Origin: Candidatus Gastranaerophilaceae bacterium
GTDB lineage: Bacteria > Cyanobacteriota > Vampirovibrionia > Gastranaerophilales > Gastranaerophilaceae
Direction: 5' to 3'
Assembly: GCA_045638605.1 (NCBI GenBank)
Contig: JAZUBS010000034.1
Coordinates: 30,112-94,111 of the forward strand
Length of the DNA stretch: 64,000 nucleotides
In this document: in pieces, positions 1 to 64,000 of the stretch
Numbering within the stretch: the first letter of the stretch is position 1
Layout: the number at the start of each line of letters is the position of its first letter
Position numbers and translations under genes: made by a program
Notes under the pieces: generated by a model
Told to the model about the DNA's origin: nothing
What the model saw: only the letters and a program-made list of their open reading frames with translations
Databases searched by the model: none

Positions 1-1018
1 TTTTTTCTTTATCCGTATTTTCATCTAAAGCAAATGCTTGTTGGGTCATTGTAGTAGTTTTATCTCCTGTTTTCTTAGACACTACACCATTTTCACCTCT
101 TGTGTAGGTCGTTTCTGTCGCTTCTGTCTTGCCTTGTTTTGGAGTATAAACTGTTCTTGAAAGGAACATATTGTTAGATGGGTTATATGTTGTTTTTCTT
201 TCAAAAGTATCATTATTTTCGACCGTGTCTTCGTAAACCGTTGTTGTTTTGTCCTCTCTATCAGTTTCAGTTATTGTTTTGCCATCTGCGGTTATTTTTA
301 CACTCGTACCGTCTTTGAAGTTAATAGTTGTCACTCCGTCTTCACCCGTTACAGGTGTACCTTCAATACGTTTGTCTGCATAATTATCATTTAATGTTTT
401 TTGAACTGCTTCAGGTAAGTTTTTATCCTTGCCTTTAGCATCTTTACCTATAGAGTGTCCGCTTACAGTTTGACCAAAAGTTGTTTTTCTTTTGTTTTTT
501 ACTGCTTCTGTTTCTGCACCAGCAGATAACTTATCAACATCTATACCTTTTAGCATGACACGCATAGCTTTTTCCGCGTCTCGTTTATTGTTTTCAATCT
601 GTTTTTGACGTTCTTTAAATTGGTTATGTTTGTCCCCGTATAAACCATTCCAATCATAGTCCATTGCATTATTTAATTCGTAAAACGCTTTTTTCTCCGC
701 CTCGGTGTTATCAACCTCTTCATCCTCACGTCCTTTGTATTTATCAGCGGATGCGGTCTTTTTGTTCTCACTTTGTATTGCTTTAATTGCTTTTCTCATT
801 TCGTCTTCAGAAAGCTCCCCATTTCCATCTCCACCTTTGGCCTTAGAATCCCAAATGGAGATACTTCTACTCCCTGAATTAGTTGCAGACATAATAGCCG
901 CATTAAATACAGAGGCTAATTGTGTGCCTTTTAATTCTTGTTTTATTGTAACCCCTGATGTTGGTTTCTGAGAATCTATTTTTCCGGGTTGTACTGCTCC
1001 AGGTACTTGTGTTGACAT
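1..1018 (-). CDS. hypothetical protein, C-terminus cut by the window edge (>=339 aa), with one EF-hand-like loop
   Basis: ATG at 1016-1018 on the minus strand. The frame stays open to position 1 (checked by translation). N-terminus is MSTQVPGAVQPGKIDSQK. The segment GGDGNGELSEDE fits the EF-hand loop pattern xxDGNGxLxxxE. No family recognised. Confidence 0.6.
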   Translation of the reverse strand, partial: MSTQVPGAVQPGKIDSQKPTSGVTIKQELKGTQLASVFNAAIMSATNSGSRSISIWDSKAKGGDGNGELSEDEMRKAIKAIQSENKKTASADKYKGREDEEVDNTEAEKKAFYELNNAMDYDWNGLYGDKHNQFKERQKQIENNKRDAEKAMRVMLKGIDVDKLSAGAETEAVKNKRKTTFGQTVSGHSIGKDAKGKDKNLPEAVQKTLNDNYADKRIEGTPVTGEDGVTTINFKDGTSVKITADGKTITETDREDKTTTVYEDTVENNDTFERKTTYNPSNNMFLSRTVYTPKQGKTEATETTYTRGENGVVSKKTGDKTTTMTQQAFALDENTDKEK

Positions 1019-1193
1019 ATTCTATCCTTTCTTAAATAAATTATATATATCAATAAAGTATTTATGATATAAATAATTGCTTTTTTGATATACAAATATT
1101 AAGATTTGTAAATACAAAATAAATTTACTTTCAAAAGACATTTTCAAAAACCGCACAATTATTGAGTTCTATGCATATATATTTGTTCGGAAC

Positions 1194-1313
1194 GTAGGGT
1201 GACTTTAGTCTACCTTTGCTTTTATATAGTTTCAAAGATATAAATTTTAAGAGAAACTGTAGAGTGCAATTTATTTTTTTATCCTTGTGGTGCGTCAAAA
1301 CGACGCGCCCTAC
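1194..1313. repeat. pair of GTAG-headed palindromic (REP-like) units
   Basis: GTAGGGTGACTTTAGTCTACC at 1194-1214. GGTGCGTCAAAACGACGCGCCCTAC at 1289-1313. Same unit types recur at 28.8, 29.1, 42.1, 43.2, 55.9, 56.2, 61.9 and 63.6 kb. Confidence 0.75.
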
Positions 1314-1469
1314 ATTCCTGAAACAAGTTCAGCATGACGGTTTAGGTGGGGTTTCGTTTAAGATGCCGAAACAAGTTCTATAGTTGTCACTATAAGTGAC
1401 TTACTAATAACAAAACCAACACATTCATTTTCAATTGTAACAAATTCGTAACAAAACACATTCAAACTC

Positions 1470-1496
1470 TAAAGTTTTTAAAAATTATGCCGATAT
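1470..1496 (+). promoter_or_regulatory. sigma-28 (FliA/SigD)-type promoter
   Basis: TAAAGTTT (1470-1477), 11 nt, then GCCGATAT (1489-1496). This equals the published TAAA-N15-GCCGATAT (B. subtilis SigD) and TAAAGTTT-N11-GCCGATAA (enteric FliA) consensus. It lies about 90 nt upstream of the 1588 CDS. Confidence 0.7.
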
Positions 1497-1587
1497 ATAT
1501 ATTACAAGGAGCAAACCAAGTAAAATCGGTTAAACAATTCTAAGTAAGTAAAGTAAGTAAAAGTTAAGTCTGAAAAGGGGAACGACA

Positions 1588-2121
1588 ATGAACTTCGGTA
1601 TCAACAACGGGATATCCGCAATAGATTCTGCTGCAATCAAAGAAGTTGCGGGACAAATATTCTCAAATGCAACCAAAAAAGACGTGCAAGCGTTCAAGGT
1701 TGACTACTCAAAGTTCAACCGTGCATCACTTGGTGCGGACTTGTACGGTTCAAATTTGAACATAAATCAAGTTCAACAAATCTCTGTTAGAAATGCTGGA
1801 TTCGATTTAAACTTTCAACAAAATCAAGCAATTGTTGCAAGTGTTCAATATTTGAACAAAGTAAACGCCTACAACGCTTACGGTGTGCCATTAAATATGG
1901 ATGGCAAAATTAATCTTCCCCAAGAAGAATTACGTCAAAATTTGAACACACAAAATTTTTTCCAAACTCAATCAGCTACTTTGGTAGATGAAACACCAAC
2001 TCTGTTTGAAGGCGGAGAAAACCAAGGTTCAAATCCATTCAAATTCATTACTCTAAACTCAGTGGACTCTAATGAGAATGAACAAGACTCCCAAAACGCT
2101 AGCATATTTAAGCTAGCATAA
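1588..2121 (+). CDS. hypothetical protein, N/Q-rich, 177 aa, likely late flagellar-regulon member
   Basis: ORF with GGGG RBS (aaaaggggaacgacaATG), preceded by the sigma-28-type promoter and followed by an intrinsic terminator. No flagellin or FlgM motifs recognised. Confidence 0.7.
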   Translation: MNFGINNGISAIDSAAIKEVAGQIFSNATKKDVQAFKVDYSKFNRASLGADLYGSNLNINQVQQISVRNAGFDLNFQQNQAIVASVQYLNKVNAYNAYGVPLNMDGKINLPQEELRQNLNTQNFFQTQSATLVDETPTLFEGGENQGSNPFKFITLNSVDSNENEQDSQNASIFKLA

Positions 2122-2148
2122 CGTTCCACTTTTTACTTACTTGTTTAC

Positions 2149-2177
2149 AAGACAACCTTCCAGTTGTCTTTTTTTTT
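2149..2177 (+). terminator. intrinsic terminator
   Basis: Perfect 8-bp stem AAGACAAC/GTTGTCTT, 6-nt loop, followed by a run of T. Confidence 0.8.
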
Positions 2178-2191
2178 ATGTAAATAAACAA

Positions 2192-3205
2192 TTATTTAAT
2201 ATTTTTATCCACGATTGGAGCAATAGCTTGAAGTTTTTGATAAAGCTCATTAAATTGTTCTGGATAAAGCGATTGAGCGCCATCACACAACGCACATTCT
2301 GGACAATCATGAACTTCTATCATCAAACCATCTGTACCGGCTGCAACTGCCGCTTTTGACATCGGTGCAACTTTATCTCTCAAACCTGTACCATGACTTG
2401 GGTCAATAATAATTGGCAAATGGCTTAATTTTTTAACAACAGGTATCGCGCACAAATCTAAAGTATTTCTAGTTGCTCGCTCAAATGTTCTAATCCCTCT
2501 TTCGCAAAGAATTACATCTCTATTTCCACCAGACATAATATATTCAGCAGACATAAGCCATTCTTCGATTGTTGCAGATAAACCTCTTTTTACCATAACA
2601 GGTTTATTTACATGCCCCAATTCTTTCAACAAATTAAAGTTTTGCATATTTCTTGCACCAACTTGCAAAATATCCACATACTTTTCAAAAAGCGGGATTT
2701 GAGAAATCTCCATAACTTCTGAAGTAACAGCCATTCCATATTTATCCGCAACTCGACGAATTATTTGCAACCCTTCTTCTCCCAATCCTTGAAACGCATA
2801 AGGAGACGTACGAGGTTTAAAAGCGCCGCCTCTAAGTATTTTTACACCATATGATGAAAGTTTTTTAGCAACAGCTTCCATCTGTTCTTCTGACTCAATA
2901 GTACAAGGTCCGGCAATTATTCCGGCATGTTCTCCTCCGAATTTCACACCATTAACTTCAATTACCGTATCATTTTGCTGAAACATTCTACTACAAAGCT
3001 TATAACTAGAAGAAATTTTAATGACTTCTTTTACGCCATCTAACAATTCAACATCTCTTGGATCAATAACTTTACCACCAACAGCTCCGATTACTGTATG
3101 TAATTCTCCGTGCGAAATATGCGCATCAAAACCTTTACTTTTAATTAATGTTTCAACTGCTTTAATTTGCGCTTCACTAGCGCCGTGTCTCATTACTATT
3201 AACAT
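2192..3205 (-). CDS. 3-deoxy-7-phosphoheptulonate (DAHP) synthase, type I-beta with N-terminal ferredoxin-like regulatory domain
   Basis: 337 aa. N-terminal MLIVMRHGASEAQIKAV...HTVIGAVGG resembles the Thermotoga-type regulatory domain. The KDO8P/DAHP-synthase-like core includes GPCTIESEEQ, KPRTSPYAFQGLG and IIDPSHGTG. Confidence 0.9.
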   Translation of the reverse strand: MLIVMRHGASEAQIKAVETLIKSKGFDAHISHGELHTVIGAVGGKVIDPRDVELLDGVKEVIKISSSYKLCSRMFQQNDTVIEVNGVKFGGEHAGIIAGPCTIESEEQMEAVAKKLSSYGVKILRGGAFKPRTSPYAFQGLGEEGLQIIRRVADKYGMAVTSEVMEISQIPLFEKYVDILQVGARNMQNFNLLKELGHVNKPVMVKRGLSATIEEWLMSAEYIMSGGNRDVILCERGIRTFERATRNTLDLCAIPVVKKLSHLPIIIDPSHGTGLRDKVAPMSKAAVAAGTDGLMIEVHDCPECALCDGAQSLYPEQFNELYQKLQAIAPIVDKNIK

Positions 3206-3253
3206 AATCTAATTCCTTTTAATATTCTTAATATTTTAATTGTAAAACAAAAA

Positions 3254-3814
3254 TTAAAAACTTGTAAGTCTAAAATACATAGTATATTTGTTATTACCAA
3301 AATAATACACTATTTCCATAAAATTATTATCGAGTTGTTGAGCCTGAATAAAAGAGGTCGGTGGGTCTATTTTTTTCGTATTTTCAAATAAATTATCAAA
3401 AAAATGTGCTATTTTTTTCTTTGTTTTTTGTGTTTTATTTAATTTCTTTTGAGGAATTTTTCCCTTATAAGTATCTTCTAACACAATTTCTGTATCAACT
3501 ACCGGAATAATATACTTAACTTTTCCGCTAGCTTTGAAAAATATATAATCCTTATCTTTTATATTTCTTGCTGCTAACAAATAATACCCAGGGGGGATTG
3601 TTATATCTTTAAAATACAATGTTGTTGATGTTCTAAACAATGGATAAGGAGACCAAGCATAATTGAAATAATCCTCATCCTGATATGGATCTAAATCATG
3701 CATTAACTTAATTTGCGGCATTTGAGCCTCATTATATAATCGCTCATAATCTTTAGCCGCAAAACAAGGGTTTGCACAAACAAATATTAAAAATAAAATC
3801 ATTAACTTCTTCAT
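3254..3814 (-). CDS. secreted hypothetical protein
   Basis: N-terminal signal peptide MKKLMILFLIFVCANPCFA. No family recognised. Confidence 0.6.
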   Translation of the reverse strand: MKKLMILFLIFVCANPCFAAKDYERLYNEAQMPQIKLMHDLDPYQDEDYFNYAWSPYPLFRTSTTLYFKDITIPPGYYLLAARNIKDKDYIFFKASGKVKYIIPVVDTEIVLEDTYKGKIPQKKLNKTQKTKKKIAHFFDNLFENTKKIDPPTSFIQAQQLDNNFMEIVYYFGNNKYTMYFRLTSF

Positions 3815-3887
3815 ACTTATATAATAATAAAACTTTAAAAAATATCAAAATGTTGCAATTTGTTTAAAAAGTATTATTATTTAATGT

Positions 3888-4466
3888 ATGAAAAGATTTA
3901 TTGCAATAATATTATCAATTTTATTTACAACTCAATTTGCTTATTCATACGAAGATGAATTGAGGGCACCAATGCCTATTTTATTACAAAAAGGCGCTTT
4001 TATTAAAATAGTTAATATCAGAACAATATCAACTGCTATTGCAGATGAAGGCGATGAAGTAAGCTTTATTGTTCCAACTGATATTTGGTGCGCCGATGCC
4101 TTAATATTTCCTAAAAAAACAATATTTTATGGTTTTGTCGAAAAAATATATGAACCAGTACAAGGAACAAATGCAGCAATAAAACTAAAAGTAAACAAAG
4201 CAGTACTACCAGATGGAAGAGAATATGAATTAATCGGTTTTGTTACAAAAAATGGGGATGAAAAATTAGGCGGAGAGCTTACAGCACCTATGGAATACAC
4301 AAAAATTCCTCATTATATAGAATTCAGAACGGAACTCTCAAAAGGTGTTTTGCAATATGTTCCTGGGAAAAAAAGATTTTTTGGCAATCATTTGGTAATA
4401 AAACCAGGGCTTGAATTAGTTTTAGTTCTAAGCGAAGATTATAATGCTACAGTAATCAATTTTTAG
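3888..4466 (+). CDS. secreted hypothetical beta-rich protein (distant paralog of 4525..5241)
   Basis: Signal peptide MKRFIAIILSILFTTQFAYS. Shares a pattern with the next ORF: a short segment with a GD/acidic turn, then xPxxxxIxGxV, then a G-containing loop. Confidence 0.6.
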   Translation: MKRFIAIILSILFTTQFAYSYEDELRAPMPILLQKGAFIKIVNIRTISTAIADEGDEVSFIVPTDIWCADALIFPKKTIFYGFVEKIYEPVQGTNAAIKLKVNKAVLPDGREYELIGFVTKNGDEKLGGELTAPMEYTKIPHYIEFRTELSKGVLQYVPGKKRFFGNHLVIKPGLELVLVLSEDYNATVINF

Positions 4467-4524
4467 CAAAAAAATATAAATTGAAGTATAATATAAATTA
4501 AAGTAATTTGGAGGAGCATGATAT

Positions 4525-5241
4525 ATGAAAAAACAAATTGTTAACGCAATAGTATGTGTAGTAATTTCTACCGCCGCGTACGCAAATCAATATCCACAAA
4601 CGTACAATCAACCATATTATAATGCAAATCCGTACTCTAACGCTCAAGCGACCCTAAAAGGTTCGGTATTTATTGTTCCTGCTGGCTCCCAGTTTCCTGC
4701 AACGACAACAATGGAATTAAATTCCGGTAATTTACTACTAGGTCAAGCCGTAAATCTTTCATTGGGACAAGATTTTTATTATGATAACAAATTAGTTGCT
4801 CCTGCTGGAAGTATCATAAACGGCTCAGTTGTTCATCTTAAAAAAGCATCTTTTGCCGGCAGAAATGGACAATTACAAGTTAGATTTACAAGCATAACAA
4901 CTCCATTTGGTCAAATGATACCAATCTCAGGACAAATCAAAACAACAGATGCCACCGGCATACTAAAAGGTGGCACCGCAATGGATACAACTAAAGATTA
5001 CGCAAAAGATTTAACAATTGGCGCCGCAGGAGGCGCGTTAAGCGGACTAGTAATGGGTGCTGTTTCTGACGGTTCTGTTGGAAAAGGTGCTGCTATAGGA
5101 ACAGCAATCGGCGCTGGACTAGGACTAGGGAAATCAGTTATTGATAAAGGTCACAATGTTATAATCCCTGCAAATAGCTCAATTGCAATAGAAATTACTC
5201 AACCAATAACAGTAAACTCTGCCCAAACATATCAGTATTAA
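4525..5241 (+). CDS. secreted hypothetical protein with C-terminal glycine-zipper segment
   Basis: GGAGG RBS. Signal peptide MKKQIVNAIVCVVISTAAYA. Glycine-zipper-like GAAGGALSGLVMGAVSDGSVGKGAAIGTAIGAGLGLG. Confidence 0.65.
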   Translation: MKKQIVNAIVCVVISTAAYANQYPQTYNQPYYNANPYSNAQATLKGSVFIVPAGSQFPATTTMELNSGNLLLGQAVNLSLGQDFYYDNKLVAPAGSIINGSVVHLKKASFAGRNGQLQVRFTSITTPFGQMIPISGQIKTTDATGILKGGTAMDTTKDYAKDLTIGAAGGALSGLVMGAVSDGSVGKGAAIGTAIGAGLGLGKSVIDKGHNVIIPANSSIAIEITQPITVNSAQTYQY

Positions 5242-5319
5242 TCCATTTGGGGGTTATGAATAATTAATTTTTTAATTATTCTTTTAACAAACATAAATTT
5301 AAGAAACAAGAATTTAAAA

Positions 5320-6507
5320 ATGACAATTTTAGGAAAAATATCACAAACAACAGAAGATAACGAAAATCAACAAAAAGGTTTTGTTGTTCCTCGTTTATAT
5401 CAAAAAAAAGAAGAAGGCGTATCGTTTAAAAACTCACTGTTTTTATCATTTCTTCTTCATCCTGCATCTGTCGCTGCTGGATGGTTAATTATATTCATTT
5501 TAGCCTTGTTAGGAATTCATTTTGATGTTTTATCAAAACCTCAAACTCCTCAACGAGATATCGAATTTGTATTGGTTAATAACCCAGAAGCAGAACCTAT
5601 CAACAAAAACACAAAGAACAGAGCAGATAGAAATACTCAAGCCGGAGGGAAACACGACCCTAAAAAACCGCAAATCGAACCCTCTCCAGCTCCAGGGGCA
5701 CCTAGTGTACCTTCAGTGCAGCAACAAAAACCTGTGCAACAACCAAAACAAAAAGTTCAAACACCTAAACCTCAACCGAAGCCACAGCAACAACCTGTAG
5801 CCAAAACGGTTGAAAAACAAGTTTCAAAACCTGCTGAGCAACCAGCACCTAAAAATGTAACACCTAAACCAGTTCCGCCGGCACCAATACCGGCACCAAC
5901 GGTTAGTACCCCAAAAGTTGTTGACGTACCTAAAAGTGCAATGCAAATTCCTGTACCAAAAACAACCGCACCAAAACTAGCAGGCTCTTATGGAGGACCT
6001 GTTACTGGCACAAAATCAGGAATTGGCTCAACATCAACTGGCTCATCTAGTAGCGTAAATACAAGACCAGCTCCAACATTTACCCCATCATCAACTAGTT
6101 CAACATCAGGTTCTGCTGGTAGATTTTCAAGCGGGCAATATGGTAATGGACAAGCTGGAAATCCAAGCCCAGGAAACCCAAACGGTAGACCAGGAATAGA
6201 TGCAATAAAAGAACCAGACTTTGGTCCATATATGAGAGAATTACAACGTCGTATCAAAATGAATTGGGATCCTCCAAAAGGAAACGAATCAAAACGAGTT
6301 GTATTAATGTTCAAAATCGCTAGAGATGGACGATTATTATCTTGCAGAGTTAGTCGCTCATCAGGTGTTCAAGCAGCCGACAGAGCAGCAATTTCTGCAG
6401 TAGAGCTAACTGCTCCATTCAAACCACTGCCCCCTGAATTTAAAGGACAAAGTGTGGATATTCAATTTACGTTTGATTACAACGTATTTGGAGCGTCAAG
6501 ATATTAA
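5320..6507 (+). CDS. TonB/TolA-like energy-transducer protein
   Basis: One N-terminal TM helix and a long P/Q/K-rich spacer. The C-terminal domain YMRELQRRIKMNWDPP...RLLSCRVSRSSG...AAISAVE is typical of TonB_C/TolA_C. Sits upstream of exbB-exbD-exbD. Confidence 0.75.
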   Translation: MTILGKISQTTEDNENQQKGFVVPRLYQKKEEGVSFKNSLFLSFLLHPASVAAGWLIIFILALLGIHFDVLSKPQTPQRDIEFVLVNNPEAEPINKNTKNRADRNTQAGGKHDPKKPQIEPSPAPGAPSVPSVQQQKPVQQPKQKVQTPKPQPKPQQQPVAKTVEKQVSKPAEQPAPKNVTPKPVPPAPIPAPTVSTPKVVDVPKSAMQIPVPKTTAPKLAGSYGGPVTGTKSGIGSTSTGSSSSVNTRPAPTFTPSSTSSTSGSAGRFSSGQYGNGQAGNPSPGNPNGRPGIDAIKEPDFGPYMRELQRRIKMNWDPPKGNESKRVVLMFKIARDGRLLSCRVSRSSGVQAADRAAISAVELTAPFKPLPPEFKGQSVDIQFTFDYNVFGASRY

Positions 6508-6534
6508 AAAATGAGATAAATGAGGATATAAATT

Positions 6535-7170
6535 ATGGAATTATTATTACATTCAATTAAACTAGACTGGCCAGTATTATTGCCAATTTTCGTCTGTTCA
6601 ATATTGGTAGTTGCAGTTGCAATCAAAAAGATTTCTTTCTATCAAAAAAACAAACGAGATATTCAACCATTTATTAAATCAATGCATGCTGCTTTATCTG
6701 CAGGCAACATTGAAAAAGCACAAATGCTAAGTGAAAATTTAGGCGGAGTTTGTGGCGGAGTTGCTGATGAAGCATTAAGAATTTTCGTTGATCAAAAATC
6801 TGGTTTTTCTCGTTCTTTTGATATTTCCGCTAATTTTGCATCTCGTGAGCTTGAAAAATATTTAACAATACTTGGTACAATTGGTGGGGTTGCTCCATTT
6901 CTAGGGTTGTTTGGTACGGTTGTCAGAATTCTATACACATTCCAAGACCTAGCAACACAAGGTAACCAATCTGCAGCAGTTGCAATGGGTATTGGTTCTG
7001 CTTTGATAGCAACCGCATTTGGTTTGGGCGTTGCAATTGTAGCTGTTGTTTTCTACAACTATTTTCAATCTGTTGTAAAAAGATTTGAAGATGACTTCCA
7101 ACTTATCAAACTATTATTCTTAAGTTTTACGGATAGTAAAAATGAAACTTCTATTCAATCAAACGTATAG
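6535..7170 (+). CDS. exbB: MotA/TolQ/ExbB-family proton channel
   Basis: Three TM segments. Conserved LGTIGGVAPFLGLFGTV and GIGSALIATAFGLGVAI segments. Confidence 0.85.
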   Translation: MELLLHSIKLDWPVLLPIFVCSILVVAVAIKKISFYQKNKRDIQPFIKSMHAALSAGNIEKAQMLSENLGGVCGGVADEALRIFVDQKSGFSRSFDISANFASRELEKYLTILGTIGGVAPFLGLFGTVVRILYTFQDLATQGNQSAAVAMGIGSALIATAFGLGVAIVAVVFYNYFQSVVKRFEDDFQLIKLLFLSFTDSKNETSIQSNV

Positions 7171-7193
7171 TCTCAAATTTTGTAGGATAAATT

Positions 7194-7718
7194 ATGGCAT
7201 TTAGTTCAAATAAAAAAGGAAAATTATTTACAGAAATAAATATCACACCGTTAACTGATATTTTCTTGGTCTTACTAATCATTATGATGGTTATAGCCCC
7301 TAGTTTTCAGTCAATGGACAACAATATTTCTGTTCCCGAAATAAATAGTGGGATTTCTGTAGAACAGAAAAATGCTACGATTTCTATCACAAAAGAAGGT
7401 TCTTACTATATAAACGGCAAATCAATTCAACCAGAAACCCTTGTCGCAGAGCTTGAACAACTTAAACCTACTTTAGAAAAAAAAGAAGTTGTAGTTAAAG
7501 CTGATAAAGATACAAAAAGTCGTGAAATAATGAATGTAATGAATTCCGCACAAAACGCGGGTTATGAAAAATTAATTGTTGCCGGTGAACCACTTACAAA
7601 AAAAGAACAAAGAAAACTAAAAGAAAACTCGCAAATGTCTAACTACACAAGTGCTGTTCCAGAAATTGAACCACAAGAACAACAAAGACCACGAGTAAAT
7701 ATTCCACAAGAGGGCTAA
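7194..7718 (+). CDS. exbD: ExbD/TolR-family protein (long C-terminal tail)
   Basis: EINITPLTDIFLVLLIIMMVIAP TM signature followed by an ExbD periplasmic domain. Confidence 0.85.
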   Translation: MAFSSNKKGKLFTEINITPLTDIFLVLLIIMMVIAPSFQSMDNNISVPEINSGISVEQKNATISITKEGSYYINGKSIQPETLVAELEQLKPTLEKKEVVVKADKDTKSREIMNVMNSAQNAGYEKLIVAGEPLTKKEQRKLKENSQMSNYTSAVPEIEPQEQQRPRVNIPQEG

Positions 7719-7721
7719 AAA

Positions 7722-8111
7722 ATGTCATCAAAAAGACGAGATTGTTTTAATGAAATAAATATTACACCACTAACCGATATTTTCTTAGTGTTACTAATCA
7801 TTATGATGGTTATAGCACCTCTTTTAGACGAACAAGGGCTCAATCTTACAGTACCTGAAAATGTCGCAGAAGAAAAAGTTAAAGAGTCAAAGATTTTAAC
7901 TGTTTTGGTGGATGAACAAGGTCAATATTTTATAAACGAAGAACCAATTTTAGCTAAAGACCTAAGTTCAATTATTAAATCAAGCCTAACTCAATATCCA
8001 GATGGTTTAATGATTCAATCTGATGGAGAAGCAACTCACGGAGCTATAGTCAAGCTGATGGACGAAGCAAGAAATGCTGGCGTGAAAAATATTTCAGTTT
8101 CACAAATTTAA
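7722..8111 (+). CDS. exbD: ExbD/TolR-family protein
   Basis: Same 23-aa EINITPLTDIFLVLLIIMMVIAP segment as the preceding gene, then an ExbD domain. Confidence 0.85.
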   Translation: MSSKRRDCFNEINITPLTDIFLVLLIIMMVIAPLLDEQGLNLTVPENVAEEKVKESKILTVLVDEQGQYFINEEPILAKDLSSIIKSSLTQYPDGLMIQSDGEATHGAIVKLMDEARNAGVKNISVSQI

Positions 8112-8189
8112 ATTGTGTTAGTCTTTTAATGCACCTTAAGTTACTAATTGCCAAGCAATGTCTGAGCTACAACCTAACGCCCTAGGATT

Positions 8190-8519
8190 TTATTTATGCC
8201 AAGTTTTTATGTATTCACTCATTGATTCACGAGTTAAGGTCTTTGAACTAATAGGACACCAAGGCGCAAGCGCGTTTTTAATAAATCCTTTAAGCCCTCT
8301 TCCTATAGATTTTATTTTAAATGATAATACTCCATTAGAATTTGCGTTAATCAATAAATTGTAATTGGCTTTCTTTTTAAATTCAGCAACAACTTCCGAT
8401 GAAAGGAGTTTACATGTTTGCGTTAGACCAACTTTTAAAAAATTTTGTTCATTATGAAAAACAACACCTCTAAAAGACATTGAATTATTATTTGTATTAT
8501 TAACTGCGGCTAATTTCAT
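8190..8519 (-). CDS. hypothetical protein, tandem paralog of 8538..9014
   Basis: Shares SF[RG][GR]VxFHN...KIKSxGRGLxGFIxNxxAPW...YIxxWH with the upstream ORF. Confidence 0.6.
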   Translation of the reverse strand: MKLAAVNNTNNNSMSFRGVVFHNEQNFLKVGLTQTCKLLSSEVVAEFKKKANYNLLINANSNGVLSFKIKSIGRGLKGFIKNALAPWCPISSKTLTRESMSEYIKTWHK

Positions 8520-8537
8520 TTTTTATTCCCTTATAAA

Positions 8538-9014
8538 TTATATATCTTGCTTTTCTACCTTCGTTAACAGATTAAGATTTTCTTTTTCTTTTACTTTTTC
8601 TTCTGTTTGAATTTTTTGTAATCTTATTTTTCTAGTATTAGTATCAATTTTTTCTTGAGCCTTAGCCTTTTTATATGCGGCTTTACTAGGATGCCAAATA
8701 TCTATATAATCCTCACAATCAATTTTACTAAGTGCCGTTGTATAAAATCGTTTCCAAGGAGCGATAAAATTAGTAATAAACCCATATAAACCTCGTCCTA
8801 CTGATTTTATTTTATATTTAAAAATCTTTTCCTTAGTATTTGTTGTTATGTGTAAGTCAAAATCCTTTCTTTTAGAAAATTCTTTTACAGCACTAGTATT
8901 AACAAGATTATCAATGACTTCAGTGCTTAACTTTACTAAGTCTTTTTTATTGTGAAAATAAACTCTACCAAAAGAAGTCGTATTATTTGTTGTGCTTATT
9001 GAATTTATTTGCAT
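8538..9014 (-). CDS. hypothetical protein, tandem paralog of 8190..8519 with a Lys/Glu-rich tail
   Basis: See the paralog alignment above. Starts 9 nt downstream of the dxs stop, so it is probably co-transcribed. Confidence 0.6.
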   Translation of the reverse strand: MQINSISTTNNTTSFGRVYFHNKKDLVKLSTEVIDNLVNTSAVKEFSKRKDFDLHITTNTKEKIFKYKIKSVGRGLYGFITNFIAPWKRFYTTALSKIDCEDYIDIWHPSKAAYKKAKAQEKIDTNTRKIRLQKIQTEEKVKEKENLNLLTKVEKQDI

Positions 9015-9023
9015 ATCTTCCCC

Positions 9024-10787
9024 CTAACAAGACATACTTAGCATATCCCTAACGTCTTCTAAAATCAATTCTTTTTTAAGTCTGAAATTTGTATAAAGTT
9101 CGTCTAGCGGAGTTCTGTCCGTAAATTCTTTTTTAGCACCATAGCATAAAACTTTCATATCTGAGTTACCATAAAAACGAGCAATTTTTTCACCAAACCC
9201 ACCATTTAAAAGTCCGTCTTCTAAAGAAATTACAACGGAATGATTATGTTTTAATTCTTCAAGCATTTCTTCATCAATACCTGTAATAAACCTAGGGTTA
9301 ATCAATGTTGCGTCAATGTTCAATTTTTCTTTCAATTCAGATTTTACTTCTTTTGCTAAATGAAAGAAATTTCCAAGACCTAAAATTACAACTTTTTCCC
9401 CTCTTTCTTCCATTTTAAACTTATTTAAAATAGAATAATCAGTTTTGTCTTCAATTCCTGTTGAAATAACTTCGCTAAAAGGCACACGGATTGCCAATGG
9501 GTGAGAATTTTGTTGATAAGCATATTCTAACATTGCAATATATTCTTCTTTACAAGTTGGAGCAAGATAAACCATATTTGGAATATTTGAAATTAATGGA
9601 ATATCAAAACAGCCTAAATGAGTACAATCTGCACTAGAAATCACCCCCCAATAAACAAGCATTGTCATTGGTGATTTGTTAAGACACAAATCTTGTGATA
9701 ATTGGTCATACGTTCTTTGAACAAACGAGCTAAGTATTGCTAAAAATGGTTTTGAGCCAGTTTTTGCCATAGCTGACGCGCAAGCAATTGCATGTTCTTC
9801 TGCAATACCCACGTCCATATACTGTCTACCCAGTTTTTCTCTAAACTCTTTTGTAAATCCAGTAGCTCCAGGAGTTGCTGGTGTTATTGCCATAAGTGTT
9901 TTATCTTCTTTGGCTTTAGCAAGAATAAAATCTGTTGTAAGTTTTTCGTACGTTTCGCACGCCATTACTTGAGTATTTTGGGACTCATCCAAAATTCCAG
10001 GGCAAACCCAATGGAATTTTTCTTTATTTTGTTCTGCTTGTGATAGCCCACAGCCCTTAAGTGTCCTTACATGTACGATTATTGGATGGTCAATATCTTT
10101 TACTTTTTCAAAAATTTGAATTAATTTTTCAACATTGTTACCTTCATCAACATAAATATAATCAAACCCGATAGTTTTAAAGAAGTTATTTGTTGCTTTT
10201 CCTTTAGTATCACGCAATTCGGCTAAATTTGCATAAATTCCGCCAAAATTTTCTGCAATTGACATATCATTATCATTTACAACAATAATCATATTAGAGT
10301 CTAAAACGGCAGCATTATTTAAACCTTCAAGCGATTCTCCTCCTGTCAAAGAACCATCACCAATTAAAGCAATCACGTTATGTCTTTCATTCTTTAAATC
10401 CCTAGCTTTTGCAACACCTGTTGCCAAACTAACAGAGGTCGAAGTATGTCCAACAGTGAACAAATCATGTTCACTTTCTTGAGGTGCCGTGTAACCAGTA
10501 TATTTTAAATAATTTTGCGGATTTAAAAAGCCCTCTTTCCTACCTGTTAAAATTTTATGTGGATAACATTGATGTGAAACGTCAAAAATAATTTTATCAA
10601 ATGGTGAATTAAACACATAGTGCAAAGCCATCGTAAGCTCTACAACTCCTAAATTTGGTGCCATATGACCACCTGTTGTGTTTACTTTTTTTATTATTAA
10701 TTCCCGCATTTCTTGCGCTAATTCTTCCATTTCACTAATTGATAAAGTTTTTAAATCTTGAGGTGAATTAATTTTATCTAAAATCAC
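9024..10787 (-). CDS. dxs: 1-deoxy-D-xylulose-5-phosphate synthase
   Basis: 587 aa. Motifs: GGHMAPNLGVVELTMALH, DVSHQCYPHKILTGR, GHTSTSVSLATG, GDGSLTGGESLEGLNNA. Confidence 0.88.
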   Translation of the reverse strand: MILDKINSPQDLKTLSISEMEELAQEMRELIIKKVNTTGGHMAPNLGVVELTMALHYVFNSPFDKIIFDVSHQCYPHKILTGRKEGFLNPQNYLKYTGYTAPQESEHDLFTVGHTSTSVSLATGVAKARDLKNERHNVIALIGDGSLTGGESLEGLNNAAVLDSNMIIVVNDNDMSIAENFGGIYANLAELRDTKGKATNNFFKTIGFDYIYVDEGNNVEKLIQIFEKVKDIDHPIIVHVRTLKGCGLSQAEQNKEKFHWVCPGILDESQNTQVMACETYEKLTTDFILAKAKEDKTLMAITPATPGATGFTKEFREKLGRQYMDVGIAEEHAIACASAMAKTGSKPFLAILSSFVQRTYDQLSQDLCLNKSPMTMLVYWGVISSADCTHLGCFDIPLISNIPNMVYLAPTCKEEYIAMLEYAYQQNSHPLAIRVPFSEVISTGIEDKTDYSILNKFKMEERGEKVVILGLGNFFHLAKEVKSELKEKLNIDATLINPRFITGIDEEMLEELKHNHSVVISLEDGLLNGGFGEKIARFYGNSDMKVLCYGAKKEFTDRTPLDELYTNFRLKKELILEDVRDMLSMSC

Positions 10788-10852
10788 AATAAACTCCTTT
10801 GTTATCTAAACTTGAAATTATTATACAATAAAATTTATGTTATAATTCACCT

Positions 10853-11191
10853 ATGAAAAAGAAAATCAGATATTCAGAATTTGAGCAAGTAGGCGTTACA
10901 ATAGAACAGTTTGTAAAGTCGTCTAATTTAACTGGGAAACTGAAAAAATATAACCTTACAAAAGTATGGGGGCAAGTAGTAGGAAAACGATTTGAAACTC
11001 GTTCTTATCCTGCGACTTTATCAAATAAAACACTAAGAGTTGCCTGTGAAAATGCACAAATCACAAGCGAGCTTACATTGTCAAAAAGAATGATAATGCA
11101 AAAACTTCAACCGCTGGCTATGGCTATAGGATTGGATATTCAAGATATTATTTTTTCTCATAAAATTTGGAATCCTTCTGAAAATAACTAA
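10853..11191 (+). CDS. DUF721 (DciA-like) protein
   Basis: 112 aa. KVWGQVVGKRFETRSYPATLSNKTLRVACENAQITSELTLSK matches the DUF721 pattern by eye. Confidence 0.6.
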   Translation: MKKKIRYSEFEQVGVTIEQFVKSSNLTGKLKKYNLTKVWGQVVGKRFETRSYPATLSNKTLRVACENAQITSELTLSKRMIMQKLQPLAMAIGLDIQDIIFSHKIWNPSENN

Positions 11192-11261
11192 ATTTAGTTA
11201 CAAAATTTCACAATTTTTTGAAAATTAAGCACTTTTTTGTGTTTAGTTTTTTTATAATTGT

Positions 11262-12431
11262 ATGACTAATATAAAACCTATAATCGAAAATTTAGTAATC
11301 AAACCATCGCAAAAACATTGTGATAATTTTGTTGGCAAAATAACAGGCTCAATAGAAGAGTCTTCGAGCGGACCTCAAAAAATTTATGCCAAAAATTTAA
11401 ATGCTTTAGGTGTTTCTATACGAAAAAATTTTTCAGCTTTCAACAAATCTGAACTTGATAGCCGCGCGCAACAATTTACAAATAAGTTTTTTGATTTTTT
11501 ACAACTTCAGCCGCAACAAAAAGCTGTAGAGTACGTTTTAAAAGCATTAAATAATAAAATTTTTAAGTTTGTAGAAGCGTTGAGTATTGATGTAAGAAGG
11601 TACGACGAAAAAATCGCTCGGCTTAAAAATATTGTAGGTGAAGAAAATTTTAATACAAAAATTTTACCTGCTTTTAAACAAAATTATTCAAAATATTTAG
11701 ATAACCTATGGTTAAATGAAAATACATCACTTGATTATTTATTTACATTAAGACCAGATTGGTCTTTTAGAAAAATTATGACCAAAATGGATTTTACAAA
11801 GACAAAAAACTTTGGTAACTTACCAGATAATTTTGTCTCAGAAGAAAATTCTTCTATTTTATTTAATCGTTTATCAGAGTTAGCAAAACAACCTAAAACT
11901 CAAACATTAAATATTCCAGATTTTAACATTAATGGAACTAATTATAAGATTTTTAGGTTTACAGACGGCGCAAACAAACAAGGTGTTTTCCTTGTTAGTA
12001 ACGGAAATAAGGAATATGTTGTTAAAATAAACAAAGCTCCATACATGGATAGCGAGATAATGCCTGATGGAAAAATTAAAGCTTATCCTTCTCGCGAAAT
12101 ATTTTTGGATTATTTTTTAACGAAAAATAATTGTGCAGATGTTCCAAAACTTCATTATTATAGATTTGATGCTCAGAATAAATCTAATATAGCTATTTAT
12201 GAATATATAAAACCAGATAAAGAAATGAATTTAAACCAGAATGTAAAATTGTTTGATTTAGAAAAATTGAAGGTTAAATTTAACGATACTAGAGGTGATA
12301 ATAATATAATTTATCAAAATAAAAAACCTTTTTGCGTAGACAATGACGATTCCATTATATCAATGCCTTTCGACTTGTACAACTGGAATTATCATTACAC
12401 AAAAATGTCTGCTTTAACTATACCATATTAA
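11262..12431 (+). CDS. hypothetical protein (possible kinase-like fold, weak)
   Basis: 389 aa. YVVKINK, IYEYI, RGDNNIIY and CVDNDD are loosely reminiscent of the beta3-Lys, hinge, catalytic-loop and metal-loop order of kinase-like folds. The spacing is non-canonical. Confidence 0.5.
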   Translation: MTNIKPIIENLVIKPSQKHCDNFVGKITGSIEESSSGPQKIYAKNLNALGVSIRKNFSAFNKSELDSRAQQFTNKFFDFLQLQPQQKAVEYVLKALNNKIFKFVEALSIDVRRYDEKIARLKNIVGEENFNTKILPAFKQNYSKYLDNLWLNENTSLDYLFTLRPDWSFRKIMTKMDFTKTKNFGNLPDNFVSEENSSILFNRLSELAKQPKTQTLNIPDFNINGTNYKIFRFTDGANKQGVFLVSNGNKEYVVKINKAPYMDSEIMPDGKIKAYPSREIFLDYFLTKNNCADVPKLHYYRFDAQNKSNIAIYEYIKPDKEMNLNQNVKLFDLEKLKVKFNDTRGDNNIIYQNKKPFCVDNDDSIISMPFDLYNWNYHYTKMSALTIPY

Positions 12432-12849
12432 AATTGGCTAGAAAAATTTGCAAAAGACACAAAAATATTTTGTGGCAAAAGCGCGGTAGTGTCTAAACGA
12501 TCAACTTTTAAAATTGCATCTAAAATCCCATTTATTTCATCAGGGTTAAATAAGAAATTTAATAAGCATTGCTCGTTAATATTCATACCATTCCTATCTT
12601 CTAATCTGTAATTAATTCTACCAATTCTCTTTCTTGACTTACGCGACTTAAAATTTAGCTTCGTTAGCGTAAGCTACATTATCTAGTATCGTCAAAAGCA
12701 TAAAAAATAAATCACTCAAAAGTTGATTTTGTTTTTAAATTTTAAAACATTCAGAGGATAGAACTCAATTTTCTAATATTTTATGATGATATTTTTTATA
12801 ATTTGTTTTGTTTTTTTGGTAGAATAAAAAGAAAAAAGAGGATTTGATT

Positions 12850-13560
12850 ATGTTATTGGGTGTAAATATTGATCACGTTGCTACATTAAGAAATGCTCGC
12901 GGAGGTGAAGAACCTAGCGTTATAGACGCAGCAATGATTTGCGAAAAAGCTGGCTGTCATGGCATAACAACACATTTAAGAGAAGATAGACGACATATTA
13001 AAGATAAAGATGTGAATGCGCTTAGACCAATTTTAAAAACTAGATTAAATTTAGAAATGGCAGCAACTGAAGAAATGCAAAAAATTGCACTAGAATTAAA
13101 ACCCAATAACTGCTGTATAGTTCCAGAAAGAAGAGAAGAGGTTACAACCGAAGGTGGACTTGAAGTTGCCGGTCAACTTGAAAAAATAACCCAATTTGTA
13201 ACGCCCTTAGTTGATGCTGGTATTATTGTAAGCCTATTTATTGCGCCAGATGAAGAACAAGTTAGAGCTTCTGCAAAAACAGGAGCCCAGTTTATAGAAC
13301 TTCATACAGGTTCTTATTCAAATGCTTATGGGACACAGAACGAAGAAGTTGAATTTAACAGACTTAAAAATGCAGCTAAATTAGCTCAAGAGTTGGGGCT
13401 TAAAGTTAACGCCGGACACGGATTAAATTATGAAAATGTCCACAGAATGCATGAAATTGAAGGATTGTATGAATTAAACATTGGTCATAGCATAATATCT
13501 CGTGCAATTTTTACAGGACTTGAAAAAGCCGTTGAAGAGATGAAAAACTTGATTGCATAA
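12850..13560 (+). CDS. pdxJ: pyridoxine 5'-phosphate synthase
   Basis: MLLGVNIDHVATLRNARGG...HLREDRRHI...NAGHGLNY. AGAGGA RBS 7 nt before the ATG at 12850. The ORF-track start at 12844 is a TTG with no spacing to the RBS. Confidence 0.93.
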   Translation: MLLGVNIDHVATLRNARGGEEPSVIDAAMICEKAGCHGITTHLREDRRHIKDKDVNALRPILKTRLNLEMAATEEMQKIALELKPNNCCIVPERREEVTTEGGLEVAGQLEKITQFVTPLVDAGIIVSLFIAPDEEQVRASAKTGAQFIELHTGSYSNAYGTQNEEVEFNRLKNAAKLAQELGLKVNAGHGLNYENVHRMHEIEGLYELNIGHSIISRAIFTGLEKAVEEMKNLIA

Positions 13561-13632
13561 ACATTTATACGGACCTCATTTTAAATTTTACATTAATTTT
13601 TTAATAAAATTGTAAAGATTGTAAATTTTTAC

Positions 13633-13669
13633 GCAATTTATTTGCACAAATTGTTTTTATATAGATAAG
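13633..13669 (+). promoter_or_regulatory. conserved promoter-like motif GCAATTT-N18-TATATAGATAAG (copy B)
   Basis: Same motif with an identical 25-nt offset from the GCAATTT start to the TATATA start at 28306 and 34580. It ends 29 nt before the ATG at 13699. Confidence 0.55.
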
Positions 13670-13698
13670 AAGTGTTAGTAAATTAGTGTGGAGAAACC

Positions 13699-14355
13699 AT
13701 GTCAGTAGCAGCGGTTACATCAGCGACAGCATTAGCAACAGCAGCAACAACAATGACAAAATCATTATGCTTTGTGGGAACTAATACCGACAAATTCAAA
13801 GATGGTCAATATGGCCGTGGCTTAGTCGCTATTGCTCAAGCCGCTAAAGCTGGTGAAGCATTTGCTCAAACAGATTTAGCCGGTGCCAATAAATTGCAAG
13901 CTGGCGTAGACCATTTAGGAAAAGCTGCAAAGACATCAAAAACGCTTTCAGCTTGTGGCAAAACACTTAAATGGCTTAAAGCTAACATTAACCCACTTAT
14001 AACCGTTTGTGTCGGTGCCAAAATTATAACATCTAAAAACAAAGAAGAAGCTTTATTTGAAGATGGCACAGGTTTAGGTTGTATGTTTGCTGGAGAAAAA
14101 GCATATAAGTCTTTAGCAAAAACAAACACTGCACAAAACATATTTCTAAAAACAGAAAAATATGGAAACAAGATATTTAAAGGAGTCAAAGGGGGAAAAG
14201 CTGGGAAAATTTGTGCTGGAATAATTGAAGGCTTAGGATTTGTTGCAGCATCAATAGGAGCTTATGCAGGAGGGGCTAAACTTGGAGGCGCAGTGTACGA
14301 TATTAAACAAGAAGCTAAGTTAAAAAAACAAGCTAATTTTAGGGCAATCTGCTAG
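13699..14355 (+). CDS. hypothetical Ala/Gly/Lys-rich protein
   Basis: GGAG RBS, 218 aa, preceded by the shared promoter-like motif. No family recognised. Confidence 0.6.
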   Translation: MSVAAVTSATALATAATTMTKSLCFVGTNTDKFKDGQYGRGLVAIAQAAKAGEAFAQTDLAGANKLQAGVDHLGKAAKTSKTLSACGKTLKWLKANINPLITVCVGAKIITSKNKEEALFEDGTGLGCMFAGEKAYKSLAKTNTAQNIFLKTEKYGNKIFKGVKGGKAGKICAGIIEGLGFVAASIGAYAGGAKLGGAVYDIKQEAKLKKQANFRAIC

Positions 14356-15773
14356 GTCTCAAGTGTTATTTCTATTTCAAAAAATCTGTTCCAAGGAAAA
14401 TTGTAGCAGATTTTTTTTTGCTTAAAATCTAAAAATTTTTCAATTTTTTCTATATATGGTGACATTAAACGCTTAATTTCTTCACAATTAGGCTTGCTTA
14501 CAATATTTTTAAGATGCAATCTACAATTTGCTTGATACGCCCAATCATCTGCAAACCTGATAAATTGTTGCGCTTTAAATGAGTCAATATTTACTTGACA
14601 TTGAAGCTTAAACACAGCAGCGCAAATTGCGCTACCTAAAGAATTTGCACTAGTGTTCCATGCTGCAAATCCGCAATAATTATTAGTTAAAATTTGCTTT
14701 TCAAATAGTTTCTTAACAAATTGATTATCTGCACCATTAGCATATGCAACATCGATTATGACAAAAGGTTTATTAGGTAATGAAAAATCTCCACAAAATG
14801 GCTCTGTTGCAATATCCATAACCAATTCACCCTGCTCATCTTTGAAATTATTTATTATTAATAGCAAATCCGCATTTGCTTCCGCAGGTGATAATGTTGC
14901 ACCACACAATTCAATTTGCCCTTTTACGGAATCCAAAATTGAAACATCTTCATATTTTGAAATTAAATTTATTTCTTCAGGTCTTAAAAATTTAGGATAA
15001 ATTTTTAACTTAGATTTTTTAAAATCACACAAAGCTTTTGACATTAGACTTAGCGGTATTTCATCTGCACCAGTTTTTACAATCGCATTTGATTTATCTG
15101 TTATGATTTTTTCTTGTAGTTCTTCAGCTTCTGCTACATTTATACCAAATTGTGCGCAATCGTCTTTTGAAAAGACTAAGTATTTAAAAACACCTTCTTT
15201 TTGTAATTCCAAATAAAGTTTATTTAACTCAAAATTACGTTTTCGAGTAGAAAAATAATCTTCTAAAATTTCGGTTGGGATTATTTGTCTAATACAAGAA
15301 AATTTTGCATTACTATCATAGGATTTTGTTTTTTGGGCTTTATGAAGATTAAAAGAATAATCAAATATTTTTTTTCCCCAAATATTCCAATATTCTTTTT
15401 CTTCTTCATTTATATTATTATTTGAAATCCGCATTATACTCGAACACGCATAAGCCGTTATTCCTTTTTCTGTAATAATATTTTTAAGGCAATTTATTCT
15501 TTCTTTTATAGTTTCAAAATTATCATTACTTCTTCTTGATGAAACCAAACCACCATATGCAATAGTGTCTAGTGATACAATTAAAATATCAATTTCATTA
15601 AGCTCTTTAAGCCAAGATAAAATTTTATATATTTGCGCGCTGGAAGTAAGCCCTCCTAATAATTCGCGAGGAGGAAGATACAATTCAACATCTGTGCAAA
15701 AATCAATAATATCTTTTGGCAAACTATAGCATACTGGTCTATTATCGATAGGTATAAGCGCAATTTTTAACAT
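14352..15773 (-). CDS. DUF4127-like protein
   Basis: 473 aa. The N-terminus LKIALIPIDNRPVCYSLP resembles the DUF4127 signature (IPLDxRP). Called from memory only. Confidence 0.45.
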   Translation of the reverse strand: MLKIALIPIDNRPVCYSLPKDIIDFCTDVELYLPPRELLGGLTSSAQIYKILSWLKELNEIDILIVSLDTIAYGGLVSSRRSNDNFETIKERINCLKNIITEKGITAYACSSIMRISNNNINEEEKEYWNIWGKKIFDYSFNLHKAQKTKSYDSNAKFSCIRQIIPTEILEDYFSTRKRNFELNKLYLELQKEGVFKYLVFSKDDCAQFGINVAEAEELQEKIITDKSNAIVKTGADEIPLSLMSKALCDFKKSKLKIYPKFLRPEEINLISKYEDVSILDSVKGQIELCGATLSPAEANADLLLIINNFKDEQGELVMDIATEPFCGDFSLPNKPFVIIDVAYANGADNQFVKKLFEKQILTNNYCGFAAWNTSANSLGSAICAAVFKLQCQVNIDSFKAQQFIRFADDWAYQANCRLHLKNIVSKPNCEEIKRLMSPYIEKIEKFLDFKQKKICYNFPWNRFFEIEITLET

Positions 15774-16011
15774 AAATTTATTCTATTTCACATTGAAATA
15801 AAAATCAATTTAAAGAAGATTATTGTAAAAAATGGTTAGCATATTATTTGCAAAAAGGTGTTTTTATGATACATAAAGTATATAGTTTTTAAGATTAGAG
15901 ATTGCTTATTATTTGTAAATTTTTGTTACATGTTTTCAGCTAAAATAGCAAAGATAAATATTTACAAGGGTTTAGCATGATAGAAAAAAAACATGCGAAT
16001 GTGAGGTTAAG

Positions 16012-17052
16012 ATGATTTCTGCTGTTGGTCCACAGCAATGTACAAGAAACAAACCAAGTGAGTTTATTATTACTCCAGAGATGGAAGCTGAGTTTATGAA
16101 GTCCCATGCACATGTTGTTTCCGGTGACCCTATTAGCCAAGCTCGATACACCATGGATAAATTTCAAAACGCAATTTCTTTGTATCCATTAAAAGGCATG
16201 ACAGGAAGTGTAAATTCAAACTTTTATGAGTTTTTAACAATGGGAATGGTTCCTTATTTAATCGGCAGCGGCATGATGATTGCTATTTTTAATGCTGCGA
16301 CAAAATATTTTAAACCAAGCGAACAAAGATTTGCCAATCAAGTTGGACGCAAAATGGCGTTGGGCGTTATATTTTATGCTGCACTAAAAACTCTATCTAA
16401 AAAGTTTATAGAATTACCTATATATTTAAAAACCGGTGTAGATATAAATAAACCTTATAAAGATATGAAAGCTCAATTACCAGAAAATTCAGCAATGATT
16501 AATAACAATGTAAAACTAGTTGAGCATCATAAAGTATTTGAGAGTGTAGATTTTCCTCGTTGGGATTTGTTATATGATATAGAAAAAGACGAACCAAGAA
16601 ATTATTATTATGATAGAATTGCAAAAAAAATGGGACTAGGTAAGAACTTACCGGACTCAGATCAAGAAGTAAAACCTAAAATAAAAGAAACTGTGATTAA
16701 AACAAGAACATGGTCAACTATATCTTCATATATGTGGGCAGGACTTGGCGTAGCATTAGCAGCTCAAGACAGTTGGAATGAACTTTTTGAGGAAAAAACT
16801 ACTGAAATCAAATATTTTTCAAAAGATTTTGCTAATAAATTTGGACAAGCTTTTAAAAAAGCAGTAAAACAACTTTTAGAAGGTGGACCAAACAAGCGTC
16901 CAGGATTAGCACTAGCAGGGAAAATATATACCGCCACGACTGTTGCAAGTACTCTTTTTGGCATAACCGTTGCATCTTTTGATTTCTTTGGCAAGCATGC
17001 TGATATTAAAGACGCAAGAATAGACTATAACAAGGATTATACGGTGGGTTAG
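16012..17052 (+). CDS. hypothetical membrane protein, first gene of a 4-gene coupled operon
   Basis: GAGG RBS, several hydrophobic segments. The TAG stop is directly followed by the ATG of the next gene. Confidence 0.65.
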   Translation: MISAVGPQQCTRNKPSEFIITPEMEAEFMKSHAHVVSGDPISQARYTMDKFQNAISLYPLKGMTGSVNSNFYEFLTMGMVPYLIGSGMMIAIFNAATKYFKPSEQRFANQVGRKMALGVIFYAALKTLSKKFIELPIYLKTGVDINKPYKDMKAQLPENSAMINNNVKLVEHHKVFESVDFPRWDLLYDIEKDEPRNYYYDRIAKKMGLGKNLPDSDQEVKPKIKETVIKTRTWSTISSYMWAGLGVALAAQDSWNELFEEKTTEIKYFSKDFANKFGQAFKKAVKQLLEGGPNKRPGLALAGKIYTATTVASTLFGITVASFDFFGKHADIKDARIDYNKDYTVG

Positions 17053-19620
17053 ATGAATATATTAAATACAATAATACAAAAACCTAACACTAACATATAC
17101 CCTGTTAAACCTCAAGAGAAAAAAGAGGTTAAACGCAATGTTTTTACACCGATTGATACAACAAACCTGATAAAACCCGATAGACCAACAAAATCATATA
17201 TAATTAACGACCCATTTTATATGGCACCAGTTAATTTTTTAACAGATATAAAAGAAAATGTTGTAAATATTGCAAAAGCAACAACTGGCAAATCAAATGA
17301 CCATGATTTAGGCAGAATTAATGATTTTTCAATGAAAGCTGGAGCATTGGCGTTAGCTGGATATTTATTTGCTCATGGTAAAACATCATTATCAAAGTCA
17401 ATGGAATTTGTTGGATTTGGCACATTTTTTGCATCTATGGCTCTATGGCCTAAATTATTTATTCAAGCACCATTAAAAGCAATGTATGGTATAGATGTTC
17501 ATCAAAAATATATGGACAATGAAGGTCGTAAAAAAATGTTCTTCCAAGACCCTCAATATATTCCTTGGGACTTATATACAGATGAACAATTATCACAATT
17601 AGGTGATCGACTTGGTGTACCTAGAGATATCCACAATAGAAATGAAGTAATAAAAAAGAAAGCACATAAAATAGCATTACAAGGAAATACCCTATGGATG
17701 TTAACGGCTGGTTTTGCTACACCGTTGATGAGTGCTTTAATGTGTAATGGTATTGAAAAAATTGTTACACCAAGAAGTGAAAGAACAAGTTTCCCAAATA
17801 ATATTTTTGGTGCATTTGCGTCTAGCATAGAAAAAATGCGAATTGATAAAATTGAAAAGATGATGAAAAATCTTGATAATAATGTAGCAAAGAAAGTTGC
17901 AACATTGGATGATTCAGAATTGAGTTCTTATCTAAGATGCTTTGAAGGATCTGAAATGGATGAAGTTGCATTTGATGATCTTTTAGATAAAATGCAAAGT
18001 AGCACAGATGTAAATGAGTCCGCAGCAAAAAGAGCTCAGGTTATGGAATTATTTGAAGTAACCAAGGTAGAGCCAAAGGCAGATGCTGAATATATTGATG
18101 AATTTTGGCAAAAATACAATGTACAAAAAGTTGCAAATAAATATCAAACAACTTGGAGTGAATTATTATCCAAAGAACAATTAGAAGCATTAGCAAAAGA
18201 AAATGGCGAAACTGTTTCAGTAAGAACATTTTGGGAAAAATTAACAGCTTATATTGACTCTAAGCAATTTGGTATGGATGAAGGGCTTGTATACAAGACA
18301 AATATATCAAAAATTATAGGTGATTATAAAACAACCGAAAAAAGAATAGTTACCAAAGATTTTATTCAAAATGTTTTGCGTTTAAATAGAAAAATTTATG
18401 AGCACTCTTTACGCTTGAACGCAATGGATAAGTATTATGACTTGTTTATGGGCAATGACTCTATTATTGTTAATCGTCGTACAAATGTACAAAATGCGTT
18501 TTTTAACTCTTTAGAATATACAAAAAAAGAAATTGCACAAGCAAGATTACAAGGAGTAATGCCATTAGAACTTTTACAATCGAAAATAGAAGCACTAGTA
18601 GCAAATATCAAGCCAAAAGACGGCGAAGAAGCTGTAGACGCAACTAAATATACAGAAGCAGTAAGAAAAATTCACAGAGCAATTCTAGATTTTGATACAA
18701 TATTTTTGCCAGATAGTCCAGATGGTTCCCCACAAGGTGTTAAAAAAACATACCTTGATATGGTAAATAAATTCATAAAAAGAGAATCTCAAATGTTTGA
18801 AGACGCTGGTTTTACAAAAATGAGTGAACGTATAATTGGTTCAAAAGAAACAAATCTTGGTTCTTTAGGCTCAAATATGATAGATAGAGCAGTTCGTCGT
18901 ATAGATGAAATTAGAGATGGTATGTATAAATTACTTTATACTCTAGATTTCTTTAGACGCACAACTGACATAAAAAAAGGAAATATACCGCAGTCTGAGT
19001 TTGTCCGAGCATATAAAAACTTTGATTTTAATAAATATAATCAATTACCACATGAATATTCTGATAATGCACTTTTAGATGAAATACAAAAAATGAAACG
19101 AATAATGCTAGAAGCAACAAGTTCAGAACATGTTACTAAATTAGACTGTAAGGAACGTGGTATTTATGTAAGAATGATGAATTTACTTTATTCTACAAAT
19201 TTAGATGATATGACAAATAAAGCATTAGGTGCAATTGGAGATGACGCTTCAAATGCTCATAAACTAGGAAATACAACATTTATTCAATCATTTAAAAAGA
19301 CAATAAATGAAGTGTTAAATAATTTAGGTGATTTTATTTATCCGCATAATGATAGCTTAGTTTTAAATACCAATGACGAATTAGAGAACCTTAAAAAAGT
19401 AAGACTATCTGGTGATGCTGGCGTTAGAGATTCAAAAACAGCTGAAAGCATTCTTAATTCAGCTAGAGACTGGGCGTCTCAAAAGTATAATTCATCTAAA
19501 TGGTTTGGAAAGTTTGGCACTATGGGCGTTGTTTTAGTTGGCGTAACCTTGTTGTCTCAGGTTTTCTTCGGCAAAATAAATAAAGAAGATTTAGAATATG
19601 TGCGAAAGGATAATAATTAA
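17053..19620 (+). CDS. large hypothetical membrane protein (855 aa)
   Basis: TM segments near the N-terminus (ALALAGYLF..., FVGFGTFFASMALW) and at the C-terminus (GTMGVVLVGVTLLSQVFF). Its stop overlaps the next start (TAATG). Confidence 0.65.
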   Translation: MNILNTIIQKPNTNIYPVKPQEKKEVKRNVFTPIDTTNLIKPDRPTKSYIINDPFYMAPVNFLTDIKENVVNIAKATTGKSNDHDLGRINDFSMKAGALALAGYLFAHGKTSLSKSMEFVGFGTFFASMALWPKLFIQAPLKAMYGIDVHQKYMDNEGRKKMFFQDPQYIPWDLYTDEQLSQLGDRLGVPRDIHNRNEVIKKKAHKIALQGNTLWMLTAGFATPLMSALMCNGIEKIVTPRSERTSFPNNIFGAFASSIEKMRIDKIEKMMKNLDNNVAKKVATLDDSELSSYLRCFEGSEMDEVAFDDLLDKMQSSTDVNESAAKRAQVMELFEVTKVEPKADAEYIDEFWQKYNVQKVANKYQTTWSELLSKEQLEALAKENGETVSVRTFWEKLTAYIDSKQFGMDEGLVYKTNISKIIGDYKTTEKRIVTKDFIQNVLRLNRKIYEHSLRLNAMDKYYDLFMGNDSIIVNRRTNVQNAFFNSLEYTKKEIAQARLQGVMPLELLQSKIEALVANIKPKDGEEAVDATKYTEAVRKIHRAILDFDTIFLPDSPDGSPQGVKKTYLDMVNKFIKRESQMFEDAGFTKMSERIIGSKETNLGSLGSNMIDRAVRRIDEIRDGMYKLLYTLDFFRRTTDIKKGNIPQSEFVRAYKNFDFNKYNQLPHEYSDNALLDEIQKMKRIMLEATSSEHVTKLDCKERGIYVRMMNLLYSTNLDDMTNKALGAIGDDASNAHKLGNTTFIQSFKKTINEVLNNLGDFIYPHNDSLVLNTNDELENLKKVRLSGDAGVRDSKTAESILNSARDWASQKYNSSKWFGKFGTMGVVLVGVTLLSQVFFGKINKEDLEYVRKDNN

Positions 19621-21389
19621 TGCTAGGTTCTATTAGTCAATTTAATAGTTTAAACAATCCTAAAGTTAAACATGTTTCATTGGGAAATGGAATTGCGCAA
19701 CCACAAGGGAGTAGTTCCGAATCGACTTTGCAAAAAACTTTTGAGCTTGCAAATATGCCAACGACTAATATGTTAGCGCAATATGCTAAAAAAGTAGAAT
19801 ATTCTAAACCAATTAACTTGTTGCAACCGCTTGAACGATATGAATGGAAAAATGATCTTAGAACTTTAATTCAAGATAATAAAGCCGTAATATGGGCAAT
19901 GATACCTAGAACATTTAATGCTAAAGATACTGATAGAAATGATTTAATTCAAGAAGGCGAAGAAAAAGGAACTTTTCTAAATGCAATAGGAAGATTGGAC
20001 GAACTAGTTGCATTAGGAGTTAATACTTTGCATGTTTTACCAATCCATCCCCCTGGAGAAATTAATGCGATGGGACTTTCAGGGTCTGTCTATGCTCCAT
20101 TAAATATGCTAGAAATTGATCCAGAACTTAGAGATGTAAATAATCCAAGAAGCGTAAAAGATCAATTTAAAATGTTTATAGATGAATGCCATAAGAAAGG
20201 TATTCGCGTAATGTTGGATTTGCCTAGTTGCGCATCTTGTGATTTGTTCCACGCTAGACCTGAATTAATGGCATATGAAAGAAATGGCGAAGCTAAAACA
20301 CCTCAAGGTTGGAATGATATTAGAATGTTTGAACCTTGGCAAGATGAAACAAAAAAAATATTAAACCCTCATCTTATTGAATTGCATAAAAAATATGTGG
20401 ATATGTGTATTGATTTAAAAATAGATGGGATAAGAGCTGATGTAGCCAGAGCTAAACCTACAGAGTTTTGGGATATAATTATTCCATATTCAAGATCCAA
20501 AGATCCTAACTTTGCGTGGTTAGCAGAAACATATACCTATGAAGATGCTTCTCCTCAGTTAAATATGATGTATGATAGACCTAAAGATTCTTTAAAAGCT
20601 GGTTTTGACACATATTATGGTCAATATCATATTTTTAATGAATGGACAAAAGCTCAAGAATTAATAGATTATGTTAAATTTAATTTGGAAATGTCTCAAG
20701 AAAAAGGATTAGATGCAAAAAAATCTTTGATAGGTTCTTTTGCTACGCATGATGATATTTCACCAATGTACCATGGTGGAGTTGATTATTGTAACTTAAC
20801 AACAGGTATTCAAGCAACGTTACCGATGTTGAACCCTTATTTTGTTGATGGATTTCAATCTGGAGACGAATATTTATATCAATATGAAAACTCAATAACT
20901 AAAGACCTAGCCCCAAATAGCGAAAAAAGAAAATATGATGTTCACCGTGGCAAATTAGATATATTCAATCATTCAAGAAAACCAGCTGGAGACAATCCGG
21001 AAATTGGTGAATATATGAAATCCGTAATGAAAGTTCGCAAAGAACATGAAGATGTAATAACAAAAGGTTCTTTTATTCCTTTAAATACAACAGAAAATGC
21101 AGATGACCAAATTATCACTTATGCTCGACACTTAAATGGTAAAACATTGTTAGTTGTGGCAAACAGAGATGTTAATAAACGTCAAAAAGGTGTAGTTGAA
21201 GTTCCTGGACTTAAAGCAGGAACAAAACTCGTTAACTTGACACCTAAGTATGGTGAAAACAGCTATTTCCAAGTTCGTCAAAATGGAAAACTTTCTGTAG
21301 ATATGGGCAAAGCAAGATTTCACTTGTTTGAAATAGACACACCCAACATTGAAAACTCTGGACTAGAAGTTTTGAGGCAAAAATTATAA
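19620..21389 (+). CDS. GH13 (alpha-amylase superfamily) glycoside hydrolase/transferase with unknown ~80-aa N-terminal extension
   Basis: GH13 conserved regions are present: IRVMLDL (I), DGIRADVAR (II, nucleophile Asp), AWLAETY (III, Glu), FATHDD (IV). Confidence 0.8.
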   Translation: MLGSISQFNSLNNPKVKHVSLGNGIAQPQGSSSESTLQKTFELANMPTTNMLAQYAKKVEYSKPINLLQPLERYEWKNDLRTLIQDNKAVIWAMIPRTFNAKDTDRNDLIQEGEEKGTFLNAIGRLDELVALGVNTLHVLPIHPPGEINAMGLSGSVYAPLNMLEIDPELRDVNNPRSVKDQFKMFIDECHKKGIRVMLDLPSCASCDLFHARPELMAYERNGEAKTPQGWNDIRMFEPWQDETKKILNPHLIELHKKYVDMCIDLKIDGIRADVARAKPTEFWDIIIPYSRSKDPNFAWLAETYTYEDASPQLNMMYDRPKDSLKAGFDTYYGQYHIFNEWTKAQELIDYVKFNLEMSQEKGLDAKKSLIGSFATHDDISPMYHGGVDYCNLTTGIQATLPMLNPYFVDGFQSGDEYLYQYENSITKDLAPNSEKRKYDVHRGKLDIFNHSRKPAGDNPEIGEYMKSVMKVRKEHEDVITKGSFIPLNTTENADDQIITYARHLNGKTLLVVANRDVNKRQKGVVEVPGLKAGTKLVNLTPKYGENSYFQVRQNGKLSVDMGKARFHLFEIDTPNIENSGLEVLRQKL

Positions 21390-21593
21390 ATGAAAGTAAT
21401 TTCAGTTGATGCAAAAAACCAAACGAAAAATTTAAAAAGAGACTCTTTGATGCGACACCCATTTGGAGCCCCACTAAAACAAGAAAATGACTCTTTTAAC
21501 AACAGTAAACAACACGCAAAAAACCTTTGTCGCTTTGTTGCTCTATGCGGTTTTGTTATTGCAAGTATTATGCTAATTTTTAAAAAGAAATAA
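21390..21593 (+). CDS. small C-terminally anchored membrane protein
   Basis: 67 aa. ATG directly after the GH13 stop codon. C-terminal TM segment LCRFVALCGFVIASIMLIF. Confidence 0.5.
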   Translation: MKVISVDAKNQTKNLKRDSLMRHPFGAPLKQENDSFNNSKQHAKNLCRFVALCGFVIASIMLIFKKK

Positions 21594-21607
21594 AACACGA
21601 GATATAA

Positions 21608-21647
21608 AGAGGGTAAATTCTAATATTAGAATTTACCCTCTTTTATT
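21608..21647. terminator. bidirectional intrinsic terminator
   Basis: Perfect 15-bp stem AGAGGGTAAATTCTA/TAGAATTTACCCTCT with a 4-nt loop and flanking T/A runs, between convergent genes. Confidence 0.85.
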
Positions 21648-21660
21648 ATTTAATTAATTA

Positions 21661-23037
21661 TTATTGACCTAAGTATACTAAACTTTGCATAACTTGGTTA
21701 GCGGTGTTAAATACCCTACTGTTTGCTTCAATAGCACGCTGAGCAATAATCATATCAGCGAATTGTTTTGTTAAATCAACGTTAGACGCTTCTAAACCAC
21801 CGCTTTTTATCCCGCCAAAAAGACTTGAGTTTGCAACGCCATAGATAGCTTCACCGGTATTAATCCCAATACTAAAAAGGTTGTTTCCTTCTTGCTCAAG
21901 ACCATCTGGATTCATAAAATGAGCTAATTGGATTTGTAGGTTTCCAACAGTTGCAACATCTTCACTAACTTTAATTTCTTTACCTCTCATTACAACACCT
22001 TCACTTGTTGTATATTGAAACTCCATTTGAGTAGTTCCATCAATTTGCATAACTCTTAATTTATCACCATTTGAATATGTTACTTCAATTGAACCATTTT
22101 CATAAATTTCATAACCAGAAGCAGAAAGGTCTAATTGTTTGTTAACACTAGGACTAAGCGAGCCTGTCCAGTCTAAAACTTTTGATTGAATAATACCATT
22201 TTTATCAGATTCTCCAACTTCCAACTCAGTTTCTGTTAAAAAGTTAGATGTTCCGGGAACCATATTCATTGAAGTTGCTGGAGCTTCACATTTTAGCTGG
22301 AATTTACCATCTACTACAGTGGCTACTACTTTATTATCCAAAGCATCCGGCGCAGCTGTATTAAAAGCGTTGTTAAAAGCATTACATATTTCATTAAGCG
22401 TTTTTGCGCCAGTAATATCAGTGGTTACTGAAAGTTCTTGAGTATTTCCTGCATCATCAGTATAATAAACCATTACACCAAAAGTACCTTTTGTAACTCC
22501 ATCAATACCGTTTAACTTAGTTATATCTTTAGAACCAGCATCAGCGTTAGGAACAACTTCAGAGTGCACAAGTTGAGGAATTCTAATCGGAAAATCATCA
22601 CTTGTTGTACCAAAAGAAGAATCAGTTCCTAAAACTTTGAAACCGTTAGGATTTACAAGAAATCCTTCTGTATCAACAGAAAAATTACCTGCTTTAGTAT
22701 ATCTCATATCACCACCTGGAGTCATTACCGTAAAAAATCCATTACCCTGAATCATCAAATCAGTAGTAATACCAGTTGATTGAAATGTACCAGTATTAAA
22801 ATTTTGTGAAATCTGAGATACTTGTGTACCATAACCAACTTCTTTAGGGTTAACACCACCACTTGTCGGAGTTGAAGGTGAACCTGCAGAAAGTTGTCCA
22901 TAAAAAACATCTGCAAAATTTACAGAAGATTCTTTAAACGCAACTGTGTTCATATTTGCAATGTTGTTTGAAACAACATTGATTTGTGTTTGTGCAGCTG
23001 ACATACCGCTTGCGGATGTGTACATTGCTTGTGACAT
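21661..23037 (-). CDS. flgE: flagellar hook protein FlgE
   Basis: N-terminal SGMSAAQTQINVVSNNIANMNT rod/hook signature and C-terminal DLTKQFADMIIAQRAIEANSRV. Confidence 0.88.
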   Translation of the reverse strand: MSQAMYTSASGMSAAQTQINVVSNNIANMNTVAFKESSVNFADVFYGQLSAGSPSTPTSGGVNPKEVGYGTQVSQISQNFNTGTFQSTGITTDLMIQGNGFFTVMTPGGDMRYTKAGNFSVDTEGFLVNPNGFKVLGTDSSFGTTSDDFPIRIPQLVHSEVVPNADAGSKDITKLNGIDGVTKGTFGVMVYYTDDAGNTQELSVTTDITGAKTLNEICNAFNNAFNTAAPDALDNKVVATVVDGKFQLKCEAPATSMNMVPGTSNFLTETELEVGESDKNGIIQSKVLDWTGSLSPSVNKQLDLSASGYEIYENGSIEVTYSNGDKLRVMQIDGTTQMEFQYTTSEGVVMRGKEIKVSEDVATVGNLQIQLAHFMNPDGLEQEGNNLFSIGINTGEAIYGVANSSLFGGIKSGGLEASNVDLTKQFADMIIAQRAIEANSRVFNTANQVMQSLVYLGQ

Positions 23038-23069
23038 TAATTTATTCCTCCCATATATATTTAATTATT

Positions 23070-23540
23070 TTATATTAATTTTTCATTTTTATTTTCATTA
23101 TTTGATGACGGATTTGCTTCAACACCAATCAGTAAATTAATCGGATATTCTTTATCTCCAATAACCAACTGCGCAGAACCGCCACTAAACGTAACTGCTG
23201 AAACCTCTCCTGATATTGTTCTTGTTGTATCATTAGGGTCAGTTAAAGTAACATACTCACCCATTAAAGAACAAGCCTGCGTAACTTGTGAACTTACATT
23301 TACTGCATCATTCAATTTTTGTAACTCACTAACTTGAGTAAACGCAGCCTGTTGTGCTAAAAACTCAGTATTGCCTACAGGTGCAAGTGGATCTTGATAT
23401 TTTAATTGTTCCATCATCAACATCAAGAATGCATCTTGTCCTAATTCTTGAGAAGCGCCATTTTTTGCTAATTCCTGACCTTTCATTATATTTGTGTTAC
23501 TTTGCATTTGCGTAACTTGATTTTGAATACTTGAACTCAT
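23070..23540 (-). CDS. flgD: flagellar hook assembly/capping protein FlgD
   Basis: LGQDAFLMLMMEQLKYQDPLAP motif. Position between fliK and flgE. Confidence 0.85.
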   Translation of the reverse strand: MSSSIQNQVTQMQSNTNIMKGQELAKNGASQELGQDAFLMLMMEQLKYQDPLAPVGNTEFLAQQAAFTQVSELQKLNDAVNVSSQVTQACSLMGEYVTLTDPNDTTRTISGEVSAVTFSGGSAQLVIGDKEYPINLLIGVEANPSSNNENKNEKLI

Positions 23541-23567
23541 TTATATTACCTCTTCTCCCATTTTTGT

Positions 23568-25370
23568 TTAAACCATAATACTTATTGAACCACTATTATT
23601 ATCTTTTATTTGTTCTGGTTCCTTTGTTTCTGTATTTTCAATTTCATTTACTATATTGCTGGAAGCTTCTTCATCTTGAAAATTGTTTTCAGAATTGAAA
23701 GCATGCGAATTTCCAGAATTTTTTTGTTGATTTTGGTTAGATTGATTAGCTGCTTCGCGATTAAATTGTTCTTGTTCAAATCCGAAACCTGCATTTTGAG
23801 ATGCTGTTGTTTCTTCAACTTTTACACTGATATTGTTAACATTTACACCTTGAGAAGCTAGCGTGTTTTTTAGACTCTCAACACTTTTATCTAATAAATC
23901 CTTCACCTGAGCTGTATCTGCAACTAGCTTAGCAACAATACCTTCTTTGGTTTGTGTAATTTCAACAGAAACTTTGCCTAATTGCTCTGGTTGTAAAATG
24001 ATATTAACTTTATTTACTATGTTGTCTTGCGGTAACGTTAATTTATTGTTAATTTGACTCAATATTTCATTATCAGATAATTGTTGAGTTTGTGGTTGTT
24101 GTATTAAACTTGTATTCGTTGTAGCTTTTAGATTAAAATCAACATTTGAATTAGTTGATAAAACATTTGTTGTATCCGTTAGATTTTGACCTAATTGAGT
24201 CAACTCAAAAGTTGTTGTTTCTGTAGTATCCACAGATGCATTTTGTAGAGACATTTTTATAATATTTTCTTGCGCATTTCCATGTTGATTTCCTGCCAAG
24301 TTAGAAAAACTTTGACCGTTCTCATTGTGCATTTTTTGCTTATCACTAGATACAACTGATTTCACAACAACATCTAAATCTTCAATAACTTCTTGAGAAA
24401 TTTTGGAAGTATCTTTTGTTTCAGTTTTTGTATTGACACTTAAATCATCAACGGCTAGCTCTACAACATCATCTGCTTTAACCAATGTATCATTGCTTAA
24501 ATCCTGGATATTTGTATCTTCAATTAACATATTTTCACTTGACTCTACATTCAAAATATTATTATCCATATTGAATAATTTTGTTTGTTTTAGACTATCA
24601 ATCGTATCGTTAGATTTTATAGCCAAATCCGTTTTATCTATTATTTTTTCTGTAGGTTTTAAATCACTTTTGATATCATCTTGACCTTGAACAGCTATTT
24701 GCGCCTCAATATTTTGTTTTTCCACCTTAGTTGTATCTGTTTTTACATCCAACACAAACTCGGTTTCTTTCTGAGAGCCATCATCAAGCATTGTGTCTTC
24801 TATATTAGATATTTCATCAATATTTTCTTTTGTTTCAATATCATACTCAGAATTTTCTTCATCATTATTAGTAAAAGATGAATGTCCCAATATTATATTA
24901 TTTAATATATTTTCAGATAATTTAATATTTGTATCCGCACTTAAATTTGAAGTTGTCTGACTTTTTTCAAATTCAACATCTTCCACCGCAACAACTGCTT
25001 CTTTGTTTGTTACATTTTGTTCAACATCTGCTTGAGTCTGTTCATCCACTGTGCTTATTTCATTATTTTCTATTATTTGATGTCCTTGATTTGACTCAAC
25101 ACGATTTGAACTAACATTACTTGTCTCAATTTGTTTTTTACTATCATGAAAAACTGTGTTTTTAGTAGTTCTTTTCTCAGCACCAATAAAAGACTCGCCA
25201 TTTTTTAATTGAGCAGCGTCTTTAGACACATATTTTGATTTAGCAGAATCCAAAAGATTAGAAAATTTTTCATTTCGACCATCATCTAATAAACTTTGAT
25301 TTGTTGTTTTAGACGCATCCATTCTTTTAGTAGTTGTTGGTATCAAATTTTGCAATATTTCTGTAGTCAT
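23568..25370 (-). CDS. fliK: flagellar hook-length control protein FliK (long N/D/E/T-rich spacer)
   Basis: C-terminal Flg_hook-like segment ILQPEQLGKVSVEITQTKEGIVAKLVADTAQVKDLL. Synteny fliJ-fliK-flgD-flgE. Confidence 0.72.
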   Translation of the reverse strand: MTTEILQNLIPTTTKRMDASKTTNQSLLDDGRNEKFSNLLDSAKSKYVSKDAAQLKNGESFIGAEKRTTKNTVFHDSKKQIETSNVSSNRVESNQGHQIIENNEISTVDEQTQADVEQNVTNKEAVVAVEDVEFEKSQTTSNLSADTNIKLSENILNNIILGHSSFTNNDEENSEYDIETKENIDEISNIEDTMLDDGSQKETEFVLDVKTDTTKVEKQNIEAQIAVQGQDDIKSDLKPTEKIIDKTDLAIKSNDTIDSLKQTKLFNMDNNILNVESSENMLIEDTNIQDLSNDTLVKADDVVELAVDDLSVNTKTETKDTSKISQEVIEDLDVVVKSVVSSDKQKMHNENGQSFSNLAGNQHGNAQENIIKMSLQNASVDTTETTTFELTQLGQNLTDTTNVLSTNSNVDFNLKATTNTSLIQQPQTQQLSDNEILSQINNKLTLPQDNIVNKVNIILQPEQLGKVSVEITQTKEGIVAKLVADTAQVKDLLDKSVESLKNTLASQGVNVNNISVKVEETTASQNAGFGFEQEQFNREAANQSNQNQQKNSGNSHAFNSENNFQDEEASSNIVNEIENTETKEPEQIKDNNSGSISIMV

Positions 25371-25378
25371 AATTTTCC

Positions 25379-25828
25379 TTAATTAGCCCTTATATATCGA
25401 ACAGTGGCTATCTCATCTAACTCTCGATTTTCATACGCAAGAAACTCTTTATAAAATCTTTCTTGGTCTTTTTCTTTCAGGTTTTCCAAAACTTTTTTCT
25501 CTTTTAAAGCCTCATTCACTTCTTCTCGTTTTGCCTGAACAAAGTATTCAATGTTTTTAATTTTTTCACGTTGTGCAATAATTTTTGTACCAAGATTTCC
25601 CCAGTAACCACGTGAATTTTGAATTTCAAACAGACTTTGTGGTGTATCCATTGAACTGATTTCAACGATTTTACTTTGCAAGGTGTTTTGCTCAATAATA
25701 AGCTGTTTTTCGATCTCAACTTCTTTGTTTAAGGTGTCAACAATTCGAGCAAGCTCCAATAGTTTTTGCTCTAATTTTTTCGCCTTGATATCAAGAACAG
25801 TCTGCAGTCTGAACTTGTATTTCTTCAA
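25379..25828 (-). CDS. fliJ: flagellar export chaperone FliJ
   Basis: 149-aa coiled-coil. N-terminus KFRLQTVLDIKAKK and C-terminal RELDEIA are typical of FliJ. Synteny supports the call. Confidence 0.65.
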   Translation of the reverse strand: MKKYKFRLQTVLDIKAKKLEQKLLELARIVDTLNKEVEIEKQLIIEQNTLQSKIVEISSMDTPQSLFEIQNSRGYWGNLGTKIIAQREKIKNIEYFVQAKREEVNEALKEKKVLENLKEKDQERFYKEFLAYENRELDEIATVRYIRAN

Positions 25829-25935
25829 TTTTCCTCACCTTCAAAGTCTATTTTGATACATTTTATATTAACGCATGCTTTACAATTTCACGTCATACAA
25901 ATTGAGGATTTTTATTTTTTATGTATAATATTTGT

Positions 25936-27201
25936 ATGTTTTTAGATAAAGCAAGAATTAAAATTTTATCAGGCAAAGGCGGAAACGGAATGGTCGCTTG
26001 GAGACGAGAAAAATACGTCGACAAAGGCGGTCCGGCTGGTGGTGACGGCGGAAAAGGCGGTGACGTCTACTTAGTTGCAACCACTGATATTTCTACTCTT
26101 TTGGATTTTCAGCATCAATCTATATTTAAAGCTGAAAACGGAGAAAATGGTCGTGGAAAATCTCAACATGGACATTGCGGCAAAGATATTTATATAAGAG
26201 TTCCATTAGGTACTATTGTTAAAGATGTCACAACCGGTAAAGTTATTGCAGACTTAACAGAAGATGGGCAAGTTGTATTAGTTGCAAAAGGCGGACGTGG
26301 TGGACGCGGTAACGCTAGATTTGCAACCTCTCAAAAAAGAGCCCCACAGTTCTGCGAACCTGGAGAATCAGGCATCGAAAGAACACTTGATTTAGAATTA
26401 AAACTTATAGCTGACGTTGGTTTATTAGGAATGCCAAATGCCGGTAAATCAACTCTTATAAGCGTTATAAGCTCAGCGAAACCTAAAATTGCAGATTACC
26501 CATTTACTACACTTGTTCCAAATCTTGGCGTCGTAAAAAAACATGATGGAGACAGCTATGTTGTTGCGGATATCCCTGGATTAATAGAAGGAGCTTCAGA
26601 AGGAACAGGGCTTGGACACGAATTTTTGCGTCACGTAGAAAGATGTCGTTTTTTATTACATATTGTTGATTTATCATTGGAAAACCCTATGGAAAATTAC
26701 AAAAAAATCAACGAAGAACTTGCAAAACACGATACAAGATTAAGTGAAGTCTATCAAATTTTAGTTTTGAACAAGATAGATGCGATTACGGAAGAAAATA
26801 AAGAAAAATATTTAAACGAATTTAGGTCTGTAGCCAGTGATGTTTTCTTAATTTCAGCAGCTACAAAACAAGGATTAAACGAGTTACTTAATTTTATGGC
26901 AACAAAAGTTGATGAAATTCCAAAACCTGAAATTGAAGTTGAAGTAGAAGAAGACGATGCTGCATTTGACAATGATGACAGTGCATTTAGTGTTTATAAA
27001 GTTGATAAAAACAGTTTTGTTATTGAAGGCGGTAAATTGTTTAGACTCGCAAATGTTACAGACGCAAGGAATGCAGAACAGATTTATAGATTTCAAAATA
27101 TATTAAAAGCTATGGGCGTTTTTGAAGCTTTAATTCAAGCAGGTGCAAAAGACGGTGATAACGTAAAAATCGGACATATTGAATTTGATTATTATGAATA
27201 A
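25936..27201 (+). CDS. obg: GTPase Obg/CgtA
   Basis: MFLDKARIKILSGKGGNG Obg fold, G1 GMPNAGKST, G3 DIPGLIEGA, NKID, and a C-terminal OCT domain. The in-frame ATG at 25921 is possible but gives an atypical N-terminus. Confidence 0.95.
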   Translation: MFLDKARIKILSGKGGNGMVAWRREKYVDKGGPAGGDGGKGGDVYLVATTDISTLLDFQHQSIFKAENGENGRGKSQHGHCGKDIYIRVPLGTIVKDVTTGKVIADLTEDGQVVLVAKGGRGGRGNARFATSQKRAPQFCEPGESGIERTLDLELKLIADVGLLGMPNAGKSTLISVISSAKPKIADYPFTTLVPNLGVVKKHDGDSYVVADIPGLIEGASEGTGLGHEFLRHVERCRFLLHIVDLSLENPMENYKKINEELAKHDTRLSEVYQILVLNKIDAITEENKEKYLNEFRSVASDVFLISAATKQGLNELLNFMATKVDEIPKPEIEVEVEEDDAAFDNDDSAFSVYKVDKNSFVIEGGKLFRLANVTDARNAEQIYRFQNILKAMGVFEALIQAGAKDGDNVKIGHIEFDYYE

Positions 27202-27233
27202 ATAATTTTATAAAAACATTTAAATAGATAAAA

Positions 27234-27265
27234 AAGGTGCGTATAATCGCACCTTTTGATTTTTA
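27234..27265. terminator. bidirectional intrinsic terminator (obg / fabD)
   Basis: Stem AAGGTGCG/CGCACCTT, loop TATAAT, with A-run and T-run flanks. Confidence 0.8.
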
Positions 27266-27276
27266 TTTTCAATTCA

Positions 27277-28203
27277 CTATTTCAAAGCTTCGACTGTAGC
27301 ATTTAGGCTTTCCACGTCATATACGTTAAAAGTTTTAACTTCTGCATTAATCTTTTTAACAAGTCCTGTTAAAACTTTACCTGGTCCTATTTCAATAATA
27401 GTATCTACGCCATTTTCAACCATATTATTAATAGTTTGAGTCCAATAAACAGAAGAATAAATTTGTTCTGGCATTTTCTTTTTAAAATCCGCCCCCAATG
27501 TAGTCTCTGCAGCGTCCGCATTAGTAATAACAGTACAATTTGCATCATTTACGTCGAATTTATCAACAAAAGTTGCAAATTCATTAGCAGCATCTTTCAT
27601 CAACGCACTATGAAATGCACCGGAAACTGGCAGAGGAATAACTCTTTTAGCTCCCGCTTCTTTTAAGTTTTCACAAGCTTTTTCAATAGCTTTAGTTTCA
27701 CCTGTGATAACAATTTGTGCAGGTGAATTATAGTTAGCAACAGAAACAATGCCTTCACTTTGCGCAGCATTAACACATTTTTCAACTTGTTCTTGCGGCA
27801 TTCCTATTACTGCAGCCATAGAACCAGTTGCAGCAGCATTCATTAACTCTGCACGTTTTTGAACTAATTTTAAAACATCATCTAAATCCAATGCCCAAGC
27901 CGCATACAATGCTGAATATTCTCCTAAACTGTGTCCTGCTACATAATCAGGCTTAATATTAGTTCTCTCTTTAAATGCTTCTAATGCCGCAATAGAAGTT
28001 GTTAAAATTGCAGGTTGTGTATTAATTGTTTGTTTTAAGTCTTCATCTGGACCTTCAAAACACATATTTGAAATACTTTTACCCAAAACCACATCAGCTC
28101 TATCAAAAACTTCACGAGCTGATGAAAAATTCTCGTATAAATCTTTTCCCATCCCAACAGATTGAGAACCTTGTCCTGGGAATACAAACGCTATTTTACC
28201 CAT
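27277..28203 (-). CDS. fabD: malonyl-CoA:ACP transacylase
   Basis: FVFPGQGSQ, active site GHSLGEYSAL, and a VSGAFHS motif. Confidence 0.95.
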   Translation of the reverse strand: MGKIAFVFPGQGSQSVGMGKDLYENFSSAREVFDRADVVLGKSISNMCFEGPDEDLKQTINTQPAILTTSIAALEAFKERTNIKPDYVAGHSLGEYSALYAAWALDLDDVLKLVQKRAELMNAAATGSMAAVIGMPQEQVEKCVNAAQSEGIVSVANYNSPAQIVITGETKAIEKACENLKEAGAKRVIPLPVSGAFHSALMKDAANEFATFVDKFDVNDANCTVITNADAAETTLGADFKKKMPEQIYSSVYWTQTINNMVENGVDTIIEIGPGKVLTGLVKKINAEVKTFNVYDVESLNATVEALK

Positions 28204-28305
28204 AAATATCTCCTTTTCTATAATAGTATTATTATCTCAAAAATTTACTTTTTATTCAAATTCTTATCTCATATTTGAATAAATGTAAATAAATTTTATT
28301 TTTGC

Positions 28306-28342
28306 GCAATTTTTATTTTAAAAAACACTTTATATAAATAAG
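28306..28342 (+). promoter_or_regulatory. conserved promoter-like motif GCAATTT-N18-TATATAAATAAG (copy A)
   Basis: Identical architecture to 13633 and 34580. It ends 19 nt before the ATG at 28362. Confidence 0.55.
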
Positions 28343-28361
28343 TGGAAGTGGAGGCTGTTTT

Positions 28362-28724
28362 ATGACTAATACAGTGGATTTTTTTACTCAAGGTTTTTGT
28401 GAAAATTACGCAAGTAATTTTTTCAAAAATGGAGAATTACGACTCGATTTAGTTGAAAAATATGGTTCTAAGTTTGGATTATCAAAAAATGATTTAAAAG
28501 GTAATGAAACTATTTTTGAATTAGCACAAATTATTTTTGAAAAACAAATAAATAATAATTTTGGAGGAACAGACCCTATTAAAAAAGGAATTTCTCAAAA
28601 GAAAAACTCTATCTTCCTTGAAGATAAAAAAATTCAATATGGGACAAACGATAAATACTCATTAGATGTTGTTGGTCGAGAATTTTTCGACACAAAAAAT
28701 CGAAAACTACAAATAATAACTTAA
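28362..28724 (+). CDS. hypothetical protein (120 aa)
   Basis: GGAGG RBS, the shared promoter-like motif upstream and a terminator downstream. Confidence 0.6.
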   Translation: MTNTVDFFTQGFCENYASNFFKNGELRLDLVEKYGSKFGLSKNDLKGNETIFELAQIIFEKQINNNFGGTDPIKKGISQKKNSIFLEDKKIQYGTNDKYSLDVVGREFFDTKNRKLQIIT

Positions 28725-28751
28725 TTTTTAACTTCAATTCCTTTCAAAAGA

Positions 28752-28781
28752 AAAGTCGACTTAGCAATAAGTCGGCTTTTT
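28752..28781 (+). terminator. intrinsic terminator
   Basis: 11-bp stem AAAGTCGACTT/AAGTCGGCTTT (one G-U pair) with T residues at the 3' end. Confidence 0.65.
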
Positions 28782-28788
28782 AGTAAAA

Positions 28789-29150
28789 GTAGGGGGCGTC
28801 GTTTGACGCACCGCAAGAATGTAGAATTGGATGCAGTAATGGTAGGGTGCAATTTATTGCACCGCAAGGTCTTTTGCGCACCGCAAGGTCTTCACCGTCA
28901 TCCCGAACTCGTTTCGGGATTCCATGACGATGATGTCAACTAATTCAAGATTTTGGGATTAAATGGTTTTGTGGATTGTGCTCGGTTGGGATGTAGAAAC
29001 GAGTTTTGCCTGACAATTTTGATGAGGTTTGTTAGAGATGCCCAAACAAGTTCAGTATGACGATTTTGATGGGTCGGAGGGGAGTTTTAGTAGCAAATAG
29101 GTGAAATTTGTTGGGGTATATTTTGTGGTGCGTCAAACTACACACCCTAC
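28789..29150. repeat. composite repeat cluster bracketed by inverted REP-like units
   Basis: GTAGGGGGCGTCGTTTGACGCACC (28789-28812), GTAGGGTGCAATTTATTGCACC (28842-28863), direct GCACCGCAAGGTCTT x2 (28859-28873 and 28878-28892). Hairpin CGTCATCCCGAA..TTCGGGAT..ATGACG (28896-28929). AACAAGTTCAGTATGACG module (29044-29061, within 29040-29062). Closing unit GGTGCGTCAAACTACACACCCTAC (29127-29150). Confidence 0.75.
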
Positions 29151-29189
29151 TTTCTGGAAAAACAAATAAAAACCTTTTAATTTTTAATT

Positions 29190-29468
29190 TTAAAAAGAAT
29201 TTACATCTTGCATTACTTGGTTTTTATAAGCAATCAAACATTTTGCAAGCTGATCAGGACAACTAGTATTTTTCGCCCCACAAGTTATTCCACTTAATTT
29301 TGAAATAACATCATCTATTTTCATACCTTTAATAAGTGATTTTATACCATTTAAGTTCCCATTACAGCCACCTAAAAATTCAGCATTAAGAATAATATCT
29401 TTTTCTACTTCAACTTGCATAATTTGACAACAAGTGCCTGTTGTTTTGTATTGAATTGTTTGACCCAT
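29190..29468 (-). CDS. TSCPD-domain protein (TIGR03905-like)
   Basis: 92 aa from the ATG at 29468: MGQTIQYKTTGTCCQ...GGCNGNL...CGAKNTSCPDQLAKCL, containing the eponymous TSCPD motif. The longer track ORF (to 29657) adds an implausible F/Y/K-rich AT-driven extension. Confidence 0.7.
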   Translation of the reverse strand: MGQTIQYKTTGTCCQIMQVEVEKDIILNAEFLGGCNGNLNGIKSLIKGMKIDDVISKLSGITCGAKNTSCPDQLAKCLIAYKNQVMQDVNSF

Positions 29469-29643
29469 AATAAACCTCATTTTTATAAATATATTAAAAT
29501 AATAACAAAAATAAAATTTATTATGTAAAATATTATACAAATACGATTGTATTTTTTTGAAAAATTTGTAAAAATAAAAGGAAAGTAATAGGTCTTTAAA
29601 TTTAAATAAAAGTTCTGCACAAAAAATGGGAAGAAGGAGTATT

Positions 29644-29883
29644 ATGTCTAAAGTCAATCCAATAACACAAAACTACGCATATATTAAAAGAACACCAAGT
29701 TTTAAAAAGAACTTATATCATCAAAATATTGAAACAGCAAAAAAAAATAAAAGTTTTATAACAAAAAAAAGAGTAATCTTAAGTATTGGATTAACTGCGG
29801 CAATAGTCGGATTGTATTTATATTTCAGAAAAGAACCAGATAAGGATTATATGGCTAAATTAAGAAGAACAGTCGTAGCATAA
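29644..29883 (+). CDS. small single-pass membrane protein
   Basis: GAAGGAG RBS 6 nt before the ATG at 29644. TM segment ILSIGLTAAIVGLYLYF. N-terminus is MSKVNPITQNY. Confidence 0.5.
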   Translation: MSKVNPITQNYAYIKRTPSFKKNLYHQNIETAKKNKSFITKKRVILSIGLTAAIVGLYLYFRKEPDKDYMAKLRRTVVA

Positions 29884-29944
29884 AAACAGTGTTTTAAAAT
29901 TTATTATTTAAGCTATAATTATATGGTATATTTTTGGAGCTAGA

Positions 29945-30499
29945 ATGATTAATTTTATAGATAAATATTTTTCAAATTTAAAAACCTGTATTGATAAAAT
30001 TGATAAAAAAGAAATAGAAAAATTTTTAGAAATTCTTATTGACGCAAGAGATAACAACAAAACCATATTTATTATGGGCAATGGCGGCTCAGCTTCTACT
30101 GCAAGCCATTTTTGCTGTGAACTTAACAAGGGTGCAAGTTATAACAAAGACAAAAAATTCAAAGTTATTTGTTTAAACGATAGTATTTCAACGATTTTAG
30201 CTTATGCAAATGATGTTAATTTTGAAGATATTTTTAAAGAACAATTGAAAAATTTTGTACAAAAAGGTGATGTAGTAATTGGAATTTCAAGCAGTGGCAA
30301 TTCAAAAAATATATTATCCGCTATTGAGTATGCAAATAAAGTTGGCGCAATTACTATAGGATTGACGGGTAGAGATGGCGGCGAACTAAAAAAACTTTCT
30401 AAATATAGTGTTAATCCTAACTATGACGACTTGCAAATATCAGAAGATATTCATATGATAATTGTGCATTTGATATATCGTTATTTAATAGAAAAATAA
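29945..30499 (+). CDS. gmhA: SIS-domain phosphoheptose isomerase-like protein
   Basis: IFIMGNGGSASTASHFCCEL, GISSSGNSKNIL, GLTGRDGG and ISEDIHMIIVH match GmhA-type SIS proteins. Confidence 0.78.
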   Translation: MINFIDKYFSNLKTCIDKIDKKEIEKFLEILIDARDNNKTIFIMGNGGSASTASHFCCELNKGASYNKDKKFKVICLNDSISTILAYANDVNFEDIFKEQLKNFVQKGDVVIGISSSGNSKNILSAIEYANKVGAITIGLTGRDGGELKKLSKYSVNPNYDDLQISEDIHMIIVHLIYRYLIEK

Positions 30500-30500
30500 A

Positions 30501-32573
30501 TTATACTTGTTTCAATCCTGCTAAATTAGGATCAAGAAGGCGTCTACCAACTTCTTCAAATTGGATTGAACAAAGTGTTTTGTTTCCATAATTCATTATC
30601 TTTTCAATAACACCCCGTCCATATTTTTCATGGTAAATAATATTCCCCTCTGTAAATTCTGGTTCTATTTCATTATCTAATTCTGGAACAGAATAAACAG
30701 GGATTGGCTGTGAAGAATATTCATCATCAGATTTTTCTTTATCCTCAGGGTCATACTCTTCCTTATATTCTTCATCTTCAAAATTTTCTTCTTCAAGACT
30801 CTCTTCATCATGTTGAATTTCTTCAATTTCATAAACAATAGATTGTTCTTTTTGTTCTTCAGACGTTTCTTCTAACTCATTTTCATAACTTAATTGAGTT
30901 TCTTCTTCAATCTCATCTATATTTATACCTTGTTCAATATCTCCAACATTATATTCTTGCATATTTTTTTGTTGTTCAATATTTTCCTGAATTTCGTTAA
31001 ATTCTGTTTGCTCTTCTTCAATTTCAATATTATTTTCGTCTAAATCTTCGTTAGTATATTCAGAATCCAATTCGTCCAACATATCTAAATCAGAGTCTTC
31101 AAACACAAATTCTTCATTATTTTCAACAGCTTCTTGCTCTTGATAAGAATCCATTTGCTCAATAAAATCTAAATCTTCATCTGTTGTTTTAAATTCATCA
31201 TTATAATTTTGTTGCGAAATAGAGGTTTTATTGTCTTCTATAGAAACATTATTTGATAACTGTTGATTTTGCGGCACCGAATAATTTTGTGCACCTGCAC
31301 GATACAATTTATCAACATCTTTTTGTATTTGTTCTTCTATATAATCAGGTGCCATATTTGAGTCTATATAGGTTAATCTAACAAGGAATGATAAATACAA
31401 AGTATCTTCACCACAAACAACATATTCGTCACGATTTAACTTTTGAACAAATGAACTATAAATTGCAAAATCATTCAATAATTGAATAGGTGGAAATAAA
31501 ATCATATTTTTAGCAATAGATTTCATCACATTTACATATTGATGAGAATAACAAGATACTAAAACAGGATTTATATTTTGATTGTTATATATATCCAAAA
31601 TAGTTTTCTTATCAGAATTATCATCTTCTAATTTTGCAATAAATAAACATTTTTCATTTATGTTTTTTGCTAGATAATTCAAAATCAAACGATGCCATAT
31701 AAACTCAACACAAGTTGCATCTATCACTACAATATCGTTTTCTCTTATTGCTTGATTTAAATACTCAAAATCTGATTTATTTTCTGCAAAAATACCTTGT
31801 TGCGCATATTTTACAAATTTATTCTTAAACAACATTAACTCAGGAATTTTATTCTCTTCATACTGTGAATAAATTACACTTTTAATAGTAGAAAAAGGCA
31901 AAAAACCTGCGCTCAAGGTTTTAATATACTCCTGTAATTCAATAATAATATCTTGAACTACAGCTTGAGTCGACAAAGACTCTTCTTTTAACTCTGTTTC
32001 ATAAATATAATTTAAAGTATCGTAAGATAAAGGTAATTTAAAATCTTCTCCCGGAGTTACATAAAAAGCATTATCAATTTTTAAACAACCATCAAAATCG
32101 ACTAAAACTGTTTTCTTCCCTAATTTTGAATTAGAATAAACTAAATTATTTGCAATTACATTATAATTTGCATAATCGTCCATCAAAATTAACGGTTTGT
32201 TTTCTAAAATATTTTTTTCAGTTTTAAACAATACATTATCATGTTGTGCTAAATAACCCCATTCTACAGCAGAAACTCCTTTTTCACACAACATTGAAAT
32301 AACTTGGTCTTGAGAAACCAACGTAATTTCCGCGCCAGTAGAAGGACTAAACCCGATGTAAGGATTAATTTTTCCTGTATCATCCACTGAAAGACAGCCT
32401 TTTAAAACAGCGATATTTATATCTTTTTCTTTAGATGATTCTATACCAATAACTTGGGTTAAAATCGACTTAGCGCCTTCTGTAACCAATAAAAAGTCAG
32501 ATAACAACAAACCGTTTTGAAACGGAGAATACGCCAATTTTAATATATCATTCCTTACTTCGATTATCTGCAC
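30501..32573 (-). CDS. hypothetical protein with acidic linker and C-terminal PcrA/UvrD-type Tudor-like domain
   Basis: 690 aa. ~420-aa unknown N-terminal region, ~200-aa D/E-rich linker. C-terminal GNIIYHEKYGRGVIEKI...IQFEEVGRRLLDPNLAGLKQV resembles the C-terminal Tudor domain of PcrA/UvrD. Confidence 0.6.
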   Translation of the reverse strand: MQIIEVRNDILKLAYSPFQNGLLLSDFLLVTEGAKSILTQVIGIESSKEKDINIAVLKGCLSVDDTGKINPYIGFSPSTGAEITLVSQDQVISMLCEKGVSAVEWGYLAQHDNVLFKTEKNILENKPLILMDDYANYNVIANNLVYSNSKLGKKTVLVDFDGCLKIDNAFYVTPGEDFKLPLSYDTLNYIYETELKEESLSTQAVVQDIIIELQEYIKTLSAGFLPFSTIKSVIYSQYEENKIPELMLFKNKFVKYAQQGIFAENKSDFEYLNQAIRENDIVVIDATCVEFIWHRLILNYLAKNINEKCLFIAKLEDDNSDKKTILDIYNNQNINPVLVSCYSHQYVNVMKSIAKNMILFPPIQLLNDFAIYSSFVQKLNRDEYVVCGEDTLYLSFLVRLTYIDSNMAPDYIEEQIQKDVDKLYRAGAQNYSVPQNQQLSNNVSIEDNKTSISQQNYNDEFKTTDEDLDFIEQMDSYQEQEAVENNEEFVFEDSDLDMLDELDSEYTNEDLDENNIEIEEEQTEFNEIQENIEQQKNMQEYNVGDIEQGINIDEIEEETQLSYENELEETSEEQKEQSIVYEIEEIQHDEESLEEENFEDEEYKEEYDPEDKEKSDDEYSSQPIPVYSVPELDNEIEPEFTEGNIIYHEKYGRGVIEKIMNYGNKTLCSIQFEEVGRRLLDPNLAGLKQV

Positions 32574-32681
32574 AACTAATTCTCTTTAATTATTGCTAAA
32601 TTAATTATACATAAAAAAGTAAAAACGTAAAGCCTTGAATTGTATTAAAAATACAAAATTCCTAATAAAAATAGATGATTT

Positions 32682-34061
32682 TTAATTTTCATTCAATTTT
32701 TTATCAATATTAAGCAAGGCGGTCAACAAAGGATCAATCGAAGGTGAAAATGGCGGCGCATACGTCATATCAAGATTAACTAAATCACTAACCGTTTTAT
32801 TACTCATAATAGCACCCGTTACAGTGTTTATTCTTTTATCTGCATCTCCACAGCCTATTGCTTGGGCACCCAAAATCTTTTTTGTTTTTTTATCAGCAAT
32901 AACCTTTATTGTTATATTTTTGACTTCTGGCATATAACCGGCTTTATCTTTTTTAGTAATGGTTTCAGTTATAACCTCAAATCCATTTTCAATTGCTTCT
33001 TTTTCATTGAGTCCTGTTTTTGACATAGTAAAACCGTTAAAACGAGTGACAGCAGAGCCTAAAACTCCTGAAAAAACTTCTTTTGTCCCAGCCAAATTTA
33101 TGGCACAAGTTCGCCCTTCTTTGTTCGCAGTAGAACCTAGTGGTATCCAGCAAGGTTTTTGTGAAACAATATGAGTTTTTTCTGCACAATCGCCAATTGC
33201 CCATATATTAGGAATGTTTGTTTGCAAATATTTATTTACTTTAATTGTATTTTTTATGCCAAATTCAATACCACTATTAACAATATAATCAGTAGTAGGT
33301 TTAACCCCAACACACAAAACAACAAAATCGGCTTCTATTTCTCTGCCATCTTGCAATTTTATAGCCTTAACAGAACCATTTTCACCAATAAACTCTTCTG
33401 CAATAGAAGATTTTATTATTTCAACCTTGTCAGAAGATATTTCTAAAATGTGTTTTTCAATTTTATCTGACATATCTTCATCAAAAACATTTATAATTTG
33501 CGAAGCCCCTTCTATCAACTTAACATTTAATCCATTTCTAACAAATGCTTCTAATAGCTCAATTCCAATATAACCTGCACCAATTATTGCTGCAGTTTTT
33601 GATTTTAACATCTGTTCTTTTATTTCTATGCCATCATTAACATGTCTTAAACTAAATATATTCTTTAATTCAATATTTTTTAAATTTGGAATAATTGGCT
33701 TAGCACCTGTTGCTAAAACTAATTCATCAAAGTTATCTTCAAAAATTTTATTATTTTCTATATCCAAAACTTTGATTAATTTTTTATTTGCGTCTATAGA
33801 AAGTAATTTATGTTTAAGTTTTAAATCAATACCTGCTTTTAAATAGTCTTCTGGTTTCCTAATAATCAAATTTTCACTACTTTTTATCTGACCACCAATA
33901 AAATAAGGTAGCCCACAAGCTGAATAAGAAACCATATTTTCTTCTGTATAAACAAGAATATCCCACTTGGGTTGTTCTCGTTTAAGCTTAAACGCACACT
34001 TTGAACCTGCTGCAACAGCACCAATTATTACTATTTTCTTTGTCTCATTCATAGTAAACAT
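32682..34061 (-). CDS. pyridine nucleotide-disulfide oxidoreductase, NADH oxidase / CoA-disulfide reductase family
   Basis: GAVAAG dinucleotide fold, redox Cys in SYSACGLPY, second GAGYIGIE fold, GDCA motif. Start may be the Met 3 codons downstream. Confidence 0.85.
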   Translation of the reverse strand: MFTMNETKKIVIIGAVAAGSKCAFKLKREQPKWDILVYTEENMVSYSACGLPYFIGGQIKSSENLIIRKPEDYLKAGIDLKLKHKLLSIDANKKLIKVLDIENNKIFEDNFDELVLATGAKPIIPNLKNIELKNIFSLRHVNDGIEIKEQMLKSKTAAIIGAGYIGIELLEAFVRNGLNVKLIEGASQIINVFDEDMSDKIEKHILEISSDKVEIIKSSIAEEFIGENGSVKAIKLQDGREIEADFVVLCVGVKPTTDYIVNSGIEFGIKNTIKVNKYLQTNIPNIWAIGDCAEKTHIVSQKPCWIPLGSTANKEGRTCAINLAGTKEVFSGVLGSAVTRFNGFTMSKTGLNEKEAIENGFEVITETITKKDKAGYMPEVKNITIKVIADKKTKKILGAQAIGCGDADKRINTVTGAIMSNKTVSDLVNLDMTYAPPFSPSIDPLLTALLNIDKKLNEN

Positions 34062-34234
34062 TTTTATTTATTTAGAAAAATTTTTCATCACTCAAATAGG
34101 CTAACTTTTTATAAACAAAATACGTCATATCAATGAAAAAACAATTACATACTTGTCAAACACAAAGAAAAAAGCTATAATACCACTGTTGAATACAGCT
34201 TTGTATTCATTATGACAAACTAGGAGATACCATT

Positions 34235-34498
34235 ATGTACCAAGATGAAAAGCTCATTTGTGAAGACTGTGGAGCTGAATTTATCTTCACACAAGGCGAA
34301 CAGGAATTTTATGCAGAAAAAGGTCTTGTTAATAAGCCAAAAAGATGTCAAGATTGCCGTAAAGCAAGAAGACAAAAATCTAAAAAAAGACTTTATGACA
34401 CTGTTTGCTCAGCATGTGGTGCAGCAACTAAAGTTCCTTTTAAACCAATTGAAGGAAAAGAAGTTTTTTGCAGAGACTGCTACGCTAAAAACAAATAG
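34235..34498 (+). CDS. zinc-ribbon protein (CxxC x4)
   Basis: 87 aa with CEDCG...CQDCR...CSACG...CRDCY. GGAG RBS and a strong terminator downstream. Confidence 0.65.
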   Translation: MYQDEKLICEDCGAEFIFTQGEQEFYAEKGLVNKPKRCQDCRKARRQKSKKRLYDTVCSACGAATKVPFKPIEGKEVFCRDCYAKNK

Positions 34499-34522
34499 GC
34501 TTTTTGTTTTTAATAGATTTTT

Positions 34523-34549
34523 AAAACCCCGATTAAATCGGGGTTTTTT
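34523..34549 (+). terminator. intrinsic terminator
   Basis: AAAACCCCGAT-taa-ATCGGGGTTTT followed by a T-run. Confidence 0.88.
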
Positions 34550-34579
34550 GTTGATTTTTAATTTTTGTAAATTAATTAG

Positions 34580-34616
34580 GCAATTTTTCCGCTAAAAATG
34601 TTTTTATATAAATAAG
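34580..34616 (+). promoter_or_regulatory. conserved promoter-like motif GCAATTT-N18-TATATAAATAAG (copy C)
   Basis: Identical spacing to copies A and B. It ends 15 nt before the ATG at 34632. Confidence 0.55.
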
Positions 34617-34631
34617 GTAGTTAGGGGTAAT

Positions 34632-36719
34632 ATGACTAATTTGAATTTACATAATTATAATAATCAATATCCAATCAATGCTTATCCGCAACAAATGGCA
34701 GCGTATACTCCTAATATGCAAGGCGTACCTCCTTCTATGCAAGGGTTGGATTATGATACATTAAAACTTCAAACGCAAGACAGTGCGCTTGGTCAAGCAA
34801 CAAGACACTACAGCACTGAAACCCCTGAAGCTACACTAAGCACAATGTTAAAAAGTTTAGCCTGCAGTTTATTAATGAGTATCGGATTTACCGGCGCAAC
34901 AAACTGGTTAATGAGTTCAAAAAAAATAGCTGATGGGGCTTCTAACGCGAAAGACTTCGCGCAAACAAGATTGTATAAAGCCGGACAAGTCCTTGATGAT
35001 AAAATTGGAGACTCAACAATTGTAAAAGGCGTACAAAACGCTGCAAATGGAATTAAAGGATTTTTCTCTAAAATTACGCCAGCACCATTAAAAGAAGCAT
35101 TTGCCAAAATGCAAACAGGAAGTATCGCTGTTTGGGACAAACAAGGTATGTTCCATTTAGGAAAAGGTGCAGAGGCGTTAAATGATTTTGTTGATGCAAC
35201 AACAAAAGTCCCATCTGACAAAATTACAGCATTATTAAAAAACAACGGTGCTGGACACAAAGTCGATGAAGTTTTAGATATTATTAATAAAGTTAAAAAA
35301 GGTTCTATTCGCGGCACTGCAGCGTTTGAAAAGTTGTACCCGATATTTGATAAAATGCCGGCAAAAGAATTAGCAAAACTCAATGAGCAGGGTTGGTTTG
35401 GCAAACTGCTTGGTTTGAAAACGGACTTAAGTAATGGCTTGCATAAAGCAAAATTCTTTAATGGTTCATTGAATAAAGCCCAAGGTCCCGTTGCGAAATT
35501 ATTCCAAAAAATGTCTGCCCTTGTTGGTGAAGCATCTGGAAACGGCGTTTTAGGCGGAAAAATGGCTCTATTTATGGGCTCATTTGGTTTAATGCAAGGC
35601 TTTACTGCTGCAGCCAAAGCAGAAAAAGGTGACAAGCTTAAAGCCTTTATGGAAGATTATATCGGATTTACATTAGGTTCTTATTTAATGTCATTCGTTG
35701 TTGGTACTTGGTTTAACAAATTCTTAGGTGTAACTGAATTAGGTATGGATGTCAATTCAAAAGCATTCAAAGATATTTGTACAAAATTAAAGCTAGACCC
35801 TAAAACAACCAAACGAGTCCAAGAAGCAGTAATTGCATTTAACAAAGAATTTAAAGATATTAGAAAAGCAAAAAAAGTTATAGAACAACTAAAATCTGGT
35901 AAAATTACAAAAGATGTTGCCTATAAACAAATCAAAAACTTAGTAGATACAAAAAATCTAAAAATTGATAATTTGTATGAATCAATTTCTCAATCACGAT
36001 TGATAGACAAAGTTGAAACTAGGATGGCAGAATTTGGAACCAAGGGAACTCTTCGTCAAGCAATAAAAAATTCTATGAAGTCTAAATTAACAATAAAAGA
36101 AGCCGGTATCGGTAAATACATTGTCCAAAAACCACTTGAATTAATGGGTAAGTTGTTCTCTGTTGGTCGTTATAATATGATGGATGGCAGCAAATTCTCA
36201 TTCAAGAGCATAAGAAAAGCCGCATCACGTTGGGGTGGAGGTATCGGTAGAATGATACTTGTAGGATTTGTTTTAGTTGAACCATTTAGAAAAGGTTTTG
36301 TAAAACTTTCTCACGCTATTTTTGGTAAACCTAAAAACTCAACATTAGATGATGGTAAAAAAACGAAGACTGAAGAATTACCAAACCAACAACTTGCTCA
36401 ACTTCAGCAAATGGCACAACAGCAACAAACACCTCAACCACAACAAATTCAACCCGCACAACAACCTATGGCAGCTGCTCCAATGAACAATTCTCAGCCA
36501 ATTGCATCTGCGCCAATAAATGCACAAACTCAAAACAAAACACCAACGATTGAAGATGAAATAGCAGCAACGGAATTAAAACGTTCTTATATTCCATCTG
36601 CTCAACCCTCTCAGTTTGCGCTTCAAAAAGATCCAAGAGAAGCAGAAGTTGAAAATGCAATCTTAAAAGCACAAAAAGCTGAAAATGCTGCTCAAAACTT
36701 TTTATCTAGCGGATTTTAA
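34632..36719 (+). CDS. large hypothetical membrane-associated protein with Q/P-rich C-terminal region
   Basis: 695 aa, GGGG RBS, hydrophobic segments (LACSLLMSIGF, GFTLGSYLMSFVVGTWF, ILVGFVLV). No family recognised. Confidence 0.65.
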   Translation: MTNLNLHNYNNQYPINAYPQQMAAYTPNMQGVPPSMQGLDYDTLKLQTQDSALGQATRHYSTETPEATLSTMLKSLACSLLMSIGFTGATNWLMSSKKIADGASNAKDFAQTRLYKAGQVLDDKIGDSTIVKGVQNAANGIKGFFSKITPAPLKEAFAKMQTGSIAVWDKQGMFHLGKGAEALNDFVDATTKVPSDKITALLKNNGAGHKVDEVLDIINKVKKGSIRGTAAFEKLYPIFDKMPAKELAKLNEQGWFGKLLGLKTDLSNGLHKAKFFNGSLNKAQGPVAKLFQKMSALVGEASGNGVLGGKMALFMGSFGLMQGFTAAAKAEKGDKLKAFMEDYIGFTLGSYLMSFVVGTWFNKFLGVTELGMDVNSKAFKDICTKLKLDPKTTKRVQEAVIAFNKEFKDIRKAKKVIEQLKSGKITKDVAYKQIKNLVDTKNLKIDNLYESISQSRLIDKVETRMAEFGTKGTLRQAIKNSMKSKLTIKEAGIGKYIVQKPLELMGKLFSVGRYNMMDGSKFSFKSIRKAASRWGGGIGRMILVGFVLVEPFRKGFVKLSHAIFGKPKNSTLDDGKKTKTEELPNQQLAQLQQMAQQQQTPQPQQIQPAQQPMAAAPMNNSQPIASAPINAQTQNKTPTIEDEIAATELKRSYIPSAQPSQFALQKDPREAEVENAILKAQKAENAAQNFLSSGF

Positions 36720-36869
36720 TTAATAATTATATTTAAAAAAATAATTTATTTTGAACTGAACCCCTAAGACAAAACACAAAAATTTGTTTTAGGGGTCGTT
36801 CATTTAAACTTCAATGTTTTTATTGGTTTTACAAAATCAGAAATCCTGTTTACAAAAATTTAATATTTA

Positions 36870-36898
36870 TTGACAAAATCGAAAATTAGCTTTAGGAT
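36870..36898 (+). promoter_or_regulatory. sigma-70-like promoter of the rSAM operon
   Basis: TTGACA (36870-36875), 17 nt, then TAGGAT (36893-36898). GGAG RBS at 36911-36914, ATG at 36921. Confidence 0.5.
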
Positions 36899-36920
36899 TA
36901 TTATACAAAAGGAGAAGAAT

Positions 36921-37160
36921 ATGCCGTCTATTAAACCTGTATCCAATATTATATTAACTCAATTTAAAAAGAATTATTCTAAAGTTTCATTACCTCAAAC
37001 GCGAGTGCACGATTTCCACGCTGATATAAAAACAAAAAAATATATATCTGACCCTTTTGCAGATGATGACGATGATATTATTGTAGGTTCAGCTGGTGGC
37101 GATAGTTGGTCTTTTTGTGGAGACTTAGAACTTGGTTGTCTTCCTCTTCTAAGTTTTTAA
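36921..37160 (+). CDS. candidate RiPP precursor peptide (79 aa)
   Basis: MPSIKPVSNIILTQFKKNYSKVSLPQTRVHDFHADIKTKKYISDPFADDDDDIIVGSAGGDSWSFCGDLELGCLPLLSF. Good RBS and its own promoter. Lies 16 nt upstream of an rSAM/SPASM gene. The C-terminal part has 2 Cys, 1 Trp and a GG. Confidence 0.6.
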   Translation: MPSIKPVSNIILTQFKKNYSKVSLPQTRVHDFHADIKTKKYISDPFADDDDDIIVGSAGGDSWSFCGDLELGCLPLLSF

Positions 37161-37176
37161 TATAATTTAAATTTTT

Positions 37177-38343
37177 ATGTCTATTGATTTATCTATAGAA
37201 AAATGCTTTAAGTACACTTATATAAAAAAAAGCAAACAAGATGAAAAGTCTGTTTTCAGTGGATATCTAAGTGCACTACCTAAAGATTTTATATATCATT
37301 ATCCCCCAAATATCATTTGGAAGTTGACTTCTGCGTGTAATTTAAGATGCAAACATTGTTTTTATTATACAAATAAATCAATGTTTAATACACAAAACGA
37401 CCTGACAAAAGAAGAAGCGTTTAATCTTGCCAAATATTTAGTTGATGAATTTAATATTTTGTCTGTTTTGTTAACTGGTGGAGAAGCTATGTTAACACCT
37501 TATTTTTTTGATTTACTAAAATACTTTAAATCTAAAAATATATGTGTGAATTTGTTTTCAAATGGAACATTAATTACAGAAGAAATTGCTGATAAACTTT
37601 CATTATTACTCAACCCCAAATACGATAATATTCAAATTAGTTTAGATGGACCAAATGCAAAAATTCATGATATTACAAGAGGAGAAGGCACATTTTTTAA
37701 ATCAATTAATGCTATAAAACTTTTAAATCAAAAAGGACTTAAAACAACTATTGCCTGCACAGTGACGTCTGAAAATGTAAATTCATTAGAAGAGTTTTCT
37801 CAAATATATCAAAACTTCGATATAAAGGAATTGCGTCTAGGAAAATATAAAGTTTTTTCGGAAGAACAAGCATATTTATCACCAAATCCAGATGATTTAT
37901 TTGTTAACTATGCCAAACTGATTAAAAAAAACATACCTGTTTCAAAAAGTTTTTTTACAGCTTATGATTTTCTAAATTATCCGCTTGGTGAAGAACTATT
38001 TAAAAAATATAATCCGCCCAAAAAATATGGTTGTAACAAACTATGCCATAATCACAATAAAGTTTTTATTTCAGCAGACGCAAAACTTTATTTGTGTACA
38101 AGTTCAGAAACCGCAAATTTATGCATTGGAGATTTGCGAAAAGAAAGTTTTGAACAAATATGGGCTCAAAGACATAACCATCCACTATTCAAACCAAGAG
38201 TTGATTTTGTTTGTAAAAAATGCCAATATAGTAAATGGTGTAATGCTGGATGTGCGGCTTTAGCATGTTTAAACACGGGAAATTCTTGTAACGCGCCTAC
38301 TGAATGTTTATACCAACACAAATTGGAGAAAGTTAATGTTTAA
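37177..38343 (+). CDS. radical SAM enzyme with C-terminal SPASM-type Cys-rich domain
   Basis: CNLRCKHCFY (CxxxCxxC), a GGE motif in LLTGGEAML, and a C-terminal Cys cluster CNKLC...LCTS...CKKCQYSKWCNAGC...C...C. Confidence 0.88.
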   Translation: MSIDLSIEKCFKYTYIKKSKQDEKSVFSGYLSALPKDFIYHYPPNIIWKLTSACNLRCKHCFYYTNKSMFNTQNDLTKEEAFNLAKYLVDEFNILSVLLTGGEAMLTPYFFDLLKYFKSKNICVNLFSNGTLITEEIADKLSLLLNPKYDNIQISLDGPNAKIHDITRGEGTFFKSINAIKLLNQKGLKTTIACTVTSENVNSLEEFSQIYQNFDIKELRLGKYKVFSEEQAYLSPNPDDLFVNYAKLIKKNIPVSKSFFTAYDFLNYPLGEELFKKYNPPKKYGCNKLCHNHNKVFISADAKLYLCTSSETANLCIGDLRKESFEQIWAQRHNHPLFKPRVDFVCKKCQYSKWCNAGCAALACLNTGNSCNAPTECLYQHKLEKVNV

Positions 38344-38635
38344 AAATGATACTATTCTTGTCCTAAACAAAAATGTGTTAAAACGTTTTGAACCAAACTT
38401 AGAAGATGGAACTCTTTTTTTATTTAATGTGCAAACTGAAAAATATTGGAGTGGAAATGCGGCTGTAGATTGCCTCATTAGAATGTTGGATGGTCAAAAT
38501 ACACTTCAAACTATATATGATTACTTGTTTGAAATTTTTGAAAATTACACTAAAGAAGAAATCTGTGAAAGCTTTGATAATATTATTAAAATACTCTTAG
38601 AAGAAGGTTTTTTGGTGATTAAAGATGACATTTAA
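38336..38635 (+). CDS. PqqD-like stand-alone peptide-binding (RRE) protein
   Basis: 99 aa. LFLFNVQTEKYWSGNAAVDCLIRMLDGQNTLQTIYDYL...ILLEEGFLV fits the PqqD-family pattern. Its ATG overlaps the upstream stop (ATGTTTAA). Confidence 0.7.
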   Translation: MFKNDTILVLNKNVLKRFEPNLEDGTLFLFNVQTEKYWSGNAAVDCLIRMLDGQNTLQTIYDYLFEIFENYTKEEICESFDNIIKILLEEGFLVIKDDI

Positions 38636-39764
38636 AGATATAACAAAAGAAGATGCTAAGATTTTTATAAAAAAATTTGTTAATCATAAAAACAATAAAT
38701 CACCGGAACTTCGTTTTATGGAGCACATTACAAAAAGTGGAATAAAAACCTTTTCAACGCCTTACAATGTTTCTTGGGAAATTACAGCTGGATGTAATTT
38801 GAGATGTAAACATTGTTGTTTTGCCAAAGAGTCATATAACGAAAAAAACGATGTTCCAACTAATATTGCTATAGATTTTGCAAATCAACTTGTAGATAAT
38901 GATTTAGTAAAAATAATGCTAACCGGTGGTGAACCATTCTTGAGAAATGATTTACTTGATATTATTTCCACTTTAAAACGTAATAATGCAATAATTGAAC
39001 TTACAACTAACGCTACTTTAATAAATGAAGATAATGCAAGAAAATTATCAGAATTGTTTAACCCACTGTATGATTTTGTTCAAGTGAGTCTTGATGGAGC
39101 AACTGCACAAACACATGAAAAAACTAGGGGCAAAAATACTTTTCAAAAAGCTATTGAAGGAATTAAATTGCTTATAAAAAACAACATAGTCGTAACTATT
39201 AACTGTGTTGTTACAACTGAAAATTTGTATGAAATGATTGAGCTTTACGAGCTTGCAATGGGCTTGGGTGTTAAATTGATAACTTTTAGCCGTATCCATT
39301 CAGAAGATACTAATTTAATTCCGGATAAAGATATTTTGTTTAAAGAAATGATAAAATTGCTTAAACATGAAAAAGACGCACTTAAGATAGATTTGAGGTT
39401 ATTCAACATTCCAGAACTAATCTCAATTCCATTAATAAAAGATAATTTACCAAACAAAAACACAAAAATTATGGATTTTTCATGTAATAAACGTGAAAAA
39501 CTCCACATTAGAAAAGATGGCGAAGTTTTTTTATGTCTTTATGCTTCAACAAAAAATGTCCTACCATTAGGCAACATAAAAACAAACACGCTAGAAGAAA
39601 TTATCAATAATGCAAATACAAACCCTTTGTTTCAAAGACGATTTCTTAAAGATACAAAATGCAACAACTGCGCAGGACAATATTATTGCAAAGCAGGTTG
39701 TCCAGTAAATGCATATATTCAAAGTAATACAATTAACGCTATAGATTTATCTTGCCAAAATTAA
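38625..39764 (+). CDS. second radical SAM / SPASM-domain enzyme
   Basis: CNLRCKHCCF, MLTGGEPFL, and a C-terminal C...CLY...CNNCAGQYYCKAGCPVNAY...C. Overlaps the PqqD-like gene by 11 nt. Confidence 0.88.
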   Translation: MTFKDITKEDAKIFIKKFVNHKNNKSPELRFMEHITKSGIKTFSTPYNVSWEITAGCNLRCKHCCFAKESYNEKNDVPTNIAIDFANQLVDNDLVKIMLTGGEPFLRNDLLDIISTLKRNNAIIELTTNATLINEDNARKLSELFNPLYDFVQVSLDGATAQTHEKTRGKNTFQKAIEGIKLLIKNNIVVTINCVVTTENLYEMIELYELAMGLGVKLITFSRIHSEDTNLIPDKDILFKEMIKLLKHEKDALKIDLRLFNIPELISIPLIKDNLPNKNTKIMDFSCNKREKLHIRKDGEVFLCLYASTKNVLPLGNIKTNTLEEIINNANTNPLFQRRFLKDTKCNNCAGQYYCKAGCPVNAYIQSNTINAIDLSCQN

Positions 39765-40168
39765 ACTACAATATTTTCATTACTCATTGGCAAAGTTTTT
39801 ACATTAAACTTTTTTTTGATTTTTGTGTCTAAAGAATTAGATACTATAGCCATAACACAAGAAATGGTAATGCAGCTCAAAATTGCGGTAATTGTACCAA
39901 TTCCGGTCTTTTTAAGGATAGATGGAGGTTGTTCTTTTGAAAATTTATTTACAAGCTTACTTCCCAAAACAAAACCAATAGGAGCAGATGCAACTACAGC
40001 AATCCCATCAATAAGCGCATTTTTATCATGCATTTTTTTATATGAAGTTACAAATTCATCTTTTTGATTATTTGGAACAATTAATTTTCTTTGTATATAT
40101 TTACTATAATTCACAGTATACTCTGTATTAGTGCCATTTACACCACTCTCTTGAATTCGTATCGTCAT
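39761..40168 (-). CDS. small membrane protein
   Basis: AAAGG RBS before the ATG at 40168 (MTIRIQESGVNGTN...). Two TM segments. Convergent with the rSAM operon, overlapping its stop by 4 nt. Confidence 0.55.
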   Translation of the reverse strand: MTIRIQESGVNGTNTEYTVNYSKYIQRKLIVPNNQKDEFVTSYKKMHDKNALIDGIAVVASAPIGFVLGSKLVNKFSKEQPPSILKKTGIGTITAILSCITISCVMAIVSNSLDTKIKKKFNVKTLPMSNENIVV

Positions 40169-40278
40169 ATAAAACCTTTCCACGCAAAATCTTTTATTGT
40201 TATAATAAGTGAAAATAAAATATTTTGATAGAGCTTTAACAATAATTTACAAAAATCAAAATCGCTTACAGAGGAAAT

Positions 40279-40485
40279 ATGCAAAAAATAGAAATTGGAA
40301 AAATATATCAACATTATAAAGGTAATGAATACAAAATTATAGCCTTAGCAAAACATTCAGAAACTTTAGAGGAAATGGTGGTCTATCAATCAATAAAAGA
40401 TAAGCAAGTGTGGGTGCGACCAATATCAATGTGGAATGATATTATAAATGAACACAAAACACTAAGATTTACTCTTAAAAATTAG
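40279..40485 (+). CDS. DUF1653-like protein
   Basis: 68 aa. YQHYKGNEYKIIALAKHSETLEEMVVYQ...WVRPISMW matches DUF1653 by eye. Confidence 0.7.
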   Translation: MQKIEIGKIYQHYKGNEYKIIALAKHSETLEEMVVYQSIKDKQVWVRPISMWNDIINEHKTLRFTLKN

Positions 40486-40505
40486 TTATTATAAATAATA
40501 ACAAA

Positions 40506-40534
40506 AGACGAGAAGCCTGAAGTTCTCGTCTTTA
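40506..40534. terminator. bidirectional intrinsic terminator
   Basis: Stem AGACGAGAA/TTCTCGTCT with A/T-run flanks, between convergent genes. Confidence 0.75.
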
Positions 40535-40557
40535 CTTAATAAAAATATTTGAAAGAA

Positions 40558-41931
40558 CTATCTTGAACAAATAGTTCTTGCTGCATGGATACCCGATGCT
40601 GACGCTTGAATGAGTCCTCTTGTAACACCTGCGCCATCACCAATTGCAAACAAGTTTTTTACACCTTCTGTTTCTAGTTCATTAGTTAACTTAACTCTTG
40701 CTGAGTAGAATTTAACCTCTATACCATACAACAATGTATATCTTGAAGCGGTTCCAGGTGCGATTTTATCAAGCGCATAAATCATTTCTATGATACTTAA
40801 CATTTGACGATAAGGAATAACCAAGCTTAAATCTCCAGGTGTTGCACAAGTAAGCGTTGGTGTTATTATGCTTGATTTTATTCTCTCTGGAGTTGAGCGT
40901 CTACCTTCTAGCAAGTCACCAAATCTTTGAACAAGAACACCGCCCGCAAGCATATTTGCAAGACTTGCAACATGTTGACCGTATTGAATTGGCTCCTTAA
41001 ACGGTTCAGTAAATTTCTTACTCACAAGTAATGCAAAGTTTGTATTATTTGTTGTTTTTTCTGCATAACTATGACCATTTACGGTGGAAATTCCGTTGTA
41101 GTTTTCTTGTACAACTTCACCATTAGGATTCATACAGAATGTTCTAACTTCATCACCAAAAGTTGGCGAGTAGTAAACTAATTTTGATTCATAAAGTTTT
41201 GAAGTAAGTGGTTCAAAAACAGGAGCTGGAAGTTCAACACGAACACCAACATCCACTGCGTTGTTTACAAACCCAATTTTATTTTTATCAAATTCTTTTG
41301 TTAACCAATCAGCACCTTCTCTTCCTGGCGCAATAATTGTATATTCAGCACGGATTGTTTCACCATTATCTAAAACAATACCTTTTACTTGTTCACATTC
41401 TACAATCAAATTCTTAGCGCAAACATTGTTTATTATTGTAATTTTTTCATCAAGATAATCTTGCATTCCTTTCAGTACATCAAGACTTCTTTCCGTTCCA
41501 AGATGCCTTACCGGAGAATGAACAAGTTTTAGTTCAGCCAACGCTGCTTGTCTTTCAATTTCTTGGAAAACTTTTTTGTCTGTTCCAAAAACTTCATCTG
41601 TTGCGCCAAATTTTAAGTATAAATCATCCGCATATTTTATTAAATCTTCAACTTTTTCACGAGACATATAATCAATAAGATGCCCACCAACATCTGGAGT
41701 AAGAGTAAGTTTTCCATCAGAAAACGCACCGGCTCCGCCCCAGCCGCAAAGAAGTCCGCATTTTTTACAAGTTGGGCATTTTTCATAGCCTTCTCTTAAA
41801 AGGCATTTTCTTTTCTCAATTTTTTGTCCTTTTTCAATTAATACTACTTTCCAATCCGGTTTAAGTTTAGTAATTTCTAAAGCCGCAAAAATCCCAGCTG
41901 GACCAGCACCAATAATCGCTACGTTATACAT
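40558..41931 (-). CDS. FAD-dependent oxidoreductase (COG2509-like)
   Basis: N-terminal VAIIGAGPAGIFAA Rossmann motif, a CPTCKKCGLLCGWGGAG Cys cluster and C-terminal GDGAGVTRG. Confidence 0.8.
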   Translation of the reverse strand: MYNVAIIGAGPAGIFAALEITKLKPDWKVVLIEKGQKIEKRKCLLREGYEKCPTCKKCGLLCGWGGAGAFSDGKLTLTPDVGGHLIDYMSREKVEDLIKYADDLYLKFGATDEVFGTDKKVFQEIERQAALAELKLVHSPVRHLGTERSLDVLKGMQDYLDEKITIINNVCAKNLIVECEQVKGIVLDNGETIRAEYTIIAPGREGADWLTKEFDKNKIGFVNNAVDVGVRVELPAPVFEPLTSKLYESKLVYYSPTFGDEVRTFCMNPNGEVVQENYNGISTVNGHSYAEKTTNNTNFALLVSKKFTEPFKEPIQYGQHVASLANMLAGGVLVQRFGDLLEGRRSTPERIKSSIITPTLTCATPGDLSLVIPYRQMLSIIEMIYALDKIAPGTASRYTLLYGIEVKFYSARVKLTNELETEGVKNLFAIGDGAGVTRGLIQASASGIHAARTICSR

Positions 41932-42083
41932 ATCTAGACTTCCTCACTAAAATATTCTTACTTACATATTTTACCTTTAAAATCTTTGTATGTCTATTGA
42001 GAATTATTTTGACTTCATAATGTAAAATTTGATTAATTGTAATTTATTATCAAGAATTTTATAATCTATAGTTTTTTACAGAC

Positions 42084-42356
42084 AAATTATAATTTAGCGG
42101 TGTAAATAAAATCAAAAATTAGCAAACAGTAGGGTGCTGTCTTTAGACGCACCACAAGATTTGAAAAACAAACGGTGCGTCAAACGACGCACCCTACATA
42201 ACTGGCGTTGCCAGCATAAGTTGAAATACGTTATACTGCTAAATTATAATTTAGAATGTAGGGTAGACTAAAGTCTACCTTTATTTTTATATAATTTTTG
42301 AGCAGCTAAATTTTTCGCTAGATTAAAATCTACCTTACGTTCTACCCTACGTTCTG
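42084..42356 (+). repeat. modular repeat element, copy A, containing a REPIN-like inverted doublet
   Basis: AAATTATAATTTAGCGGTGTAAATAAAATCAAAAATTAGCAAACA, then GTAGGGTGCTGTCTTTAGACGCACC (42129-42153), a 20-nt spacer and GGTGCGTCAAACGACGCACCCTAC (42174-42197). Further modules follow. Near-identical to 61880-62027 and inverted at 43196-43313. Confidence 0.85.
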
Positions 42357-42443
42357 TCGGAATGACTTACGAAAAAATTTTTATTTGTTTATTACCGTTT
42401 AACCTAGTGGTGCTTTTTTTATTGTATGTTTATTTTGGATTTA

Positions 42444-42992
42444 TTATGCTTCAGGTGTTTCTTTCTTTTTAGTTGCTAAATATGTGCCTAATCCAAGCAC
42501 AGCCGCACCAATCGAACCATAAATTGCAGCATGTTTGAATTGGATGCTTTGAGCTGCTTTTTTAAATATTTGTCCGTCTTCGTCATCACAATTTATAAAT
42601 GTTTTCTTTGTACTATCCCAATAATCGGCAAAATGTTTTTTTAATTTATTCATACAATCAACATAGCCAGCTTTTATATCATTTTTAATTTCGCCAATAG
42701 GTTTGCCCAAAAAATCTTCATCAATCTCCTCACCAGGACGGAATTTTAAAGCAAGGTTTTTTATTTCTTCATTTGATTTTGCTTTTTCAATATTGTTAAG
42801 AAATTTTGGGAAACCAGGCTCATCTATATCAATAACTTTTTTAATAAAGCTATCTGTTGGCACGCCATCTTTTGTTAAAAATGGTCTGGATAAATATCCA
42901 TAAGCCGTTCCTACGCCGCCACCAATTACGGCAGCTCCTGTTGTATAAATACCTGCGTTGCTGTTTGCGTTGTTTACACCACTAACTGTCAT
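42444..42992 (-). CDS. hypothetical two-TM protein, flanked by inverted repeat copies
   Basis: AAAGGA RBS before the ATG at 42992 (MTVSGVNNANSNAGIYTTGAAVIGGGVG...). C-terminal TM segment AAIYGSIGAAVLGLGTYLA. Confidence 0.6.
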   Translation of the reverse strand: MTVSGVNNANSNAGIYTTGAAVIGGGVGTAYGYLSRPFLTKDGVPTDSFIKKVIDIDEPGFPKFLNNIEKAKSNEEIKNLALKFRPGEEIDEDFLGKPIGEIKNDIKAGYVDCMNKLKKHFADYWDSTKKTFINCDDEDGQIFKKAAQSIQFKHAAIYGSIGAAVLGLGTYLATKKKETPEA

Positions 42993-43195
42993 AAAAAGGT
43001 CCTTTCGTTTTTCATGAAAAAATGTATTTTTACTATTATATACGCAAGAAAACATGAAAAGATTTATAATTGCTAATAAAATAAAATAAAACAAAATAAA
43101 ATTTGTATAATTCAGTGGGGGCTTGAAAAATTTACATTTACAATTTGTAACAAAATTTGCTCAAATTCCAATTATGATTTAATTGGAATTTAGTA

Positions 43196-43313
43196 ATGTA
43201 GAACGTAGGGTAGATTTTCATCTACCACAAAATTTAGTAATGTAGGGTGCGTCTATAGACAGCGCCCTACTGTTTGCCAATTTTTGATTTTATTTACACC
43301 CCTAAATTATAAT
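43196..43313 (-). repeat. modular repeat element, copy C (inverted, shorter)
   Basis: The reverse complement reads AATTATAATTTAGGGGTGTAAATAAAATCAAAAATTGGCAAACAGTAGGGCGCTGTCTATAGACGCACCCTAC...GGTAGATGAAAATCTACCCTACGTTCTAC. It is collinear with copies A and B. Confidence 0.85.
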
Positions 43314-43353
43314 TCAATATAAATCAAAATCAAAAATTCAATTAAATTAAAAA

Positions 43354-43383
43354 AACCGACAATTTTTTATATTGCCGGTTTTT
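43354..43383 (-). terminator. intrinsic terminator of yebC
   Basis: On the minus strand: AACCGGCAAT-loop-ATTGTCGGTT (one G-U pair) followed by a T-run. Confidence 0.75.
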
Positions 43384-43402
43384 ACTTAATCTTTTATAAG
43401 AA

Positions 43403-44149
43403 TTAACCGATTTTTTCTGCTAATTCATCATCTATATCAACGTTAGAATAAACATTTTGAACATCATCATGTTCTTCAAGTTTTTCTAACAATAATAAGA
43501 TTTTTTTAGCCGTTGCTTCATCAGTAATTTCTAAATCATTTTCAGGCAATCTTGTTAAATCAGCACTTACACTTTTAAAGCCTTCAGCTTCAAGTCCTTC
43601 AAAAACAGATTGGAAATTTTCAACAGAAGTTATTACTCTGTATTCTTCTTCATCTTCTTCAATATCATCAGCACCAAAATTGATGGCTGCTTCAAACAAT
43701 TTCTCATAATCAGTGCTTAAATCAAAGGTAAGAAGCCCTACAGGTTTAAACATCCAGCCAACACACCCAGTTTCGCCTAAGTTGCCGCCATATTTTGTGA
43801 AATAACTTCTAATATCACCAGCAGTGCGGTTTCTGTTATCTGTCATTGCTTCAATAAAAATAGCAACTCCGCCAGCGCCGTATCCTTCGTAAGTTAACTC
43901 TTCATAGTTATCTTGGTTTGATGCACCAGAACCTTTTTCTATAGCTCTTTTAATATTATCTGCTGGAAGTCCTGCTGCTTTTGCCCTATCTATTGCGGTT
44001 TTAAGACGAAAATTTGCACTTGGATCAGGTCCACCCATTTTTGATGCGACCATTAATTCTCTTGAAAATTTTTGAAATTCCGCAGCTCTTGCTGAATCTA
44101 CTTTTGCTTTTTTACGTTTAATTGTTGACCATTTTGAGTGTCCTGACAT
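43403..44149 (-). CDS. yebC: YebC/PmpR-family transcriptional regulator
   Basis: MSGHSKWSTIKRKKA..., 248 aa, with the full-length family pattern. Confidence 0.95.
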   Translation of the reverse strand: MSGHSKWSTIKRKKAKVDSARAAEFQKFSRELMVASKMGGPDPSANFRLKTAIDRAKAAGLPADNIKRAIEKGSGASNQDNYEELTYEGYGAGGVAIFIEAMTDNRNRTAGDIRSYFTKYGGNLGETGCVGWMFKPVGLLTFDLSTDYEKLFEAAINFGADDIEEDEEEYRVITSVENFQSVFEGLEAEGFKSVSADLTRLPENDLEITDEATAKKILLLLEKLEEHDDVQNVYSNVDIDDELAEKIG

Positions 44150-44233
44150 GTATTTAATCCTTTTTTACTAAGTTCGTGTTTTTATTGTATTATAAAATTA
44201 TAAAAATGAGAATAATTTATAAAGAAGGTAAAT

Positions 44234-44989
44234 ATGAGTAAAGTTGAATTGGCGTTGGAAACATTTAAAAAAGGCGAGTATAATGAGTCGTTAGAACTTT
44301 TTAAAGAAGCTTTGGCAATTGATAATAACAATCCTCATATTTTAAATAATATGGGTTTATGTTATTTATACTTGGAAGATGAAGAAAATGCTGAAAAGAC
44401 TTTTCTAGAAGCACTTGCATTGGATGACAAAATTGTTCAAGTTTATATTAATTTAGCAGATTTATATTATCGTCAACATGAGATGCTAAAAGCTATTGAA
44501 ATTTTACAAAATGGTGTATATAAATTGCCTGATAATCCAGCATTGAGACATTATTTGGCTCGTGTTTATATAGATGATTCTAGATACGATATTGCTATCG
44601 ACCAATTAGATACAGTGTTAGAAATTTCACCTAAAAATTACGACGCATATTGGGATTTGGGTAGAGTATATTTTGAACTTGGGGTTTGGGATATGGCTAT
44701 AGCAAATTATGAAAAGGTACTTGAATTTGTTGATACAAATCCTCTTATTTATTACAATGTTGCACTTGCTTATGAAGCAAATGATGAAGTAGATAAGGCT
44801 ATCTCAAACCACTTAAAAGCAATTTCTGTAAATTCTGATTTTGTTCATTCATATAAAAATTTGGGAGTTCTTTTTCTTGCTAGAGGAGAAAAGGAAGACG
44901 CTAAAGAATATTTTGAAGATTATATAAAATTTGATCTTCCTCAAGAAGAAAAAGATACGATTTCTGGAATATTAAAAAAACTTAATTAA
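44234..44989 (+). CDS. tetratricopeptide (TPR) repeat protein
   Basis: Repeated 34-aa A/Y/L pattern (e.g. NNMGLCYLYLEDEENAEKTFLEALALD, YWDLGRVYFELGVWDMAIANYEKVLE). Confidence 0.85.
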   Translation: MSKVELALETFKKGEYNESLELFKEALAIDNNNPHILNNMGLCYLYLEDEENAEKTFLEALALDDKIVQVYINLADLYYRQHEMLKAIEILQNGVYKLPDNPALRHYLARVYIDDSRYDIAIDQLDTVLEISPKNYDAYWDLGRVYFELGVWDMAIANYEKVLEFVDTNPLIYYNVALAYEANDEVDKAISNHLKAISVNSDFVHSYKNLGVLFLARGEKEDAKEYFEDYIKFDLPQEEKDTISGILKKLN

Positions 44990-45013
44990 GCTTAATTTTT
45001 CTATCTAAAACCA

Positions 45014-45042
45014 TTGCGAAATGCCTATATTTGTGCTATTAT
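45014..45042 (+). promoter_or_regulatory. sigma-70-like promoter
   Basis: TTGCGA, 17 nt, then TATTAT, about 70 nt upstream of the 45116 CDS. Confidence 0.45.
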
Positions 45043-45115
45043 GAGGCAGATATTTTAATGGTCATTTTTTTTACAAACGAGAAAAGCTAATATAGGAAAA
45101 TGGAGACTGAGTATT

Positions 45116-47824
45116 ATGAAAATTGAGTTTTTGTCTTCACGATTACATTCTATTCAATCTAATCACAATATTAGTCAAAAATTAACAACTAGATGCCCTC
45201 AAAATTTAAACAATTCAGAACGATTAGGTCCGGTTGTGCGGATAAGTTTTCGTGGTAATTTTGATAAAAATGCCAAACAATTTATTAACATAGCTGCAGA
45301 AGATAAAGGATTAGGTCTTAAAGAATACAGTAAAGGCGGCTTAGCCGTTGTTGTAAAAGAAGCAAATGAAAGTTGGAATAATACTCTAGATGCTGATTCA
45401 AGAGTTATCTTGCCTTACCACGCCCCAGACAACGCCGGAGGAAATGTTAAGGTTTTAATGAAAATTGAGTATGATAAAAATGGCAAACAAATCCTTAGAG
45501 CTAATACAATGGATATAAAACCCGTTCCTGTGGATTATAGGTTGGCTGATGGTGAAATTTTTATATTGCAATCTATTCCCGATGAAAATGGTGTTTCAAA
45601 ATACTTACCTATTGAAAGATTAGATATTCATGGATATGTGAAAACGTTTGAGAATAATAGTTTAAATGTTATAAATGAACCATATCAATTATTTAAAGTT
45701 ATAGAACCTAATGCATCGAAAAATACTGTTACAAGGTATTTAATGCATACACGTAATTTAGCACGGGTAGCTCATTCATATGGATATTCCGCCACAGATA
45801 ATATTGATATGGCAGCTTATGGAAAAAATTTAAAATCCGATTTATTATATTCTATTCATAATAAAGCAATAGCCGATGCCTTACCAAAGTTAAATACAGA
45901 AAAACATGGCTATTTTAACCCTGCTAATATATGGCTACATGATAGACAGGCTTTTTCAACATTGATAGATATTGCAGATAGAAGTAATTCTGGAGATGCT
46001 TATTATAATGGCTTTAAGATACATTCTACTTTTCATAATAATGGACGCTCGTATCAAGGTTTTTACTCTGACCCGTTAGAATTCTTTAGAATAGTTGCAA
46101 CTAATCGTTCAATTGCAGAGTTGAAAATTCATCCTCGGTATAATGAATTAAAAGAAATTGAAGCACGACGCATAGCCGGTAAAATGACAAAAGATGATAT
46201 AAATATAGCAAAAGAAATATTGAAAGATGTCATCGATCCTTATTTAGATAGCGAAGGAACTTATAATGTTACAAAAATTGCTTTACATGGAGCAAATGTA
46301 AATCCTAATAATATGACTTGTGGGACAGTTTCTTTAAACTATGGCAAAGAATCACGTTGCGCTAATACTTATGATATAACACTAGGATTAACAGATGATT
46401 TTGCAAAAACCAAAACAATTGATATTACTAACGGTTCTTCTCAAGCAAGTTTAGAATTAGATAACCCTTATGCCGATTTTGGACATGGAAAAAATGGACT
46501 AAGTGCTAATAAATCTACTTTTAATGTATTTAAGTATGATAAATCTGAAAAATTTTTGATGACACCTAAAGAAGTTATTGAAACTAAAAAAGCCAATACA
46601 AAATGGCTATTAAATTTAATAGGTAATGCAGATACAAGTAAAAATCAAAATGCATTATTAGATTTATTTTTTAATCCAGAGCAAAAAAAAGTTTTTTCAA
46701 TTTTGGGTCAATTATCACCTTATAAGGATGGCGATATATTAATTATGGGATGGGGAAGACCTGATCCACAAAAGGGTATGCCAACAACACTAGAAGCCTT
46801 TCTGAAATTCTTACAAGATGAAACTGTACCAGAAGATATAAAATTAAAAACAAAACTTTTAGCCGGTGCTGGTGTTTGGGATGAAGGGACAAGAGATTGG
46901 AATAATATTCAAAAATTTGTAAGACAAATTCAAACAATGGATAAGGGAAAATATTATCATAATGTAATGTACATTAATGGTTTTTTCCCTAATAGATTAG
47001 CAGCTTGCGCAACTTATTCGCTTTTTACTTCTGTATTTGAACCTTGTGGTTTAACGCCATTAGAATCATATACAGCGCATACCCCTGTTATTTCTATAAA
47101 TACAGGCGGAGCTCCAAATTTTATTAAAAGCTTAACATCTGAAGCAAATTCTGTTACAGATGAAACTGGATTCTTATCGAAAAGCCCATATCTATTGAAT
47201 TTTGATAACAAAAATTTTTCTTATACAAATGAAGAAAAAATTCAATTGTCAAAGGATAAAAATTTTGATATAAAATGGCAAATTGTTGATAATAAACGCA
47301 GAGAATTAGCATCAGAAGAAATTTCTAAATGTATAAAAAAAGCCGTTCTTTTAGATCCAGATAACTATGAAAAAATGGTTGCTAATACTATGAAACAAAA
47401 AATTGGCTGGCATGAAAACTCGGCTTATAATATTGATTTACATACCCAAAAACTTATTGCTACAACAATAGACTACAATGAAATAAATAATCCTCTAAGC
47501 GCAAATGGACGTTATATGGGCGAAGTTTTTGAGGTTACAATAGGAGAAAATAGGAAATTAACCGGTGATTTTCTTAAACCACGTTTTGTTGAAAATCTTA
47601 AACGCTTAAGTGGATTTAATGAAAGATTTTCTGAAGCTATGAAAAAAGCTGAAATTATGCAATCGGCTAAGGCTACAAGATACGGGAAAATAGTTACAGC
47701 TTCAGCTCTTGGTATTATAGCATTAAGCACAGGCGTTTTGCTGTATTTAAGCAAATTTAGAAATTCTTTATCTATTGTTTCAGACTTGTCTAAAAACAAG
47801 CAAAAAATAGATAAAATAGCATAA
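45116..47824 (+). CDS. divergent GT5 (glycogen/starch synthase-like) glycosyltransferase with N-terminal leader and C-terminal TM anchor
   Basis: 902 aa. INIAAE...SKGGLAVVV is a KxGGL-like donor motif. GWGRPDPQKGMPTTLEAF and FEPCGLTPLESY...GGAP are typical of the GT5 C-terminal lobe. Last ~40 aa contain the TM segment IVTASALGIIALSTGVLLYL. Confidence 0.7.
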   Translation: MKIEFLSSRLHSIQSNHNISQKLTTRCPQNLNNSERLGPVVRISFRGNFDKNAKQFINIAAEDKGLGLKEYSKGGLAVVVKEANESWNNTLDADSRVILPYHAPDNAGGNVKVLMKIEYDKNGKQILRANTMDIKPVPVDYRLADGEIFILQSIPDENGVSKYLPIERLDIHGYVKTFENNSLNVINEPYQLFKVIEPNASKNTVTRYLMHTRNLARVAHSYGYSATDNIDMAAYGKNLKSDLLYSIHNKAIADALPKLNTEKHGYFNPANIWLHDRQAFSTLIDIADRSNSGDAYYNGFKIHSTFHNNGRSYQGFYSDPLEFFRIVATNRSIAELKIHPRYNELKEIEARRIAGKMTKDDINIAKEILKDVIDPYLDSEGTYNVTKIALHGANVNPNNMTCGTVSLNYGKESRCANTYDITLGLTDDFAKTKTIDITNGSSQASLELDNPYADFGHGKNGLSANKSTFNVFKYDKSEKFLMTPKEVIETKKANTKWLLNLIGNADTSKNQNALLDLFFNPEQKKVFSILGQLSPYKDGDILIMGWGRPDPQKGMPTTLEAFLKFLQDETVPEDIKLKTKLLAGAGVWDEGTRDWNNIQKFVRQIQTMDKGKYYHNVMYINGFFPNRLAACATYSLFTSVFEPCGLTPLESYTAHTPVISINTGGAPNFIKSLTSEANSVTDETGFLSKSPYLLNFDNKNFSYTNEEKIQLSKDKNFDIKWQIVDNKRRELASEEISKCIKKAVLLDPDNYEKMVANTMKQKIGWHENSAYNIDLHTQKLIATTIDYNEINNPLSANGRYMGEVFEVTIGENRKLTGDFLKPRFVENLKRLSGFNERFSEAMKKAEIMQSAKATRYGKIVTASALGIIALSTGVLLYLSKFRNSLSIVSDLSKNKQKIDKIA

Positions 47825-47914
47825 TATAGTAATATATTTGAGCTTTTTGTATAGCCAATTTACCAATATAAAAATTTTTAATTATTTTATAAAATTTAAG
47901 AAAAGGAGGATTTT

Positions 47915-48169
47915 ATGAAAATAGAATTATATACAGTTGATTATTGCCCTTATTGCAAAAAAGCACTTAATTTTTTAAATGAAAAAAATGTACAATACAC
48001 AAATTATGACATAACAGAAAACGAAGATGAGATGAGAAAAAAAATAGGCGAAAAATATGACTTACAAGGCTATGTGACTGTTCCTCAAATAATTATCGAT
48101 GGGAAAAATATTGGAGGGTATACAGATATGATAAATTTATATAGTACTGGGAAATTAAGTTTTGATTAA
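47915..48169 (+). CDS. glutaredoxin
   Basis: 84 aa, CPYC active site, TVPQIIIDGKNIGGY motif, AGGAGG RBS. Confidence 0.9.
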   Translation: MKIELYTVDYCPYCKKALNFLNEKNVQYTNYDITENEDEMRKKIGEKYDLQGYVTVPQIIIDGKNIGGYTDMINLYSTGKLSFD

Positions 48170-48204
48170 TTTTAAGATTAATTAAAAATCATTTTATTAT
48201 AAAC

Positions 48205-48231
48205 TTGACACTGTACCTTGTGTTTTATAAT
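48205..48231 (+). promoter_or_regulatory. putative promoter of tRNA-Cys
   Basis: TTGACA (48205-48210) and TATAAT (48226-48231) with a short 15-nt spacer, ~15 nt upstream of the tRNA. Confidence 0.45.
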
Positions 48232-48245
48232 ATTAATAAAGGTAC

Positions 48246-48316
48246 GGCGGCATGGCCAAGTGGTAAGGCAGGAGCCTGCAAAGCTTTTACCCCCAGTTCG
48301 AATCTGGGTGCCGCCT
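48246..48316 (+). tRNA. tRNA-Cys (anticodon GCA)
   Basis: Cloverleaf folded by hand. Acceptor GGCGGCA/TGCCGCC, 3-bp D stem GCC/GGC, anticodon stem GGAGC/GCTTT with loop CTGCAAA, T arm CCCAG-TTCGAAT-CTGGG. No encoded CCA. A T-run follows. Confidence 0.9.
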
Positions 48317-48445
48317 TTTTATTAGAAATACTTTAATTGAAAGACATTTGCATTATGCGGATGTTTTTTTGTTTTTAAATCATCTAAATAAAGGATTAAA
48401 AATACAAAAAAATCGCTCATCCTGATAAAAAAGGGAGGGGATAAA

Positions 48446-48676
48446 ATGGCTGTAAATACATATTATGATTACAATATTTTTGTTCCACAAAATAATGGAG
48501 AGCTATCAGACTCTATTTTACAAAACTGGACTGAACAAGCTTTAGAATGTTACAAATTATGTGGAAATTGCACGCAATGTTCTATTTCAAAGGGAAATTA
48601 TTCATTTGTTTGTCAAATGTCGAAGGTAGTAAAAAAATTGTTAAGCACAGTCGGGCAACCAACACTGGAGGAGTAA
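48446..48676 (+). CDS. small Cys-rich hypothetical protein
   Basis: 76 aa, strong GGGAGGGG RBS, motif CYKLCGNCTQCS-x10-C. Confidence 0.55.
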   Translation: MAVNTYYDYNIFVPQNNGELSDSILQNWTEQALECYKLCGNCTQCSISKGNYSFVCQMSKVVKKLLSTVGQPTLEE

Positions 48677-48695
48677 AACAAAATAAGCACAAAAA

Positions 48696-48729
48696 ACGGG
48701 CTAATCTTTTTATTAAGCCCGCTTTTTTT
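48696..48729 (+). terminator. intrinsic terminator
   Basis: CGGGCT..AGCCCG stem followed by T7, between convergent genes. Confidence 0.7.
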
Positions 48730-48768
48730 ATCGATTTTTTACGTATATTTACTTAAAAATAAATTTTT

Positions 48769-50130
48769 CTAAATTTTTTCCAATATTGTAACGTTTTCTA
48801 TATGAAAAGTATGACAAAACATATCAACAGGTTGAATATATTGTGCTTTAAAGCCATATTCCCTAAATAGTTTCAAATCCCTTGCCAACGTTGTTGGATT
48901 GCAACTCACATAAACAATTAAATTTTTACTTAACTGTGTTGATGTTTTAACTGCTTCTGGTGCTAGTCCTTTTCTTGGAGGGTCCACAATAACTACATCA
49001 AATTGTTTTCCTTGCTTTTTTAGCTTTTCCAGATGCATAGCTGCATCACCGGTCAAAATTTCAAAATTTTTGTATCCATTAAGTTCGATATTTTTTAATG
49101 CATCAGCAGTTGCAGGTGGATAGTCTTCCACACAGACAACTCTTTTGGCTATATCGCCTAAATAAATCCCAAAACTTCCAACACCAGAATACGCATCTAA
49201 AATTTCAGGGTTTTGTATCCTCTCAGTAATCATCGCTTTTACTGTATCTAAAATATTTTTTGCAGAATTTGGATTAACTTGAAAGAACGAACCAGCACTA
49301 ACTTGATAAAGTTTATCACCAATTTTTTCTGTATAAAAATCTTGACCGACAATGCTTTTGGTTATATCACCTAATATAGAATTTGTTTTTTTATTATTAA
49401 AATTTACAAGACAGCCAATGACGTTTTTATAGGTTTCAAAAACTTTTGCCGCCAACGCCTTCACCTGATTTCTCAATTTTAAATCATTTACAACAAATAT
49501 TACCAAAATTTCATCACAAGCAACTGAATGACGAAAAACAATGTGTCTTAAATCGCCTTTATGTTTAGCTTCATCATAACCTGAAACATTACAATTTTTA
49601 GCCTCTTCTCTTATAAATTCAACTATCTCATCAATTTGCACAGGCTGTATAGGACAATGTTTAATATTTACTAATTCATGAGTGTTTTTCTTGTAATAAC
49701 CTGCAAGAATACGTTTTGAAACCTTTGTTTGAGCTACAGGGTATTGAATTTTATGTCTAAATTCTGTATTTTGTGGCGAAGGTATAACTTCTTTAATCTC
49801 AATTTCTTCACCTGCAAATTTTTTTATTGCTTCTTGAACAATTTGTTTTTTTTGTCTTAATTGCTCTTCATAGCTAACGTGTTGCCAACAACATCCCCCA
49901 CAAACATTCGCCATTGAACATATTGGTTTAACTCGATTTGGGGACGCGTCTAATATTTCCAGAAGTTGAGCTTTAGCGTAATTTTTATTAACAGAAAGGA
50001 TTTGCGCTAGAACTTTTTCTTGTGGGGCAACTCCTTCAATAAACACAGGCATTCCCTCATAACGAGCGAGTCCTGCACCCTCAAAAAGAAGTTTTTCAAC
50101 AAAAAGCTCTAGCTTGTCACCTTTTTTCAT
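48769..50130 (-). CDS. rlmD: 23S rRNA (uracil-C5)-methyltransferase RlmD/RumA family
   Basis: N-terminal TRAM domain, 4-Cys cluster C-x6-CGGC...C, SAM motif LDAYSGVGSF, catalytic YVSCNP. Confidence 0.9.
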   Translation of the reverse strand: MKKGDKLELFVEKLLFEGAGLARYEGMPVFIEGVAPQEKVLAQILSVNKNYAKAQLLEILDASPNRVKPICSMANVCGGCCWQHVSYEEQLRQKKQIVQEAIKKFAGEEIEIKEVIPSPQNTEFRHKIQYPVAQTKVSKRILAGYYKKNTHELVNIKHCPIQPVQIDEIVEFIREEAKNCNVSGYDEAKHKGDLRHIVFRHSVACDEILVIFVVNDLKLRNQVKALAAKVFETYKNVIGCLVNFNNKKTNSILGDITKSIVGQDFYTEKIGDKLYQVSAGSFFQVNPNSAKNILDTVKAMITERIQNPEILDAYSGVGSFGIYLGDIAKRVVCVEDYPPATADALKNIELNGYKNFEILTGDAAMHLEKLKKQGKQFDVVIVDPPRKGLAPEAVKTSTQLSKNLIVYVSCNPTTLARDLKLFREYGFKAQYIQPVDMFCHTFHIENVTILEKI

Positions 50131-50131
50131 T

Positions 50132-51202
50132 TTATAAACTCATAACCTTTAAAATATCATCAAGGTTTGAAGATGTCTTTTTAACATCAGCACCTGAATA
50201 TTTAATTGCGCTATCTGGGTCTTTTAATCCATTACCTGTTAAAATACAAACAATTTGTTTGTTATCTTCAATAAGACCTAATTTTTTAGCTTTAATTACG
50301 CCTGCAACACTAGCCGCAGATGCTGGTTCCGCCAACACTCCTTCTGTTTTTGCAAGCAATTTATATGCTTCAATAATTTCGTCATCACTAACAAAATTAA
50401 TCACGCCACCGCTTTTATCTCTAGCATTTTCAGCTTTTTCCCAGCTTGCAGGGTTTCCAATACGAATAGCCGTTGCAATAGTTTCGGGTTTCATAATTCT
50501 TTCACCTTTAACGATTGCAGCCGCACCTTCTGCTTCAAAGCCCATCATTTTAGGCAATTTTTTCGCTTTTCCTTGCTCAAAATATTCTTCATAACCTTTC
50601 CAGTATGCTGTAATATTGCCCGCATTACCAACAGGAATAAAATGGTAATCAGGCGCATCACCTAAAGCTTCTACGATTTCAAAAGCGCCTGTTTTTTGAC
50701 CTTCAATTCTATATGGGTTTACAGAATTTACCAATTTTACAGGATATTTTTCAGAAATTTCTCTAACAACTTCTAATGCTTCATCAAAGTTGCCATCAAT
50801 AGCAATAATTTCAGCTCCATACATCATAGCTTGAGAAAGCTTACCTAATGCAATGTATCCATCAGGGATTAAAACAAAAGTTCTCATTCCAGCTTTTGCG
50901 CCATATGCAGCGGCAGCCGCTGAAGTATTTCCAGTAGAGGCGCAAATAATCGCTTTTGCGCCTTCTTCTGCTGCTTTTGAAACAGCCATTGTCATACCTC
51001 TATCTTTAAAACTTCCTGTGGGGTTCAAACCCTCAAGTTTTAAATAAATTTCTCCATTATACCCGATTTCTTTTGCAAGATTTTCTGCTTTAACTAATGG
51101 TGTATTACCCTCATTTAACGTTACAACAGGTGTTGCTTCTGTTACTGGAAGATTTGCTCTATATTTATTTATTAATCCTTGATAATGTTTTTCTGTGCTC
51201 AT
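50132..51202 (-). CDS. thrC: threonine synthase
   Basis: PLP Lys motif [23 protein letters not shown], 356 aa. Directly downstream of hom. Confidence 0.92.
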
Positions 51203-51211
51203 AATTCACTC

Positions 51212-52489
51212 CTAGTCCATTACTCTTATTAAACTTTTAACTTCTTTTATGCAATCATTTGCTTGTAGTTCTTCAATGGCTTTTTGTATATCTGATTCCA
51301 AGGCTTCTGCGGTTATTACAACAACTTCAGCGCTTTGTGCTTCAGTTTCAGCTGCATCTTTTTGTAATAAGCTTGCAAAGTTAATGTTATGTTTGCCGCA
51401 AATTGTACCAATAGTACCAATTACCCCGGGTTTATCATTAACATCCATTAAAATGTAATACTTGTTTTTCGTATCTGAAATATTAATAGGTGTTGCATTT
51501 TCATTATGGCAACAACGCATCATTGGAAGCATTGCAGTTGAGTTTTGCTCTAATTCAGAACAAATTGTAACAATATCACCAACAACTGAACTCGCGGTAG
51601 GAAACTCACCAGCCCCAGGTCCTGAAAGAATAACCTGTCCTACAGGAAATCCTTCTAATAATACGGCATTTGTTACTCCGCTTATATGCGCTAACGTATG
51701 GTTTGATTTAACCAACATTGGATGCACTCTAACATCCGCTTCATTATTATTCATTTTTGCTAAAGCTATCAACTTAATTTTGTAGCCTAACTGTTTTGCA
51801 TAAGCCATATCTTTAGCTGAAATTTTTGTTATACCTTCTCTGTGAATATTTTGGATTTTTACTCGTTTTTTAAACGCAATCGTTGCTAACGTTGCAATTT
51901 TATAAGCCGCATCAAAACCTTCAACATCTCCAGTTGGATCAGTTTCTGCATAACCTAATTTTTGCGCTTCAGCTAAAACTTCTGAATAATCAGCGCCCTC
52001 TTCATCCATTTTTGTAAGAATGTAATTTGTTGTACCGTTTAATATAGCCGCAATTTTATCAATTCTGTTAGCTGATAATGTCATTTTAACTGGCATTATA
52101 ATAGGAATTCCACCGCCAACTGCAGCTTCATACATTATTACAACGTTATTTTCAGACGCAAGTTTAAATAATTCCTCACCATGTTTTGCTAAAAGTTCTT
52201 TGTTGGCCGTTACTATATGTTTTTTGTTTTGAATAGCTGTTTTAAGCAAATCAAAAGCAGGATTTACACCACCTATAACCTCTACAACAATATCAATTTC
52301 TGGGTCATTCACAATTGAAAAAATATCCGTCGTTAACATGGCTTCATCAAGATTATCAATATTTCTTTTTTTGTTTAATGATTTTACTGCAATTTTTTTG
52401 ATGTTAATGTAGTCAAAATTACGTAATGTCTTAACTACGCCGGTTCCAACTGTTCCTAAACCGATTAATCCAATGTTAACTCTCTTCAT
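51212..52489 (-). CDS. hom: homoserine dehydrogenase with C-terminal ACT domain
   Basis: GLIGLGTVGTGV NAD fold, ANKELLA, GYAETDPTGDVEGFDAAYK, C-terminal ACT-like segment. Confidence 0.92.
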   Translation of the reverse strand: MKRVNIGLIGLGTVGTGVVKTLRNFDYINIKKIAVKSLNKKRNIDNLDEAMLTTDIFSIVNDPEIDIVVEVIGGVNPAFDLLKTAIQNKKHIVTANKELLAKHGEELFKLASENNVVIMYEAAVGGGIPIIMPVKMTLSANRIDKIAAILNGTTNYILTKMDEEGADYSEVLAEAQKLGYAETDPTGDVEGFDAAYKIATLATIAFKKRVKIQNIHREGITKISAKDMAYAKQLGYKIKLIALAKMNNNEADVRVHPMLVKSNHTLAHISGVTNAVLLEGFPVGQVILSGPGAGEFPTASSVVGDIVTICSELEQNSTAMLPMMRCCHNENATPINISDTKNKYYILMDVNDKPGVIGTIGTICGKHNINFASLLQKDAAETEAQSAEVVVITAEALESDIQKAIEELQANDCIKEVKSLIRVMD

Positions 52490-52753
52490 ACTGTCTCCTC
52501 TTTTGTGAATTCTATAATTAAACCATAAATTTCAAATCTTGTCACGCTTTTATAGGTGTATTATTCACAATTAATTGCATTGATTAAAAATCAAACTTTA
52601 CAAAAGTTAACATACCAAAGTCAAAATAGCAATTTTTATTTTTCAGGAGCATTAAAAAAAATGTACAAACTCCTCTATAAACTCCATAAACTAATTCTAT
52701 CCATCTCGGCTTAAGGTTCACACCAGCCGATTTTTTTTATTGAAAATCTTGCA

Positions 52754-52797
52754 GTAAAAAAAGCAACCATCTTTCAAATCAGGATGGTTGCTTTTTT
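52754..52797. terminator. bidirectional intrinsic terminator (after the FtsH-like gene)
   Basis: AGCAACCATC-loop-GATGGTTGCT, flanked by an A-run and a T-run. Confidence 0.8.
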
Positions 52798-52809
52798 ATC
52801 AATTTATAA

Positions 52810-55800
52810 TTAATTTTTATGACAAATTATACCTTTTTTAGTGTATTCAATAATTTCTAATATTGATGAATCTAGTTTTTTGAATAGGTCTTGTTTTTCT
52901 TGAGGTTGTTTTGCCTTCCATTCATTAAACATTTGCCAGAATTCGTCTTTGTGAATTATGCAATTACCAGTTCCTACTCTTGATGCATACTTTTTAGTAA
53001 ATTCTCTATTAAAATCAGCATATACTTCAGTAATCAAATCAGAAACCAATTGACCGTTTTTAAGTATTACATCAATATCTTTGTTTATTTTTAATTTATC
53101 TTCATCTGATAAGAAATTAACACCTTTTATAGATTTTTTACCAAAATGTTTACCTTGTCCCATTACTGTGACCATTTTTGTAGCTGCATCTGTTGCCATT
53201 TTCATATCAGTAGTGATTCCCCAGCTACCATCCTGATTATAGAACTTATGTTCGCAAGAGTTTCCTCCGAAACAAAGAACAATATTTGAGAACATTTTTT
53301 CAAAAGAACATTCTGAGTTTTCAATATCTGAAGCAAAAACGCATCCACCATAGAAACCTCGAGGATCTAAAGTTATGAAATTAAGTTTTTCACCTCTGTG
53401 CCAAGGTTGTCCTTTTTTTTCAGCCAAATCAAACATTATTGTCGTATTTAAAGCGTGACCGCATTCGTGTGAGGTAACCATTTCCTTTTCATATTGAGGC
53501 ATATTTGAGATAGAGGGTCTGCCATATAAAAGCTGCAAAAAGGCTTCAGTAAAGTCACTTTTTTCTATTAATTTATGATTTCTTTCTTTTGCAATAGTTT
53601 GAGCTTTGTCTAATATTGTTAATATTTCGATATATGATGAATATTCTGTTATTAACTTAATGTGTTCTTTTATATTTTGCTGGTCTTGATTACTTCCAGC
53701 AAGTTTTATTCCTTTTTTATTAATATAGTAGTCAATAACTTCACTTCTTGCTTTTTCGTTATATCCGGGCGTTTCAACCTCAATTTTGTCTATAAATTTA
53801 AAAGATTTAGAAGTTGCTTCACCGATATTACCGGCATCAAACATTGACCCCATAACAATGATATTCAACCCTTGTTCTTGCGCTTTATTCATTTCTCTGA
53901 TAAGTTGTGACATTGCTTTTTCGTGGTATTGTGAAACAGCTTCACCATATGAAAAATAATCAAAGTTTTCTACAAACAAAATAGTTGATTTATATGGATT
54001 TGTCTCAGCTTGAGCCTTAACCATTCCAAATAGCTTCTTCATAGAGGCTTCAGGACTAAGATTTACATCATCAAACAAATCAACATCTTTTGTACCAAAA
54101 TCAACAGCGTTAATTTCAATATATGGTATTTTGGCTTCGCCGGCTATAGCTTGAGCCGTATATTTTCTTCCTGCTCCAACCGTACCGTCTTGAGAATAGA
54201 TAATAAATCCTTTTGTTCCGATAGATTTATCTTTAATTCTGGAAACAATAGACGCAGCTTCTTTTTTAGTAGCTGGAACACCAACCATGTCTTTAAGTTT
54301 TACACCAGTATCAAACACAACTTTAATAGCAGCATCATTTTCTACAGGTTTAAAAATTTCTTTTGCTTCTTTTACATAATTTTGTACATCTTTTAGTGTT
54401 ATTTTATCTTTATCTACATAGTACGCTGCAATTAATTCCATAACTTTTTGTGCTTTTTCAGGATATGTACCTTTTAATTGATTAGATATTTCAACAGCTT
54501 TATCAATCGCTTGTTTTGTAAAAGGCTTTTTAATTTTTTCCAAAAGTTTCGGTTGTTCATTAAACATTTTTTTTGCTTGAGCCATATTCATCAAAGGCAT
54601 TGAAACTTCGCCAAAGTCCGAGAAAAATAATGACACTGTTCCTTTTGTACTTTGGTTATAATACTTGTCCTTGTCTGCCACCATTAAAAATTTAATATTC
54701 TTAGGTGCTTTTATAAATTCAGGTACATTTATCTCATCAATTGCCAACGCATTTAAACCTCTATCCATTGCAGACATAACCATAATATAGTTTTTATCTT
54801 TGTTTTTTCCTAGTTTATACATTTTTTGAGAAAGATAATTTATATCTAATGCGCCATTATCATTAAAATTAATAATCTCCGTATTCTTTTTGTTTAACTT
54901 ACCAAACCCATCTTTACTATTTTCAAATACATGCAAAAAACTGTTTATTAAGTGACTTGGTTGAATATCTTTATCGTGAAGAATCATCATATTTGTACCT
55001 ATAGCCAAGTTTTTCCAAATGTTCAAGGCTTTGGCATCATAAAATGATAAATGTGTACGCTGAGATAAAGGTTTTTTATCTAATTGAATTTCATCTTTTA
55101 AATCATTTCTAAAAGGTATTGTGATTTCTTTTTTGACCTTGTCATTGTTAGAAAACATTGCAGCTTCAAAAATTGTGTAATCATGAACAAGTCCATCTCC
55201 ACCCATATCATCTTTTTCGTTTGCTTGGTTGTATAAACTATAAATGTCATTTAAAAAATCTTTTGATAGAGGTATATCTTTTGATTTTACAGATGTATTG
55301 ATTATACGCATTTCACTTAATTTTTTATCTAATATTTCAATTTCTTTTTCAATAACTGGTTTGATTTTATCTCTTTTGTTTTTTTCTTTAAAAATATCAT
55401 CCCCAATTTCATCTTCTAAAACTTCATAAGAACTAAAAGAAGATTCATCATTATAATTAACTTCTCCTGAATCTAAGTCATCAATATATTTTTTTATACT
55501 TTCCAATCCTGCTTTTAGGACATGAACTTGTGTGATTTGAGCATGATTATTCTTTTTCGCTATTAATTTCGCATCATCTAATAATTTTTCACCATAATAT
55601 GAAAGGTTTTCGTCTATTTCCAGAGCTTTATCACAAACTTCTTCAGATTTTGTTGTTTTTTTCCCCGAAAAACTAACATAATAATTGTTTAAAAATTCTC
55701 CATTTACCGGGGCTTTAGCTGTATCGTTTATTTCTTGTGCTTGTGTATTTACAATTGGATTTGTCTTTTTATTAGTGTATTTTGTATTATTAACTGAAAC

Positions 55801-55827
55801 CGAATACGGTGCTATTTTTTGAATCAT
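52810..55827 (-). CDS. soluble FtsH-like M41 metalloprotease with degenerate AAA+ module and Clp_N-like N-terminal region
   Basis: GTVGAGRKYTAQAIAGEAKIPY aligns to FtsH [22 protein letters not shown] (Walker A K->R, T->K). ILFVENFD vs IIFIDEID (Walker B). SRH Arg residues absent. HECGHA zinc motif and downstream GGNSCEH and TTDMKMAT are conserved. No TM helix seen. Start chosen at the ATG at 55827, 6 nt after AAGGA. Confidence 0.7.
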   Translation of the reverse strand: MIQKIAPYSVSVNNTKYTNKKTNPIVNTQAQEINDTAKAPVNGEFLNNYYVSFSGKKTTKSEEVCDKALEIDENLSYYGEKLLDDAKLIAKKNNHAQITQVHVLKAGLESIKKYIDDLDSGEVNYNDESSFSSYEVLEDEIGDDIFKEKNKRDKIKPVIEKEIEILDKKLSEMRIINTSVKSKDIPLSKDFLNDIYSLYNQANEKDDMGGDGLVHDYTIFEAAMFSNNDKVKKEITIPFRNDLKDEIQLDKKPLSQRTHLSFYDAKALNIWKNLAIGTNMMILHDKDIQPSHLINSFLHVFENSKDGFGKLNKKNTEIINFNDNGALDINYLSQKMYKLGKNKDKNYIMVMSAMDRGLNALAIDEINVPEFIKAPKNIKFLMVADKDKYYNQSTKGTVSLFFSDFGEVSMPLMNMAQAKKMFNEQPKLLEKIKKPFTKQAIDKAVEISNQLKGTYPEKAQKVMELIAAYYVDKDKITLKDVQNYVKEAKEIFKPVENDAAIKVVFDTGVKLKDMVGVPATKKEAASIVSRIKDKSIGTKGFIIYSQDGTVGAGRKYTAQAIAGEAKIPYIEINAVDFGTKDVDLFDDVNLSPEASMKKLFGMVKAQAETNPYKSTILFVENFDYFSYGEAVSQYHEKAMSQLIREMNKAQEQGLNIIVMGSMFDAGNIGEATSKSFKFIDKIEVETPGYNEKARSEVIDYYINKKGIKLAGSNQDQQNIKEHIKLITEYSSYIEILTILDKAQTIAKERNHKLIEKSDFTEAFLQLLYGRPSISNMPQYEKEMVTSHECGHALNTTIMFDLAEKKGQPWHRGEKLNFITLDPRGFYGGCVFASDIENSECSFEKMFSNIVLCFGGNSCEHKFYNQDGSWGITTDMKMATDAATKMVTVMGQGKHFGKKSIKGVNFLSDEDKLKINKDIDVILKNGQLVSDLITEVYADFNREFTKKYASRVGTGNCIIHKDEFWQMFNEWKAKQPQEKQDLFKKLDSSILEIIEYTKKGIICHKN

Positions 55828-55915
55828 AATCATTCCTTTTTTATATCTATCAATAGCTGTAAAACTCAAGCCAAATATAATTTGCTATTTTTATTAACTT
55901 TTATTAACTAGTAAT

Positions 55916-56260
55916 GTAGGGTACGTCATTGCCAATATCGTAGACGAAGAAATGTGCCGTACGAAAGAGCAAAATCAGGCGGGCGAGCCCCCCCATTCAA
56001 AGCGTCTTGAAATTCCTTATCGCTCAGAAGTTTCGCCTAATGCCATCCGTGCAAGCAGGCTCATTTTCTTCGCTTACCAAACTAATGTTCGTCTGGAATT
56101 TCGCAAAACCACATTTTTGCATAGCGCTTGTATTTCAAGAGAGATATGCAGCCAGCTAGAAGTTTTATTTGAGCATAGCGAAAACTACAATTCTGCGTGC
56201 ATACTTTGACTCACCTATTATTTTTTTAATCTTGAGGGGCGTCAAAACGACCCACCCTAC
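55916..56260. repeat. REP-bracketed GC-elevated non-coding insert
   Basis: GTAGGGTACGTC at 55916 and GAGGGGCGTCAAAACGACCCACCCTAC ending at 56260 are inverted relative to each other. The ~300-bp interior is visibly more GC-rich than its surroundings and has no convincing ORF. Confidence 0.6.
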
Positions 56261-56396
56261 CTTACTGCAAAGTATACATCATTTGACAAGCCAAAAGATT
56301 TAGACTATAAACTTTAACTTACTCACTTTTACCAAAACGCAAATAAAAAGACGTTCCTAAAAATTAGAAACGTCTTTAAATATTTTAAACAAAAGC

Positions 56397-57734
56397 TTAC
56401 TCTTTCAAGAAGCTTTCATATTGTTTTGCTAAAAGATGCGTTTTAACTTGGTTTATCAAATCTAACGCAACCCCAACCATGATGATTAGAGAAGTAGCTC
56501 CGATACCTTGGAAAGTAGTTATATTAGTAACTTTACTAGCCAAAGATGGTATTAAAGCAATCAAACCTAATGCCATAGCTCCTATAAAGGTAGTTCTTGT
56601 AAGAATTCTATCTAAGGCTTCTGAAGTTGGTCTACCAGGCTTAACACCAGGAATTGATGAACCATGTTTTTTGAGGTTATTTGCAATATCCTTTGGTTGC
56701 ATATTTGGCATAATTGACGCATAGAAGAAAGTCAAAAGCACAATCAAACCAAAATAAATTGCATAATAAGTAAATCCGGTAGGACTCAATACTTGAGTTA
56801 AGTGTTCAAATACAGTTTCCAATGATTTACCTCTAAACGCTTGTCCCAAAAACTGAAGAACAGTAGCTGGGAAATACAATATTGCAACAGCAAAAATGAT
56901 AGGCATAACCCCACCAGGATTAAGTTTAAATGGAATATGCGTATTCATACCACCATAAATCTTATTACCAACCTGTCTTTTAGGGTTAACAATTATCACT
57001 TTTCTGATAGCTTCTTGCATAATTACAATCAACACCATTGTTGCTGCAAAAATACCAAGCAAAAGAACCAAGTTCATTTGCATACCTGCATCATTTGCAA
57101 TAAGTTGTCCTGTTTTTGAAGCATAAACAGGAATACCTGCTAAAATACCTGCAAAAATCAATAAAGAACCGCCATTACCGATTCCACGTTCAGTAATCAA
57201 CTCAGAAAGCCACATTACAAACACAGCTCCTGCAGTTAAAATAAGCATTGAACCAACAAAGAAAAGCCCTTTAGAAATTCCCGGCAAAATAGCCATTGGT
57301 GCTTGATGCGTAAGATAAGACAAGAACACACCACCTTGAAACATTGCAATAAATACAGTCAAAACTCTACTGTATTGAGAAAGTTTGCGTCTTCCCGCTT
57401 CGCCTTCTTCTTTTTGCATTTGTTCCCACTTAGGAACGATAACCGCCATCAATTGCATAACAATAGATGCAGTGATGTAAGGTCCAATTCCTAAAGCAAT
57501 AATAGAAACTTTACCTAACGCACCACCAGAGAATAAATCTATGAAAGCGATTAAGTTATTTCCTGTTGCTAATTGAGCAAACACAGCATTATCGATACCA
57601 AATAATGGTACTTGTGCTAAAAATCTAAACACTGCTATTGCAAGTAGTGTAAATATTGCTTTTTCTTTCAAGCCCGACGCCTTAACCATACCCATAAGAG
57701 CATCAGGAGTCGGTTGCATGTAATTGTTTTTCAT
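56397..57734 (-). CDS. secY: preprotein translocase subunit SecY
   Basis: 445 aa, 10-TM pattern, GIGPYITASI and GGVMPIIFA motifs. Follows rplO. Confidence 0.95.
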   Translation of the reverse strand: MKNNYMQPTPDALMGMVKASGLKEKAIFTLLAIAVFRFLAQVPLFGIDNAVFAQLATGNNLIAFIDLFSGGALGKVSIIALGIGPYITASIVMQLMAVIVPKWEQMQKEEGEAGRRKLSQYSRVLTVFIAMFQGGVFLSYLTHQAPMAILPGISKGLFFVGSMLILTAGAVFVMWLSELITERGIGNGGSLLIFAGILAGIPVYASKTGQLIANDAGMQMNLVLLLGIFAATMVLIVIMQEAIRKVIIVNPKRQVGNKIYGGMNTHIPFKLNPGGVMPIIFAVAILYFPATVLQFLGQAFRGKSLETVFEHLTQVLSPTGFTYYAIYFGLIVLLTFFYASIMPNMQPKDIANNLKKHGSSIPGVKPGRPTSEALDRILTRTTFIGAMALGLIALIPSLASKVTNITTFQGIGATSLIIMVGVALDLINQVKTHLLAKQYESFLKE

Positions 57735-58186
57735 TATACTAATTCAGCCTTTCCGCCAGCTTTTTCAATTTTTTCTTTTGCAGATGCACTAAAGTGAGCT
57801 GCTTTAACAGTAACAGCTGTAGATATTTCACCATTACCTAAAACTCTCAAAGCTTTAGCAGAGTTACGAACTTTGCCTGCTTCTTGTAAACAGCACAAGC
57901 AAACTTCTTTCATGCCATATTTTTCAAGGTCAGAAACGTTAATTTCAGCGTATTCAATTTTGTTAATAACTTGGAAACCTTTTAATTTAGGCATTTGTCT
58001 GTAACCAGGCATTTGACCACCTTCAAAACCTCTTTTTGCAGAGCTACCTGAACGTTGCCCTTCACCGTTATGTCCACGACAAGATGTTTTACCATGTCCT
58101 GATGAACGACCACGACCTACTCTTTTAGATTTTTTAGTAGAACCTTCTGCAGGTCTTAAATCTTCTAATGTTATCATTTCTGTCAT
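57734..58186 (-). CDS. rplO: 50S ribosomal protein L15
   Basis: KRVGRGRSSGHGKTSCRGHNG signature. Its stop overlaps the secY start. Confidence 0.93.
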   Translation of the reverse strand: MTEMITLEDLRPAEGSTKKSKRVGRGRSSGHGKTSCRGHNGEGQRSGSSAKRGFEGGQMPGYRQMPKLKGFQVINKIEYAEINVSDLEKYGMKEVCLCCLQEAGKVRNSAKALRVLGNGEISTAVTVKAAHFSASAKEKIEKAGGKAELV

Positions 58187-58214
58187 TTTTATATTACCTT
58201 TCGATTAGTTTTAA

Positions 58215-58394
58215 CTATTTAACGATTTCAACTAGGTGAGAAACCTTGTTAACCATACCCATAACAATAGGTGTGTCATATTGTTCAACAACTTGGTTTA
58301 CTTTTTTCAAGCCAAGGCTATGAACAACTTTAATTTGCTTTTCGGTTGAACCGATAAGACTTCTTTTAAGTTTAATTTTTATTTGATTTGCCAT
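58215..58394 (-). CDS. rpmD: 50S ribosomal protein L30
   Basis: 59 aa from the ATG at 58394: MANQIKIKLKRSLIGSTEKQIKVVHSLGLKK. Confidence 0.88.
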   Translation of the reverse strand: MANQIKIKLKRSLIGSTEKQIKVVHSLGLKKVNQVVEQYDTPIVMGMVNKVSHLVEIVK

Positions 58395-58454
58395 TTTTAT
58401 TTTCCTTATATTATTTAACATCAAAGATGTTTAGTAATCCTATTAGCCAACCGA

Positions 58455-59072
58455 CTAGTTAAGCATATCTTTCAATGCCAAGCCACGACGTCTAGCAACA
58501 TCGTTGAACATTCTTAATGATTTTAAAGCTTCCATTGTAGCGTTAGCAGCGTTTAATGGAGATTTAGAACCTAAAGATTTGCTCAAAATGTTTTCGATAC
58601 CAGCAAGTTCAAGAACTGAACGAACTGCACCACCTGCGATAACCCCTGTACCTTCAGAAGCAGGTCTTAACATTACGCTACCAGCACCTGAACGACCAGT
58701 GATAGGGTGAGGAATAGTTGTTTTGAAAATAGGCACTGTAATAAGGTTTTTTCTACCATCAGCGATAGCTTTTTGGATAGCTACTATAACTTCAGCAGCT
58801 TTTGCACAACCTACGCCAACTTGACCTTTTTTGTTTCCTACGATAACAATCGCACGGAAGCTTAATTTCTTACCGCCTTTAACAACTTTTGTTACACGGC
58901 TAATTTGAACAACTCTTTCTTCCCATTCTGAAACAGGTTTTTCAACTTCTGTTGTTTCAATTCTTCTTTTTTTACCACGTTTTTGTGGTTTTTCTGTTTG
59001 TTCAGCTGCAGCTTCAACTTCTACAGTTTCTTCTACAACTTCAACTACTTCATTTAATTTTTCTTCTGACAT
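58455..59072 (-). CDS. rpsE: 30S ribosomal protein S5 with ~40-aa charged N-terminal extension
   Basis: Core [27 protein letters not shown]...[11 protein letters not shown]. The N-terminus [37 protein letters not shown] is extra. Confidence 0.92.
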
Positions 59073-59113
59073 TTATTTTTCCTTTTTTCAATGTAAATGT
59101 ACTACTACTTTAA

Positions 59114-59262
59114 ACAAAAAAACATGCTCAATACGCGTAAGTTCTGATTTTCATCTTCAAGACCTTTGGGTAAGATCTTTGGAACCTAGCTGAGTGCATG
59201 TTCGAATTTTGGATTTTAATTTTCTGACTCTTTTATTATATTAAATAAATATTTATGTGCAA
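59114..59262 (-). promoter_or_regulatory. promoter plus structured 5' leader of the rpsE-rpmD-rplO-secY operon
   Basis: Minus strand: TTGCAC (59262-59257), 16 nt, then TATAAT (59240-59235). In the leader, a long-range stem AACATGC/GCATGTT encloses ~60 nt with an inner hairpin (AAGATC..GGTCTT). A run of 7 U follows, ~40 nt before the ATG. Confidence 0.4.
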
Positions 59263-59294
59263 GTAATCAAAAAGTTATTGTAACAATGAATTAA

Positions 59295-59328
59295 GCAAAA
59301 ATGCGGGTACATTTTGTTGCACCCGCAT
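59295..59328 (-). terminator. intrinsic terminator of hppA
   Basis: Minus strand: ATGCGGGT-loop-ACCCGCAT followed by TTTTTGCTT. Confidence 0.8.
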
Positions 59329-59347
59329 TTAATAATAAACTGTTTTT

Positions 59348-61762
59348 TTATTTATCTGATTTTATTCTCATACCGTAGAATGAGCGGTAAACAAAGAATA
59401 ACGCTACAAAGAAGAACACTGTGCCTACATAAGGCGCATATTCTTTAAAGCTTTCTGAAATAGCGATTTCCATAGCTAACAAACCAAACAATGTTGTAAA
59501 TTTAATAATTGGGTTCATCGCAACGGAAGAAGTATCTTTAAATGGGTCTCCCACTGTATCACCAACAACTGTTGCTTCATGCAAAAGAGTTCCTTTTTCA
59601 GCTAAATCAACTTCAACTATTTTTTTACCGTTATCCCAACATCCGCCTGCGTTTGCCATAAATACAGCTTGGAACAAACCAAATACAGCAATTGCAATCA
59701 AATAGCTTACAAAGAACGCAACTGGTTCATTTGAGCCAACAGGAGCTGAGAAAAACGCAAACGCTAACGCAAATGAGAACAATGCTATAAAGATATTAAG
59801 CATACCTGATTGCGCATATTGTGTACAAATTTTTACAACTTCTTTTGAGTGTTCTGTTGCAGCTGTAGCAGAACTATTATCATCAAGATTAATATGTTCT
59901 TTAATGTATTTTACAGCTCTGTATGCACCAGTTGTAACTGCTTGCATTGAGCTTCCTGTAAACCAATAAATAACCGCTCCACCTAAGATAAATCCTAGAA
60001 TAGTATATGGGTTAAGCAAGTTCAAAATAGCTTCTGGCTGAATCCCCAAAGTATCTCTAATTACCAAGATTAATGAGAAAATCATTGTTGTTGCACCAAC
60101 AACAGCTGTTCCAATTAATACTGGTTTAGATGTTGCTTTAAAGGTGTTTCCAGCACCATCATTAGCTTCTAATAATTTTTTAGCTTTATCAAATTTAGGT
60201 TCAAAACCAAAATCATTTTCAATTTGTTTATCAATTCCTTCGATATTTTCAATCAAAGATAATTCATAAACAGATTGAGCGTTATCGGTAACTGGCCCAT
60301 AACTGTCTACTGCAATTGTAATTGGACCCATTCCCAAAAATCCAAATGCCACCAAACCAAATGCAAAGACAGATGCATAAACCATTAATTCTGATGGGAT
60401 ATAAAGGCTTGCAAAATAAGCAACAGCCATCAATACAACGATTGTTAAACCAATCCAAAAACCAGAGAAGTTACCAGCAACTAAACCGGAAAGAATAGTT
60501 AATGAAGAACCACCTTCACGAGATGCTGTAACAACTTCTTGTGTATGTCTTGCTTTTGTACTTGTGAATACTTTTGTAAATTCAGGAATTAACGCTGCAC
60601 CCAAAGTACCACAAGAAATAATTACTGACATAATTAACCATAAGTTATTACCCATAGAACCTAATTGCCAATAGCTTACGCCAAATGTCATAATGATTGA
60701 CAAGATTGATGTTATCCAAATTAAAGAAGTCAATGGAGCTTCAAAATCCATATCTTCAACTTTTGAATATTTAAATTTACCAATAATATCGTTAACTTTG
60801 TAAGCGATTACAGAAGTAACAATCATTAAGAATCTCATTGTGAAAATCCAAGTTAACAAAGGAATTCTTGATTCTTCTGATACCCCTAACAAAATGAAAC
60901 TAACAAGAGCAACACCGGTTACCCCATAAGTTTCAAATCCATCTGCAGTTGGTCCAATAGAATCGCCCGCATTGTCGCCTGTGCAGTCTGCAATTACGCC
61001 TGGGTTTCTTGGATCATCTTCTTTGATGTTGAATTGAACTTTCATCAAGTCAGAACCAATATCAGCAATTTTAGTAAATATTCCACCAGCTACACGCAAA
61101 GCTGATGCACCTAATGATTCACCAATTGCAAATCCGATAAAACAAGCGCCAGCTAAATGTCCAGGAACAAAAAGCAAAATTGTAAGCATCAAAATCAACT
61201 CAACACTTACAAGAATTACACCAATGCTCATACCAACTTGAAGAGGTATTCCTAAAATATCATAAGGTTTTCCTTTTAGTGCAACGAAAGCTGTTCTTGA
61301 GTTTGCCAAAGTATTCATTCTAATACCATACCAAGCAACCCCATAAGAGCCTAAAATACCGATTACAGACCAAGCCAAAATCATTAATACGCCTTTTGCG
61401 TCAAGGTCTTGTAATACACCAAAGTAAAAACCAATACAAATCGCTATTAATACTTCTAATAATACTAAGAATTTACCTTGTTGAACAAGATAAGTTTTAC
61501 AAGTTTCAAAAATCAAATTACCAACCATTAGCATTGATTTATGTGCTTTAATATTTTTTACATTAAAGTATTGAATAATACCAATGATAATACCCAAAGC
61601 ACTGATTACAATACCAGCTACTAGTAGATTATAGCTGTCTTGATGCGCTGCAAATGATGGAACAACTAAGTCTGCTTCTCCTGCCAAAGCTGGCATTGTT
61701 GAAAAAAGCAGGGTACTTAGCATAGCAAACATTGCAAACACAAAATTTTTCAAATGTTTCAT
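59348..61762 (-). CDS. hppA: membrane-bound proton/sodium-translocating pyrophosphatase
   Basis: 804 aa, polytopic. Motifs: GDNAGDSIGPTADGFETY, DNVGDN-like ADCTGDNAGD, GDTVGDPFKDTSSVAMNPIIKF. Confidence 0.95.
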   Translation of the reverse strand: MKHLKNFVFAMFAMLSTLLFSTMPALAGEADLVVPSFAAHQDSYNLLVAGIVISALGIIIGIIQYFNVKNIKAHKSMLMVGNLIFETCKTYLVQQGKFLVLLEVLIAICIGFYFGVLQDLDAKGVLMILAWSVIGILGSYGVAWYGIRMNTLANSRTAFVALKGKPYDILGIPLQVGMSIGVILVSVELILMLTILLFVPGHLAGACFIGFAIGESLGASALRVAGGIFTKIADIGSDLMKVQFNIKEDDPRNPGVIADCTGDNAGDSIGPTADGFETYGVTGVALVSFILLGVSEESRIPLLTWIFTMRFLMIVTSVIAYKVNDIIGKFKYSKVEDMDFEAPLTSLIWITSILSIIMTFGVSYWQLGSMGNNLWLIMSVIISCGTLGAALIPEFTKVFTSTKARHTQEVVTASREGGSSLTILSGLVAGNFSGFWIGLTIVVLMAVAYFASLYIPSELMVYASVFAFGLVAFGFLGMGPITIAVDSYGPVTDNAQSVYELSLIENIEGIDKQIENDFGFEPKFDKAKKLLEANDGAGNTFKATSKPVLIGTAVVGATTMIFSLILVIRDTLGIQPEAILNLLNPYTILGFILGGAVIYWFTGSSMQAVTTGAYRAVKYIKEHINLDDNSSATAATEHSKEVVKICTQYAQSGMLNIFIALFSFALAFAFFSAPVGSNEPVAFFVSYLIAIAVFGLFQAVFMANAGGCWDNGKKIVEVDLAEKGTLLHEATVVGDTVGDPFKDTSSVAMNPIIKFTTLFGLLAMEIAISESFKEYAPYVGTVFFFVALFFVYRSFYGMRIKSDK

Positions 61763-61879
61763 ATATGCCTCCTATAAACTAATAAACAAATTTCATCTTA
61801 AATTATACTATATTTTACAAAAAAATGATAATTTATTTATAGGATAATTAAATTTTTAGCCTATAGGCTAATTATATTT

Positions 61880-62027
61880 AAATTATAATTTAGCGGTGTA
61901 AATAAAATCAAAAATTAGCAAACAGTAGGGTGCTGTCTTTAGCCGCACCACAAGATTTGAAAAATAATCGGTGCGTCAAAACGACGCACCCTACATAACT
62001 AAATTTTTCGCTAGATTAAAATCTTCC
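61880..62027 (+). repeat. modular repeat element, copy B, with REPIN-like doublet
   Basis: Near-identical to 42084 onward. Units at 61925-61949 and 61970-61994 are separated by 20 nt. It lacks the ~105-bp module inserted in copy A after CTACATAACT. Confidence 0.85.
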
Positions 62028-62110
62028 CTACGTTCTGGTATAATTGCAACCCTCTACACACGAAGTCAATTGCGACTTTATGTTTTTAAATCTGACATTT
62101 CTTGGCGAAA

Positions 62111-62521
62111 CAACGAAAGAGGAGCCATTTGTTTGAGCGAAGCGAGTTATGGCTCCTTGGGTTGAGCCTTGAAATGACGAGAGAAAAACATCCAGTCGCT
62201 AGCCTTTTGCTTACTTTTGCGCAATGGCAAAAGTAAGTCGCAAGGGCTTCAGCCCGCGAAAAATTGTTTTTGAATTAAATTATATGTTACATTTTTCTTT
62301 TGTTGCGTGCAAAAGAAAAACGTAACGCAAAAAGAAAACACGCCGACCGTTAGAGAGAGTAACGATTTTGCTGGAATTTTTTAATGCTTTTTTTGCAAAA
62401 AAGCTCGAAAAAAATTCTGGCGCAAAATCGAACTCTCTCTATCCCGAAGTTAGGTCAGGTGGGCTCAAGCCGCCCCCCTGAAACCCCTTGCTAAAGCGGC
62501 AACGCCGCTATGGCGGAGATT
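62111..62521. other. hairpin-dense GC-elevated non-coding segment (candidate structured RNA or nested palindromic elements)
   Basis: Stems found by hand: 62111-62146 (8 bp), 62200-62227 (11 bp), 62234-62245, 62276-62316 (17 bp, 1 mismatch). Also 62342-62430 (89-nt three-tier hairpin), 62485-62499 and 62503-62521 (8 bp). No plausible ORF. Confidence 0.5.
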
Positions 62522-62747
62522 TCATCTCCGCTATTGTCTCCATTCGTAAAATTTATATTTAAATTATCATGGACAGTAATGGAATTCATTTCAGCATCTG
62601 TCGGAAAGGCTTTCGGAGAATGATTTAGGGTTTTCTTTTTCTAAAGATAATAATTTTTTCCCTAGTTCTCCCTCCAGATCTCGAAACAGTCCGAAGTAGG
62701 TTTGTAACAAAATGTAAACGTAAATTTAAAACAGCCTCAAACCCTTA

Positions 62748-62780
62748 TAAAATCGACGAATAGAATAGAATAGAATAGAA
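62748..62780. repeat. pentanucleotide microsatellite (GAATA)x6.6
   Basis: gaatagaatagaatagaatagaatagaatagaa, ~85 nt upstream of the 62865 start codon. Confidence 0.95.
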
Positions 62781-62864
62781 TAGAATAGAAATCCCTATGA
62801 CAATTTATAAAGTTCATTTGTTTTGTATAAATGTAAACTATGAAAAATGCGAAAGGGAAAAGTT

Positions 62865-63515
62865 ATGTGCAATAATGTAGTTATGCGTCCGACAAGTAGG
62901 GCTTTAGCTGAATTACGTTCGGCAATGAATAAGGCCGCAACCGCCGTTAAGACAAGTCCACGACGTGATAAATTAACTGATATTTTAAATGAAATAAGTC
63001 TTAGAACAAATCCAATTTCTGAAAAAAATCGTGAACTTATTGAATATAGCCGATATAATGGGCAGTTAGTGCGCACATCAAGACGCTTGTACACAAAGCA
63101 AGAAATGTTAGACCTGTTTGCATACGAAAAACAGCGCTTATCAGGAATCATTGAGGATCTGAGCAAAGAGCGTACTGAGTTGAAAGAAGAATTAAAAAGA
63201 TGGCATAGTATGATAGATCGTATTAAACTTGAGGGCGTAGATGCAAATTTAGCGTTTGCTAGTTCTTGTTTGGCTAAACTAAAAAGTTTGGATATCAATA
63301 AAGTACCTAAAATCGGTAAGTTTTATGATTATCATCATAACTCAGAAAATGTCTTTTATCGATCAGTTTCAAAAGAGGAAGTTTTAAAGATGTTGTCTCC
63401 TTCTGATGCAAAAGTTTATAAAATAGCGTGCGAAAAAGGTGTTGATTGGGATACCGCTGTTAATATGGCTAATGATATTGCTAATAATAAAAAACCTTGG
63501 TGGCGTTTTTGGTAA
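62865..63515 (+). CDS. hypothetical coiled-coil protein ending in KKPWWRFW
   Basis: AGGGA RBS 6 nt before the ATG at 62865 (the in-frame ATG at 62847 lacks an RBS). Natural K/E/L-rich composition, unlike the S/L/R/F-rich antisense ORF 62795..63298. Confidence 0.6.
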   Translation: MCNNVVMRPTSRALAELRSAMNKAATAVKTSPRRDKLTDILNEISLRTNPISEKNRELIEYSRYNGQLVRTSRRLYTKQEMLDLFAYEKQRLSGIIEDLSKERTELKEELKRWHSMIDRIKLEGVDANLAFASSCLAKLKSLDINKVPKIGKFYDYHHNSENVFYRSVSKEEVLKMLSPSDAKVYKIACEKGVDWDTAVNMANDIANNKKPWWRFW

Positions 63516-63559
63516 TTTTGAAGGTTGAGTGAAACCCAATAAATTATGAATTTAGAATG

Positions 63560-63583
63560 AAAGGTAGACTTTGGTCTACCTTT
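63560..63583 (+). terminator. REP-family hairpin acting as a likely terminator
   Basis: Perfect 10-bp stem AAAGGTAGAC/GTCTACCTTT, loop TTTG, followed by GCTATTTTTATT. Same module as 42258 and 1201. Confidence 0.6.
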
Positions 63584-63915
63584 GCTATTTTTATTCAACA
63601 ATTTGTTGTATATTTTAAAAATTTTTATTAATTTTTGTAAAACTTTTCGAAAATTTATTAAGAAATTATTACAATTTTAATAAATTTTTGAAGTTAGCAA
63701 TTGACGCCAAATCATGTTTATTATACATTTAACTATACACTAGCGGGAATGGGCTAAGAAGTTGGGGCTGGTGACTGAAACAAATAAGGTCAAGCCAAAA
63801 CTAAATAACTCAAGCTAGAGAGGCGAAAAGCCAGTTCGTTGAAAATGGAATTAAGGATATTGCCTCACGTAGCTCCGCAAGTAAAGTTACTAAGTAAACA
63901 AAAGGTAAGAACTGA

Positions 63916-63999
63916 AATGAGTACAACAAGACAAAGAATCAGAGTTTGCTTAAAGGCATATGATCATAAGCTAATCGATGTATCAGCTGAAAAAATCGT
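63916..63999 (+). CDS. rpsJ: 30S ribosomal protein S10, N-terminal part (runs off the window)
   Basis: MSTTRQRIRVCLKAYDHKLIDVSAEKIV matches the S10 N-terminus (RIRIRLKAFDHRLID...). Confidence 0.88.
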
Positions 64000-64000
64000 A

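Follow-up and report, generated by a model that had tools for sequence, protein, structure and literature searches.

In the textbook view, FtsH is a protease dependent on an ATPase of its own, and the canonical protein has an N-terminal anchor made of two transmembrane helices flanking a periplasmic domain. To our knowledge, in the only well-known degenerate relatives, FtsHi and Ycf2, it is the protease that has been lost, with the motor retained. In FtsHi, the GPPGxGKT motif is retained and HExxH is lost (PMC11266112, Table 2). The precedent for an AAA-like protease that is independent of ATP comes from Meiothermus taiwanensis, whose LonC protein (MtaLonC) has an AAA-like module without ATPase activity and degrades only unfolded substrates (PMC3391209, PMC13069640).

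Can a member of the FtsH family lose the motor and keep the protease? A gene in a 64,000-nucleotide stretch of DNA (the window) from a Gastranaerophilaceae bacterium encodes what appears to be the mirror image of plant FtsHi; judging from its motifs and by analogy, the encoded protein probably cuts proteins without ATP.

Architecture of the protein

The features of the gene and its 1005-residue product are collected in Table 1. Translation most likely begins at the ATG at 55827, since it is preceded by AAAGGA and the aligned homologues open with MI[QE]KI; an alternative TTG start upstream, at 55869, is unlikely.

Table 1. Features of the gene and its product. Positions are those of the window; the coordinates of every motif were checked by re-translation.
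Feature	Residues	Position	Strand	Basis
Whole gene, anchor-less FtsH-derived protein	1005 aa	52810..55827	(-)	ORF and translation; stop codon 52810-52812
Shine-Dalgarno-like AAAGGA		55834..55839	(-)	6 nt 5' of ATG at 55827
Leader, N/T/Q/K-rich, between conserved MIxKI and YYVSFxG	1-60	55648..55827	(-)	AlphaFold, alignment
Helical Clp/Hsp100 N-domain-like module	61-250	55078..55647	(-)	Foldseek; weak Clp_N/ClpC NTD sequence matches
Hsp100-type D1 AAA+ module without P-loop	255-497	54337..55065	(-)	AlphaFold model, Foldseek
FtsH-type AAA+ module (D2), all catalytic ATPase residues replaced	500-770	53518..54330	(-)	Pfam, HMMER, Foldseek
Walker A position, GTVGAGRK (canonical GPPGTGKT)	G551, G553, R554 invariant	54163..54186	(-)	HMMER register, homologue alignment
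Pore-loop-1 position, FGTKDVDLFD (canonical FVEMFVGVGA)	F585 at least 90% conserved	54070..54099	(-)	Alignment
Walker B position, ILFVENFD (canonical IIFIDEID)	N621, F622 invariant	53959..53982	(-)	Alignment
Second region of homology (SRH) position, SKSFKFID (canonical RPGRFD)		53788..53811	(-)	Alignment
Peptidase M41 domain	778-950	52978..53496	(-)	Pfam PF01434, Foldseek
Zinc motif HECGH	H787, E788, H791 invariant	53455..53469	(-)	Alignment
Glu in GGNSCEH, paired with Glu of FtsH GGRAAEE	E859, invariant	53251..53253	(-)	Alignment
Asp in GITTDM, paired with Asp of FtsH GAxND	D874, invariant	53206..53208	(-)	Alignment
Family-specific C-terminal helical extension	951-1005; G954, C956, W970 invariant	52813..52977	(-)	Homologue alignment, AlphaFold model

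HMMER, Pfam and Foldseek alike map residues ~500-950 onto the cytosolic region of FtsH. The full-length AlphaFold model (pLDDT 88.1, pTM 0.75) matches FtsH (3kds, TMt 0.76), AFG3L2 (6nyy, TMt 0.77) and Escherichia coli FtsH (7wi4, TMt 0.77) in Foldseek at E~1e-19, and in a phmmer search of the PDB Aquifex FtsH matches residues 509-937 (E 6.5e-18). The protein scores below the cut-offs of two NCBIfam equivalogs, TIGR01241 (85.5 bits; cut-off 600) and NF008004 (48.5 bits; cut-off 1008). No transmembrane helix was found, the highest Kyte-Doolittle 19-residue mean being 0.92, as against 2.0-2.7 for canonical FtsH and 2.67 for the SecY of the same window, and a Pfam scan gave no match to FtsH_ext (PF06480). 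The original prediction of a soluble, anchor-free protein derived from FtsH is borne out by this hydropathy, homology and fold.

What precedes the FtsH core? When residues 61-497 were modelled (pLDDT 92, pTM 0.87), the top 50 Foldseek matches were all ClpC, ClpA, ClpB or Hsp104 (E 4.6e-10 to 2e-6), spanning 450-480 columns against chains that hold the N-domain and D1 and 250-270 against chains with D1 only. The D1 modules of ClpA, ClpC1 and ClpC are matched with an rmsd of 4.5-5.2 Å (E~1e-7). The region is thus predicted to have the N-domain and D1 fold of ClpC/ClpA/ClpB, the N-domain being accepted on fold only. The sequence match to Clp_N (PF02861) is sub-threshold (E 0.082; 13.5 bits, where the cut-off is 20.7), that to the ClpC N-domain is weak (E~0.1), and 1 of 59 homologous fragments matched Clp_N at E<=0.01. 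The proposal of a Clp_N-like helix, made from the letters of the DNA, therefore stands by fold and falls below the cut-off by sequence.

The second P-loop-less region that had been proposed for the front end folds in the model as an Hsp100-type D1. Here, IGTNMMILHDKDIQPS occupies the position of GEPGVGKT and NYIMVMSAMD that of Walker B; GK[ST] is absent from the D1 Walker A position in every family member, as is DE from its own D1 position. The joining of an Hsp100 N-domain and D1 to an FtsH core is apparently unreported, and no second instance came up in searches.

Motif state, conservation and relatives

In D2, the Pfam AAA match (residues 548-668, E 9e-9) and the HMMER alignment agree in placing GxxGxGKT on G548-TVGAGR554-K555, with a 3-residue insertion just before the loop. 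In this register the hand alignment behind the original prediction proves not to have been shifted: the Walker A, Walker B and SRH motifs, the last reading (S)KSFKFID for RPGRFD, are truly replaced. In the clade to which the protein belongs (the dead clade), the Walker A lysine has become arginine, and the threonine that follows is lysine in the window protein. The DE of Walker B is EN, and the ATN of sensor 1 is GS[MVT], with GSM in the window protein. Both SRH arginines are lysines here (K674 and K677); K677 is at least 90% conserved in both family alignments, and K674 only in that of 33 sequences. The losses in Walker motifs, sensor 1 and SRH, the SRH arginines being lysine or absent, are found in 25 of 25 sampled members of the dead clade. 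Might K555 serve as the Walker lysine after a shift of register? This was rejected because position 555, that of the Mg-coordinating Thr, varies across the clade between K, R, Y, F and N, and because the shift would give an incorrect spacing. The motifs suggest that the protein be labelled a pseudo-ATPase protease.

The M41 zinc site is intact as judged from its residues. PF01434 matches residues 777-902 (E 5e-11, 43.2 bits, above the cut-off of 29.9), and HEAGHA is kept as HECGHA, which aligns to M41 in both HMMER and Pfam. In the HMMER alignment GITTDMKMAT is paired with FtsH GAxNDLxxAT. The downstream Glu and Asp that had been read by eye in GGNSCEH and TTDMKMAT correspond to E859 and D874.

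In 101 aligned homologues, G551, G553, R554, N621, F622 and F678 of D2 are invariant, as are H787, E788, H791, E859 and D874 of the protease. The gene is carried by at least 99 species genomes, nearly all of them titled Gastranaerophilales or Melainabacteria, and 78 of 80 loci yielded an intact, unambiguous full-length gene. Overall dN/dS is 0.05-0.14, and D2 has the lowest values of all domains (0.01-0.08). Because the substitutions are invariant in more than 100 homologues and occur in at least 99 species genomes, and because the dead module is under tighter constraint than any other part of the protein, they reflect neither chance nor decay. The original description of D2 as dead-looking thus holds for its motifs but not in the sense of a decaying module.

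The carriers are widespread but uncultured bacteria that live in the guts of ruminants, horses, rodents and humans. DNA runs holding the gene come from sheep, bovine and other gut metagenomes; no RNA runs holding it were found. Among the loci compared there are no conserved neighbours, and the flanks are wholly different: hom-thrC and secY in the window, GT9 and TPR genes at a second locus (L081), and enolase and small ORFs at a third (L083). The idea of an operon partner was dropped for this reason.

Where did the dead clade come from? In a phylogeny with canonical FtsH, it is monophyletic (SH-aLRT 100) with a long stem, and is separated from canonical FtsH by a branch with 100% support. It is nested within a broader family of anchor-less, leader-bearing FtsH paralogues, so that the window protein is a derived branch of this family. 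By the names of its sources, the family belongs to Vampirovibrionia: the ATP-competent relatives (P0156, P0159, P0165, P0167, P0265 and P0266, and the short forms P0202, P0379, P0398 and P0400) are named 'Vampirovibrionia bacterium' or 'Cyanobacteriota bacterium'. Like the window protein, these relatives have a leader, a P-loop-less D1, no anchor, HE[CG]GH and the C-terminal extension; in the sister clade closest to the dead one, the Clp-like N-domain is found as well. Unlike the dead clade, they have kept GxPGxGKT, FIDE[FI]D, ATN and RPGRFD. Fully active, partly degenerate and dead forms within one bacterial class provide a graded series for tracing the origin of an AAA+ pseudo-enzyme.

Proposed mechanism and alternatives

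How might such a protein work? The best reading, with chances that we put at about even, is a chambered zinc protease that is independent of ATP hydrolysis and functionally similar to LonC; it draws on the motifs, the model and the analogy. The protein would assemble into an FtsH-like ring through its M41 and AAA+ domains, giving three stacked tiers: the Clp/Hsp100 N-domain and D1, then the FtsH-type AAA+ module, and the M41 peptidase at the bottom. Neither AAA+ tier has the residues for ATP hydrolysis, and proteolysis would involve no ATP-powered unfolding. Unstructured or unfolded polypeptides would pass along a static axial channel to the zinc sites and be degraded there, the Clp-like N-domains would be docking sites for substrates or adaptors, and the glycine-rich loop with its Arg and Lys would be a structural or ligand-sensing site rather than a motor.

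The main alternative, which we consider less likely, is that the protein takes part in a mixed ring as a subunit that does not hydrolyse ATP, together with a short, ATP-competent paralogue of the P0400 type or another unfoldase. The partner would be the motor and the dead form would contribute protease sites and Clp-like docking, the reverse of FtsHi/FtsH12/Ycf2. FtsH-family heterohexamers are well known, for example FtsH1/3 and FtsH2/3 of cyanobacteria (PMC8047818) and Ycf2-FtsHi (8xku and 8xks among the Foldseek matches), and a large protein-protein interface would be in keeping with the very strong constraint seen in D2. P0400, which judging from its motifs (HEGGH in the protease) combines leader, D1, an active D2 and M41, lies on JAZLGV010000059.1 of the same assembly as a dead-type gene (L078, on JAZLGV010000132.1); leader, P-loop-less D1 and M41 are common to both forms. 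This makes the option of a partner, already raised in the original prediction, a concrete one, and the dead form may not act alone. However, the co-occurrence comes from one MAG only, where binning errors are possible, and the paralogues are ~25-30% identical and sit on separate well-supported branches. Dead and active genes are not adjacent at any locus examined; a tblastn search with canonical and active FtsH queries of 84 loci and the window (85 sequences, 1.34 Mb) found none adjoining the gene. Moreover, the dead form lacks the trans-acting SRH arginines and so could not activate hydrolysis at a neighbour's site. It is also conceivable, though unlikely, that the nucleotide site has been modified, with the GxGR[KR] loop and lysine 'fingers' binding ATP or another phosphate ligand, and that binding or very slow hydrolysis acts as an assembly or gating switch; proteolysis would then be nucleotide-dependent and not energy-dependent. 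G548, G551, G553 and R554 retain P-loop spacing and the SRH positions remain basic. Since the strongest constraint falls on D2 and Gly-x-Gly-Arg and two lysines occupy phosphate-binding places, the site may have kept the ability to bind a ligand that bears phosphate and might even slowly turn over nucleotide. Although devoid of ATPase activity, LonC binds six nucleotides per hexamer (PMC3391209), and its apo pentamers are phosphate-bound (PMC13069640). Against this stand the replacement of the Mg-coordinating Thr by unconserved residues, the loss of the Walker B Asp and Glu and of the sensor-1 Asn, and the insertion before the loop.

Two further proposals concern the N-terminal leader, which had been noticed at the outset and is indeed present. 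It is disordered in the model (pLDDT <50 at residues 1-43 and 49-60), and two short motifs within it are conserved, with F53 invariant and I2 at least 90% conserved in the family alignments. Some unrelated proteins from these genomes have N-termini of a loosely similar kind, the loose motif being found in 11 of 646 N-termini and 16 of 2232 internal windows, a ~2.4-fold enrichment on small numbers. The leader could be a lineage-specific targeting signal that takes an exported or compartmentalised protease to a site free of ATP, which would explain the loss of the ATPase. However, a leader of this kind, as L(K/Q)ANF[IL]SF[KL]G, is also found in relatives whose ATPase motifs are fully canonical and which must therefore work where ATP is available. 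By hydropathy and a reading of the sequence, the leader lacks a hydrophobic core as well as any feature of Sec, Tat or lipoprotein signals, and a profile HMM of the family leader matched no unrelated ORF in the 1.34 Mb of related DNA. We therefore judge an export signal to be highly improbable. It is tempting to speculate, at long chances, that the leader (M-x-x-K/P-I, a low-complexity stretch, then [VIL]-S-F-x-G) is a lineage-specific tag common to a set of unrelated Melainabacteria proteins and this whole family of anchor-less FtsH paralogues. The family would then be dedicated to recognising, trimming or degrading proteins that carry the leader. The Clp-like N-domain would be the tag receptor, with the ATPase-dead long form responsible for energy-independent processing and the ATP-competent short form for degradation. 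If true, this would be an unrecognised N-terminal tagging and processing system in a sister lineage of Cyanobacteria.

Comparison with known systems

No paper was found that combines FtsH with a pseudo-ATPase, nor any account of this family in Melainabacteria, Vampirovibrionia or Gastranaerophilales. The protein can be regarded as a natural FtsH experiment, in which the protease has been kept while two AAA+ modules, predicted to form stacked rings, lack hydrolytic residues and are both under strong purifying selection. Can an M41 chamber run without a motor, as LonC does? This autonomy becomes testable here, and the same protein allows one to ask what purpose a conserved but 'dead' P-loop, with its Arg and Lys, might serve.

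FtsH (MEROPS M41; TIGR01241) of Aquifex aeolicus, Thermotoga maritima and E. coli shares with the window protein a classic-clade AAA+ module followed by M41, with HExxH and the downstream Glu and Asp. Unlike FtsH, the window protein lacks the transmembrane helices and the periplasmic domain, has Walker A/B, sensor 1 and the Arg fingers replaced, and carries an added Hsp100-like N-domain and D1 of ~440 residues and a 60-residue leader. Residues 61-497 resemble the class I proteins ClpC, ClpA, ClpB and Hsp104 in the fold and order of the N-domain and D1, the latter with its large and small subdomains. In contrast to these proteins, the window protein has a D1 without Walker A/B, followed by a tier of the FtsH type where an Hsp100 D2 would be. 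Both the M-domain and the ClpP-docking loop are missing, and the protease is part of the same chain, a fusion in cis.

The plant and algal FtsHi proteins and Ycf2 of the chloroplast import motor have likewise lost one of two catalytic activities and kept the scaffold. The polarity is opposite, as originally proposed and as the published FtsHi motif table (PMC11266112) bears out: the window protein has retained HExxH and lost the ATPase motifs. Although the FtsHi/Ycf2-related structures 8xku, 8xks and 8xqw, the first two of Ycf2-FtsHi, are among the Foldseek matches, specific kinship is not indicated, since the sequence is closer to bacterial FtsH than to FtsHi1 (E 2.6e-8). The likeness to LonC, a self-compartmentalising protease with an AAA-like module without canonical motifs, is one of analogy and not homology; a Pfam scan found no Lon (S16) protease domain in the window protein, and only a weak LonB_AAA-LID match below the cut-off. 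LonC differs in having a Lon Ser-Lys protease, a single AAA-like tier and no Clp N-domain, and it comes from a different phylum.

Domain architecture and motifs of P0001

P0001, a 1005-residue FtsH-derived protein, had been described in the original prediction as a soluble relative of FtsH in which the zinc site is kept and the ATPase motifs are replaced, and HMMER and Pfam alignment, re-translation and hydropathy all bear this out. The Pfam models AAA (residues 548-668, E 9e-9) and Peptidase_M41 (777-902, E 5e-11) match above their gathering scores, and the NCBIfam FtsH equivalog models give 85.5 and 48.5 bits against far higher cut-offs of 600 and 1008. In the PDB, phmmer hits FtsH of Aquifex, Thermotoga, Thermus, and E. 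coli (best E 6.5e-18, residues 509-937), followed by AFG3L2 and plant FtsHi subunits. The motifs aligned by hand are the same, residue for residue, in the HMMER alignment to Aquifex FtsH and in the Pfam register, and each was re-translated from the window coordinates. The maximum mean Kyte-Doolittle hydropathy over 19 residues is only 0.92, compared with 2.0-2.7 for canonical FtsH from the same searches and 2.67 for the SecY of the window; thus, P0001 lacks a membrane anchor, as predicted.

An AlphaFold2 model of the full-length protein, made with 101 homologues, has a pLDDT of 88.1 and a pTM of 0.75, with disorder limited to the leader. In Foldseek searches of the PDB, its C-terminal half matches FtsH and m-AAA proteases (3kds, TMt 0.76; 6nyy, 0.77; 7wi4, 0.77; E~1e-19).

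What is the front half of the protein? A second model, of residues 61-497, was built from 59 fragments translated out of related genomes (pLDDT 92.0, pTM 0.87), and its top 50 Foldseek matches are all class I Hsp100 proteins (ClpC, ClpA, ClpB, Hsp104, ClpC1). The alignments span 450-480 columns for chains with the N-domain and 250-270 columns (rmsd 4.5-5.2 Å) for those resolved for D1 (the front Hsp100-type AAA+ module) only, which argues that the front half is, as modelled, an N-domain of the Clp/Hsp100 kind and then a D1-type AAA+ module. The N-domain is accepted on fold alone. The Clp_N-like front end proposed earlier is therefore supported by fold but not by sequence: Clp_N is not significant in P0001 (Pfam E 0.08) and reaches E<=0.01 in only one of the 59 fragments, and the ClpC N-terminal domain matches at a non-significant E~0.1. 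The second degenerate region noted in the original prediction has, in the model, the D1-type fold with no P-loop, IGTNMMILHDKDIQPS occupying the Walker A (GEPGVGKT) position.

Features of P0001, its gene and the surrounding window
Feature	P0001 residues	Window position	Canonical form	P0001 form or remark
Leader	1-60			disordered
Clp-like N-domain	61-250
Pseudo-D1	255-497
Pseudo-FtsH-AAA (D2)	500-770
M41 peptidase	778-950
C-terminal helices	951-1005			family-specific
Walker A			GEPGVGKT	G548-TVGAG-R554-K555; 3-residue insertion just before
Walker B			IIFIDEID	ILFVENFD
SRH			RPGRFD	KSFKFID
Zinc motif			HEAGHA	HECGHA
Downstream Glu motif			GGRAAEE	GGNSCEH
Downstream Asp motif			GAENDLQRAT	GITTDMKMAT
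Cysteine within HE-C-GH	789	53455-53469	Ala	at least 90% conserved
Cysteine ahead of Glu in GGNS-C-E	858	~53254-53256	Ala	majority residue; Ala/Ser in some members
Cysteine in GTGEC	956	~52960-52962		invariant
P0001 gene, ATG start		52810-55827 (-)
Longest ORF, TTG start		52810-55869 (-)
Palindromic units		55916-56260		GC-rich, GTAGGGTACGTC-type, REP-like
Hairpin after secY		56347-56377		strong terminator
Leader-like starts		45116-47824 (+); 8190-8519 (-); 8538-9014 (-)

The three cysteines in the table might serve as a redox site or bind an additional metal beside the zinc site.

Conservation and descent of the family

Can the replaced motifs be put down to decay? The P0001 family is conserved, and decay is not the explanation. 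A word-indexed protein search found 234 proteins; among the best 120 of these, most span nearly the whole of P0001, at 41-98% identity. When a single genome of each prokaryotic species was scanned, relatives appeared in at least 99 genomes, including two complete chromosomes, and the titles are nearly all Gastranaerophilales, Melainabacteria, or 'Cyanobacteria bacterium'. The closest named genus is Candidatus Limenecus, placed in Gastranaerophilaceae, and the DNA runs holding the gene come from sheep, bovine, and other gut metagenomes. The unusual D2 residues G551, G553, R554, N621, F622, and F678 are invariant in 101 aligned homologues, as are the protease residues H787, E788, H791, E859, and D874. 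Of 80 related loci, 78 yielded an intact, unambiguous full-length gene. Across the entire gene, eight independent close pairs have dN/dS values of 0.05-0.14; the 'dead' D2 has the lowest (0.01-0.08), compared with 0.02-0.20 for M41. Thus, D2 is strongly constrained for something that is not ATP hydrolysis. Full-text literature searches found no description of the family; the source names met in the searches are 'AAA family ATPase' or 'AAA+ superfamily predicted ATPase', and FtsH for active relatives.

HMMER, run exhaustively against 1.84 billion representatives, gave 1686 hits. Beyond the ~1000-residue dead-motif proteins lies a wider set of 830-1100 residues and 25-30% identity, named by its sources 'Vampirovibrionia bacterium', 'Cyanobacteriota bacterium', or 'Candidatus Gastranaerophilales bacterium'. 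These proteins share the P0001-type leader (consensus M[IL]xK[IV] ... L[KQ]ANF[IL]SF[KL]G), a P-loop-less D1, the HE[CG]GH protease and the C-terminal extension, and have no membrane anchor; unlike the dead-motif clade, they retain canonical GxPGxGKT, FIDE[FI]D, ATN, and RPGRFD.

A quick-search maximum-likelihood tree built on the core region common to all (72 sequences, 458 columns) places the leader family, P0001 included, on a branch apart from canonical FtsH (SH-aLRT 100). The dead-motif proteins form a single clade on a long stem (support 100), with P0158, a partly degenerate protein of 1416 residues (GSQGSGKR, VEDFDNF), as sister; the next group out is an ATP-competent clade with a Clp-like N-domain (support 94). 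The tree and the traits common to the wider set indicate that the family was soluble and had a dead D1 before ATPase loss arose within it. The N-terminus of P0158 carries three Clp_N-like repeats in a row; with its intermediate ATPase motifs and no arginine fingers, the protein looks like an evolutionary intermediate. In a second, separate clade (P0177, P0189, P0193, P0209, P0349; SH-aLRT 100), the SRH arginines are gone and Walker B is partly lost (LDNFE, IDNID, INDFD), while most members retain GSGKT. The pattern points to more than one round of ATPase degeneration.

Similar leaders (M-K/L-I-x-x-I/L, 30-45 low-complexity residues, [VIL]SF[KRST]G) are seen on unrelated proteins, for example a 902-aa GT-like protein (…VVRISFRGN), a kinase-like ORF in the related locus L018 (…DTVSFSGKE), and proteins in L037 (…CNLSFKGQP) and L075 (…QSISFTGLA). 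Enrichment of this loose motif at N-termini is ~2.4-fold, based on small counts, and a profile of the FtsH-family leader did not detect the unrelated proteins.

The P0001 gene and its surroundings

Translation almost certainly begins from the ATG at 55827, giving 1005 residues, because AAAGGA lies 6 bases upstream and all homologues open with MI[QE]KI; the same evidence disfavours the TTG at 55869. The coordinates first predicted agree with the ATG-start ORF. The 570-bp gap between the gene and secY carries palindromic units and secY is trailed by a terminator, so the P0001 gene looks monocistronic. No conserved gene neighbourhood indicating a partner was found at the loci examined. In L083 (11072-11516) and L084 (6396-6840), the P0117 orthologue is immediately followed by two small ORFs of 71 and 68 aa; they match no Pfam model, and neither the window nor L081 has them.

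Possible mode of action and known systems

How might such a protein work? The earlier interpretation, a soluble pseudo-ATPase protease, is supported in part: its structural side is right, and the function is putative. The best-supported reading, held with about even confidence and drawn by analogy, is that P0001 would assemble into a ring like that of FtsH, in which the zinc chamber is active and both AAA+-derived tiers are static; it would cleave polypeptides that are already unfolded or disordered, with no unfolding driven by ATP, and the Clp-like N-domains would be docking sites. The model for this is LonC, which has an AAA-like module without canonical motifs, shows no ATPase activity but still binds nucleotide, and degrades only unfolded substrates (PMC3391209; PMC13069640). 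The glycine-rich loop of the P0001 family keeps its spacing, with an invariant Arg, and the SRH arginine positions are still basic, usually Lys (at least 90% for K677 in both family alignments and for K674 in the 33-sequence one). These residues argue that the old nucleotide pocket may still do something, and ligand binding without hydrolysis is a live variant of the best reading. An aromatic residue also persists at the pore-loop position (F585).

The main rival, a mixed ring of P0001 with an ATP-competent paralogue, is less likely. One Gastranaerophilaceae assembly holds P0400, an ATP-competent short paralogue (927 aa, HEGGH, leader MITKVSIV...IVSFGSAS), on contig JAZLGV010000059.1 and, on JAZLGV010000132.1, the dead-type gene of locus L078; thus, barring a binning error, dead and active forms can coexist in one genome, which speaks for a mixed ring. 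Against it stand the lost trans-acting arginines of the dead-motif clade and the deep divergence between dead and active paralogues. Export of P0001 to an ATP-free location is unlikely, since ATP-competent relatives carry the same leader. Only one neighbour recurs for any leader-family member, a gene for a MazG-family nucleotide pyrophosphohydrolase, which immediately precedes the ATP-competent short paralogue in two genomes (L091, 1098-4784; the P0397 site in GCA_016648615.1).

P0001 is relevant to the study of AAA+ proteases and pseudo-enzymes. It is homologous to FtsH, but we would not file it as FtsH proper, given its replaced ATPase motifs, missing membrane anchor and low equivalog scores. 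FtsHi proteins keep Walker A and have lost HExxH (PMC11266112), the reverse of P0001. In its putative way of working, P0001 most resembles LonC, to which it is unrelated. The front half of P0001 has the predicted N-domain and D1 fold of Hsp100, but P0001 is no functional Hsp100.

Follow-up and report, generated by a model that had tools for sequence, protein, structure and literature searches.

The window, the 64,000-nucleotide stretch analysed here, corresponds to positions 30112-94111 of contig C34 (JAZUBS010000034.1) in assembly GCA_045638605.1, a Gastranaerophilaceae MAG of 2.02 Mb in 35 contigs that serves as the source genome (G000). A gap of 1.1 kb (61763-62846) separates hppA (59348-61762, minus strand) from an orphan ORF of 222 aa (62847-63515, plus strand), for which a Pfam search returned nothing significant. 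The nearest hppA relatives come from MAGs labelled Gastranaerophilaceae or Gastranaerophilales, members of the gut Melainabacteria. An earlier note on this DNA had described the gap as devoid of credible ORFs and its segment 62111-62521 as richer in G+C than the flanks. Both descriptions hold: the longest ORF in the gap has 64 aa, and the G+C content of the segment is 0.41-0.445, whereas the non-coding DNA on either side has 0.17-0.28 and the genome as a whole 0.31. Structure extends beyond these limits, at least from 62034 to 62597, and from 61879 to 62690 when the adjoining modules are included. The locus is a synteny break relative to relatives whose hppA is 78-89% identical. Exact-protein look-ups for other strains found none for hppA and a single 1.4-kb contig for S5.

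When 62020-62760 (741 nt) was searched against its own genome, matches were found at 57 places in 2.0 Mb, and 61879-62020 also recurs elsewhere in G000. Per-base copy number ranges from 3 to 35 across 61879-62690, and the flanks are unique. Every copy is intergenic, and all orientations relative to neighbouring genes are seen. At least ten contig ends fall within copies, so the repeats evidently break the assembly. Genome-wide, about 8% of the non-coding DNA of G000 has at least three other copies.

Sharp end points shared among the copies divide the segment into modules. The leftmost, R1 (61879-62000, 122 nt, no strand assignment; ‘repeat copy B’ of the earlier note), has about 15 full copies and contains a REP/REPIN-like inverted doublet of GTAG-headed hairpins (61925-61949 and 61970-61994, inverted repeat I1; GTAGGGTGC...GCACCCTAC); its 27-nt hairpin at 61969-61996 has about 35 copies. 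R2 (62034-62169, 136 nt, plus strand) comprises the 5' two-thirds of the long hairpin H1 described below, and seven copies share its exact end at 62169. Ahead of H1 it carries an extended -10-like box, TGGTATAAT, on the plus strand (62037-62045), where a promoter scan gave 10 of 12 matches plus the TG; TGnTATAAT is retained in six of the eight R2 copies in G000. R3 extends from 62171 to about 62470, again with shared end points. R4 (62471-62597, 127 nt, plus strand) has about six copies and the 3' end ...ATCATGGACAGTAATGGAA, and no consistent ORF was found downstream of these copies. We considered R4 as the leader of a gene family, given that it ends in ATGGACAGTAATGGAA, and rejected this reading: the following frames are 10-52 codons long and unrelated. 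R5 (about 62582-62688, roughly 100 nt, no strand assignment) has about 13 copies at about 79% identity.

A further module, R6 (96 nt), separates R2 from R3 on contig C35, comes after R2 in four more copies and also occurs as a solitary element; it is missing from the window locus, from contig C29, from the sister species (G004) and from other genera. Its insertion point, at 62170 in the window, is thus empty here and occupied in five other copies. This distribution identifies R6 as a nested insertion, and its junction shows at most 1 nt of ambiguity and no target duplication. The R2/R3 border itself is not a natural one: 62072-62087 pairs with 62184-62199 across it to form the outer stem of H1, a domain of 130 nt. 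Among the copies, the modules occur in differing orders.

Within this mosaic, every hairpin listed in the earlier note for 62111-62521 is present. H1 (62071-62201, plus strand), supported by RNAalifold, covariation and a covariance model, is a long irregular hairpin with an outer stem (62072-62087/62184-62199), an inner stem (62121-62128/62149-62156) and a 19-nt apical loop word, TGTTTGAGCGAAGCGAGTT (62130-62148), within which lies a GCGAAGC mini-hairpin (62137-62143). It is followed on the same strand by H2 (62197-62249), where the leader TCGCTAGCCTTTTG precedes the previously noticed perfect 11-bp stem (62210-62220/62227-62237) and its loop GCAATG. The 17-bp stem, with one mismatch (62286-62302/62310-62326), belongs to H3 (62286-62326, inverted repeat I9), a polypyrimidine/polypurine hairpin without strand assignment whose loop is TTGCGTG and whose copies show compensatory changes. 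The 89-nt three-tier hairpin, H4, exists as described, although at 62352-62440 and not at 62342-62430, which is 10 nt too far to the left; it has no assigned strand, and its 15 copies in G000 and G004 include compensatory variants at the apex. A scan for the H4 word found none in species genomes or viral contigs, and JGI metagenomes yielded two chance matches only. Folding then places three GC-rich hairpins without strand assignment at 62449-62533: H5 (about 62449-62493), H6 (62497-62509) and H7 (62513-62531), the latter two being the GC clamps already recognized. Their copies also carry compensatory variants, for example GCGGC/GCCGC versus GCGAC/GTCGC. The former segment boundary at 62521 cuts through the second clamp.

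An alignment of the long G000 copies revealed compensatory changes in every hairpin, and the segment as a whole folds far better than expected by chance. For 62020-62720, the predicted energy is -233 kcal/mol on the plus strand (z = -8.2) and -230 kcal/mol on the minus strand (z = -8.9), and none of 20 dinucleotide shuffles per strand was as good. The conflict between strand clues that had been pointed out is real, and arises because H1, like H2, favours the plus strand, by a mean of 4.6 kcal/mol in the case of H1, while the 89-nt hairpin has no consistent preference. As for known RNA families, the earlier statement that none is recognizable was borne out by a scan against Rfam 15, in which no family reached its gathering threshold and a cut-off relaxed to E <= 10 brought up only noise.

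These results separate the three readings that had been offered for the segment. That of an array of palindromic elements stands, as all of 61879-62690 recurs and R6 is nested: several short, non-coding, GC-elevated dispersed repeat families have piled up locally to form the hairpin array, in a BIME-like manner. That of a single large ncRNA is unsupported, because the modules occur apart and in other orders. The third, which invoked DNA-level hairpins or recombination sites, is partly favoured for H1-H2, given the GCGNAGC loop and an orientation linked to replication in two relatives, both discussed below. At its core, the array holds a coherent H1+H2 unit of about 190 nt, followed by the hairpin modules H3 to H7. 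For the genes neighbouring the locus, the mosaic probably has no dedicated function.

In the sister species, H1-H2 occurs as a contiguous unit with 79-82% identity, and RNAalifold on the two species recovers 66 pairs, 10 of them with double changes (48 and 9, respectively, for H1 alone); all single-sided changes yield G-U pairs on the plus strand. The same signal is found in a structure-blind MAFFT alignment of 24 H1 copies from at least nine genera: 20 of 22 pairs show double changes, 87% of cells are paired, compared with 65% in shuffles, and the covariation score is 0.60 versus 0.22 for shuffled alignments (0 of 500 as high) and at most 0.21 for slid controls. The ratio of G-T to A-C pairs, 31:7, again makes the fold specific for one strand.

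By BLAST, H1-H2 is matched in 21 of 151 genomes of the family, via the apical 65 nt. A covariance model of H1 (named R1, and distinct from module R1) scores the window copy at 101 bits and finds seven copies in G000; among 301 genomes sampled from the order it matches 136, with the strong matches all in one family. Half of the sampled genera (29 of 58) are positive, single genomes having as many as 11 or more copies, and no H1 is found in four congeners of G000. H1-H2 is a conserved, strand-specific fold that is multi-copy in about half of the Gastranaerophilaceae genera. Copies are frequently arranged as head-to-head inverted doublets, and tandem clusters occur too. Such doublets mimic an element with terminal inverted repeats and are actually two inverted units. 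Downstream of H1, other genera have either an H2-type hairpin or an H3-type polypyrimidine hairpin with a GC-rich hairpin, and the recurrence of this order across genera marks the order of hairpins in the window as an elaboration of a conserved one. No recurrent protein was found within 1.5 kb of 25 H1 copies in the family.

Is the unit restricted to this lineage? A scan of one genome per species with the loop word TGTTTGAGCGNAGCGAGTT found at least 120 loci, compared with about 17 expected by chance by our own estimate. The loci listed belong to Acidobacteriota, Bacteroidota, Bacillota, Beta-, Gamma- and Deltaproteobacteria, Nitrospirota, Patescibacteria, Elusimicrobia and others. Among the matches listed, 96 of 122 (79%) have complementary flanks (at least 8 of 10 bases), as opposed to 5% in random sequence. 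When one mismatch is allowed, Flammeovirga sp. OC4 has 89 copies of the loop word, Clostridium sp. KNHs205 74, Ralstonia mojiangensis 57, Variovorax 19 and Undibacterium 14; these are the five of 12 named genomes checked that have 14-89 copies, where a reversed control word has 0-6. In Flammeovirga, the copies form 350-nt tandem arrays. Equivalents of H2 after H1 are also found in other genera and phyla: a tail of the H2 type lies downstream of the loop hairpin in 21 of 83 cases and upstream in none of the 83, as in Undibacterium (TCGCCTTCTTTTGCTTACTTTT..., compared with TCGCTAGCCTTTTGCTTACTTTT... in the window). No Rfam match at the motif was obtained for 18 of the cross-phylum loci, and about 120 cross-phylum copies have no recurrent neighbour gene beside them. 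Nothing relevant came up when the literature was searched for the loop word and for Melainabacteria repeats, and we found no Rfam model or paper describing the repeat. The H1-H2 repeat family is very widespread and apparently undescribed.

Phage genomes carry parts of the same material. In the sister species, the modules are confined to two phage-like contigs of 46-48% GC, one of which is circular, about 13.45 kb long and equipped with terminase, portal-type, capsid and amidase genes; on both, the spaces between genes are crowded with window modules plus other repeats. Eighty related IMG/VR loci, with a terminase up to 85% identical, are almost wholly without modules, with one short match among them. 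This argues that the modules are invaders and not conserved phage signals, and rules out a conserved functional element of this phage lineage. Independently, H2 with its leader (62199-62241) is 90-94% identical to non-coding DNA in seven gut Microviridae records, where the loop GCAATG is invariant and its closing base pair is swapped; in one record, about 220 nt separate the replication-initiator gene from H2 downstream of it. The H2-type loop of Flavobacterium, GGGCAATGC, is the same as that in Microviridae. A Microviridae prophage remnant in G000 was rejected, as tblastn found no VP1, VP2 or VP4. Taken together, both the loop and the H2 tail are found again, as multi-copy hairpin repeats, in distant phyla and in phage genomes.

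How does this family compare with known repeat systems? REP/BIME repeats associated with RAYT (Nunvar et al. 2010, PMC2817692) are likewise extragenic, multi-copy and hairpin-forming, with motif families in variable orders, inverted doublets (as REPINs) and no target duplications, and the left part of the mosaic, R1, is a true GTAG REP doublet. The high copy number and the extragenic mosaic organization typical of BIMEs are found here as well. However, REPs measure 20-40 nt and H1-H2 about 190 nt, and H1-H2 lacks the GTAG head, conserves its loop and not its stem, and has the same loop word across many phyla. By the usual definition of a REP (a palindrome of about 20-40 nt with a GT[AG]G head), only R1 qualifies; H1 to H7, at 40-190 nt and without GTAG, do not. 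Nor is H1-H2 linked to Y1/RAYT: PF01797, which would mark a cognate Y1 transposase, is absent from G000. Within the family, 57 of 151 genomes encode Y1 transposases, about 180 aa long and of the RAYT type, but PF01797 is present in just 4 of the 21 that are H1-positive by BLAST. With no co-occurrence with Y1_Tnp across the family, a dependence of H1 on RAYT was rejected.

IS200/IS605 PATEs and the omega-RNA scaffolds of TnpB share several features with H1-H2: neither terminal inverted repeats nor target duplication, strand-specific hairpins, a structured and covarying non-coding core, and replication-coupled orientation in some genomes. In contrast to these systems, the source genome has no TnpA or TnpB, and the orientation bias of H1 in G203 and G199 is the opposite one: the active strand of such elements would be expected on the lagging-strand template, and the sense strand of H1 lies on that of the leading strand. 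There is also no recurrent neighbour at about 145 copies examined, among which a TnpA, TnpB or IscB would have stood out as a cluster; a guide RNA of the TnpB, IscB or IS110 type was rejected, as searches beside the copies turned up no gene for a nuclease or recombinase. MITEs such as Correia/NEMIS, Nezha and bcr1 are similarly small, non-coding, multi-copy and intergenic, with long hairpins and sometimes promoter-like boxes. They differ in that we found no related autonomous IS and no target-site duplication, either at the R6 insertion or at the doublets of G094; moreover, the ends of R2-R4 are not the inverted repeats that would be expected at the termini of a MITE.

Several more specific readings were rejected on individual features. 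H2 has the 11-6-11 layout of a Xer/dif site in the window, but other copies have loops of 4-7 nt and stems of 10-14 bp, and it lacks the GTTRRRY/RYYYAAC boxes of an integron attC site. CRISPR-related repeats or an RNA anti-CRISPR were dismissed since the assembly contains no CRISPR array, and a hammerhead-like core since GCGAAAC and UGAG do not follow each other in the required order and Rfam gives no match.

One clue to the nature of H1-H2 comes from its loop. The sequence GCGNAGC, or GCGNNAGC, in which N is free, forms an extraordinarily stable DNA mini-hairpin (Hirao; PMC13037366). It occurs naturally in G4, ST-1 and alpha3, all phages of the Microviridae, where it belongs to the complementary-strand origin, and also in ssiA of RSF1010 and the early promoters of phage N4 (PMC13037366). 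The centre of the H1 loop follows the same rule, with two G-C pairs closing GNA or GNNA and N free, and may take this form as DNA in vivo. Relatives carry the variants GCGCAGC, GCGTAGC, GCGATAGC and GTGCGAAGCAC, and across phyla N is A in 40, C in 30, T in 19 and G in 7 of the matches listed.

A second clue is orientation. In the single-contig complete genome G203, all 11 H1 sense strands lie on the C-rich strand, and the two switches in H1 orientation, at about 0.33 and 1.29 Mb, coincide with the switches in GC skew. G199 shows the same strand bias in 11 of 13 clear cases. G000 shows no replication-strand bias of H1 (2 of 6 clear cases), and in Clostridium sp. KNHs205 no orientation bias was obvious by eye. 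In both biased genomes, the direction places the sense strand as the leading-strand template; for IS200/IS605, Ton-Hoang and colleagues are said to have shown in 2010 that single-stranded-DNA transposition gives the opposite direction.

On balance, and by a modest degree, we favour H1-H2 as a single-stranded-DNA element, selfish or portable, which spreads or is tolerated in a replication-linked manner. According to this proposal, the sense strand would act as folded single-stranded DNA capped by the GCGNAGC mini-hairpin, and a trans-acting or host factor would recognize the folded H1-H2 during replication. Units would then spread without terminal inverted repeats or target duplications, and may land preferentially beside or within each other, building up mosaics like that of the window. 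The case for mobility is an indirect one, built on copy number, patchy distribution and the single nested insertion. No empty and filled versions of an orthologous site were recovered for these elements, and no transposase or other mobilizing enzyme was found, Y1_Tnp and TnpB being absent from G000.

Foremost among the competing explanations, though in our view an unlikely one, is that H1-H2, possibly together with H3 to H7, is a multi-copy structured sRNA gene carried on a repeat, transcribed on the plus strand from the box at 62037-62045 and bound by a protein via the 19-nt loop. Strong covariation combined with conserved loops and internal loops would suit such an RNA, as would single-sided changes that give G-U pairs on the plus strand only, a promoter-like box that is aimed into H1, and loop conservation across phyla, which suggests a conserved binding partner. 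However, the box is not kept in other genera, the plus strand has no intrinsic terminator, and head-to-head doublets, with 15 nt between their 5' ends, leave no space for promoters. Transcription would collide head-on with replication at nearly every copy in G203 and G199, and presence is patchy within one genus. A GNA triloop on a 2-bp stem, finally, is a stability signature of DNA and not of RNA (PMC13037366).

More doubtful still is the proposal that H1-H2 works like an sso or ssi, as a single-strand initiation signal: in folded single-stranded DNA, the host primase or RNA polymerase would start the complementary strand at this site, which would serve phages and elements with a single-stranded stage, with secondary copies carried by chromosomes. 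The occurrence of GCGNAGC in phage complementary-strand origins and in RSF1010 ssiA points in this direction, as does the presence of H2 in the non-coding DNA of Microviridae, in one case close to the replication-initiator gene. The ssoA hairpin is strand-specific, measures about 160 nt and contains the conserved RSB TTATGCCGAGAAAATTT and CS-6 (TAGCGT) motifs (PMC4598088, PMC5703833). H1-H2 resembles ssoA-type and G4-type Microviridae origins in being a long and imperfect hairpin, about 130-190 nt in size and specific in orientation, with a GCGNAGC-type mini-hairpin or CS-6-like word in its apical loop. TAGCGA is a variant form of CS-6. The likeness is a loose one, however: the H1 loop word NAGCGA matches that form only if N is T, there is no RSB but only a recurrent GCGAAAC, and copies are dispersed in chromosomes and not placed beside a rep gene. 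Furthermore, H1 was detected neither in GenBank phages nor in four Microviridae records that were searched, the G203 and G199 copies lie on the leading-strand template, which has little need of a priming signal, and up to 89 chromosomal copies per genome are left unexplained.

Least probable is an assembly artefact, in which a chimeric join of repeat-bearing contig ends created an unreal module order: contigs of the MAG do break in these repeats and the locus is a synteny break, but the order R2-R3-R4 is found independently on C35 and C29, the order H1-H2-H3-GC-hairpin recurs in other genera, and the H1 stems bridge the R2/R3 junction and covary between G000 and the sister species.

A more far-reaching reading is put forward tentatively, as a possibility with the odds against it. 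H1-H2 could be an undescribed portable hairpin of about 190 nt, acting from one strand, that is shared by at least eight phylum-level groups and by ssDNA and small dsDNA phages; a universal host factor of replication or repair would recognize it as single-stranded DNA, and it might serve as a transferable signal for priming or initiation, or as a handle for transposase-independent spreading at the fork. Its hallmarks are the invariant 19-nt loop around GCGNAGC and the conserved TTTTG-hairpin tail.

For the source genome, the repeat mosaics account for assembly breaks, for GC-rich, seemingly ‘empty’ intergenic DNA and for at least one synteny break, and annotating the segment in the window as a unique ncRNA gene is not advisable. 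Beyond this genome, the constancy of a 19-nt loop from Gastranaerophilaceae to Clostridium, Flammeovirga, Ralstonia and Acidobacteriota, with its tail in Microviridae, implies a very conserved reader. As some of the carriers can be cultured, two questions become accessible to experiment: which factor recognizes GCGNAGC-capped hairpins in cells, and by what route repeats that lack a transposase spread.

The mosaic of dispersed hairpin repeat modules between hppA and an orphan gene of 222 aa (window 61879-62690 and 62847-63515, plus strand) marks a synteny break, as the DNA upstream of hppA differs between the window and its relatives. Relatives with an hppA of 78-89% DNA identity cease to match the window in the DNA upstream of this gene (window 61763-63915 against locus L009:1-3000). 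There, judging from the gene content of L009 alone, a pair of lipoprotein-like genes is found together with a gene for an HD-domain protein, while in the window this side of hppA is occupied by the repeat mosaic, next the orphan gene and finally rpsJ. At 62758-62792, the orphan ORF is preceded by a tract of (GAATA)n pentanucleotide repeats.

RAYT-like Y1 transposase genes (~180 aa) occur in 57 of the 151 Gastranaerophilaceae genomes of the family sample, covering 34 of 60 genera. The genome holding the window (G000) has none, despite which it carries ~35 GTAG-type REP hairpins. The contigs of G000 also encode ~19 paralogous pilin-like genes (for example, C23:63201-63959, C24:8016-8744 and C12:77815-78420; further, C29:18990-19769 and C16:269-1027), which have a prepilin-type N-terminus (...KKAFSVAEAMIALLIGSVALGMAAPMITKQIK) and conserved 5' ends and upstream regions. 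REP, R5 and R2 modules, the last corresponding to the 5' two-thirds of the long hairpin H1, are frequent near these genes.

Structured repeats are also found on two small phage-like contigs of the sister species G004, L102 (C82) and L103 (C111; 13,591 nt, 141-nt terminal overlap), one of which is circular. Their GC content is 46-48%, versus 31% for the host in the same bin. More than 15% of their length consists of structured repeats between genes, among them arrays with a ~63-nt period; their IMG/VR relatives are without these repeats. Seven gut Microviridae records, MG945831, MT135370, MG945191 and MH572371 among them, carry H2, the 11-bp-stem hairpin following H1, and its leader in non-coding DNA (window 62199-62241; loci L104-L109), and the non-coding region of MG945831 is unusually long at 1.85 kb.

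In other phyla, an inverted pair of the invariant 19-nt H1 loop word, 22 nt apart, forms a near-perfect palindrome of ~300 nt (-170 kcal/mol) in Clostridium sp. KNHs205 (L494, G356:C3:2961800-2963200). Flammeovirga sp. OC4, whose genome holds 89 copies of the loop word, features three 350-nt units in tandem (L493, G358:C1:8500-10500), each comprising one H1-H2-type element.
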